Origin: Octopus sinensis
Taxonomy: Eukaryota
DNA: 64,000 nt
Direction of reading: 5' to 3'
Assembly: GCF_006345805.1 (NCBI RefSeq)
Contig: NC_042998.1
Span: forward strand, 145,080,001 to 145,144,000
In this document: piece by piece, positions 1 through 64,000 of the stretch
How positions within the stretch are numbered: position 1 is the stretch's first letter
Layout of the letters: every line of letters starts with the position of its first letter
Position numbers and translations under genes: made by a program
Notes under the pieces: model-generated
Told to the model about the DNA's origin: nothing
Seen by the model: the letters and a program-made list of their open reading frames with translations, nothing else
The model's database searches: none

Positions 1-1559
1 CACTTCTTCCTTTGAAGTAAGTGTGACACCACAGATATGTACAAAAAAAAACAACAAAAAATTAAGTGTATTAATATTATTGATTGAAGTAACTTTGTCA
101 TTATTAAGTTAGCATAGACCAACATAGAATTTTGGAACATAAATTAACGTCAAATTTTGATTGAAGGTTTTTATTTGATCACCATAAAACAGGAATTTGT
201 GTCATTAGACCCAGGGTCAGTATTCATGTGGATTGGGACCAAAAATGTTATTCACTAGAGCTGAGCTACTGTTGTTTTTATTTCCTGTGTTTTATTGAAA
301 CAGTAGTGAGGTCGCCATGTAACACATTCAACACAAAACAAAGAAAATGTCTCCCCACAGTGACTGTTGTGGTAAAGAAGGTGGTTGTTTTATGTCAGGT
401 GGTGAAAGGGACAGGCACAGGTGTCTTGTACAGTATTATGTAAGTGAGGATTTACAGTTGCATATTTCCACATTTCTTTGAGTGTCCTCAAATGATTTTA
501 TTGATGAGTAAATGATTGGTTTAATTTAGGTTTACAATTTTAAGAATATAATTCAATCAATGTTAATGATATTCATCTAAATAACTTTATAAATCATCTG
601 TCGCTGGTCCCTTGATCCTTTCTGTTGATACTTTTATAATTTTTTTGTTTCTTGTACTAAAAAAAAATCAAATAATGATTAAATTGATTGTCGTTTATGA
701 TAGCATAAAAATATTTGAACTGTATGCTATAAAAATCTTTTTTAAAAAAGTAATTTTTTTTTTGATCAATAAAATAAATTGTAATTAAATATAATTGATT
801 GCTTTAGGTTTCTGAACAGTATACTTAAAAAAAAAAAGAAAGATATTTATCATCTGTTAATAAAATACAATTAATTAAAATAAATGATGTAAATTTATTA
901 GAAAGTTGTAAGATCTTGTGCCCATGAAAGTTAACCATTCCTTTTTTGCCCTTCAATTGCAACTATTAAGATTTTTTGTGACTGTACAATATGAAAGTTG
1001 ATAGACAATGAATACTTTTTAAGAAGCTAACTGGAGATTGAATGATCTAATTGTATTTCTGAAGTGATGGTTTATAAATCCATTGTTAATTTAACCTTTT
1101 GTTACCAGAGTTTGTCTCAGGCAGTTTGGTATCAAAAGGGTTTAAAAATAAACATTTGCTGAGATGAATTGATGTAATATGACCAAGTGTGTCTACAATG
1201 GATCTGGTTGGTTATGTTTGTTCAGTTAAAACTGTTCACTTTATCTTTGGTCAAGAATTTATTATAATGTGAGTGGATTTGGAAGACAAAAAGTGAAGGC
1301 CATTGTATGTGTGTGTTTGTTTCCCTGCCCTCCATACACACTTGCAACCCCCTACTCACTCACATGCCCCATGTACTTTGATGGGTTGAGACTGGTGAGG
1401 GTGAAGCTGGTAAGAGATAAGAATAGTGGTGATGAGCTGTCAGGGTAGACCCTCTAAGAAATTTTTTCATTATTAAATTGGTGTTTAGAACATAAATGAA
1501 CATGGAATTTGATCATCACTGTCTGGAAAATTTTTAACCTACACATGCCATCCATCTCT

Positions 1560-2850
1560 GTCTTACAGTAATTAAGGGAGGTCTTCAAGGAGGCATCCTG
1601 TGTCTCTGGTGAATGATCTACATATGTTGTGCTCGAATGACCTGTTCGAGTATGGCTATGCTTTGGCAGCCATAGCAGTAGGTCACTTGCCAGCTCTTGT
1701 TTAGCTAGCTAGTAGTGTCTCACAAAGTGCAAGTGCCTTTCCCTTACAGTAGTGGAAACAGGCAGGTCTCCATACAGCTGCTTCTTGGTAGGATGAGTTC
1801 TCCAAGATTTAAAACTGCTCCTAACATTTGGGTTAAGTTTCATCTAGCTTGGATTCCAGTTTTTTGGTAAGCATCCAGGCAGTTGCTTCATAGAAAAGGA
1901 CTGACTTGACTGTTGTATGGAAAAGTTCCTATTAAGGATGTTTGACAGGGTTGATTTCCAAACAACATCCAGTTTGCATAGGGCTGACCATGCTTTGGTA
2001 GTCTGAGTTTTTACATCCTTTTCTGTTGAGGCTATCTCAGGACTGGAATATGTAAAATCATCCACTTGATTGGTGGGCATCCCCACTGATGCTGGTGATG
2101 GATCCTTGTTGATAGTGAGCAAGGAATTTGGTTTTACTAGGGTTAACAAGTAGTCCAACATTATGTGCAGCTAATTCTAGACTATGAAGTAATTGAGTGG
2201 AGAGTTCAATATTGTGTCAAGAGATCAAGGCAAAATCATCAGCATAAGCTACATAGGTTATTTTTGAAGCTGGCTATCTGATCAATTTTCTTTTCTTGTA
2301 TGTGAAACTGAGGTTGCCTAGATTGTCAAATAATGTTCTGAGGGGATAATCTAGAATGATTGCAAAGAGAAAAGGTGCCAATGTGTTTCCTGGGAGTACC
2401 CTGGCTCTGATATCAAAGAAACTTGTGTCTCCATCTGGGGACTTCACCATTGATTTGGTGTTCTTACAGTGCATCATAATTGCTGCTGTTGTTTCCTCAG
2501 GGATACCATACGCCAGCAGTATTTTTTTCATTTGACCATGGTGGATAGTCAAAATCCTTTGAGAAATCAACAAACAGTAATACTGCTTCAAGGTTTCTGG
2601 CTTTTCTCCTAGTAGATGAACTGTAAATATTTGTCCAACAGCTGATCCATTTTTTCTGAAGCCATTTTGATTTCTTCTCAAAACTCAATTTCTTGTATCC
2701 TGTTGAGTAGGAATGAATTATAAATTTTTTTTGCAGTGATGGCTGTAAGAGTGATGCCTCTGTAATTCTTTATGAGACCCAAATCACCTTCCTTTGGAAA
2801 TGGCAGTATGTTGCCTTCATTGTAGACTGTATTGCAGGAGCCTGGGAGAA
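1560..2850 (-). mobile_element. Decayed non-LTR retrotransposon RT fragment (RTE-like), frameshifted
   Basis: Minus-strand fragments PKEGDLGLIKNYRGITL, NQNGFRK, LLFVDFSKDFD, LLAYGIPEE...SPDGDTSFFDI...TLAPFLFAIILDY, YADDFALIS (~2220-2247), VDDFTY...KAWSAL. Boundaries approximate. Confidence 0.85.
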
Positions 2851-5682
2851 TTTTGATTGGTTTTAATTTAGATAGCTTAAAAACAAGAAGTTTGTATCTT
2901 AGAATCAGGGACTGTCTCAGGTGGGCTTGTATCAAAAGGGTTAAGTGGTGACTGAGTAAACCTACATTCAAATGTATATCAGTTGTGATCATCCTGTCTG
3001 AATGTCTAGGATTATATTGGCCATTGTTTTCTTGGTGTGATTTTGAGGGATTTGGGCTGCTATTTCTAGTATGTCAGGTGATTTTATAGAAGTTTTCTTA
3101 TTGAGTCTTTAATAGTTTACTGTCTACTGAACTCAGTAGAGTGAATCTTTGTAAATATCCATCTTCATTCAGATTTTGTCCCAATTAACTGATGTTCTAA
3201 TTAACCAATGGTCTAATTTAGAAAGAATGTATTCTGCTTGGATTTATTAGTCCTTAAAGTACTCTTTATGTAAACTAGCACAAGTAACTAAGATTCTGAA
3301 AACTTTATGCTTTTGTTTTATTTCTGTTGAAATAACACTGCTTTGGTTTCGATTAATTTTGAAAATAATGATTTAGTATAACTTTGTCATTATTAAGCTG
3401 GTGTTTGGAACATAAAATAAGATGAAATTTTGATAAAAATTTTAAATTCAAATCACTTTAACCCTTTTGATACCATATTTTGAATGAAGTATGCTGTCTT
3501 TGGTTGACTTCTGTGGTTGCTACTGAAGAGGAGAGAATTGCTTTTAGCTTTAAGCTTGTTGAGGAATTTATAATTACATTAAACAGTGAAGAGCATACAT
3601 ATCTTTTCATATAATTTTTTTTATTTATTTCCATGAGATAAAGTTCTTGAATTGTTGGTAGTTGTGCATAGTGCTAATTCATCCTCCTTATGGACTCTTC
3701 ACCATGACATAACTTGAGACTTGAAATTATCTTTATCTCTTAACTTTTATATGTTTCAGTCACTAGATTGCAACCTAACTGGGACACCACCTTGAAGAAT
3801 TTTAGTTAAATGAATCAGCCCCCGTACATATTTTTTTGTGCCTGGTACTTGTTCTATTGGTGTCTGTTGCCAAACTGCAAAGTTATGGGGCCGTAAATAA
3901 ACCAACACCCATTGTGAAGCAGTATTGGGGGACAAATGCAGACACAAAGCACAATTACTGAAAACGATATGATAAAGATTACATTAGAATATATTATTTA
4001 AAAATTAAAATATCATTAGTATGGTATTGAAAAACCTATTTTAAATTCTTTGAAAGAATTTCTTGTGTTTCTTTAGATTTGGTGTGATTTTCCCCATGCT
4101 ATTATTAGTGGATGATCCTACCATTTTTCAGTATAGTTCATCTGACTCTGTGTTCTGGGTTCAAATCCTGCTGAAGGCAACTTTTCATGGATGATAGAAC
4201 AAGTACCACTTAAAGGTGGAGGAATGATACAAGTGTAAGAGCATCAGACTGGATGTTTTCTGATAATTGTTTCTAGCTCTTTGTCTTCAATCCTACTCTG
4301 GTTGGTAGAATTAATCTGTTGAATAATCTGACATCACCACCTGTTGCAAGCATTTGGCTCAGGTTTTTTCAAGAATCTTTGGAAAAGGTTAAAGAGCAAC
4401 TCTGGAAATGACTCTGAAATCCAATCCTTGACTTGCATCATTGCGCGTGCATGCACACACACATACATACACGCTTGCACAAATTCATGCACACACATGT
4501 GTATGTCTGTAGGCATGGCTGTATTCATAAGAAGCTTGTTTTCCAGCTGCTTGGTTTTGGATTCTGTCCCTCTGCATGGCATCTTGGGCAGGTATCTTCT
4601 ATTATAGCTCTGAGCTGACCTAAGCCTTGTGAGTGGATTTAGTAGATGGAAACTGAAAGAAGCTCATTGTGTGTTAGTGTTCCCTTGCTGTAACATTGTG
4701 TGATAGTTTTAAATGCATCATTTGTTTCTAATCTTCTGTGAAAACCTAAGTGGTCATGTAAAATCATTACCTTAATTGGGAACAGATGAGGGTTGGTGAC
4801 AGGAAAGGATTCTCGTTGTAAAAAAAAAAAAAAGAAGAAATCTGCCACAAGAGATTCCACAAAAGATTCTGCCTGATGCATAGCAAGCATGGAAAAGGAT
4901 GCTTGAAAACAATAATGATGTGTGTGTGTGTATAGCTGTGTTGCTAAGAAGTTCACTTTTTAATCCTGTTCTTGGGTTCAGTTGCACAGAATGGTTTCTT
5001 GGGCAAGTGTTTTCTGCTATAAATGAAGGTTGGCCAGTGCATCAATCTTGTTTCCACTTCTCTCATAAGACTCTCATTAAAAATAAACTTTAAGTTTCAT
5101 GAAGTCTCCTACTCCATTTCAGTTTGTCTTGTTAGTTGGGTTATTTCTTGTTACAATGAATATTACAAACAGCTGTTTACTAATAAACTTTGAATAATTA
5201 ATCTGTTGACGAAAATTCTGTTCTCTCTAATGGATATTTTTTTTAATAAAAATCGATTTTTCACACCAAATTCTAAAGAATTCCCAGCTATTTTTTGTTT
5301 ATTTAATTAAGTATACTTTTTTGTTAGCATTTATTTTTAATGAGCTATGAACTAGAATAAAAAAAAATCTAACTCATTATTATTATCTGTTGAATATAAT
5401 TGACATATACCCAGGTAAACTGAGTCATCCATATTGATAAGATTTCTGCCCAGTAATGTTGATAGAATGTCTTGTAATTTGTATAAATGTCATTGTGGAA
5501 CCAATTCTGATAATGAAGATGGATTGACTAGTGTCAACCAAGATATGTATAGCCACACTCTCACATTATTGAATTAAAGAAATATAGATTATAAAAACAC
5601 CTGGTATCTGATTTAGCATTCATTTATTCATTTTATCTATTTATCTAGTTCTTCCTGCACATTCTCTTATCAACAGAAAACA

Positions 5683-5912
5683 TTAACCCTTTTGTTACCA
5701 ACCCGGCTAAAACTGGCTCTGGCTCTTTAGTATAAATGTCTTGCTTTCATAAGTTTTGAATTCAAATCTTCCACCAAATCTTAATTAAAATTTATATTCC
5801 TAACACTAGCTTAATGATAACAAAGTTAATTTACTAAATTCTTTGTTATAGTTAAAATAATTGAAAGAAACACAGAGCATCACAAAATAAATACAGTAAT
5901 TGAAAGGGTTAA
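5683..5912. mobile_element. piggyBac-like MITE (TTAA-CCCTTT...AAAGGG-TTAA); related partial copies near 80-250, 1091-1143, 2860-2944, 3320-3480, 30920-31140, 46085-46445, 50103-50290, 53587-53660
   Basis: TTAA duplication flanking inverted CCCTTT termini; shared internal string aactttgtcattattaagct.gtgtt.ggaacataaat in the other copies. Confidence 0.7.
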
Positions 5913-8900
5913 CTTGTTTGTGAAAGAGAAGTTGCTATTCTTGTTTAGACAAGAAATGGGCTTGGCTGAAAATAGATATGTACTGGTTGCAGTTATGAAT
6001 TGAGGTTCCTTTGACATAAAATTTGAAGTAAGGCAAATTGTGGTCATCCATACATGCAGACTTGTCCTTCACAGGTGCCAGTGCCACATGAAATGCACTC
6101 GTGTCAGTGGTGCACATGTGCTGGTGGCACGTATGAAGCACCCATACACTCTGTAAAGTGGTTGACATTAGGAAGGGCATCCAGCTGAAGAAACCATGCC
6201 ACAACAGACAACTGGGGTCTGAACAGCTCCTTCAAACCATCTAACCCATGCCAGCATGGAAAACAGATGTTGATGATGATAAATGGTACAAATATAAAAG
6301 TTAGAATTGGGAGAAAATGTTTGTCACAGTTTTAGAGGTTAACTACACTAGATTGTTGAAATGAGTTAGGAAGGTTACCTGTTGTTTATCGCATATGAAA
6401 GTTTGGTGTAACAAGTGGCAGAATTGTTGGAGTATTGGGAAAAATGCCTTGCAGTATTTCTTCTGACTGTTGACTGTTTATGTTCTGAGTTCACTTCCCT
6501 CTGTGGCTTTAATGAAACCATATGGGGCCAGCTGTTTAGACATAGATGATATGGCATAACTGACTGGACATTGAGCATGTCTTGCTGACAGTATTTAATG
6601 TGGTGCTGGAGGCAAACATATGCATGCATGCAGAAATGAGGGAGAGAGAGAGAGAGAATGAGAGAAACATTAAAACATCCTATGTGAAATAAATCTATAT
6701 TGGATCAGTGATCCCAAATGGCACCAAAATGTCTTCTCATACTCCTTGGTGGTAAATTTTGCTTTTCATCCTTTTGTAAGGGTCAATAAAATAAAGTGCC
6801 AGTCAAGTACTGGGGTTTATATATTCAACTACACCCTTCCCCCAATTTCAAGCCTTGCTTTTAGAGGTGGTGGTGAGATAAGCTTGTTTTTTAGTACACA
6901 TTTCTGTGACTTGACTATCTGCGGGTCAGCCCTGATTGAACTGGCTTCTAGTGTTCTGTTCGGTCTTTTTTTTCCAAATGTATTTAGAACTAAAATTATC
7001 CAACACATCCTTTTTGAAATGCGATAGGATATGGTTCGAAGGACATTTCTTTGTTTCTAGTATAGATGTTCTTTTCTTAGTTCATTCATTGTGATCTGAT
7101 TTTAGCTAATTGTGTAGTCTTTACATTTTCTCTTCTTTGTGGCAAAGACATACCCATTAACTTAGCTGATGACTAATTTATAATCTTTCTATGGATAATT
7201 AGTAAACTAAGTAAAATTACCATAATAATTTGGAAAAATATGATACATGTTCATCATCATTGTTTAACCATATAGCATTCAGATTGCTCTGCTAAATGCA
7301 GTGCTTTTTTATTCACAGTGTTTAGAATTAATCATGTATTGTCTCATAGCTTTGAGATTTTGATGATGTTATTGTCTGTGTTTGGAATGACATTGTAGCA
7401 TATGTGTGAGAGGCCAAATCTGGCCGATTTGAATGTAAAACAGGAAGAATATTTGAGCCAGATATGGCCTGATTAAATGCTAAAGGGTCAACATCTGCTT
7501 GGCATGCTAGCATGGGTTGGACAGTTTGGCAAGACCCTGCGAGCTGCAGGGCAATGTTGAGCACCAGTGTTAGCATAGGCATGGTTTCTGTGGCTGGATT
7601 CCCTTCTTAATGCTAACCACTTTACAGTGTGTACTGGGCACCTTTTTTGTGCCACTGGCAGAAGTGAGGTTACTGAGTGACTTGCAAAACTGAAAAAAGA
7701 ATAGGAAAAAGTGAAAAAGCCCCCTCAACTAAGTGTATGTGTGGTTATTTGAGAGGCAGGGAAGGTGGTTTCATGCTAGTTATTGAGAGGCTAAAGAACG
7801 ATACAGGGATAGACCCAGATGTCATGATTTAGAAGAGATATATAGCTACTTTGCATTATGTAATGATGGGAGTAGCTGGAAAGAAAATAAAGATGGTAGT
7901 GATGAGATGCCAGGGTATCTCAATATACAAAAAGCCGAGTATGAGAGGACAGTGGATCAGGGATGGGTAGAGAGGGGTAGTTTCATAGGATTGTAAGGGG
8001 GAAAGTAATGGACCCCCCCTTCTTTAACTCTTTAGCATTTAAACTAGCCAATTCCGGCCCAAATATTCTTCTTATTTATCTTCAAACTGGCTATATGTGG
8101 CCTCTCACACCTAACTCACTATGTCAAACAAACATATCATCAAAATCTTAAAGCTGCAAGATAATGATTAATACAAAACAATGTGAATAAAAATGCTTTA
8201 CATTAGACAATAATCTGAATGCTAAAGGGATTAGAATGCTGCTTGGTTTACCTGTACTCACTGATTTGAAGTCTATTTACAGGAGAATTTATTTATCATC
8301 ATCTTTGTTTTAACAATCTACTTCAACACACTTACATAGATTAGATGAGTGTTTTGAGGCAGGGTTTTTCTACAGTTTGATGTATTTCCTGTTGCCAACT
8401 CCTACTTGTTCCATGTTTCCAACTGAGGTAATAATCTCCTGGTCTGTTAAACCACAAACAACCCAGACATAGTTATGTGGAGAATTTGGAACCAATGACA
8501 CTGTAAGAACAAGCTTTTAGCTTACAAAGATACATTTTACGTTTTCCTTGTTTCACTCCTCTGATTGAGGCCATACTTGGACACTACCTTGAAGAATTTT
8601 AGTTGAATGAATCAACCCCAGTACTTTTTCAATTTTTAAGCCTGGTACTTAGTCTGTCTGTCTCTTGCTGAACCACTAAGTTACATGGATTTAAACACAC
8701 CAACATCGATTGTCAAGGGGTGATGGGGGGACAGATACAAATACACACACACACATAGATAAATATATATATATATATAGCACCGCAAGTCGATGACAAC
8801 ACTGCATGACTGGCACCCGTGCTGGTGGAACGTTAAAAGCACCATCCGGGTGTGATCATTGCCAGGGCCGCTGACTGGGCCCTGTGCTGGTGGCACATCA

Positions 8901-10581
8901 AAAGCACCATTCAAGCATGATCGTTACCAGCGTCACCTTACTAGCACTTGTACCGGTGGCATGTGAAAAACATTTGAGCAAGGTTGTTGCCAGTGGCGCT
9001 GGACTGGCTCCTGTGCAGGTAGCACATAAAAAACACCATTTGAGCGTGGCCATTGCCAGTACCACCTAACTGGCTCTCATGCTGGTGGCACGTAAAAGCA
9101 CCCATTACACTCTCAGAGTGGTTGGCGTTAGGAAGTGCATCCAGCTGTAGAAACTCTGCCAGATCAGATTGGAGCCTGGTGCAGCCATCTGGCTCGTCAA
9201 TCCTCAGTCAAACCATCCAACCATGCCAGCATGGAAAGCGAACGTTAAATGATGATGTATTTGACAGGCTTCCTTCAGTTTCTGTCTATCATATCCACTC
9301 ACAAGTCTTTGGTCAGCCTGAGGCTAAAGTAGAAGATACTTGCCTAAGATGTTGTGCAGTGGGACTGAATCTGGAAGGTTGGGAAACAAACTTCTTACCA
9401 CACAGCCACACTTGTGCCTAGTGTAACATTTGAAAACATATCAAGAAACTGGGACATGCTTTCACGTAGGGAAGACATTGCTTACAAGGGGAGCTTCTTT
9501 CAGTTTCCGTTTATGAAGCTTTTGTTTATGGGCTGCAGTAGCAGACACTTTATCCAAAGTGCCTTGTCATAGAACTAAACCTCAAACCATGCACTTGGGA
9601 AATGAACTTTTTAACCACTCAGCCATGCCTGTGCTTAAAATTCAATGCAAACCAATGAAAAAGAATTGATAAACATTTTTGCTACATTATAAAAACATTT
9701 GCTAATCCCTTTTTTTTTTTTTTCATTATCAAACTTTAACCAAAGTTCAGAATTAGTTTAGCAAATGAAATACTGTTTCTTAGGCAATGTTAATTTATGT
9801 AAGTTTTTATTTAAAACATTTTTAGTTTGGTTTCCAGTTTTGATTTTTGTTGTTTATATGTGAACTTGCTGTGACTGTTAGTATTTTGATATTTTCTTAA
9901 CAGCAAAACTAAAAAAAAACATTATTCTTCATGATGATGATAGTGAACATAGCTTCTTCCTTCCTCAAAATTTCTCTAAGCATTCTAATACATTTGTTGA
10001 AATCTTTTCTTTTTCCAGTTTTCTGTGAAATATTGTATTTTGTCATGTCTTATGTTTGGTCTTTATGTGATTTTCCTGTTTTGGATTTCACTTCCTGAAA
10101 TTTCTTCAACTTTTTTTTCTTTCATTCCTGTTTTCCTTCCTCTTAAAGTTTTTGCGTGTGTTTTTGGTGACATTACTAGGTTAAAACCGGAAATGATTTT
10201 TGTTAGATCACTATGAGGATTTTATATTTTAAACTGTTGATTTAAAAAAAAAAATTATTTTGTCTTCTTGGCTGTGTGGTTAATTTTGCTTCTCAAGCAC
10301 ATGATTTGTTTCAGTCTCACTGTGTGAGACCTGGGACCAATATCTTCTTCTATAGCCCTGGGTGAACCGAAGCCTTGTGAGTGGATTTGGTCAACAGAAA
10401 CTGAAGGAAACCCATTTGTGTGTGTGTGAGTGTGTGTATTACGGAGATGTACTTGCATAGCAAGTGACCTGATCTGAGATCGTGTGCTGGGATGAAAACA
10501 GTTGCAGCGTGGAAGGTGTTTATAAGCCATTTAAGAAACACACAAAAACCATTAGATTCACTTCAACATTTAAATTTAATT

Positions 10582-10693
10582 TGCCAAAATATTTTTGTCA
10601 CTTTGAGACCGTGACCTGTTCACTAACAAAATTCCGTGCTCGGAATGTTGCCAGTGAGCAGGTCGCGGTCTCAAAGCGACAAAAATATTTTGG
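10582..10693. repeat. Inverted repeat made of two hammerhead-like units
   Basis: Arms ~10584-10635 / 10642-10693; each reads GUGA(A/G)CA-G-GUCRC...GYGAC-AAAA-AUAU-UU with a closing stem I. Confidence 0.65.
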
Positions 10694-10712
10694 AGAGAGA
10701 GAGAGAGATATA

Positions 10713-11791
10713 TCAGGCTGAGTAAAAAGTAAGCAACATTTTGAAACATTTGAAATATATTTCAACAATGCAGAAATTTTATTCATCAAAGTAAGTACCA
10801 TTACAATCAACACATTTTTACCAACGAGTTACAAGTTTGTTTATTCTGGTAACAAAAATCTGGAGTTCTGATGAACTCTTTGAATGCACTTTCAGCATCG
10901 GTTTGATTTTTGAACTCCTTGCTGGAAACCATCAAGGTGCTTGAAAAAGTGGTAGTTGGTTAGAGAAAGGTCTGGGGAATAAGCTGGGTGGGGAAGAACT
11001 TCATAGCCAAGTTTCTTCAACTTCTGGAGCATCATTAATGAAATGTGTGGTTGAGCATTGTCATTGGCCCTCTTCTGTTGACCAGTCTGAGATGCAGGAG
11101 TATCAGTTTTTCATTCATTTTGGCAATTTCATGGCAATGTTTCTGCAGTAATAGTTTTTCTCAGTTTTAAGAAGTTATAGTGGAAGAGTCCAGCAGTACA
11201 CCAACAAACAATCAACATAACCTTCTTTTTGAAGAGCTCAGGTTTAAGGAAGGTTTTTGGTGCTTCATTTTGGTCTGTGCATTTTCTGATTTTCATTCAA
11301 ATTGTGTGGTACCCATTTGTCAAGGGTTTTTGATTTTCTGATTGCATGCAAATGGTTGCAGGCAGTTTTCTGGCTAATCTGAAGTTCTTTTTGCTAGTTC
11401 TTGAGTGGTTTCATGTGAATCTTTCTCAATGACAGTCTTTAATTGACCATCATCGATGACAGATGGGCTTCCACTATGCTCGCGTTTAAACCATTTTCTA
11501 GCTGACCACTCACTGGCCATTTCCTCACCAAATGTTTCATTGATATCGCGAGCAGTTTCAGCTGCTTTACATCCCTTTTTGAAGTTGAATATCATGCTTT
11601 GATAGTTCCATTTCAGATGATTGTAACAACTGTGAAAAAAAATATCAATGTTAATTTATTGATGCATTTGGGCAAGTCTATGTCTGTATTATCAGATAAT
11701 TTCAAAAAAATGTTTAAAAAAAATAAACTCAGCAAAGATCTGGTACAAATTCTCTATGGTTCAAAACATTGCTTACTTTTTACTCACCTGA
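10713..11791 (-). mobile_element. mariner (DD34D-type) DNA transposon relic with TIRs
   Basis: TIRs tcaggctgagtaaaaagtaagcaa / ttgcttactttttactcacctga. Minus strand encodes an HTH (FNFKKGCKAAETARDINETFGE...ARKWFKR) and VLPHPAYSPDLSLTNYHFFKHL (~10935-11000). Confidence 0.9.
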
Positions 11792-12069
11792 CATATATAC
11801 ATATATTACAATATAAACAAGATTCAGTTGAATACTCACAGCAATTTTTCGATAAATACCAACCTTGGTACAGAAGTACTGGCTGAATGATATTCGGGTG
11901 GTGTATGCAGTCAATTTGACCCAACTGAGTATATAATCTGCTCTTGAGCTATTCAGACTTGTACATTTTTTAGTGTCAAATCATTACAGCTGTTTCTAAT
12001 AAATTTTTAATTGATAAATGAGTACATTATATCATTTAGAAAAAAAAAACGTTTCCTTCAGATATTATA

Positions 12070-12116
<47 letters not shown>

Positions 12117-13590
12117 CAAAATAGATGAACATCAATGGAATCTGTATCTTTGTGGTACCAGTGCCGGTGGCACACAAGAGAACCATCCGAACGTGGCCGT
12201 AGCCAGTTCCGCATCGACCGGCCTCCGTGCTGTGGGCACCTAACAAACACCATCCGATCATGGCCGTTCGCCAGCCTCATCTGGCACCTGTGTCGGTGGC
12301 ACATAAAAACACCTTCCGAAGACCCGGCAAGACTAGTCAGTCCACCTGTGCATACCTTCCTTCTTGTGACACTTGTGAAGACCTGTTGAGGCAAGTGAAA
12401 ATCAAATTAAATCAAAATAGATAAACATCAATGGAATTTGTATCTTTGTGGTACCAGTGCCTGTGGCACACAAGAAATCCATCCGAACGTGGCCGTAGTC
12501 AGTACCGCATCGACTGGCCATCGTGCTGTGGGCACATAACAAACACCATCCGATCGTGGCCGTTCGCCAACCTCATCTAGCACCTGTGTCGATGGCACAT
12601 AAAAACACCATCCGAAGACCCGGCAAGACTAGTCAGGCCATATCCCATGGCCCCTACCTGGGACGTAGTCAGTCCACCTGTGCATACCTTCCTCCTTGTG
12701 ATACTTGTGAAGGCCTGTTGAGGCAAGTGAAAATGAAATCAAAACAAATCAAATCAAATCAAAACAAAACAAATCAAAATAGATGAACATTAATGGAATT
12801 GTATCTTTGTGGTACCAGTGCCGGTGGCACACAAGAAAACAATCCGAACGTGGCCGTAGCCAGTACCGCACCGACTGGCCTCCGTGCTGTGGGCACGTAA
12901 CAAACACCATCCGATCGTGGCTGTTCGCCAGCCTCATCTGGCACCTGTGTCGGTGGCACATAAAAACACCATCCGAAGACCCGGCAAGACTAGTCAGGCC
13001 ATAACCTGTGGCCCCTACCTGGGACGTAGTCAGTCCACCTGTGCATACCTTGCTTCTTGTGACACTTGTGAAGACCCGTTGAGGCAAGTGAAAATCAAAA
13101 CAAATCAAAATAGATGAACATCAATGGAGTTTGTATCTTTGTGGTACCAGTGCCGGTGGCACGTGGCACACAGAAAACCATCCGAACGTGGCCGTAGCCA
13201 GTACCGCATCGACTGGCCTCCATGCTGTGGGCACGTAACAAACACCATCCGATCGTGGCCGTTTGCCAGCCTCATCTGGCACCTGTGTCGGTGGCACATA
13301 AAAACACCATCCGAGCGTGGCCGTCTGCCAGCCTCGTCTGGCACCTGTGTCGGTGGCACATAAAAAACACCATCCGAGCGTGGCCGTTTGCCAGCCTCGT
13401 CTGGCACCTGTGTCGGTGGCACATAAAATCACCCACTACACTCTCGGAGTGGTTGGCGTTAGGAAGGGCATCCAGCTGTAGAAACACTGCCAGATCTGAC
13501 TGGACTGGTGCAGCTTTCGGGCTCCCCAGACCCCAGTTGAACCGTCCAACCCATGCTAGCATGGAAAGCGGACATTAAATGATGATGATA
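12117..13590 (+). repeat. Tandemly expanded 3' end of an RTE LINE (about 4 units of ~300-360 bp) ending in (GAT)n
   Basis: aaaatagat.aacat.aatgga recurs at ~12118, 12414, 12776, 13107; sequence matches the ORF end/3'UTR at 57293-57924. Confidence 0.88.
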
Positions 13591-13606
13591 TATATACATA
13601 CACACA

Positions 13607-27730: not shown

Positions 27731-29871
27731 ATGTAGGGTACAGCATATTAAAAAATACTTTTAAAGGTTAAAATTATAAACAACTTATAAATAAGGGCAA
27801 ACGAAAATATTTCTAATGCCAAATATGCCGAAATTAGACACCCTTATTTATAAGTTGTATATATATATATATATGTTTATGTGTCTCTTTGCCCCCCCAC
27901 TATTGCTTGACAACTGATGTTGGTGTGTTTACGTCCCCGTAACTTAATGGTTCGACAAAAGATAGAATAAGTATTAGGCTTATAAAGAATAAGTGCTGGG
28001 GTTGATTTCTTCGAGTAATGGTGGTGCTCCAGCATAGCGGCAATCAAATGACTGAAACAAATAAAAAAAAAAAGTATATATATATACACATACATGTAGA
28101 TATGTGTGTGTGTGTGTGTGTGTATATGTATATACATACATGTAGATATGTGTGTGTGTGTGTGTGTATATATATATCATCATTGTTTAATGTTCGCTTT
28201 CCATGCTAGCATGGGTTGGACGATTTGACTGAGGCCTGGTGAACCAGATGGCTGCACCAGACTCCAATCTGATCTGGCAGAGTTTCTACAGCTGGATGCC
28301 CTTCCTAATGCCAACCACTCTGAGAGTGTAGTGGGTGCTTTTACGTGCCAGTCAGGCGGCACTGGCAGCGGCCACGCTCAAATCATGCTTTTTATGTGCC
28401 ACCTGCACAGGGGCCAGTCTAGTGGCACCAGCAATGACCTTGCTCGAATGTTTTTTCACATGCCACCAGCACAAGTGGCAGTAAGGCGACGCAGGTAACA
28501 ATCATACTCAAATGGTGCTTTTTACGTGCCATCAGCATGATATTTCTATGAGAGTTAGTGGCTGGGAAGTCAACCAACTAAGGGATAGTACTTATCCAAT
28601 ATACTGCTGGTAATGTACCCAATTATTAATACTCAAGTGCTGGTTTTTCTTCAATAAGAAAAATATAATGTACCTATTGGTAACTGACACTTGTATGTAT
28701 CGGCTCTCCTAACCATTTAGACCCTTGGGGGAAACCTAGAGAATGTCTACTGGCATTTTTATATCCCCTTCATTTTCTTTTTTGCCGCATATATATATAT
28801 ATAATCAAAATAAGCAACAAGTATATTTTCGGTAATTTGGTACGGTCATTTCATGCTACTTTATTTTATTAAACATTGTAAGTATTACATCAGTTTTAAA
28901 ATGTTGAGCAATCTTCAGCCATTTATAAAAGTCTTCCATCAAACGGGCCATACATATACTTATTTCTATTTCGTTTGCCGACATTATAAAGATATACAGA
29001 CCGAGAGGTTGATTTGATTGTTAAGGACATGATAGTATTAAAATTTACCTTCTGACTATAGATTTTTTCCTTTAGTTATTTAGATCTATTAGTGGGGTTG
29101 GATGGAGACAAAGAACTTTTCTATTTATAGATATAGGAAGGGGTAAAATAAGTGTCAAAAGTTATTCATGTTGAAGTTTAAGTGGTAGGGGAATTATAGG
29201 TTATTAATGAGTTTTCAATGCCTACTACTACCTGGCATCCTGATTTTATATCAAGAAAACTAAGCAAATATCCTTTAGACAATTAACTAAATGATTTCAA
29301 TAAACATTTGTATCTTATATAGTAATAGAAAATATAGAAATCATTTTACATTTACATAAATATATATATATCCATTTCCATTAATATATATAATCATAAT
29401 TGGCTAGTAAGTGGTGATTATTTTGATAAGTTGAATTAAAAGAAAATGTTAGACCTAATATTTACTAAGTTTGGAGAAAAAAAACAACTTTTATTTATTT
29501 AGTACATATATTAAGAGTAGGCATAATATTTAATAATCGTGGAAAAAAAACCTTATTAATTAAGTACATACATTAGGAGTCAATAAGATATATTAAAAAT
29601 AATGGAAGAGAAGTAATCAAGATAAGTAATTTTCTTAGATTTAGTAGATGGTGATTTGTTATTATTGAGTCGAATTAAAAGAATATGTTAGACATAATGT
29701 GGAGAAAACCTAATCAATTAAGTAAAAATATCAGGGGTCAGTAATATATATTAAAAAGTAATGGAAGTGAGGTAATCATGATGAACCAAGTAATTTTCTT
29801 AGATACATAGAATTTTTTCTTTTTAAATATAGATTATCAAAAAAAAAAGTTACACATCTCTGATGATTTGC

Positions 29872-29969
<98 letters not shown>

Positions 29970-31171
29970 CACACACACGCATATACATCTGTATAGTATA
30001 TAAAACAAAACATTTATTTACACTGTCTTATGTATGTTTCATTAACACAGTGATTATTGGTTACATAATGTAATTGCATAATCAAGACTCATTGTCAAAT
30101 CATCAGACGTGTGTAACTTTTTACATAACATTATGGGATTGAAAAGTTGACAGAATTCACTTGTGGAAATGGCTAATAACTGATATGTATATGTGTACAT
30201 GTATGTATGTGTTTGTGTGTATTTAAAGAAAGATGATTTGTAGTCCGTAGCATATTGAGATGAAGGTTTCTCTCCTTGTTATAGCTGTATCATTTCACTC
30301 AGATAACTTAAGAATTGTTGGGAGAATTAATAAATTTTACAACACCCTAGTTTCCTTCTCTCTGTTGTTGTCAAGCATTATATTTATTTAAAAATATATA
30401 AAATCTGGTTTAAAATATAAATTTATATTTTACTGAAGTCTTTAATTGGATTCATTGTCCCTTATTTAAGTTTTGACATTTAGCAGCTGATTTGCTAGAA
30501 TCCTGTAGATTTATTGAAACTCTCTCTATATATTTAAGATGACATATTCACTGAGTTGTTAGGGCATGGGATGGAATGCTTTGTGGTATTTCTTCTGACT
30601 CACTTTGCTCTGTGTTCAAATCCCACTGAAGTTGGATTTGATTTTAATCTTTTCAGGGTTGGTAAAAAAAAAATACCAATCCAGGTTTGGTGGAACTGTC
30701 ACGGGGTTAGGAGAGATGTCTTTCTAGTATCAGTGCCATCCCATTGCTTTCTGCTAGCAACACCTGCATTACCATCGTAACACTGGTACCGGGTTATATT
30801 GACTCTAAAGCAGTTTGTTTCCTTGGACAACGGCTTTGGCATGCATTGTTGGGCAACTTGCCAGTTTTCCTCCAAATCTTTGCCCAGTCTTATGAATTCC
30901 TTTCCCTTTCAATATGTTGAATCTTTTTGTTACCATATTCCTCTTGAAATACACTGACTTTGCTTTGGTTGTTCTTGAAAATAATAAATTAGTAAAATAA
31001 TTTTTTCATTATTAAGCTAGTGTTTGGAACATAAATTAACATGAAATTTTGGTGGAAAGTTTTGATATAGAACATTTTGACTTGGAAGTTTGTATGATAG
31101 AATGAATGATGGTTGGTCTCAGATGGATTGGTGTCAAAAAAAGATGTCCTTTTTTCAATTCTCTTTGCCAG

Positions 31172-31530
31172 GTACTATGGTGGTAATGAAATCATTGACC
31201 AAGTAGAGAGTTTGTGTCAGAAGCGAGCTTTGGAAGTTTTCAAACTGAACCCTGAGGAATGGGGTGTCAATGTCCAGCCCTTGTCAGGTTGTCCTGCCAA
31301 CTTTGCTGTGTACACTGGTGTTGTTGGACCCCATGGTCGAATCATGGGACTTCATTTACCTGATGGAGGACATCTAAGTCATGGTTTCATGACCAACAAG
31401 AGAAAAGTCTCTGCTACATCGGTGTTCTTTGAGTCCTTCCCTTACAAAGTGAACCCTGTGTCTGGACTCATTGATTATGATGCACTTGAAACTAATGCAC
31501 ATCTCTTCAATCCATCGCTTATTGTTGCAG
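31172..31530 (+). CDS. SHMT: SHMT coding exon 2
   Basis: (R)[23 protein letters not shown]...[18 protein letters not shown]...GGHLSHG...LIDYD...LIVA(G). Acceptor ctctttgccAG, donor GTatgt; 359 nt, phase 2 to 1, in frame with neighbours. Confidence 0.96.
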
Positions 31531-33815
31531 GTATGTACAGGTGTCCGTTTTTTAATTTTTAAAAATTTTATTTAACATCTGTTTTCCATGCATGGGTTGG
31601 ACAGTTTGACCTGAGTTGGCAATCAGGAGAATTGCACCAGGTTCCAATCTGACGTAGCTTGGTTTTTATGGCTTGATGTCCTTCCTAACACCAACCACTT
31701 TACACTGTGTATTGGGTGCTTTTTACTGTTTGCTTAGTATGTTTTTTTTGTTCTGGTCATAGAGAAATATTACCTTGTTTGGAAACAAGTGAGGTTTGAC
31801 ATCAAGAAGGGTATCCAGTCACAGAAAATTTGCCTCATGAAACTCTGTCTGATCCATGCAAGCAGGGAAAAGTGGATGTTAAAAAATTTATGGAAAACAA
31901 TAGACTATCAGATCCAGTCATAAAACTGTGGTCAGCCTGAGACTCTAAGTAGAAAATACTTGTCCAGAGTGCCAAGCAATGGGACTGAACTTGAATCCAT
32001 ATAATCGGGAAGTAAACTTTTTAACCACACAAATCCATGCTTTCATTCTTTTACTTGTTTCAGTCATTCGACTACAGCTATTCTGGAGTATTGCTTTGGG
32101 TGGGGTTTTGATCAATTATTTCGACCCTTATGCTTATATATTTTTAAGTTTGATACTTATTTTCTCAGTCTCTCTTTGCCAAACTGCCAAGTGACAGATA
32201 TAAACCCAGTTATCAAGTGGCAAGAAATACAGATATATGAACATGTGCACTTGGACATGCACATAATTGTAGGTGCACACAGGAAAATATACATGCATGC
32301 ATACACACATAATACATGCGTACACACACACACACATGAAAATATACATGCATGCGCATGCGCCTGTATACATGCACATACATACATGTACACACACATG
32401 CTATGCTTCTGAACAGTTTCCCCATTAATCAAATTCACTCACTAAGCATTTGTTGAATATATATATTTATTATATTCACAACCCAACCACTATTGGTACT
32501 GTATTAATTATATTAAGCACATATTTCTGTATTAGCTAACCAAATTAATGACATAGCTTTAATGAAGCAAATGAACTAATTTATCATGGAGACTGTTTTC
32601 TACAGAACGTACCTCATCTTTCAGCAATGCGTCATATTGGAATATTGATAATTACAATGTGTTGCAGATGTATCACCATCATCATCACATGAAGTAAAAT
32701 TCAGCAATGCTGGAGATTTGATGTTCATCATCATCATCAGTTTCTCATCCACTTTTCCATGCTTGCATGGGTCAGATGGAATTTGTTTAGGCAAATTTTC
32801 TACAGGTGGATTCCCTTCTTGTCACCAACTCACATCTTTTATGAAACAAGGTAATATTTCCCATGGCCAGACATACTTTTCATGGAAGATTGGAAACAAA
32901 CAATATTGCTTGTTATAATCACATCATGTGTCATGGCCGATGCCAGTGTCATGTAATTGGTACCCATGCTGGTGGCAAGTAAAAAGCACTATTTGAACTT
33001 TGGTTCTCACGAAGGCAGTAACAAGTAACCAAGACCTTTGGCAATGTTGTGGCTGGTGCCGATATTTCATAACTGGCACCCGAGCCAGTGGCACGTAAAA
33101 AGCATCCACTACACTCTTGGAGTGGTAGGCATGAGGAAGGGCATCCAGCTGTGGAAAGTATGCCAAATCAGATTGGAACCTGGTGCGGCCCTACAGTTTA
33201 CCAGTTTTCAGGCAAACCGTCCAACCCATACCAGCATGGAAAACGGATGTTAAATGATGATGATGTGAAGAGAATGATTCATGCACACACACAATTATTA
33301 TTGTTATAATGTCCACGTTACTATGTTTGCATTGCTTCGAATGAAATTTCTCAAAGCACATTTTCTACAGCTAAATGCTCTTCCTGTCGCCAACCCTCAC
33401 CTGTGAGGTTATATTTCCCCATGACCAGACATGTTTACACAGAAGATTGGAAACAAAAGACAGCTTTCATGACATTGACACTCATTAACAACCATTGTGC
33501 AAAGTGAAGGCAAGGCGTATAACCCTCCCACCCCACCAGAAACTGAAAGAAACCACACCACTGATTGACAACCAGTGTTGGTTTGTTTGTATCTCTGTAA
33601 CTCAGAAATTTGGCAAAAGACCGATAGAATAAGTATCAGCCTTAAGTACTGGAGGGTGAGGGGAAATTTATTTGACTAAATCTTTCCCAGGCTAAAGTGC
33701 TGGCAACGCAGTGGGTCTGAATCCTAAGCTGCATGGTTGGAAAGTGAAGTTCCAAACTAGTTATGCTTATGATATATGAGAATATTTCTTATATAGATGT
33801 GTTTATTCTTTAATA

Positions 33816-33866
<51 letters not shown>

Positions 33867-34934
33867 TTAGTTAGTTTTATATGCATACAACACACACACG
33901 GTGCCAAAATAAACCATGGCTAATAGAAATAAGCAGAGCAAATATCCCATAGTTAATAACTATTTCTCAACAAGCTTATATTACAAAATGTATGAGAAAT
34001 AGCTTGAGCTTGTACAAATATTAAATCCATCCATAGAGTAAAATATGAAAGTCATATTAGGTTCCTTTTGTGTTTAATATTTCTAATATTATTTTGAGCC
34101 TATATGTGAGAGTTGTCATGCTGTCTACACAAAAATATGTCCACGTATGATTTCTAACAAACAAGCACGTTTATATCTAACTACACATACAAATAAGAAT
34201 GCATGCCATCATCATTGTATTAATCTTTTACTTGTTTCAGTCATTAGACTGCTGTTATGCTGGGGCACAGCCATGTTTTTTTAAGTTGAGCAAATCAACC
34301 AGCCCCAATACCTATTTTTTTAAGCCTGGTACTTATGCTATCAATCTTGTTTGCCAAATTGCTAAGTTACAGGTATGTAAACAAATCAACACTGTTAAGT
34401 GGTGATGGGGGGCAAACAGATTGAAAGACACACACACACACACACACACACAGTGAGATATATATACAATGGGCTTCTTTTAATTTCTGTCTACCAAATT
34501 CATTCACAAGGCTTTGGTTGGCCTGAGGCTATAGTAGAAAACACTTGCCAGATGTGCCACACAGTGGGACTGAATTTGGAATCACGTGGGTGGGAAGCAA
34601 ATTTCTTATAAACAGAGCCATGCCTGCACTTAATGTGCACTTTTCTATGATTGCACAAATCAGGTGAAACTTGTGGCAGCAGTTTTTTTCTAGGGTTCAA
34701 TGTTCTTTCCGTTTCCACGTGAGGTAATATTTCTCCTAGTTCTTGGAGCAGAAAGAACTCATTGGTTGGAAGACTGTAAACAGATGCCATTTCATATGAA
34801 GAGTGACTTTGCTTTTAATCAACATGCAAACAAGAAGAAAATATAAATGCATGTGCACACAAATATTTTCAAATATTTACATCACGGATGATTTCCTAGG
34901 GAAAATGAACCTTTCCTCTTGGGTATTCACCAGC

Positions 34935-34979
<45 letters not shown>

Positions 34980-34982
<3 letters not shown>

Positions 34983-37301
34983 TCATCATCATTTAGCGTC
35001 CGTTTTCCATGCTAGCATGGGTTGGACGGTTTAACTGGAGTCTGGGGAGCCCGAAGGCTGCACCAGGCCAGTCAGATCTGGCAGTGTTTCTACAGCTGGA
35101 TGCCCTTCCTAACGCCAACCACTCCGAGAGTGTAGTGGGTGATTTTATGTGCCACCGACACAGGTGCCAGACGAGGCTGGCGAACGGCGACGCTCGGATG
35201 GTGTTTTTATGTGCCACCGACACAGGTGCCAGACGAGGCTGGCAGACGGCCACGCTCGGATGGTGTTTTTATGTGCCACCGACACAGGTGCCAGATGAGG
35301 CTGGCGGACGGCCACGATCGGATGGTGTTTGTTACGTCCCCAAAGCACGGAGGCCAGTCTATGCGGTACTGGCTACGGCCACGTTCGGATAATTTTCTTG
35401 TGTGCCACCGGCACTGGTACCACAAAGATACAAATTCCATTGATGTTCATCTATTTTGATTTGTTTTGATTTGATTTAATTTTCACTTGCCTCAACAGGT
35501 CTTCACAAGTGTCACAAGAAGGAAGGTATGCACAGGTGGACTGACTACGTCCCAGGTAGGGGCCACGGGTTATGGCCTGACTAGTCTTGCCGGGTCTTCG
35601 GATGGTGTTTTTATGTGCCACCGACACAGGTGCCAGATGAGGCTGGCGAATGGCCACGATCGGATGGTGTTTGTTGCGTGCCCACAGCACGGAGGCCAGT
35701 CGATGCGGTACTGGCTACGGCCACGTTCGGATGGTTTTCTTGTGTGCCACCGGCACTGGTACCACAAAGATACAAATTCCATTGATGTTCATCTATTTTG
35801 ATTTGATTTGATTTGATTTTCACTTGCCTCAACAGGTCTTCACAGGTCTTCACAAGTGTCACAAGAAGGAAGGAAGGTATGCACAGGTGGACTGACTACG
35901 TCCCAAGTAGGGGCCACGGGTTATGGCCTGACTAGTCTTGCCGGGTCTTCGGTTGGTGTTTTTATGTGCCACCGACACAGGTGCCAGATGAGGCTGGCGG
36001 ACGGCCACGATCGGATGGTGTTTGTTATGTGCCCACATCACAGAGGCCAGTCGATGCGGTACTGGCTACGGCCACGTTCGGATGGTGTTTCTTGTGTGCC
36101 ACCGGTACTGGTACCACAAAGATACAAATTCCATTGATGTTCATCTATTTTGATTTGGTTTGATTTGATTTGATTTGATTTGATTTTCACTTGCCTCAAC
36201 AGGTCTACACAAGTGTCACACACTTGCCTCAACAGGTCTTCACAAGTGTCATAAGTAGGAAGGTATGCACAGGTGGACTGACTACGTCGCCGGGTCTTCG
36301 GATGGTGTTTTTTGTGCCACCGACACAGGTGCCAGATGAGGCTGGCGAACGGCCACGATCGGATGGTTTTCTTGTGTGCCACCGGTACTGGAACCACAAA
36401 GATACAAATTCCATTGATGTTCATCTATTTTGATTTGGTTTGATTTTCACTTGCCTCAACAGCTCTTCACAAGTGTCACACGTGTCACACACTTGCCTCA
36501 ACAGGTCTCCACAAGTGTCACACACTTGCCTCTGCCTCAACAGGTCTTCACAAAGTGTCACACACTTGCCTCTGCCTCAACAGGTCTTCACAAGTGTCAC
36601 ACACTTGCCTCAACAGGTCTTCACAAGTGTCATAAGAAGGAAGGTATGCACAGGTGGACTGACTACGTCGCCGGGTCTTCGGATGGTGTTTTTATGTGCC
36701 ACCGACACAGGTGCCAGATGAGGCTGGCGAACGGCCACGATCGGATGGTTTTCTTGTGTGCCACCGGTACTGGAACCACAAAGATACAAATTTCATTGAT
36801 GTTCATCTATTTTGATTTGGTTTGATTTTCACTTGCCTCAACAGGTCTTCACAAGTGTCACACGTGTCACACACTTGCCTCAACAGGTCTCCACAAGTGT
36901 CACACACTTGCCTCTGCCTCAACAGGTCTTCACAAGTGTCACACACTTGCCTCTGCCTCAACAGGTCTTCACAAGTGTCACACACTTGCCTCAACAGGTC
37001 TTCACAAGTGTCATAAGAGGGAAGGTATGCACAGGTGGACTGACTACGTCGCCGGGTCTTCGGATGGTGTTTTTTGTGCCACCGACACAGGTGCCAGATG
37101 AGGCTGGCGAACGGCCACAATCAGATGGTGTTTGTTGTGCCCACAGCACGGAGGCCAGTCGATGCGGTACTGGCTACGGCCACGTTCGGATGGTTTTCTT
37201 GTGTGCCACCGGTACTGGAACCACAAAGATACAAATTCCATTGATGTTCATCTATTTTGATTTGGTTTGATTTTCACTTGCCTCAACAGGTCTTCACAAG
37301 G
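34980..37301 (-). repeat. Tandemly expanded RTE 3' end (about 6 units), reverse orientation
   Basis: cattgatgttcatctattttg recurs at ~35438, 35780, 36132, 36412, 36794, 37238; (CAT)n tail at 34980; reverse complement of the 12117-13590 array. Confidence 0.9.
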
Positions 37302-37483
37302 GTATATATATATACAAAATTAGAAAATGGAGAAACATACTTAAATCAATCAAACATCAACCATCAGATGATACCCAATCAATACTTTATTACACCATTA
37401 CATAACAGCAAAGGCATTATACAAAATATATTGTAAATATAATTAGACAAGGAAATAGAAATATAATATATAATTATATCATA

Positions 37484-37594
37484 TCTGACAGCTGTTTCGG
37501 TCGTAAGGACAAGTATGCCTCATTTAACCTATAAGCCATATAAGGCAGGTATAATTGAGACATTAACAAGGATGTCCCACGGCCTCTTCAGAGA
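37484..37594 (-). ncRNA. Type-I hammerhead ribozyme, canonical core
   Basis: Minus strand UCU-CUGAAGA-GGCCGU...ACGACC-GAAA-CAGCUG-UC-AGA: stem I, core, stem II, palindromic stem III, GUC cleavage triplet. Confidence 0.8.
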
Positions 37595-37743
37595 ATTTAA
37601 TTTATTATAAGTGTGAAAAAATTTTTTTACATATAAATATAAAAATATAAAATATAAAAACGTGTGCATAGACACTCATCATACTACACATATATATATA
37701 CTCATTAATACAATAATACAAAATAAACAAAATATATCAATAT

Positions 37744-37960
37744 TGTGGAGGCGCAATGGCCTAGTGGTTAGGGCAGCGGACTTGCGGTCGGAGGATCGCG
37801 GTTTCGATTCCCAGACCGGGCGTTGTGTGTGTTTATTGAGCGAAAACACCTAAAAGCTTCACGAGGCTCCGGCAGGAGGTGGTGATCCCTGCTGTACTCT
37901 TTCACCACTCTAAAAGGCGGTGCTCCAGCATGGCCGCAGTCAAATGACTGAAACAAGTAC
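37744..37960 (+). mobile_element. tRNA-derived SINE, chimeric 3' end
   Basis: A box TGGCCTAGTGG and B box GTTTCGATTCC; body matches the 17282-17570 copy, tail matches the 48497 family; followed by an A-rich run. Confidence 0.8.
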
Positions 37961-38269
37961 ATATAAAAAAAAAAAAAAAAAAAAAAATACATTAACAAAC
38001 ACAGTTATTCTACATATTGGACTTGGGTACCTCTCTAGCAGTATATTGGATATATGTTATCCCATGGTGGGTTGAATTTTCAACCCCTATCTCATTTTAT
38101 AACCGATATATATATATATATTATGATTTTGCTTTGGTATAGCAGTACTAATAACATAGTATTAGAACTCAATATACATATGCTTCAGAATAAAGTGTCA
38201 TTTGAGTACAGAGTATAAAATAAATTTATGGAATGACAAAGGAACAGGAATTATGTAACTGACTACATT

Positions 38270-38350
38270 AGCTTACAGCTGTTTCTGCTATAAGGTGCAG
38301 TGCACTCAGATCTGAGGACTTGTGCATCACCTTATAGCTTCATCAGAGCC
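38270..38350 (-). ncRNA. Type-I hammerhead ribozyme, canonical core
   Basis: Minus strand GGCU-CUGAUGA-A-GCUAUAAGGUG...CACCUUAUAGC-A-GAAA-CAGCUG-UA-AGCU; 11-bp stem II with an A-A closing mismatch. Confidence 0.78.
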
Positions 38351-39710
38351 TCCAAAATGAAGTGTGTATATATTGCAGAAACTGTTTCACTACACATGCA
38401 GAGATCTATTAAGTGCTGGCTTAGCTGTGTGGTTAACAAGCTTGCTTTGCAACCACATGTTGGTTTTGTTTTTAGTCTCATTGCACACAACATTTAGGGA
38501 AGTGTTCTTGGTAAATAGAAACTGTTTGGAAGCCTATCATGTGTGTGTCTGGGTTTTTGTTTTAGTCTATGTAAGATTACTAACCACATGACTTTGGATT
38601 CAGTTCCACTGCATGGCACTTGGGCAAGTGTCTCCTATATCCTTGGGGCAAACAAATCTTTGTGAGTGTATTTGGTAAATGGAAACTGAAAAGAAATCTG
38701 TTGTGTGTGTGTGTGTGTGTGTGTACACACAGACACACACACGTACATACATACACTTATATAGACATATGTATTTATAAGTGAACAACGTGTTCCCTTG
38801 TCTTAACCATTTAGCATTCAGATTACTCAGGTGTAATGCTTATTTATTCACATTATTTCAAATTACTTATGCATTGTATTTTAGTGTTAAGATTTCAATG
38901 ATGTGATTGTTTATTTTTAAAATGATATTGTAGTGTAAATTTAAGAGGCTGAATCTAGCCAGTTTGAATATAAAACAGGAAGAATTGCTGGGCCGGAAAT
39001 GGTTGATTTAAATACTTAAGAGTCAACAGTATGCTGTAGTTGTAAAGGAGTTTCACTATCATATAAGTGGTGTAATTTGTTTTCTATCCCCCATAGAAAC
39101 ATGTTTGACTATGGGGAAATATTACCATCACTTGGAAACCTCTAAGTGTTAGTATCAGGAAGGATAATCCTGCTTTGATGCATGCTGCCTGATCCATGCA
39201 AGCATGGAAAAGTGGACATGAAAATGATGTCACCGATAATGAGAAATAATGAAAAGATTTGATATATAGAAAATAATAATGCATGTAGCGTTAGGAAGGG
39301 CTTCCAGCTGTAGAAACATTGCCAGATAAGACCGGAGCCTGGTGCAGCCTTCTGGCTTCCCAGATCCCCGGTCGAACTGTCCAACCCATGCTAGCATGGA
39401 GAACGGACGTTAAACGATGATGATGATGATGTATATCAAATCTTTTCATTATTTCTCAAATCATCCAAAACTGACAAGAGATTTGGGAATCTGTAATTGT
39501 TGTTTAAGAGACAAGGAAGCCATTTTGAAAGACAGTGCTAGCACATATTCATAGAACATTTCTTAGAGGAATGGTGGTGAGAGTGCTTGAGATATGATTC
39601 TCAATACTTTTTCTGTGGAAGTTGTTTGTCATAAATTGTTGTGTACAAGTTAGAAATTATTTTGTAAATTGATTCTAAGTGTTGTGTATACACACACATG
39701 GAACTACTAT

Positions 39711-39760
<50 letters not shown>

Positions 39761-40519
39761 CACTATATCTATTATATAAAATAGACCTGTGTGTGTGTGT
39801 ATTCGCTTTTCACATGAAAACGGCCGTGCGAATTGGTTCCAGTCTTGGGATGCATAAATAATTTGACCTCAGATACATTTTATTTTTTTATTAAAAATAA
39901 ATATTGCTTTATATATATATGATTCACTTCTTTAAAAAGGTTTTTCAATGTCAGCTTCCAGTATTGACGTAGCGACTATCTAAACAATATTAATTCATTG
40001 CAGGTGAAATTTTTCGTTTTCATTTGCGAGGTCCCACTCTCTATTTTCATGTTTTTATTTCAAGTTTTCATTCGCTAAAGAAATATTTACTAAGCAAGTG
40101 AGATTTTTTATAAATGGGGGTTTTAGAGGGAGTGAGTGAGTGAAGGGGTTTGTTGTCATGTATACGTACATACATAAATACATATGCATACATCTTTTTT
40201 GTAGGTATGTGTGAGACAGATAGTAATGTCTAAGTGTCACTCACCCCCTTCTCTCTCTCACATGCACACATACATACAAAAAAGATGTATGCATATTTAT
40301 GTATGTACATATACATGACAACACACCCCTTCACTCTCTCTCTCTCTCTCTCTCTCTTTCACTTTAAACCAAGTAAATAAAATTTTTTTACAGAAATTAA
40401 TGAACAAAACCAGCTGTTCATTTTAGCATTTCTGCGGGTTCAACTGGGCAGACAATCTTTGAAGAATATTTCTTGAAATCTGTTTAGTAGTACTATACAT
40501 ATACATAGATGCACTCTCA

Positions 40520-41525
40520 CGCATTCACTCTCACTAATTCTCACATGCATTCACTCACTCTCATGCATTCACTCACTTGATCTCACGCATTCTCTCACTC
40601 TCTTGATCTCACGCATTCTCTCACTCAATCTCAATCATTCACTCATTCACTCACTCGCTCGACCTCATGCGTTCACTCACGCACTCGGCCTCATGCATTC
40701 ACTCACTTGCTCAACCTCACCCATTCACTCAATCACTTGACCTCACACATTGTCACTTGATCTCACATATTCACTCACTCGATTTCACCCATTTTCTCAC
40801 TCACTCGATTTCATGCATTTTCTCACTCAATCTCACTCATTCTCTCACTCACTCAATCTCACTCATTCTCTCACTCACTCAATCTCACTCATTCTCTCAC
40901 TCACTCATCCACTCAATCTCATGCATTCACTCATCCACTCAATCTCATGCATTCACTCATCCACTCAATATCATGCATTCACTCATCCACTCAATCTCAT
41001 GCATTCACTCATCCACTCAATCTCATGCATTCACTCATCCACTCAATCTCATGCATTCACTCATCCACTCAATCTCATGCATTCACTCATCCACTCAATC
41101 TCATGCATTCACTCATCCACTCAATCTCATGCATTCACTCATCCACTCAATCTCATGCATTCACTCATCCACTCAATCTCATGCATTCACTCATCCACTC
41201 AATCTCATGCATTCACTCATCCACTCAATCTCATGCATTCACTCATCCACTCAATCTCATGCATTCACTCATCCACTCAATCTCATGCATTCACTCATCC
41301 ACTCAATCTCATGCATTCACTCATCCACTCAATCTCATGCATTCACTCATCCACTCAATCTCATGCATTCACTCATCCACTCAATCTCATGCATTCACTC
41401 ATCCACTCAATCTCACGCATTCTCTCACTCACTCACATGCAGTCACTCACTCTATCTCATGCATTTACTCACCTGATCTCACGCATTCACTCACTCACTT
41501 GATCTCACGCATTCACTTACTGACA
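40520..41525. repeat. Minisatellite: 26-bp unit CACTCATCCACTCAATCTCATGCATT, ~20 near-identical copies (~40900-41420) with degenerate flanks
   Basis: Directly visible; explains the His/Ser-rich ORFs in all three + frames. Confidence 0.95.
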
Positions 41526-41695
41526 CCCATACCCACAAAGGCTTGCACACATGCTCTTGTACATGCATGCATATTCATTTATATACATGCATATACACTA
41601 ACATGGAAATTCATGTATATGTCTGCACACTTACACGTGCAAATGGACACAGTCTCATGCACACATATAACTATCATTTGTTTTGTTATTTCTAG

Positions 41696-41908
41696 GTGTA
41701 AGCTGTTACTCCCGACATCTTGATTATGCCAGGTTTCGGAAGATCAGCAATTCTGTTGACTGTCTCCTGATGGCAGATATGGCACACATCAGTGGCTTGG
41801 TGGCTGCTGGTGTGGTCCCTAGTCCTTTTGAACATTGTGATATTGTTACCACTACAACACACAAATCCCTCAGAGGTCCTCGATCAGGGATGATTTTTTA
41901 CAGAAAAG
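41696..41908 (+). CDS. SHMT: SHMT coding exon 3 (contains the PLP-binding lysine)
   Basis: (G)[16 protein letters not shown]...[20 protein letters not shown]...[20 protein letters not shown](G); Lys codon 41863-41865. ttctAG / GTgagt; 213 nt. Confidence 0.97.
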
Positions 41909-42162
41909 GTGAGTTTCTGTTTCCTTTCTGGTTTCCACTCCTGATTTTGCAGTTTATAATAAGGAAGAACGGCAAAATGCAGAGCTTATACAGGATCTCT
42001 TGGAGTTACTCTTCTACTTGAGTTATCTGCCAGTTACTATCTTAAGGGAAAATGTGAGTTCTGGGTGGTTGCAGTTTATGAAATACAGATTGATTGGAAA
42101 ATGTGTTGCATGTAGGGCATAGAGGAAGGACAAATGTCAAATTAGTTGGGCAAATAGCAATA

Positions 42163-42600
42163 ATGGTTTCAAATTTTGGCACAAGGCCAGCAGTTTCTGG
42201 GGAGTGGGTAAGTCAATTACATTGACCCCAGTGCTCAATGCGTACTTATTTTATTGACCTTGAAAGGACAAAAGGCAAGGTTGATCCTCGCAGAATTTGA
42301 ACTCAGAATGTATGGCTGGGTGAAATACTACTAAGCATTTTGCCCAGTGTGCTAACAATTCTGCCAGGTCACCATCTTAATAATAATAATTTTTTCTATT
42401 ATAAGGACAAGGCCTAACATTTTAGGGGAGGGGCTGCTTAATTACATTGATCCCAGTACTTGACTGGTACTTGTTTCATTGACCCTGAAATGATGAAAGG
42501 CAAAGTTAATCTTGGCAGAATTTGAACTCAGAAAGTAAGACCCAGAAGAAATGCCATTAAGCATTTTGTCTAGTGTGCTAACTATTCTGCTAGTTACTTT
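42163..42600 (-). mobile_element. Two adjacent SINEs with a Meta-domain-like core; other copies ~6745-6860, 17652-17855, 19385-19720, 22885-23020, 23520-23695, 26295-26430, 30550-30690, 47843-48025
   Basis: Recurring gttctgagttcaaat...tt.gccttt.atc.tttc.gggtc.ataaa.taagtac core, resembling the MetaSINE Meta domain (family assignment from memory). Confidence 0.7.
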
Positions 42601-42919
42601 CAGAAAAGTATAAAAGAGGAGATAGAAACCAGACATAAATTAAGTAAAGAAGATAGCAATGAAAGCTAGAAGTACATGCAGAGTACACAGAATTGAACAA
42701 AAAGACATAAAAGTGAACAGTAAAAGAGCCCTAAAAAGGAAAGTATACATTGGCTTGTCAGAAGTAGTTTTAGCAAAGTTTGGGGAGCATAGAATTTTTG
42801 AAGGATGTTGTCTCTGAAAAGCTAACAACTGACACAAGTAGTTTATTCCATGCTTTAACAATTCTGAGCTTGAAAAATTATTTCTGAAAATTATGGATGC
42901 TGTACTGTTTTTTTCTTGC

Positions 42920-43800
42920 TTTGATTTTGTCTATGAGTTCTAGAGATATTGAATTTAAAAAGGTAGCCAGTTGTTGGAAAGATGGTGGATAATCTTGTGG
43001 GCCTCTCGCTGTAATTTTAGTGTGTTGATACCCAGAGAAGCAATACATTCAAGATATGACAGAAGGTATCAATCTGGTTGCAGCTGCATGTCTTTACACA
43101 GTTTGCAGCAGATTTACATGCTTTGGTTCATTTACTGCGATTACAGTAATCATTTGCCATATTCACCTATCGTGCCCTCAGTACATCACAGATTTTTCTG
43201 GCTAATATATGTAAATTTATATTGCAGACTCCTCAGTATATTGCAGGTTTCTGCAGCCGATAGGTATTTATACTTGTTTAGATTTGAATTATTTCTGTGG
43301 TAAAATAAGCATTTTCATGCCTAAAAATCAATAAATTAATAAATAAAAATATAGTATGGTACTGCACTGTATAATACATTAATTAAGATATATTAAAAGA
43401 AAATACGTAGTGTGCTGTAGATGAATAAACGAAGAATCACACATACTGTATTGAAAATGAAACTTGGGAGGCAAGTGTGTGATGTTTTGCATTTGTGTGT
43501 AAAATTGTGAATTTAAGCCCTACGCTGTTGCTCAAACGTTCTGCACCTTCTAAGGCTTCTGGCTGTGAACCCAAGTACAGCGAAGGTGAGACTCCTCGAC
43601 ATGAAAAAAAAAGAGAAGACACGGGTACTCCTAAGAGTGTGGGAGAGAGTTTTTAAAAGCTTAAATGTATAAAAATAAAAAAATAAATATATATAAATTA
43701 TAAAATGATAAAATATACAGTTCTGCCTCTACTTAGTGGATTTTTACCTATTGTGGCGATTTTGGAACGTAACACCTGCAATAGTTGAGGGATTACTCTA
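42920..43800. mobile_element. Tigger/pogo-like DNA transposon 3' fragment
   Basis: Ends in ttttggaacgtaacacctgcaatagttgagggattact-cta, resembling a CAGTA-type TIR; left TIR not found and left boundary is a guess. Confidence 0.5.
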
Positions 43801-46800
43801 GTGTCTAAAACCAGCACTGAATTGAAGAATATAGTGGATGGAGATATAAGTTTAGTATTTTTATTATTATTCCTTTCATTTCTTGGATATGTTATGGGAA
43901 TATTTAATTAATCTTTGGTTTTGACTGGTATTTTATTTTATTGACCCTCAAAGGATGAAAACAATGTTGATCTCGACAGGATTTGAACAGCCAATTTATT
44001 TTCATTATTTGTATTACACCAGCCCTTAAAAAATCTCTTTTTATAATTTGATTTTCTTAGATCTCTATCTGCTTGTGACCTCTGTATCTGTTACTGCACA
44101 TCTTGTCTCTCCTCCATTTCACATCATCCCTGCATGGTGACCTCATTAGCACAGGTGGCACAAAAAAAAAAAAGCATCCAGTACATGCTGTAAAGTGGTT
44201 AGTGTTAGGAAGGGTATCCAGCCATAGAAAACATGCTAAAGATGGTGGGGCATGATGCAATCCTTGGATCTGTTGGATTATGTTAAACTGTAAAAATCAT
44301 GTCTGCATGGAACAAAGACATTAAATGTTGTTCCTCTTCCTTTTTGACTTACTTTTCTGTTCCTTTACCTTTCCTCTCATACTGAGATTCACTCTTGAAT
44401 GTGTCTCCACCCATATTCACCATTCACTACATTCTATCCCCATCTCTGTCAATCATTTTCCTTTCACAGTCTTGTGAACCTACCCACCCAACCATCCTCA
44501 ATTATCAGTCCCTATCCTCTCTTTATCCACCTTGTACCATGAATGTACATCCTAAACCCATATCTCCATTCCTTTGGAGTAGCTATGTGTCTCCTCTACA
44601 GCAAGGCCCTTGCTCCTGTCCCTCTACCATACTTTAGCTTCTCAACACACTGTGCAAAACCACCTCACTCAGTAGTGCACCCCCACTCAGGCTGCATAGT
44701 GAACTCACTAGTGTTGACATCATGAAATAAGCACAGTACACTTTATAAAATGGTTGGTATTAGGAAGGGTATGTAGCCATAGTAACCATGCCAAAGCAGA
44801 TATCTGAGTTCAGTGCAGTCCTCTGGCTCATTGGATCCTGCTGAACCATCCAACCCATGTGAATATGGAATCACCATCAGCATTTCCATGCTGGCATGGG
44901 TTAGACGGTTTGACTGGAACTGGTAAGCCAGAGATATGCATCAGGCTCCAGTCTGTTTGGGTTTAGTTTCTACTGCTAGATGCCTTTCCTAATGCCAGCC
45001 ACTCCATAAAGTGTACTGGGTGCTTCTTATGTGTCACTGACTCGGGTGCCTTTCACGTGTCACTGGCATGGATGCTTTTACATGTTACCAGCATGATTGC
45101 CTCTTACATGTTACCAGAATACAAACATTAAATGATAATGATAGTGTTGGTGATTAAAATGCTTCCAACAGATTTGAACCCTGAACTTTGTTCAGAATTC
45201 TGATTACTCAGCCACTTTACCAATGTTCCACTGTCAGTTATCAAATTGGTAGTCATTCTTTTAGTTTTGTTAAAAATAAAACCAAAATTACCTCTTTGTT
45301 ATGTAGCACTCTACATCTGCCGCCTCTTTGTAGTTCGTTTGTTTAATGAGAGGAAAAGAAAAATGTACTTAAAAAGTTGAAAGAAAACCTCAGTTGAAAA
45401 GAATAAAATATAAAGAAAATAACTTGTGTGTGTGAAAAACGTTTACATGCATGCTTGTGTGTGTCAGTGTGTGCAGAATGCATGCTTGTGTGCATATAGT
45501 GTTTGTAAGTGTGTGTGATTATTTGGTAGCATAGTGGATTAAAAAAATATGCAAGTTACTACCATTGATGCTGGTGGGGATGGTGGTGGTGGTTGTGATT
45601 GAGTGGTAGTGGTATTAGTGATGATGATCATGGTTATGATATTGATAATGATGTAGTTCTTCTTTACTTCAAGTTTCCTTTTGGCATGAATGAATATTTT
45701 CTTTGAACACTTCAGATTTTGATTTGCAGGAATATTTTAAGAAGTTAGTTGTCTTTAATTAGTTTCACTTATAAACCAGCAATTGTCATATTATATAAAT
45801 ACATTGTATTGTTTAGCCTTAGGCCAAAAATAATCAACTAATAATGAAACAAAACTTGCTTTCACACATTTTATTCAGAGAACACCTTGCACTTTCATCA
45901 CTACTGATTTAATGCAGTGTTTTTCAACAATTTTATTTAATGGCAGCACCCTGCAGTCATCTAACATCTTAATCTGTAGCATCTCTACTTATAAAATTTC
46001 TATGGAATTTTTAGCATGCTTGAATGAAGAATATGTATAGTTTACTTTTGTAAATCTTTAAAATCTTGTGGTTTCTTTGTAACTCTTTTGTTACTATATA
46101 TCTGTTGAAATACTGTCTTGCAGTTAATTCTGAAAGTAATGAATTTAGTAAAATAACTTTGTCATTATTAAACTGTTTTGATATTAGGTTTTAATTTAGA
46201 ACACTTTAACCCTTTTGATACCAACCTGCCTGAAACCACCATTGTTTTTATGGTACAAACTTCATGTTAGATTATGTTCCAAACACCAGCTTCATAATGA
46301 CAAAGATATTTTACTAAATTCTTCATTACTTTCAAAATTAATTGAAACAAAGGCAGAAATAACAAAGGTAACAGAAGTGTTAAAACAGAAAGTTTGTAGC
46401 ATAGAACCAAGTGTGGTCTCAGGTGGGTTGGTATCGAAAGTATTAAGCTTTGGCACTTTGCTCCAGTTCCAAGTAGATTTTCTCTGATACCAATCTTTTG
46501 GGATATTATCAGATGTTCTAGTGCCTATTTCTGAAAACTAAATGAGTAGTAGAATGAATAAGTTAGGATTATATAAGATTAAATATATTGTCCATAGATA
46601 CAGAAAACTTCCCATTTCAGATTTGATTTGAAAGCCCTATGCCATATATTATTGGCTATTTTGCTTCTAATTTGGAAGAAAGTGGTTGCATTCAGTATTT
46701 TCTTCAGAAATCTCCAGAAACTCTAGAGAGGCAAATGTATGGAATAATAAGATTGCAAGCTGTCTGAAATGTGGTATCTGTTTTTTTTAGTCAATCAGAC

Positions 46801-47339
46801 TGAAATGAAATGTGTCATGTAGCTTTATCATGTGACATAACCTAACTATTGCAGTTAATAATTAACTCATATACTTGCAGCTTTTTATTAAATTTTTAAA
46901 ACCACTGCTACTGCACCTCATATATAAATGTGTGTATGCGTGTGGGTGCATGTGCACACACATACATATGGCAGTGTGGTAGTGAAAGCACATGTGTTTA
47001 GTGTTGGGCTCACAATCATGAGGTGAGGTCGATTCCTGAACCAGGCTATAGTATGACACTATAGCATGACACTGATAGGAACATGTTCTTGAGCATGTCT
47101 CTATCAGCTCGCCGCCTCATGTCTGTTTGTCGTGAGCATCCACGGCAAAAGAGGATGACCCTGGTCTTCTTTCCCTCACTTCCTCTCTCACCCCTTACTG
47201 TTCTGGTCATGTCCCTTGACCAATGACGTCACAGCCCTTTCCTTCTGGCTCAGAACCATGTTTCCATCAACACTGACACCTCCAAGATGGTTGATCGCAT
47301 CCATCTTCATGTCAGTTCAGTCTACCACATGGTCAAGTA

Positions 47340-47781
47340 ATTGGCGGAAGTAGTGCTGCCCTGTATCAAGTGGATGGCTCTGGAAGACGCTTGTCTGGCA
47401 ACAGGACTCTGTACCATGCCACACAAGCAGGAGAACCCAGTCATGGCAGTCAGACAATTTCTGTGACCACATCACCTCTAACATCTAGCCACCTAACTCC
47501 CCAGACTGCAACCTCCTTGTAACACCAAAGATGAACTGAAGGCAAGGATTATGGCAGCATTCACCAACTTAAACAAGGAGACCGTCCAGAAGAGTTGCAG
47601 GAGATTCCGAAATTATTTGGAGGTAGTAGTTGAAGCCAAAGGCAATTTTATTGAACAATATAGTCTTCAGTATTACAAGATATTTTTATGTAATTTATAG
47701 TAAGTATATGTTAAAATGAGATGTCAGTGTTATTTTCATTTTTGTGTAATTTAGATGACAGTTTATTCACCACACCCTGTA
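47340..47781 (+). mobile_element. Tc1/mariner (maT/DD37D-like) transposase 3' relic with right TIR
   Basis: VWQQDSVPCHTSRRTQSW...I*PPNSPDCN...NTKDELKARIMAAF...SCRRFRNYLEVVVEAKGNFIE; ends caccacaccctg-TA. Confidence 0.8.
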
Positions 47782-48277
47782 TGTATGTGCCAGTGCATGA
47801 GACTCTCAGACCTTGAGTCACTTTGTTACTTCTGCTAAATATTGGTTTCAAATTTTGGCACAAGGCCAGCAATTTTGAGGAAAGTTGATTATCTCTACCC
47901 CAGTACTCGACTGGTATTTATTTTATCTATACTGGAAGGATGAAAGGCAAAGTTGACCTTTGCGGAAGTTGAACTCAGAACGTGAAGACAGGCGAAATGC
48001 TGATAATGCCAGCTCACCGCCTTACTTCTACTAAATATATATATATATATATCATCATCGTCGTCATTTAATGTCCACTTTCCATGCTGGCATGGGTTGG
48101 ATGGTTTGACTGAGGGCTGGCAAGCCAGAAGGCTGCACCAAGCTCCAATCTGATCTGGCAAAGTTTCTACAGCTGGATGTCTTTCCTAATGCCAACCACT
48201 CCAAGAGTGTAGTGGGTGCTTTTACGTGCCACCAGCATGAGGGCCAGTCAGGTGGTACTGGCAGCTATATATATATA

Positions 48278-48314
<37 letters not shown>

Positions 48315-48315
<1 letters not shown>

Positions 48316-48685
48316 TGTAAAAACCCATGTAATTTGTGCACCTGTGTAATTTACGCAGATGATGTTCAGGATATAATTTGTTACAAAAAAAGCTTCTACT
48401 TATGTAAAATTCACACCTAAAAGTTTTCAGAATTGCCGATATAGCCAAGGGAAAAAGGTTTCCAATTTAGTTGTATTTAGCATAATTTCACTTATACTTG
48501 TTTCAGTCATTTGACTGCAGCCATGCTGGAGCACCGCCTTTAGTCGAACAAATCAACCCCAGGACTTATTCTCTGTAAGCCTAGTACTTATTCTATTGGT
48601 CTCTTTTGCCGAACTGCTAAGTTACGGAGACGTAAACACACCAGCATCGGTTGTCAAACGATGTTGGTGGGGGTGACAAACACAG

Positions 48686-48766
<81 letters not shown>

Positions 48767-49813
48767 TGTATGTATGTATGTATATACGACTGGCTTCTTT
48801 CAGTTTCTGTCTACCATATCTACTCACTAGGCTCTGGTCGGCCTGAGGCTATAGTAGAAAACACTTGCCCAAGTGGGACTGAACCCGTAACCATGCGGTT
48901 GGTAAGCAAGCTACTTACCACACAGCCACTCCTAGATTTTATTAAATTTCCTTTAAATAAAAATAATTTCTGTTTAACAGGTATCACATTAAAAGGTATT
49001 AAATTACAAAGTGTTTGTGATGTTTATAATAAATTCTATTTTACATTTCTTTCCCACAAGAGATTATGTCCGATCTTTAGCATACCGTTGTATGTCTTCT
49101 GAAATCATGATCACAGGAAAAGTTGTTAAGAATTACCAACAAAAACAAAGCTGATAAATACTCACAAATTAAGTTTAATTACCAATAAACATCAGCTTGG
49201 ATGACACTTTACTCAACCAACAGGGGAAGGTGACTGATCAAACTGATTATGTAAACAGAAATCTTTTCTGCCTATTTTTGTCCAAACCTGTGATACGGAG
49301 TCTTGAAATTTTAATCCTTTTCACACTTATAAAATGTCAAGCAAACCTTAAAATTTTCATTACCGTTATTGTCAGTATGGACAGAACTTATGAATCGTTT
49401 GCTGCGAAGGAGAAATTAAATATGTGCTCCACTGGAATAAGTAGAAACTCCAAGCAATGTAAAATATGACCAGACTGTGATTACCAGCATGAACTCCAGA
49501 CTTCAAAAACTAGTTAACCATTTAATGGTTTTAGTAAATTTATGCAGAAAAAGTAAGCATTATACTGTCCAGTAAAAATAAAGTCAACTTTATTATGCGA
49601 ATTTAAGCCATTATTTTTTTCTGTAAAAGCCTATTCTGACATTAAATGAGTCAACTTCCGGTATGAATTTTAATGTTTTGTATGTTTTTTTTTCAACAAA
49701 AACAATTAAAAAAAAATTCTGGAAATGATCTACTCATGTAATTTATGCACCTGTTAAAGTTTATTTTTATTTTTGCGAAAAAAAAAGTGTGTAAATTACG
49801 TGGCTTTTTATGG
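48315..49813. mobile_element. Non-autonomous Tc2/pogo-like element with a nested SINE; partial second copy at ~16880-17200
   Basis: Ends TA-ctgtaaaaacccatgtaattt / aaattacgtggctttttatgg; 49410-49730 matches 16895-17200. Confidence 0.65.
48497..48933 (-). mobile_element. tRNA-headed SINE with CORE-like 'ttgggcaagtg' segment and internal (CA)n; many other copies (e.g. 4515-4680, 9262-9420, 10268-10420, 23035-23415, 27535-28060, 34225-34630, 63805-63930)
   Basis: Head aggagtggctgtgtggtaagtagcttgc...gggttcagtccca; tail ggtgctccagcatggc.gcagtcaaatgactgaaacaag. Confidence 0.8.
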
Positions 49814-49980
49814 TGTATATATATATATATCTGTGTGTTTTGTTTAATTTATCAAGTCTCATTTCTTCTAATTGTGTATTTCCAAAATTTGTATGGTATT
49901 TTTAATATTTTACATATTTTATCCCAATCTTTGAAATAAGTGTGACAGCTTTTTCCTAATGGAATGTATTTATTCATCAG

Positions 49981-50094
49981 GTGTTCGAAAAGTCCTTAAA
50001 AATGGCAACAAGGTTATGTATGACCTCGAGAAGAAGATTAATGAAGCTATATTTCCTGGTTTACAAGGAGGCCCACATAATCACCAAATTGGAG
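49981..50094 (+). CDS. SHMT: SHMT coding exon 4 (absent from ORF track)
   Basis: Manual translation (G)[37 protein letters not shown] carries the FPGLQGGPH motif. ttcatcAG / GTaaga; 114 nt. Confidence 0.95.
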
Positions 50095-50472
50095 GTAAGA
50101 ATTTAGCCCTTTTGTTGCTATATTTCTCTTGAAATATACTTGACTTTGTATCTGTCAGTTTTGAAAATAATGATTTGATCAAAATAAATGAACTTGAATT
50201 TTAATGAGAGGTTTTAATTCAGATTGCTTCAAGGAAGTTTGTCTGATAGAACATAGAGTTTACTTAAGTTGTGTTTGCATTAAAAGAATTAAAAGAAAAA
50301 AAAAACATTGCTGAAATGATTATTGGTTTACTTAGATAATTTACTTGTCTTTTATTGTTAGGATCAACAAAAATGTATTTTATCCAGTGTGGAATAAATA
50401 TCATTTAATATTCATACGATTTAAATTCGAGCTACTAATAGTTTCATGTTGTGAAAACAATAAATTGTCAAG

Positions 50473-50512
<40 letters not shown>

Positions 50513-50918
50513 CAATCATTATTGGGAAGCTTTCCTGAAATATAATAGTCAATTAAACAATCCTTCTAGGGTGAGATAATATCTTGTCTTTGTCTTCATT
50601 TATTGGCATCACCATACATATTTTGCTGAACTTATCTGCAGTGCTTAATATTCTTCTTGAAAATATATCATTTACACTTTGCAGTGCTTCACACAAATTA
50701 CAGAACTCTTAAAAGATTAGATTTAAATGATTCAACCATGGTGAAAAAAGTATTAAATTGATTTTGTATAAATTTATCTTTTTAGCTGACTTTTAGCAAA
50801 TCCTTCTTAGCTGGACTGTTACTGCTAAAACTAAATAACATAAACCTTCTGTTTTCTATATTCATTTTACTTTTCAGCAAAACCTTGATAATATTGGAAT
50901 ATTTCTATTATTTTCTAG

Positions 50919-51041
50919 CATTGGCTGTTGCACTGAAGCAAGCTAAAACAGAAGAATTTGTTCAGTACCAAAAGCAAGTTCTGTGTAATGCTCATGTAAT
51001 GGCAGAAGAATTTATAGCACGAGGTTACACTCTGTCCACAG
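50919..51041 (+). CDS. SHMT: SHMT coding exon 5 (absent from ORF track)
   Basis: Manual translation (A)LAVALKQAKTEEFVQYQKQVLCNAHVMAEEFIARGYTLST(G). ttttctAG / GTatat; 123 nt. Confidence 0.95.
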
Positions 51042-52058
51042 GTATATCTTTTTAAAAAATTTGTTTTTTATTCCAAACCATTTTACACACATGGATATTT
51101 CTATTTGCATTACTTTTTGAGCAGAACTGACTGAACTGAACCCAGTAATGTTCATTATTTAAGGAGAATGTTTCTCATCTATTGATTAATCCATTAATCA
51201 GAACTAGTGGGATCCATGAATATTTTTTGTTTCTCTTATTATTTTAGTGTTGTGTAGCCATAGTTCACCTCTGGTTCAGCAAACCTATAATAAGCAGCTA
51301 GTCAGATGAATGAAGTAGCATAATTCTACTCAGTTATTCCATTGCGCTATATGCAAATTATGCTGCATATTCTAGCATAATGTTACAAATCATATGGGAT
51401 GCTGAGTGTGTGAACATGGTATAATCTCTATGCCAAGCTTGGACAACTTATTTGAGAAGCAGGCCGCATGAGACATGGCACATTATCTAGCAGGCTGCAC
51501 TACTAAAATTAAATTAAAGGTAATTTTTTTATTTAGGTCTGCTATTCAGAAGGGTCTTGTGGACTGCATGTTGCCCATATCTCTACTATACTGTCTTCTC
51601 TATTGTTGTTTACCCTCAGGTTGACATCATTCATCTGTTCATGCTGTGATCATCCTATCATTTTGTATATTTAGTCCTTCATTATACAATATGTGTAGCA
51701 CAATATGGCATGGCTGAACAGTTAAGAAGTTTGCTTTGCTACCCCAGTGTACTGGGTTCAATCCCACTGTATGGCAGCTTAGGCAAGTATCTAGAATGGC
51801 ACTTAATTCTCCTTTTCCTTTGTTGATTTAACTGTAGAAAATAAGTACCATATTTTTCTTTGAAAGTTACTTGTGATATGACTAATATTCCAGAATTATT
51901 TTTATGGATTCTCTAGAATCCATAAAAAAGATTTGATCATCACTGCCATAGCCATTATCATTGCCTCCATCACCACTACCTACCATTACACCACAACTAT
52001 CACGATCATCACTACTATCATCTTGTTAACTGTGTTTTTCTGTTTCTTTCCCTGCTAG

Positions 52059-52286
52059 GTGGCACTGAAAACCATTTAGTTCTTTTGGATTTACGTCCAA
52101 ATCAATTGGATGGTGCCTCTGTTGAAAGGATCCTTGAAGAGATAAATATTGCTGTCAATAAAAATACCTGCCCTGGGGACAAATCTGCCTTGAAACCCAG
52201 TGGTATACGTATTGGAGCTCCTGCCCTAACGTCACGAATGTTTAAAGAAAACGACTTCAAACAAGTTGTTGAATTTATGCATCAAG
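52059..52286 (+). CDS. SHMT: SHMT coding exon 6
   Basis: (G)[13 protein letters not shown]...[43 protein letters not shown](G). ccctgctAG / GTcagt; 228 nt. A final exon is still required downstream. Confidence 0.96.
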
Positions 52287-52537
52287 GTCAGTCTTTCAGT
52301 CATAATGTTTTTTTGTTAGTACAGGCATGGCCGTGTGGTTTTCCAATCACATGGTTTTGTATTCTGCCTCACTGCATAGTAAACTACTACAGACCTGGGT
52401 TGATCAAACCTTTGTGGGTGGATTCGATTTGGTTGACAGGAACTGAAATAAGCCTGTCAAGTATAAATGTGTTTGTGTGTGTTTATATATATCTGTGTGT
52501 GCATATATATGCATATATCTGTGTGTGTGTGTGTGTG

Positions 52538-52578
<41 letters not shown>

Positions 52579-53784
52579 CATCATTTGAATGTCCTTTTTT
52601 CCATGCTTGCATGAATCAGATGGAATTTGAGGCAGATTTTCTACAACTAGATACTCTTTCTCTCGCCGACCATAATCCTGATACTTTCTGATTGTTATCT
52701 TTATTAGTGATGTTGTCGTCACCATCTGTCGTCACTATCTTAACTGCCACTGTCATCGCTGTTGTCGTCTTAGTCATCGCTGTTGTCGTCTTACTCATCG
52801 CTGTTGTTGTCTTAGTCATTGCCATTGTCATCTTCAGTGACGTATAATTGCTTTAGTTGGTGTTAATACCTTTATCACAAGAAGCTTTGATACCCTATCA
52901 TTACTATCCAAATCACTCTTGCCTACTCACACACCCATCCACTTACAGCCATCTCTTATCTTGTGTTGCCACCTTCACAGTTTTATCATTGCTGTGACAC
53001 CCCCTCCTCTTTCCACACTTTATTCATTTTGAAATCGATGCCATATTCTTCGTTGTCATCACCGACCTTGACTGTTCTTTCCACCATCACCACTGCCACC
53101 ACTTCAATAAGTCCGTCACTGATGTTATCCATGTATTATTGTCATTAATTGTTGTTGCCATTAACACAATGGAGCTTTCCTCTACTTCCCTGTCACCACA
53201 TCACTCCTGCACTGTTGTGACTGACCATCACTGCTGCTCATTGTTTGGTTTGTCATCATCGTTAACAGATTTTAGTACACAAGAGGGAGTGCTGCAGTAA
53301 TTTTACTGAAAATGTTTGATTAACTTTTGCAGTCTTTCTGATAATCCAACACTTCATGTTCCCTTTCTTTATACGTTCCTGCTAATATTTTTATCCTTAT
53401 CTCTTTCTCCTCATCTTGTTCTCTGTCCATATTTTGTTGGTTTATAGTTTTTGTTGCTTTATATTTTGAAATTTATTTGTTATTTTATTCTCATGCTGGA
53501 GGAAAAAAAATAATAGACCAATGGGAGAAAGCCTGAACAATGGCACTTCAACCTGTTAGATAGTAACTAAACAGTCATAAACATCCTTAACACTTTTGTT
53601 ACCATATTTCTGTTGAAAGATGTTTTTTTACTTTGATTAATTTTTAAAATGATGAAAAATCTAAAGGTGGTCATGTGCTAAGAAGTTTGCTTCCCAACAA
53701 CATGGTTCCGGGTTCAGTCCCACTGCATGGCAACTTGGGGAAATGTCTTCTACAATAACCTCAGGCTAACCAAAGCCTTAGGTG

Positions 53785-54518
53785 TGGATATGTTTATATA
53801 TATGTATAAGTATGTATATGTATATATTTATGTATATGCATATGTATAAATATATATATATATATATATGTGTGTGTGTATATGTATATGTTTATGTGTG
53901 TGTGTATATGCATATGTTTGTATGTGTGTATATATGTATGTGTATATATGTGTGTATATATGTGTATATATATATGTATATATGTGTATATATATATATG
54001 TATATATGTGTATATATATGTGTATATATATGTGTATATATATATGTATATGTGTATATGTATATGTGTATATGTATGTGTATATATATGTGTATATGTG
54101 TATGTATATGTGTATATATATGTATATGTATATGTGTATATGTGTGTGTGTGTATATATGTGTGTGTATATATGTGTGTGTATATATGTGTGTGTATATA
54201 TGTGTGTGTATATATGTGTGTGTATATATGTGTGTGTATATATGTGTGTGTATATATGTGTGTATGTATATATGTGTGTATGTATATATGTGTGTATGTG
54301 TGTATGTGTATGTATGTGTATGTATGTGTGTATGTATGTGTGTATATATATGTGTGTGTATATATATATATGTGTGTATGTATGTATATATGTGTATGTA
54401 TGTGTGTATGTATATATGTATGTACGTATATATGCATACGTATATATGTATATATGTATGTACGTATGTATGTATGTATGTACGTATGTATGTATATATG
54501 TTTGTATATATATGTTTG

Positions 54519-54584
<66 letters not shown>

Positions 54585-55016
54585 TGTGTATGTGTATGTG
54601 TGTGTGTGTGTGTATGTATGTATATGTATGTATGTATGTATGTGTATGTATGTATGTGTATGTATGTATGTGTATATATATATATATATGTATGTGTATA
54701 TATATATATCATCATCATTTAACGTCCGCTTTAAATGATGATGATATATATATATACACATACATATATATATATATACACATACATATATATATATATA
54801 CACATACATACATACACATACATATGTATGTGTATATGTATATATATATGTATGTGTATATGTATATATATATGTATGTGTATATGTATATATATATATG
54901 TATGTGTATATGTATATATATATGTATATATATATATATGTGTATATGTATATATATATGTATATATATATATATGTATATATATATGTATATATATGTA
55001 TATATATATATATATG

Positions 55017-55077
<61 letters not shown>

Positions 55078-55418
55078 GTATATATATATATATATGTATG
55101 TATATGTATATATATATATGTATGTATGTATATGTATGTATGTATGTATGTATGTATATGTATGTATGTATGTATATGTATGTATATGTATGTATGTATG
55201 TGTATGTATGTATATGTATGTATATGTATGTATGTATGTGTATGTATGTATATATATATATGTATGTATGTATATATATATGTATGTATGTATGTATATA
55301 TATATGTATGTATGTATGTATATATATATATGTATGTATGTATGTATATATATATGTATGTATGTATGTATATATATATGTATGTATGTATATATATATG
55401 TGTGTATGTATATATATA
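53785..55418. repeat. 1.6-kb compound (TA)/(TG)/(TATG) microsatellite
   Basis: Directly visible. Confidence 0.97.
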
Positions 55419-57317
55419 AATGTTCTGCGCCGTGAGGACCAAAGACTGGAGGTGTTTCGTGTTGCAAGACAGTGTGTGAGAGAGAATCGTGATGTGGTAG
55501 GAGAGAAGTGTGTTCGCATGGAAGATGGTTCACTTGCGCTAAATGAGGATGCGAAGAGAGAGGTTTGGAGATGCCACTATGAAAGGTTGCTGAATGAAGA
55601 AAATGAATGGGATAAAGAGAGTCTGCCGAATGTTGACCCAACAGAGGGACCAGCTATCCGAGTTGATAGTTCTGTGGTAGCTAAGGCAATTAGAAGCATG
55701 AAGACAGGGAAAGCCCCAGGCCCATCAGGAATCACTGCAGAGATGCTCAAAATGTCTGGTAGTGTCGGCTATAGCCTAGTCACCCATATAGTTAATCAGG
55801 TGATACACAAAGGGGTCATACCCAATGACTGGTGTAGCAGTATAATAGTCAACTGCTACAAAGGTAAAGGTGATGCCCTAGATACAAATAACTACAGAGG
55901 TATCAAGCTGTTGGACCAGGTATTGAAGGTTACGGAGAGGGTCATAGCCCAACTAATTAGAGAGAGAGTTAGTTTAGATGAGATGCAGTTTGGGTTTGTG
56001 CCAGGGAAAAGTACTACTGATGCTATATTCCTGGTAAGGCAGCTGCAGGAGAAATACCTAGCCAAAGATAAGCCCCTGTACCTGGCTTTTGTTGACATGG
56101 AGAAAGCCTTCGACAGGGTCCCCCGATCCCTTATCTGGTGGGCAATGAGAAAACTAGGGATAGATGAATGGTTAGTGAGAGCTGTGCGGGCCATGTATAG
56201 GGACGCCGCTAGTAGGGTGAGGGTTGGAAATGAGTACAGTGAAGAATTCCGGGTAGAGGTAGGGGTCCACCAAGGCTCAGTACTCAGCCCCCTCCTATTT
56301 ATCATAGTCCTCCAGGCAATAACGGAGGAATTCAAGACAGGATGCCCTTGGGAGCTCCTCTATGCTGATGACCTTGCTCTAATTGCTGAGTCGCTATCAG
56401 AACTGGAGGAGAAGTTTCAGGTGTGGAAACAAGGATTAGAATCGAAGGGCCTCAGAGTCAATCTAGCTAAAACCAAAGTCGTAATCAGTAGGAAGGTAGA
56501 CAAATCAAAAACACCTTCAGGTAGATGGCCCTGCTCGATCTGTAGAAAAGGTGTAGGTAGAAACTCTATAAGATGCACCAAGTGTAAGCTATGGACACAT
56601 AAGAGATGCAGCAATGTCAAAGGAAGGCTAACTAGGAAGATGGTTTTTGTATGTGGCAGATGCTCAGGAACAATAAACACTGAAAATGCTCTGAGACCAA
56701 CTTCCGTCACTTTCCAGGGAGAAAAACTAGAAATAGTTGATAGTTTCCGTTACCTAGGTGACCAAGTCAGCAGCGGGGGCGGGTGTGCTGAAAGTGTAAC
56801 TGCTAGAGTAAGAATAGCTTGGGCAAAGTTCAGAGAGCTCTTACCTCTGCTGGTGACAAAAGGCCTCTCGCACAGAGTGAAAGGCAGACTGTATGATGCG
56901 TGTGTACGAACAGCCATGCTACATGGCAGTGAAACATGGGCCGTGACTGCTGAGGATATGCGTAAGCTCGCTAGAAATGAAGCCAGTATGCTCCGATGGA
57001 TGTGTAATGCCGGTACTCACACTCGGCAGAGTGTAAGTACCTTGAGAGAAAAGCTGGACCTAAGAAGCATCAGTTGTGGTGTGCAAGAGAGACGTTTGCG
57101 CTGGTATGGTCATGTGGCGAGAATGGATGAAGATAGTTGTGTGAAAAAGTGCCACACCCTAGCGGTTGAGGGAACCTGTGGAAGAGGCAGACCCAGGAAA
57201 ACCTGGGACGAGGTGGTGAAGAACGACCTTCGAACTTTAGGTCTCACTGAGGAAATGACTAGAGACCGAGACCTCTGGAAGTGTGCTGTGCGCGAGAAGA
57301 CCCGGCAGGACAAGTGA
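55419..57317 (+). CDS. RTE reverse transcriptase (632 codons, uninterrupted, no authentic start)
   Basis: Motifs [93 protein letters not shown]. Confidence 0.93.
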
Positions 57318-57924
57318 GTCCACAACCCGTGGCCTTCTACATGGGATGGAGCCAGCCTACGTATGCATACCTTCCCTTCTTGGGACACAAAACTCTACTT
57401 GTGAAGATGTGTTGAGGCAAGTGAGGATCAGAATCGATATCGATCAATGGAAATTGCGGATGTGCTACCAGTGCCGGTGGCATGTCGAAACTCTGCTTGT
57501 GAAGACCCATTGAGGCAAGTGAGGATCAGAATCGAAATCGATCAATGGAAATCGATCAATGGAAATTGCAGATGTGTTACCAGTGCCGGTGGCATGTAAG
57601 AGAACTTTCCGTTTCGCGACCGTTGCCAGCACCGCCCCGTTTCGTGTCCGTTGCCAGCCTCGCCTGGCCCTCGTGCCGGTGGCACATAAAAAGCACCATC
57701 CGTTCGTGGCCGTTTGCCAGCTCTGTCTGGCACCAGTGCGGGTGGCACGTAAAAAGCACCCACTACACTCACGGAGTGGTTGGCGTTAGGAAGGGCATCC
57801 AGCCGTAGAAACACTGCCAGATTTGACTGGGCCTGATGAAGCCTTCTGGCTTCACAGACCCCAGTAGAACCGTCCAACCCATGCTAGCATGGAAAACGGA
57901 CGCTAAATGATGATGATGATGATG
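55419..57924 (+). mobile_element. RTE-clade LINE, 5'-truncated (endonuclease absent), with ~600-bp 3'UTR and (GAT)n tail
   Basis: Open RT frame followed by a 3'UTR ending ggacgctaaa(tga)n at 57907-57924; lies in the intron after SHMT exon 6. Confidence 0.95.
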
Positions 57925-58158
57925 TATATATGTATGTATGTATATATATATGTATGTATATGTGTATATCTGTATGTATGTATGCGTATGTATGTGTATA
58001 TATGTCTGTGTATATATGTATGTATGTATATATGTATGTATATGTGTATATGTGTATGTATGTATGTATATGTATATATGTATATGTATAGATGTATGTA
58101 TATGTATGTATGTGTATGTATATGTATATATGTATGTGTATATATGCTTATATGTCTA

Positions 58159-58189
<31 letters not shown>

Positions 58190-58537
58190 GTATGTGTATA
58201 TATGCTTATCATCATCATCATCGTTTAATGTCCGCTTTCCATGCTAGCATGGGTTGGACGGTTCAACTGGGGTCTGGCAACCACTCCGAGAGTGTAGTGG
58301 GTGATTTTATGTGCCACCGACACAGGTGCCAGACGAGGCTGGCAGACGGCCACGCTCGGATGGTGTTTTTTATGTGCCACCGACAGAGGTGTGTATATAA
58401 TTAATAGTAGGGAATATAAAATTCCAAACTTACAGGGTAAAATTCAATTTAGCAATACTAAATCAAATTTCACAATATATATGTATACAATTAAGAGAAA
58501 AATCTTCTATTAAGTAATTCAGTTGATAGTGAAAATT

Positions 58538-58639
58538 GACTACATATGTTTTGTGACTATTTAAATCAATAATAATAAAATAGATAATATTAAAAGTTAA
58601 TATTAATTTGATTCAAGAATATAGCCACTTTTCAGGTCT
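58538..58639 (-). ncRNA. Degenerate hammerhead downstream of the Penelope-like ORF
   Basis: Minus strand GAC-CUGAAAA-GUGGCUAU...AUAGUCAC-AAAA-CAUAUG-UA-GUC; G8A and G12A. Confidence 0.65.
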
Positions 58640-59192
58640 AAAATGATAAAATGTGTGTATCTTGACATATAAATATAGAAATATATGTATCATAACAATA
58701 AATAATTTAATAAAATGTAACAATATTAATGAGAAAGAAAATCATAACTTATCTTATTGAAGAATACAAGTTAACTGAAATTTTAAACGTTAAACTCAGA
58801 ATCTAGCATTGCTAAGAAATCTATCACGTGAGAACATGAGGTAAATAATAAATATAGAGAGAACATGAGGTAAATAATAAATATAGAATAAATAAATAGA
58901 AATATGTATTTTAGCGGTGAAAACAACAAATGAAATTGATGTAATATACCATTTACTGGGAAAAATTCTAAATTCTCAACAATTTAAAGCTAAAACACTA
59001 TACGTGAAATACATAAAATGAACTAAATTTCGATAAATTAATATATATTCATCAATTTATTTATTTATTTATTTTATAAACACCTTGGTTTAATCTTATT
59101 CTAGTTACGTTCATACACTACATAATCTATGGCTAATTTATACTCATTATACTACTACAAATTCTAACTACATAAATTAGTAACATAAATCA

Positions 59193-59243
<51 letters not shown>

Positions 59244-59337
59244 AATTAGCTAAACTTATATCAGTAATTTAACCTATGTCTACATTTAATTTTTCTCTCA
59301 TCTTTGGTGTTAATTAATTTTTTATTATTAGATAGTA

Positions 59338-59571
59338 ATCATCATCATCATCATCAACGTTGAACGTCCGTTCTCCATGCTAGCATGGGTTGGACGGTTC
59401 GACCGGGGATCTGGGAAGTCAGAAGGCTGCACCAGGCTCCGGTCTTATCTGGCAAGGTTTCTACAGCTGGATGCCCTTCCTAACACCAACCACTCCGTGA
59501 GTGTAGTGGGTGCTTTTTACGTGCCACCTGCACTGGTGCCAGGCGAGGCTGGCATCGGCCACGGTCGGATT
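59338..59571 (-). mobile_element. Short 5'-truncated RTE 3' tail; similar copies at ~6060-6280(+), 7490-7660(-), 8780-9257(+), 14790-15030(+), 28176-28540(-), 31570-31730(-), 32925-33265(+), 39285-39432(+), 44150-44330(+), 44880-45120(-), 48051-48266(-), 58208-58390(-)
   Basis: Shared gagtggttggcgttaggaagggcatccagctgtagaaac...ccaacccatgctagcatggaaa.cggacgttaaa(tga)n. Confidence 0.88.
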
Positions 59572-60844
59572 GTACCTATTCAATAAGATTTAGCTTTACA
59601 AACTATCTCCCAATTTGAATTATACTTAATTCCTTTAGATTTCAATTCCCATATATATTTGCTAAGGCCAGTAGAATTAATCAATGTTTTATTCTTAAAT
59701 GAATGAATGTGTTGAGCCACCCTTTGTTTAATTTTATTAGATTTTGACCCCACGTAAATCGCATTTAAATAACTATTCCTATTAATATCATCAATCAAAG
59801 TCACTACACATTTATATACTACATCATCCAAATTACATTTATTTTAAAATTTACATTTTGTCTTATCTCTGCATGTACAATTAAGTATATTCTGGTCTTT
59901 ATTATTATTGAATAATCATTTAATTTGTTAATGTAAAACTTATTCAGCTTAAATATATTAAAAGAAGAAATAATGTTACCAACATTATTAGTAGTAGAAT
60001 AATCAACTCCAAAATTATTACTAGGAAAAATGCTATTATATTTTTTATTACCTATAATGAATACTTCAATTATAGTTTTTATTATATATTATGAATACTT
60101 CAATTAGTTTTAATATCTCATTAAAACATTAATAAAATGTTTGTTTTAACTTGAGCCCTATAAGGATTAATTAACCAAATTTTGTTCTTATTATCATTAA
60201 ACAAATTAAATTCATTCTTACCTTTTAGTCTTTTATTATATTTTTTGTATTGTCATAATACCTATTATTAAAATCATAATTAACTAAATAAAACTTATAA
60301 TTGTTAATATTAGGTTTATTATTATAAATATGATAGGAATTATTTATATTATAATCTTTTATATTATAATTATATTTACAATTATTAAAGAATTTAATAC
60401 TATTATTATATTCCGCCTCCCACAAGGCTTCATTATAATAAGGTGCATGTTTTTGGAAAATCTCAAAATTAGAAGAAAGCTTCGATATTCTTTTACCTAT
60501 ATTATCTATCAACGATTTCTTGAGGGTGGGTGATTACTATTAGTATTGATATATCTAAAGTTTTCATTAATTTTATGGAATGGTTGGGTTTTACCTGTTA
60601 TTAAATTAAAATTACCATCTAAATAATTAATATTATAGTTCTCTTCATATATAGCAATACCTAATCCATATCTTTAAAAAAAAACTATATAGCTTCTTCT
60701 TATACAATTTTAGTGTTCTATTGGTGCAATTCTTGGTTATTATAAAAGGTCATCTCTATATAATCCACCCACATCAGATGCCATGATGGTGCTAAGGTTT
60801 GGGTACGGGTGATCAAACTCTGTATATGGAGTAGACAAACAGCG

Positions 60845-60898
<54 letters not shown>

Positions 60899-61132
60899 GG
60901 GCTAAACTGGCAACAAGAACATCCCCAAATACAACAATATGTATATATATGTGTATGTGTATATATATATATATATATAATATATATGTATATGTATATA
61001 TATATGGGCTAAACTGGCAACAAGAACATCCCCAAATACAACAATATGTATATATGTGTATATATATGTATACATGTATGTATATGTATGTACATGTGTG
61101 TATAGATGTATGTATATATATATATATAGATG

Positions 61133-61166
<34 letters not shown>

Positions 61167-61323
61167 TGTATATGTATATATAGATGTATGTATGTGTGTA
61201 TATGTATATAGGTATGTATATATATATATGTGTATATTGTATGTATACATGTATATATATATATGTACGTATGTGTGTATATGTATATAGGTATGTATAT
61301 ATATGTATGTCTGTATGTCTGTA

Positions 61324-61391
<68 letters not shown>

Positions 61392-61647
61392 AGTTATTCA
61401 TTTAATGCTTTCTTGCATTTCTGTGTGTGTGTGTGTGTGTGTGTGTAGTTATTCATTTAATGCTTTCTTGCATTTCTGTGTAAGTTTTGTAAGAAGTTTC
61501 TTATTAACCACCTTGTTTAAGATTCAGTGCCACTGAATCGTACCTTGGACACCCATCTTCTATTATAACCCTGAGGCAAAACGTTGGAAGTGGATTTGTC
61601 AGATGTAATCTTGAAGAAGGTCATATAATATATATATATGTATATAG

Positions 61648-62226
61648 AATATTGTAAACATCTTTATTTTTCATTCCCTTCAAAATTGCTCTTAACCGTG
61701 GTTTGAATTTTGACTGTTCCTTCTAGCATGTAAGGCCTTCTGTGATGGTCACCTATTTTGTGTTTAAATGTATACTCATTTTATATGAAAAATATGTTGT
61801 CTGTTGACTATTTTATACATGCTAGCTACTAGTAGAAAAATTTCTATCATTCTTCCTACTCTGTATATTTTCTTAATATGATTTTAGCATTTTTTGAAGT
61901 AATTTGACATTTTCATTCACCACCTACTAAAATTGCTCTTGCGTGGTGAATTTGAAAAATTATAATATATAAATATGAGACGTGCGATTTTGTCTCCTAA
62001 TTACATGTGAACTTGTGGCACTCCCGCTGAAGGGAACTTCAGTTGTTTTATTTGTTAACTAAAGTTCAAAACCTAGGTACGGGAGGTAAATATTGTAAAT
62101 GTTTTTATTTTTCATTCCCTTCGAAATTGCTCTTAACCGTGGTTTGGACTTTGACTGTTCCTTCTAGCATGTAAGGTGTCTTGTTATGGTCACCACTTTT
62201 GTGTTTAAATGTACACCAATTTTATA
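61648..62226 (+). mobile_element. Hammerhead-containing partial tandem element (441-bp period) between (TA)n tracts
   Basis: ~138-bp diverged direct repeat at 61648-61786 and 62089-62226, with the hammerhead immediately before the second copy. Confidence 0.7.
62021..62085 (+). ncRNA. Hammerhead ribozyme, core-mutated
   Basis: CUCCCG-CUGAAGG-GAACUU...AAGUUC-AAAA-CCUAGG-UA-CGGGAG; 6-bp stem I, 6-bp stem II, palindromic stem III; A9G and G12A. Confidence 0.72.
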
Positions 62227-62934
62227 TATATATGTTTGTGTGTGTGTGTTAGTGTGCGAGGGTGTGTTACAGTTCCCTTGCCTTGACATTGTGTGATAGT
62301 TGTAAATGAGTATCACTGTCATGCATGCAGTGTCTTTCACTTCCAATCTTTTGTGAAGACATGTGTAGACATGGAACCAAATTACCTCCCTTGGAGAAAT
62401 ACGAAGGTTGGCAACAGGAAGGACATCCTGCTGTAGAGAAGCTGTGTAAAAGAATTCCATATGACCCATGCAAGCTTGGGAAAGTGGATGTTAAACCATT
62501 ATGCTGCTGTTGATATATGATAAAATACAATAGTTCAGTTATAAAATGTTTGTGACTGTTTTATGTGTTTCTGAGAACAAAAGTATGTTTCTTATTACCA
62601 TGCAGCATTGCACTTTATACCTATAGGTTGAACTGGTAAGAGAGACAAAAAGCTCAATGGCTCACAAAAACATTTGAAAATGATTTAGCAATGTTTTGAG
62701 GTTCACAAAGAAGACCATAGCAGCCTAGTAAGTTGTTGACTCTTGCTGTCTTAGAAGACAGTTGTCTAAAGTGGTGTGGAGTGGGATTGAACCTGAAACT
62801 GTGTGGCTGTGAAGTGAAACATCTTAACTACACAGCCATGCCTGTGCCTATATGCATGTATGCCTATATGTGTCTGTGTTTGTATATGCATGTATGTTTG
62901 TCTCTCTCTCTCTCTCTCTTTCTCTCTATACTAT

Positions 62935-62999
<65 letters not shown>

Positions 63000-64000
63000 G
63001 ATAAACTAGATGTGTACATGCTTGTATGTGTATATGTTTGTGCATGCATGTGTATATATATAGAGGTGTACATATTTGAGTGTGTATGTGTATGCATACA
63101 TGAATATTAATGCGTTGTGTGTGTTTGTATGTAAGTGTGTGTGTATAATATCTAAAAGGAGCTCTCTAGAAAGACATTAGGTGTAACTTAATCATGCAAT
63201 TCAATTCACTCTGTAACTTTTTATCGTTTCTCCCCTCCCTTTTCCTCCACCTCCTCTGCCGTATCTTCACATCAACATAAGGTTTATTTTGAAAGATGAT
63301 CTTGCGAAATCCTGTAAAAGTGTTAAGTGCCAATTTCAAAAATTGTTTCTTCATCTTGGCGCAATTCCCTGTCATTTTTGTCAGTTTTCATATTTTTTCA
63401 CTTCCATTATGCTTGTTTAACCATGCGAAAAATTCTAATATAGCATCTGTTTTGTTTTTTTTTTTGAGAAATTTTTTTAGTCTATATACATTTTTCATTA
63501 TATTATTTTTGTATTTTCTTCATTGTTTTATTATATTTTGTTCATTTTACCTTTTCTGTTCTTGTCATCATATGTTCGTTTTCCATGATTGCATGGGTTG
63601 TATGAAGTTTGTTGAGGTAGATATTTTTATGGTTGGATGCCCTTTCTATCACCAACCCTCACCTGTTTCCAAGTTAGCCATATTTTCCCATGACCAGACA
63701 TGCTTTTGCAGAATATTGGAAATGAATGACACTGCTTGTATGACAGTGACACTCAATTACAACTATCAAACAATATTATGACAAGGTGACACACACACAT
63801 TCATACAATGGGTTTCTTTTAGTTTCTATCTATCAAATTCACTCACAAGGCTTTGGTTGGTCTAGGGCCTTAGTAGAAGACACTTGCCTAAGGTGCCATC
63901 TAGTGGGATTGAACCTAAAACCATGTGTTAGTTGAATGTATATTACTGAACCATTTTTTTTACAACCAGATGCCCTTCATGATGCCATATTATGAATATG

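What the first reader, a model, noticed from the sequence alone, without database searches (positions are those of the whole stretch)
10582..10693. Hammerhead-like pair with swapped G3-C8 core pair and an extra G after A9
Seen: (+) CCA-GUGAGCA-G-GUCGC-ggucucaaa-GCGAC-AAAA-AUAU-UU-UGG, and (-) UUUGUUA-GUGAACA-G-GUCAC...GUGAC-AAAA-AUAU-UU-UGGCAAA. Established: C3-G8 is a Watson-Crick pair in the active fold and compensatory swaps retain activity. Inference: a natural G3-C8 variant family that standard CUGANGA searches would miss. G12 is A in both copies, consistent with CpG decay.
Basis: partly seen in the sequence, partly recalled or inferred. Interest (0 to 1): 0.75.

Follow-up and report, generated by a model that had tools for sequence, protein, structure and literature searches.

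The report
Swapped-core hammerhead in Penelope retrotransposon
This hairpin is two decayed, head-to-head stubs of an abundant Penelope-type jumping gene whose family carries a hammerhead-ribozyme motif with its central base pair reversed (G-C instead of the C-G of sister families); the intact family version likely still cuts RNA slowly, but cutting is untested, and both copies here have lost the catalytic G and are predicted to be inactive.

Summary
The motifs are present, but they are the two arms of one inverted repeat, not independent copies. The repeat (10438-10693) is a head-to-head pair of pseudo-LTR stubs of a Penelope-like retrotransposon (RT plus C-terminal GIY-YIG). A full-length parent lies in the same genome, and the window's minus arm encodes its first 31 codons. 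The family has about 8,000 motif copies. It reads G12 (97 of 110 arms; losses fit CpG decay) and G3-C8 (92 of 110). An older subfamily also has G3-C8, with a compensatory stem I pair. Two sister families have C3-G8 at the same place and the same extra G, so the swap is real between families and the extra G is an ordinary Penelope feature. Both window arms carry G12A and are predicted dead. Against function: no excess of copies ends at the cleavage site, many short copies start upstream of an uncut motif, and the main sister subfamily tolerates A9C. In print I found G3-C8 only as a lab rescue mutant; one key paper (Lunse et al.) was unavailable. This scan has reported the same kind of motif before on other DNA, in this and other genomes.

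The parts
10438..10693 (.). Whole insertion: two 5'-truncated pseudo-LTR stubs of a Penelope-like retrotransposon joined head to head (fold-back centre about 10641)
   Evidence: Alignment of 25 loci; 91% over 203 nt to full-length copy L164 and 87% to L161
10438..10640 (-). Left arm in element sense: 5' leader, hammerhead motif, 5' UTR, start of ORF, tail end
10580..10630 (-). Minimal type I hammerhead motif, minus arm: G3 10623, C8 10618, extra G 10616, stem II 10615-10597, G12A at 10596, palindromic stem III 10593-10588, U17 10587; predicted dead
10648..10693 (+). Minimal type I hammerhead motif, plus arm: G3 10654, C8 10659, extra G 10661, stem II 10662-10680, G12A at 10681, palindromic stem III 10684-10689, U17 10690; stem I cut to 3 bp; predicted dead
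10438..10530 (-). First 31 codons of the element's RT-endonuclease ORF (starts MAYKHLPRCNC, ATG at 10530)
   Evidence: Same start as the ORF of full-length copies L161 and L164
10438..10498 (-). Optional 3' tail (about 60 nt between the family's two preferred 3' ends), ending in an ATT/TAAT target-like junction
   Evidence: Of 27 family arms in 30 loci: 14 tail end, 11 short end, 2 other; junctions
10694..10712 (+). (AG)n run and TA at the point where the right arm stops; an unrelated, mariner-like repeat appears to follow (resemblance recalled, not tested)

Best explanation
The hairpin is a fold-back insertion of two short end-pieces of a Penelope-like retrotransposon, and each piece carries the family's minimal type I hammerhead motif with a fixed G3-C8 core pair; the intact family motif is likely a slow, dimer- or protein-assisted self-cleaving RNA kept by selection, while both window copies have lost G12 and are predicted to be inactive. 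Mechanism of origin (inferred from copy structure and PMC11167929): a transcript that likely starts about 22 nt before position 3 runs through the motif into the ORF; the element's GIY-YIG endonuclease would nick AT-rich DNA; RT would start at one of two sites within the first 31 codons, giving a short end and a tail end; two such cDNAs joined head to head give the palindrome. Mechanism of the ribozyme (inferred): stems I and II form in the monomer; the 6-nt palindromic stem III would pair between two motifs; G3 pairs with C8 in the active fold; G12 acts as base; the cut would fall after U17, 5' of the ORF.
For: Parent: L161 is motif - ORF - motif, with RT motifs, a Cx3CxxC linker and GIY-YIG; the window matches it and L164 at 87-91%. 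Core in 110 arms not selected on G12: G3-C8 92, U4 107, G5 109, A6 110, A9 108, G12 97, U16.1 107 (dedupe by context only, some arms are paralogous duplicates). Stems I and II are the predicted fold in a 207-nt transcript piece (pair probabilities 0.7-1.0). Older subfamily, median 28% from its own majority including flanks: G3 in 27 of 36, C8 in 31 of 36, both in 23, C3-G8 in 0 of 36 with positions 3 and 8 left free (by eye). Between old and young subfamilies N7 and loop II changed, the sixth stem I pair changed G-C to U-A, and stem III went from a 4-nt to a 6-nt palindrome. Sister families B (55% protein identity) and C have C3-G8 (32-33 of 33; 28-29 of 30) with the same extra G. On 11 chosen representatives the 3-8 pair is GC 6 / CG 5 and never broken. 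In a complete double-mutant scan the C3G+G8C swap was the only strong rescue in this region (PMC9901934, passages), and it partly rescues a Penelope hammerhead (PMC11167929).
Against: No cleavage assay or raw RNA reads. Copies do not pile up at the predicted cut: 15 of 153 listed matches start exactly there against about 14 expected, once 14 junctions explained by stem I microhomology are set aside (by eye; on 60 of them). Many short copies begin upstream of an intact motif with an extra, cap-like G (18 of 25), so templates were largely uncut. The most abundant sister-B subfamily carries A9C (30 of 33 arms), so core decay does not stop amplification. An extra G after A9 was strongly detrimental in a viroid hammerhead (PMC3705267, passage). 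The old subfamily was found with patterns that fixed several core letters, so part of its conservation is built in. The swap is one evolutionary event; the 11 rows are not independent.
Confidence: 0.68

Rival explanations
1. The motif descends from a hammerhead but no longer cuts in this lineage. It is kept as a structural element (protein binding, promoter or UTR signal) or by inertia, and the G3-C8 swap is a relic of a time when it still cut, or an accident.
For: Uncut, apparently capped templates dominate short insertions. No truncation peak at the cut site. A9C in the most successful sister subfamily. Hammerhead mutants did not impair insertion in vitro, and no reads ended at the cut site, in another Penelope element (PMC11167929).
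Against: The only two conserved core letters that differ from the canonical core are exactly the pair whose swap rescues activity. The swap persisted from the old to the young subfamilies while N7, loop II and a stem I pair changed. Both G3 subfamilies have U17 whereas canonical family C mostly has C17 (21 of 30), which would avoid a G3-C17 mispair (inference from PMC3884650).
Confidence: 0.27
2. The palindrome is a DNA-transposon MITE or a microRNA-type hairpin, and the hammerhead reading is a coincidence.
For: Strong hairpin; best Rfam matches are miRNA precursors at 41 and 39 bits, far below their cut-offs of 91 and 100.
Against: Arms are unequal and the centre varies between copies. The sequence flanks an RT-GIY-YIG ORF as direct repeats and includes its start codon. 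Homologous positions in sister families hold canonical hammerhead cores.
Confidence: 0.02
3. This window locus itself is a working pair of ribozymes.
For: Both arms keep the rest of the core.
Against: Both lack G12, the plus arm has 3 bp of stem I, and a read-through transcript would form a -77 kcal/mol hairpin that hides both motifs.
Confidence: 0.02

Closest known systems
Minimal type I hammerheads in pseudo-LTRs of metazoan Penelope-like elements (Cervera and de la Pena 2014, PMC4209133; read: main text parts 1-2 of 4, supplement parts 1-2 of 3)
   Same: Location in both pLTRs, in the sense of the ORF; extra nucleotide between 9 and 10.1; G10.1-C11.1 pair; short palindromic stem III; many solo and opposite-strand pairs in the genome.
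   Different: Core pair is G3-C8. The alignment rows of their Fig. S3 that I read start CUGA or UUGA, and the only core covariation named is U3-A8. Their consensus extra nucleotide is H (A, C or U); here it is G, as in the sister families and one of their rows.
Natural U3-A8 core variants (Perreault et al. 2011, PMC3088659, passages; Schistosoma Cercyon elements in PMC4209133)
   Same: Natural Watson-Crick replacement of the 3-8 tertiary pair.
   Different: U3-A8 needs two transitions; G3-C8 needs two transversions and puts a pyrimidine at the general-acid position.
Engineered C3G/G8C double mutants (PAc Penelope hammerhead, PMC11167929, parts 1-2 of 4; pairwise scan, PMC9901934, passages)
   Same: Same two letters; partial or strong rescue of cleavage.
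   Different: Those are laboratory mutants. Here the swap is fixed in about 8,000 genomic arms and in an older subfamily.
Neptune/Nematis-type EN+ Penelope-like elements (Craig et al. 2021, PMC8557442, passages)
   Same: RT, cysteine linker, C-terminal GIY-YIG; 5' truncation; inverted 5'-truncated copy; optional tail; microsatellite or AT-rich targets.
   Different: Clade not fixed by a tree here. The tail is about 60 nt rather than 30-40. The family is dominated by short stubs of about 200 nt.

Membership tests
Penelope-like element (EN+, C-terminal) | Single ORF with RT and C-terminal GIY-YIG endonuclease | tested here: met
   ORFs of 722-1042 aa with DKS, GAIG, YVDD, YQI..YIGET motifs read from translations; homologues carry RVT_1 and GIY-YIG accessions in a few rows. 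A direct Pfam scan of two copies gave 0 families at E<=0.1.
Penelope-like element (EN+, C-terminal) | Pseudo-LTR direct repeats flanking the ORF and including its first codons | tested here: met
   L161 motif at 3066 and 7427 around ORF 3157-6368 (one frameshift); L164 similar
Penelope-like element (EN+, C-terminal) | 5' truncation, inverted truncated copy, optional tail, AT-rich target | tested here: met
Neptune clade | Cx2-5CxxC linker between RT and EN | tested here: met
   CQSNCAVC before the GIY-YIG; Nematis shares such a linker (PMC8557442)
Neptune clade | Placement in an RT phylogeny with named references | not tested
   No named reference set fetched
Hammerhead ribozyme, minimal type I | Stems I and II around the core, G10.1-C11.1 | tested here: met
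   Predicted fold of family copies; pair counts
Hammerhead ribozyme, minimal type I | Literal CUGANGA core | tested here: not met
   Family reads GUGANCA; C3-G8 in 1 of 8,076
Hammerhead ribozyme, minimal type I | Watson-Crick pair between positions 3 and 8 | tested here: met
   G-C in family A, C-G in families B and C
Hammerhead ribozyme, minimal type I | U4 G5 A6 A9, G12 A13 A14, A15.1-U16.1, H17 (family) | tested here: met
   75 of 110 arms have the whole core intact
Hammerhead ribozyme, minimal type I | G12 in the two window arms | tested here: not met
   A at 10681 and 10596
Hammerhead ribozyme, minimal type I | Palindromic stem III allowing a dimer | tested here: inconclusive
   Palindromes AAUAUU and AAUU are present, but the lowest-energy self-dimers paired stems I and II across molecules and left stem III open
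Hammerhead ribozyme, minimal type I | Site-specific self-cleavage after position 17 | not testable with these tools
   No assay; the genomic proxy (truncation peak) was negative; only contigs were available
MITE (DNA transposon) | Equal terminal inverted repeats with fixed ends and a DDE parent | tested here: not met
   Unequal arms, variable centre, retroelement parent

The most novel reading that the evidence does not exclude
A lineage of Penelope-like elements crossed a two-transversion fitness valley in the hammerhead active site and has kept a working G3-C8 ribozyme, with a coupled change to U17, through its whole recorded history; with canonical and A9C sister families in the same genome this is a natural allelic series for testing whether Penelope hammerheads matter for transposition, and it implies that motif searches miss a whole class of genomic ribozymes.
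Probability: 0.4. Interest if true: 0.68.

Novelty: new variant of a known kind. Interest (0 to 1): 0.5.

Why it matters
C3-G8 is the tertiary pair that defines the active hammerhead fold, and G8 supplies the general acid. U3-A8 is the natural covariation I found in print; G3-C8 I found only as a lab rescue mutant. A fixed, multi-thousand-copy natural version would extend the natural core alphabet and show that CUGANGA/CYGANGA descriptors undercount genomic hammerheads. It also bears on the open question of what Penelope hammerheads do. One genome holds canonical (family C, old B), swapped (family A) and apparently damaged (A9C, young B) cores in related elements that all amplified, so selection on cleavage can be tested directly. 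The window locus itself is an ordinary dead insertion.

Tried and rejected
Rfam scan: no hammerhead model matched. Pfam scan of two ORF copies: 0 families. Covariation within the family: none; C3-G8 in 1 of 8,076, a degenerate copy. G3-G8 as an ancestral intermediate: 8 of 110 arms, about half in one cluster of duplicated decayed copies, and 2 of the first 100; not accepted as a subfamily. Fossil evidence of cleavage: a first list suggested a peak of 5' ends at the predicted cut, but the controlled patterns showed no excess once 14 junctions explained by the 7-nt stem I microhomology were set aside; if those 14 are counted there is about a two-fold excess, so a small effect is not excluded. 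Spliced-leader or intron reading of the 5' boundary: the upstream sequence looks like a branch point plus acceptor (577 exact matches), but copies share no upstream exon and no GAG|GT donor was found within 1.2 kb in the young copies L161 and L165, so a capped start site is preferred; an intron is not excluded. Expression: no RNA holder listed; the four runs laid were contigs, showing no other letter at positions 3 or 8 at 5% or more and no start or end sites. Self-dimer folding did not recover the stem III dimer. A loose pattern for further families was at control level overall (732 vs 763) and served only as a source of leads. A repeat with UUGAGCAU matched that pattern (L324-L331) but lacks a 3-8 pair and stem I; rejected. 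Papers not held: Lunse et al. (PMC5785218), Przybilski and Hammann 2007 (PMC1986816), Martick and Scott 2006 (PMC4447102). bioRxiv supplements are closed; the retrozyme preprint (10.64898/2026.07.22.740005, part 1 of 5 read) may list variants there.

Full report
OBSERVATION. They are the two arms of one inverted repeat. Positions 10575-10700 fold as a single hairpin of -77.6 kcal/mol (z -15), while each arm alone folds no better than shuffles. Rfam gave no hammerhead match at E<=10. The stretch is a repeat: a DNA search of the window's own genome (2.7 Gb) gave 2,194 candidates, 40 scored, and a degenerate pattern for the motif gave 8,076 matches against 0 for the reversed control. The genome is likely an octopus: a protein that its source names as Octopus vulgaris (P0001) matches it at up to 98%.

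WHAT THE REPEAT IS. Aligned copies extend to a fixed end at window 10438 and stop at variable points on the other arm. In the sense of the motif there are two preferred 3' ends about 60 nt apart (14 tail, 11 short, 2 other of 27 family arms in 30 loci), usually beside AT-rich or (TA)n DNA. [quoted passage not shown] L161 is a full-length element: motif, ORF 3157-6368 with one frameshift, 1.1 kb of microsatellite-rich spacer, motif. The window's minus strand encodes the first 31 codons of that ORF from an ATG at 10530 and matches L164 at 91% and L161 at 87% over 203 nt. Pfam gave no family for two ORF copies; 162 homologues were found, mostly unnamed. Pseudo-LTRs, 5' truncation, inverted truncated copies and an optional tail are the described anatomy of Penelope-like elements (PMC8557442, passages), and an ATT target with two RT start sites inside the ORF was shown for one such element in vitro (PMC11167929, parts 1-2 of 4). 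The identification as a Penelope pseudo-LTR fold-back is therefore secure; the clade (Neptune or Nematis type) rests on the linker only.

THE MOTIF IN THE FAMILY. In 110 arms from 81 of 138 loci that were not selected on G12, the core reads G3 105, U4 107, G5 109, A6 110, C8 96, A9 108, extra G 102, U16.1 107, U17 108; G3-C8 together 92; whole core intact 75 (duplicates removed by context only). The dinucleotide at 11.1-12 is CG 83, CA 13, TG 12, GG 2, the same symmetric decay as at the other CpGs of stem II. Only 1 genome match has C3-G8. Stems I (7 bp) and II (5 bp) are the predicted fold in a 207-nt piece of a young copy; stem III is the palindrome AAUAUU. Four public runs under four organism labels showed no other letter at positions 3 or 8 at 5% or more (contigs only).

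COVARIATION BETWEEN FAMILIES. Sister family B (55% protein identity; 3,218 pattern matches) has the motif at the same place with C3-G8 and the same extra G; a minority subfamily has the fully canonical core and the majority has A9C. Family C (most of the first 100 of 898 matches; Penelope ORF pieces beside it in L333, L117, L410, L431, L432) has C3 28, G8 29, extra G 27, C17 21 of 30. An older relative of the window's family shares its leader, UTR and ORF start. With positions 3 and 8 left free it shows G3 27, C8 31, both 23, C3-G8 0 of 36 (counted by eye; two or three rows are younger copies). Its copies lie a median 28% from their majority, against 10% for the window's subfamily, both figures inflated by flanks. 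From old to young, N7 and loop II changed, the sixth stem I pair went from G-C to U-A, and stem III grew from AAUU to AAUAUU. On 11 representatives that I chose, the 3-8 pair is GC 6, CG 5 and never broken, and stem II pair 10.4-11.4 also changes on both sides. These rows are related, so this is one swap, not many; and the old subfamily was found by patterns that fixed several core letters, which builds in part of its conservation.

LITERATURE. The extra nucleotide after A9, the G10.1-C11.1 pair and the palindromic stem III are the published marks of Penelope minimal hammerheads, which cleave weakly and as dimers; the natural core covariation named there is U3-A8 (PMC4209133, main text parts 1-2 of 4), and the rows of Fig. 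S3 that I read start CUGA or UUGA (supplement parts 1-2 of 3). Perreault et al. also report U3-A8 (PMC3088659, passages). C3G and G8C each abolish, and the double change partly restores, cleavage of a Penelope hammerhead, which needed its protein and was not needed for insertion in vitro (PMC11167929). In a complete pairwise scan this swap was the only strong rescue in the CUGA region (PMC9901934, passages). An extra G after A9 was strongly detrimental in a viroid hammerhead (PMC3705267, passage). A G3-C8 variant was less active with C17 than with G17 (PMC3884650, discussion), which suggests, by inference, why U17 suits G3. Searches for a natural G3-C8 found none; Lunse et al., the most likely place for it, was not held, so absence from print is not established.

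HOW IT LIKELY WORKS. Shown: anatomy, parent element, fixed swap, canonical sisters, dead window arms. Inferred: transcription likely starts at the A just before ATGCAGC, about 22 nt upstream of position 3. Of 39 copies that stop near there, 25 keep the AG, and 18 of those 25 carry a G in front that the element does not encode (p about 5e-9 at 18% G), as a copied cap would give. An acceptor-like sequence lies at the same place, so splicing is not excluded. RT would start within the first 31 codons, and two cDNAs joined head to head give palindromes like this one. The motif, if active, would cut after U17 and remove a capped leader of about 60 nt, likely slowly and with help from a second motif or the protein.

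EVIDENCE AGAINST ACTIVITY. Many short copies come from uncut RNA. A targeted test found no excess of 5' ends at the predicted cut: by eye 15 of 153 listed matches start there against about 14 expected from 62 starts at the six following positions, after setting aside 14 junctions explained by stem I microhomology and the indel-bearing full copies (a script on 60 of them gave 10 plus 6). The A9C subfamily of B amplified widely. Self-dimer folding did not favour the stem III dimer. No RNA holder was listed. I put 0.68 on a selected, weakly active family ribozyme, 0.27 on a non-cutting relic.

EARLIER NOTES OF THIS SCAN. A sequence look-up found nothing. A word look-up, made after my tests, found 56 notes, among them the same reading for other loci in this genome and in other genomes. 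They are unchecked AI notes, agree with my result and did not change it.

VERDICT. A real natural variant of a known ribozyme in a known kind of retroelement; this locus is a dead copy. New variant of a known kind, interest 0.5, pending a cleavage assay and a look at Lunse et al.

Noticed in passing
L170-L209 (family B pLTRs), e.g. L177:2532-2583: The most abundant subfamily of the sister element has A9 changed to C in the hammerhead core (30 of 33 arms), while a minority subfamily is canonical; a natural core-damaged variant that still amplified.
   Followed up: partly
L161:3043-3050 and many short copies: Sharp 5' boundary at an initiator-like or splice-acceptor-like site, with an unencoded G in front in 18 of 25 copies, suggesting a reverse-transcribed cap.
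   Followed up: partly
L145, L147, L150, L152, L157: A cluster of decayed, duplicated full-length copies has G3-G8 with an extra A; others in the cluster have a 3-nt core deletion.
   Followed up: partly
window 10712-11700: A mariner-like repeat with a transposase-like remnant (minus strand 11374-11655) begins where the right arm stops; resemblance recalled, not tested.
   Followed up: no
L321, L323, L348, L360, L361, L387: Old G3-C8 copies with a shorter loop II like that of families B and C; possibly a still older subfamily near the point of the swap.
   Followed up: no
L164:7274-8482 minus strand: An ORF of a different Penelope-like family (RT and GIY-YIG-like motifs) lies just upstream of a full-length copy.
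   Followed up: no
L121-L122: Five tandem units of 2.5-3.2 kb each contain the motif stub but no element ORF; a host tandem duplication that captured one insertion.
   Followed up: no
window 12399-13126 and 35448-35814: Long inverted repeat pair, 94-95% alike, 22 kb apart.
   Followed up: no
L324-L331: A common repeat matches a loose hammerhead pattern but lacks the 3-8 pair and stem I.
   Followed up: partly

What the first reader, a model, noticed from the sequence alone, without database searches (positions are those of the whole stretch)
61648..62226. Retrozyme-like 1.3-mer: 441-bp period whose repeat restarts just after a hammerhead cleavage site
Seen: a direct repeat starts at 61648 and again at 62089, 10 nt after the predicted GUA cleavage (62079); no coding capacity; (TA)n on both sides. 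Established: non-LTR retrozymes are few-hundred-nt hammerhead monomers that form circular RNAs and integrate as partial tandems. Inference: cDNA of a ~440-nt circular RNA copied slightly more than once around.
Basis: partly seen in the sequence, partly recalled or inferred. Interest (0 to 1): 0.7.

Follow-up and report, generated by a model that had tools for sequence, protein, structure and literature searches.

The report
Decayed Penelope-type hammerhead retrozyme copy
This is a decayed copy of a non-coding repeat, found at over a hundred places in this animal genome, that carries a hammerhead (self-cutting RNA) motif and was likely pasted into TA microsatellites by the enzyme of Penelope-type jumping genes; it belongs with a known class (animal retrozymes), and whether its RNA template was a circle is untested.

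Summary
A 139-bp repeat (123/139 identical) recurs after 441 bp, restarting 10 nt after a type I hammerhead site (cut after 62079), with no ORF and TA-rich flanks. This copy's ribozyme is likely dead (G12A, A9G), but relatives keep the core and show compensatory stem changes.

The family is dispersed (127 non-redundant loci) and has Penelope-like (PLE) anatomy: two fixed 3' ends (67 of 80 copies), variable 5' truncation, (TA)n targets and inverted second arms. In 22 of 26 classifiable two-armed insertions one arm ends at each site (p=5e-4). No coding PLE carrying this unit was found.

The 'circle copied 1.3 times' is not shown. The two repeats are coherent within each locus, which fits a circle. 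But 11 of 24 whole-unit arms stop just after the upstream cleavage site, and no long arrays occur, which fits a linear, once-cut tandem RNA slightly better. RNA-seq shows few reads, on both strands, with no ends at the cut site.

The scan noted similar two-armed families before, in this genome and others. Verdict: new member of a known kind.

The parts
61625..61647 (.). Short imperfect (TA)n 5' flank (likely target microsatellite; no TSD discernible)
   Evidence: sequence
61648..61786 (+). Upstream repeat (unit positions about +10 to +148 after the cleavage site); 5' end of the insertion
61787..62020 (+). Unrepeated middle of the 441-bp unit; holds the second, 'long' 3'-end site used by other copies (about 61875-61885, model position ~243)
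62021..62085 (+). Minimal type I hammerhead: stem I 62021-62026/62080-62085, core 62027-62033 (A9 replaced by G), stem II 62034-62039/62062-62067, 62068-62071 (G12 replaced by A), palindromic helix III 62071-62078, predicted cut after 62079; likely inactive in this copy
62089..62227 (+). Downstream repeat, the 'short tail', ending at the family's commonest fixed 3' end (model position ~151); inferred reverse-transcription start site
62223..62250 (.). TA then (TG)n 3' flank; the element's end merges with it
   Evidence: sequence; family statistic

Best explanation
The stretch is an old, one-armed, 1.3-unit copy of a dispersed 440-460-bp non-coding hammerhead repeat (a non-LTR retrozyme, that is a non-autonomous Penelope-like element) that was likely inserted into a (TA)n run by a borrowed PLE reverse transcriptase, likely from a linear tandem RNA cut once at its upstream hammerhead. 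Shown: copy dispersal, hammerhead core and covariation in relatives, two fixed 3' ends, 5' truncation, inverted second arms with complementary ends, (TA)n preference, no ORF, core mutations in this copy. Inferred steps: (1) a source locus with two hammerheads is transcribed; (2) the palindromic helix III lets them fold as a double hammerhead, and a cut at the upstream one leaves an RNA that starts at +1 and holds an uncut downstream hammerhead; (3) a PLE RT/GIY-YIG protein nicks (TA)n and starts cDNA inside the RNA at position ~151 (or ~243), the other DNA end often priming at the other site to give an inverted arm; (4) here the cDNA ran back through the hammerhead and one whole unit, ending 10 nt short of the RNA's 5' end; (5) the copy then decayed. 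Confidence in the class (PLE-mobilised retrozyme-type element) is about 0.85; the number given is for the whole account, including the linear template.
For: Dispersal: 55 matches from 40 scored of 3002 candidates; exact patterns give 30, 54 and 35 hits, controls 0; 127 non-redundant loci. 3' ends: 49 of 80 at m140-160 and 18 of 80 at m226-246. (TA)4 at 53 of 80 3' ends against 98 of 1600 control windows. Two-armed insertions 40 of 102; 22 of 26 classifiable pair a short with a long end, 4 short/short, 0 long/long, Fisher p=4.6e-4. These match PLE hallmarks: an inverted 5'-truncated copy, a tail at one end only, (TA)n bias (PMC8557442 passages), and two internal RT starts with both strands extended (PMC11167929). 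Hammerhead: core intact in 50 of 75 parsed copies (sets partly anchored on the core, and the regex misparses some); 86% of cells paired, 7 of 12 pairs with two-sided change; helix III self-pairs at about -13 kcal/mol. For a linear template: 11 of 24 whole-unit arms stop at about +1 to +17 after the upstream cut site (L008 and L213 at +1), against 5 of 25 stopping (at +10 to +25) at the downstream junction; 12 of 13 arms that pass the upstream junction end within 125 nt, against 20 of 55 for the downstream one, p=3e-4. No long arrays were seen. Coding Neptune-like PLEs with their own minimal hammerheads are abundant in the genome.
Against: The stop asymmetry alone is not significant (p=0.07). 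End positions were read partly by hand, and several whole-unit copies came from a query that began at +10. The two repeats of a locus are much closer to each other (mean 0.122) than to repeats elsewhere (0.229, equal for upstream-upstream, downstream-downstream and mixed pairs; 16 loci), so the repeats were homogenised at least when each subfamily arose. A purely linear cycle does not explain that without template jumps or local duplication; a circle does. No partner PLE sharing this unit was found. RNA reads run across the cut site with no pile-up of ends. Hammerhead cleavage was not needed for PAc insertion in vitro (PMC11167929).
Confidence: 0.45

Rival explanations
1. One reading: same element class, but the template was a ligated circular monomer. 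A PLE RT started at position ~151, went once round and continued by strand displacement to +10.
For: Repeats are coherent within a locus and form no upstream or downstream lineage; they are sister pairs in L005, L015, L016 and L120 (short alignment, rough supports). 20 of 25 tail-anchored copies read seamlessly through the cleavage junction. Circles are shown for coral, mussel and axolotl retrozymes (PMC7229834).
Against: A circle gives no reason for more stops at the junction on the second pass than on the first (11/24 against 5/25, weak), or for nearly all arms ending within 125 nt past it. No multi-lap arrays appear in the loci mapped; the only 2.3-mer (L112) has two units 99% identical but a 94% tail, which looks like a later local duplication. 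Only 64-82 reads per ~1.8 Gb, on both strands, unlike the abundant retrozyme RNAs in the paper, though library selection is unknown.
Confidence: 0.35
2. The unit is the tandemly repeated terminal region (pLTR/3' UTR) of an as yet unfound coding PLE, and all copies seen are its 5'-truncated ends.
For: The anatomy is that of PLE ends. In Xenopus 24 of 57 retrozyme families match Repbase elements, nearly all PLEs, at their termini (bioRxiv 10.64898/2026.07.22.740005). My partner search covered only 79 of many thousands of PLE loci, 59 of them with 1.5-kb flanks, while one coding family has its hammerhead ~2.8 kb past the stop codon.
Against: No locus has a same-strand PLE ORF upstream of the unit (three protein probes on 150 fetched loci). 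No unique sequence is shared at the 5' ends of 127 loci. Whole-unit copies continue into another unit, not an ORF. The coding PLEs examined have different hammerheads and do not match the unit profile.
Confidence: 0.13
3. A local duplication or chance hammerhead-like motif with no mobile history.
For: No Rfam hit; the window's core is imperfect; local duplications of the unit do occur (L025/L026, L112).
Against: The same 1.3-unit form with the same 3' end recurs at many unlinked loci; core and stems are conserved with compensatory changes.
Confidence: 0.02

Closest known systems
Metazoan non-LTR retrozymes (Cervera and de la Pena 2020, PMC7229834: passages and Discussion read; Li, Clavereau and Pollet 2026, bioRxiv 10.64898/2026.07.22.740005: parts 1-3 of 5 read, covering all main text)
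   Same: Type I hammerhead in a few-hundred-bp, low-GC, non-coding unit; dispersed monomers and partial tandems; co-occurs with PLEs; PLE machinery proposed as the mobiliser.
   Different: Mostly shorter than 1.5 units rather than dimers to long arrays; this copy has one, mutated, hammerhead and would not count as 'active' under Li et al.'s two-hammerhead rule; no abundant RNA or circle seen; two fixed 3' ends and complementary two-armed insertions are not described in the text I read.
EN+ Penelope-like elements: PAc/Poseidon of Anolis (PMC11167929, parts 1-2 of 4 read); Neptune and Naiad (PMC8557442, passages read)
   Same: Partial tandem with a terminal direct repeat, two fixed 3' ends, inverted 5'-truncated arm, AT/(TA)n targets, hammerhead near the end.
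   Different: No RT or GIY-YIG ORF; the two end sites are ~92 nt apart rather than a 30-40-bp tail; both ends are TA-like and merge with the target, whereas PAc initiation was reported as non-homologous to the cut DNA.
Minimal PLE hammerheads (min-HHR; Cervera and de la Pena 2014, PMC4209133, part 1 of 4 read)
   Same: Short helix I, longer helix II, 1-2-bp helix III with a palindromic loop suited to a dimeric fold.
   Different: Here in a non-coding unit; one subfamily has U at position 3 while keeping G8, not the U3-A8 pair reported for Schistosoma.
Non-autonomous Chlamys elements such as MRC1 (PMC8557442, passage read)
   Same: Non-coding PLE derivatives that form pLTRs and head-to-tail insertions.
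   Different: Those resemble their autonomous families at the 3' end and mostly lack hammerheads; no such partner was found here.

Membership tests
Non-LTR retrozyme | Type I hammerhead motif in the unit | tested here: met
   Met for the family; the window copy has A9G and G12A, and G12A slows cleavage over 500-fold (PMC2553840 passages)
Non-LTR retrozyme | Small (about 150-1000 nt), low-GC (<45%), non-coding monomer | tested here: met
   441 bp, 31% GC, longest stop-free stretch 47 codons
Non-LTR retrozyme | Tandem units with a hammerhead in at least two consecutive units | tested here: inconclusive
   Not met in the window (one hammerhead); met at a few loci such as L009, L016, L039, L112; no long arrays
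Non-LTR retrozyme | Dispersed copies, co-occurring with PLEs | tested here: met
   coding PLEs
Non-LTR retrozyme | Self-cleavage of the transcript | not testable with these tools
   needs in vitro transcription
Non-LTR retrozyme | Accumulation of monomeric circular RNA | tested here: inconclusive
   64-82 reads per ~1.8 Gb in three raw RNA runs, both strands, no ends at the cut site; 6% of each run read, library selection unknown, species match to G000 not established
Autonomous EN+ PLE | ORF with RT and GIY-YIG endonuclease | tested here: not met
   No ORF in the element; none upstream on the same strand in fetched loci
PLE-type insertion (mode of spread) | Fixed 3' ends at two internal RT start sites, variable 5' truncation | tested here: met
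   67 of 80 3' ends at two sites; 5' ends spread
PLE-type insertion (mode of spread) | Inverted 5'-truncated copy next to the upstream end | tested here: met
   40 of 102 insertions; absent from the window copy
PLE-type insertion (mode of spread) | Insertion bias for (TA)n or AT-rich DNA | tested here: met
   53 of 80 against 98 of 1600 controls; the element's own end is TA-like, which inflates this somewhat
Non-autonomous PLE derivative | Sequence homology to the pLTR of a coding PLE | tested here: inconclusive
   No such match in 50 + 29 PLE loci (the one strong hit is a neighbouring copy on the opposite strand); the search was far from exhaustive

The most novel reading that the evidence does not exclude
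The family's ends record how a PLE enzyme uses a hammerhead RNA. A double hammerhead cuts only once, making a 1.3-1.5-unit RNA that starts at the cut site, and a PLE RT dimer primes both DNA ends on it at two fixed TA-like sites 92 nt apart, one site per end. That would give the ribozyme a defined role (setting the template's 5' end) and would mean that some 'retrozymes' spread without a circle.
Probability: 0.25. Interest if true: 0.6.

Novelty: new member of a known kind. Interest (0 to 1): 0.36.

Why it matters
The link between animal retrozymes and PLE enzymes, and the circular template, are proposed in print but not shown mechanistically. The complementary two-arm ends here give genomic support for PLE-type mobilisation and name the two start sites to test in vitro. 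The family also allows circle and linear templates to be told apart by mapping ends. This copy itself is an old, probably inactive relic, and better, younger examples exist in the same genome according to earlier scan notes (unchecked), so its stand-alone value is modest.

Tried and rejected
Rfam scan: no hammerhead hit, only microsatellite-driven miRNA matches. Pattern searches gave 0 hits because my gap ranges were too long or too short; one search corrected the first, and one search found no short-stem-II variant with that exact loop. Pfam did not recognise the PLE endonuclease fragment or the 859-codon frame; its RT and GIY-YIG identity rests on motifs I recognise from memory (YRDD, CxC-x4-C, YIG). 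Partner search: the young Neptune-like family and an older endonuclease family have their own, different hammerheads. L115/L141, where the long tail joins a 5'-truncated same-strand PLE ORF, was considered as an autonomous form and rejected: no unit follows that ORF. It may be a template switch or a nested insertion; 1 of 80. A pile-up of short-arm 5' ends near position 243, which a twin-primed circle would predict, is not convincing (6 of 38 in m235-256; not formally tested). The run index listed no holder on record as RNA. The tail tree has few columns and unsettled supports. One search miscounted L126 as a stop; one search gives the corrected figures. Literature: no description of this family or of complementary two-arm ends turned up in searches (open-access library only; bioRxiv supplements not visible, and repeat databases such as Repbase or Dfam could not be searched, so the family may already be catalogued). 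A look-up of earlier scan findings by this sequence found nothing.

Full report
Observation. The repeat is real: 61648-61786 and 62089-62227, 441 bp apart, 123 of 139 letters identical. Between them lies a type I hammerhead topology (62021-62085) with the predicted cut after GTA at 62079, so the second repeat starts at +10. The element has no ORF (longest stop-free stretch 47 codons) and is 31% GC. The flanks are a short imperfect (TA)n on the left and TA then (TG)n on the right. Rfam gives no hammerhead hit. The window's core has G at position 9 and A at position 12. G12 is the general base, and G12A slows cleavage over 500-fold in minimal and about a million-fold in full-length hammerheads (PMC2553840, passages). 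The G12A change fits CpG decay (inference). This copy is therefore likely inactive.

The family. A search of the own genome scored 40 of 3002 candidates and gave 55 matches at 73-93% identity, apart from one at 66% and the window itself. Exact patterns on the core, on a sister subfamily and on the tail gave 30, 54 and 35 hits with 0 in reversed controls; a distal fragment gave 40. After removing duplicates I held 127 loci. The true number is probably near a thousand or more (inference; not counted). That the host is a cephalopod comes from earlier scan notes and my recall of its repeats; I did not test it. Relatives keep the core: 50 of 75 parsed hammerheads pass (two of the sets were anchored on parts of the core, and the regex misparsed several, the window's included). 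On 18 hand-picked copies from the main subfamilies, 86% of cells pair and 7 of 12 pairs change on both sides, all 4 in stem I (relatedness inflates the shuffle test, but slid controls fall to 12-51% paired). Helix III is a palindrome that self-pairs at about -13 kcal/mol, the feature linked to dimeric folding in PLE hammerheads (PMC4209133, part 1).

Anatomy of insertions. I mapped a unit profile (position 1 = first base after the cut) on the loci. Of 80 non-redundant copies, 49 end at m140-160 and 18 at m226-246; the window is a short-end copy. (TA)4 lies at 53 of 80 3' ends against 98 of 1600 control windows. 5' ends vary. Of 102 insertions 40 carry an inverted arm at the 5' end. I saw that inverted arms end at the same two sites (20 of 28); earlier scan notes on other families prompted the pairing test. 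Of 26 classifiable cases 22 pair one short with one long end, 4 are short/short and none long/long (p=4.6e-4); 14 were unclassifiable. The window copy has no inverted arm. These are PLE hallmarks: partial tandems, an inverted truncated copy, a tail at one end only and (TA)n bias (PMC8557442, passages), and two internal RT starts with both strands cut and extended (PMC11167929).

Is it a pLTR? Coding Neptune-like PLEs are abundant and carry their own minimal hammerheads with different loops. None of 50 + 29 such loci had the unit as its end. Three protein probes on 150 fetched loci found no same-strand ORF upstream of a unit, and 127 5' flanks share only common repeats and microsatellites. In L115/L141 the long tail joins directly to a 5'-truncated PLE ORF, but no unit follows that ORF, so it is a template-switch chimera or a nested insertion. 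The partner is unidentified and the search was limited.

Circle or linear template. For a circle: in 16 two-repeat loci the repeats differ by 0.122 on average within a locus against 0.229 across loci, with no upstream or downstream lineage; four loci form sister pairs in a rough tree; 20 of 25 tail-anchored copies read through the cut junction. For a linear RNA: 11 of 24 whole-unit arms stop at about +1 to +17 of the upstream cut site, against 5 of 25 at the downstream one (p=0.07); 12 of 13 arms that pass the upstream junction end within 125 nt, against 20 of 55 (p=3e-4) (ends read partly by hand, and some copies chosen by a query starting at +10). No multi-lap array was seen; the 2.3-mer L112 looks like a later duplication. 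Strand displacement on a circle could also raise drop-off in the second lap, so this is not decisive. I favour a linear, once-cut tandem RNA (0.45) over the circle (0.35). The double-hammerhead single-cut step is my inference.

RNA. The run index listed no holder on record as RNA. In three raw RNA runs (6% of each read) 69-82 reads fit the window's monomer and 64-75 a relative's, on both strands, with no drop or pile-up of ends at the cut site. This looks like passive transcription of many copies. Library selection and the species match are unknown, so it does not exclude a circle.

Comparison and verdict. It works like a non-autonomous PLE, and the family meets the testable sequence features of animal non-LTR retrozymes (PMC7229834, passages and Discussion; bioRxiv 10.64898/2026.07.22.740005, main text, which argues that such retrozymes derive from PLEs). 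Cleavage and circularity are untested, and the window copy fails the two-hammerhead criterion. Searches found no description of this family or of complementary two-arm ends; supplements of the preprint and repeat databases were not visible. The scan had noted the same two-arm pattern in other families, in this genome and others (unchecked notes). New member of a known kind; interest 0.36.

Noticed in passing
window 59571-60769, minus strand: Broken remnant of a Neptune-like PLE ORF (RT and endonuclease pieces, 61-73% identical to a younger family), about 900 bp upstream of the element and on the other strand; no link to it seen.
   Followed up: partly
L141:4122-7540 (G000:C2, about 10583600-10587000): The long-tail end of a sister-subfamily unit is joined without a microsatellite to a 5'-truncated, same-strand Neptune-like ORF (residues 97-855 of the probe): candidate template-switch chimera or nested insertion.
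   Followed up: partly
L111-L140: A sister subfamily has U at hammerhead position 3 with G8 kept, an extra A before GAAA, and compensatory changes in stems I and II.
   Followed up: partly
L144:8685-8735; also L092, L095, L101, L103, L104, L146, L188, L192, L206: Several coding PLE families carry their own minimal type I hammerheads, in L144 about 2.8 kb past the stop codon and about 100 nt before a (TA)n end.
   Followed up: partly
window 12409-13314, 35256-36367, 36192-37139: Partial tandem arrays of 351-381-bp period with 62-66-bp subrepeats, related to repeats at 8807-9102 and 57641-57760; a generic hammerhead scan of the window found none in them.
   Followed up: no
L112:1074-2114: A 2.3-unit copy whose two whole units are 99% identical while the tail is 94%, suggesting a recent local duplication or an assembly artefact.
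   Followed up: no
window 62752-62805 and 63874-63927; 62263-62374 and 63688-63799: Two further pairs of dispersed repeat fragments (direct, 80%; inverted, 77%), probably common SINE-like repeats.
   Followed up: no
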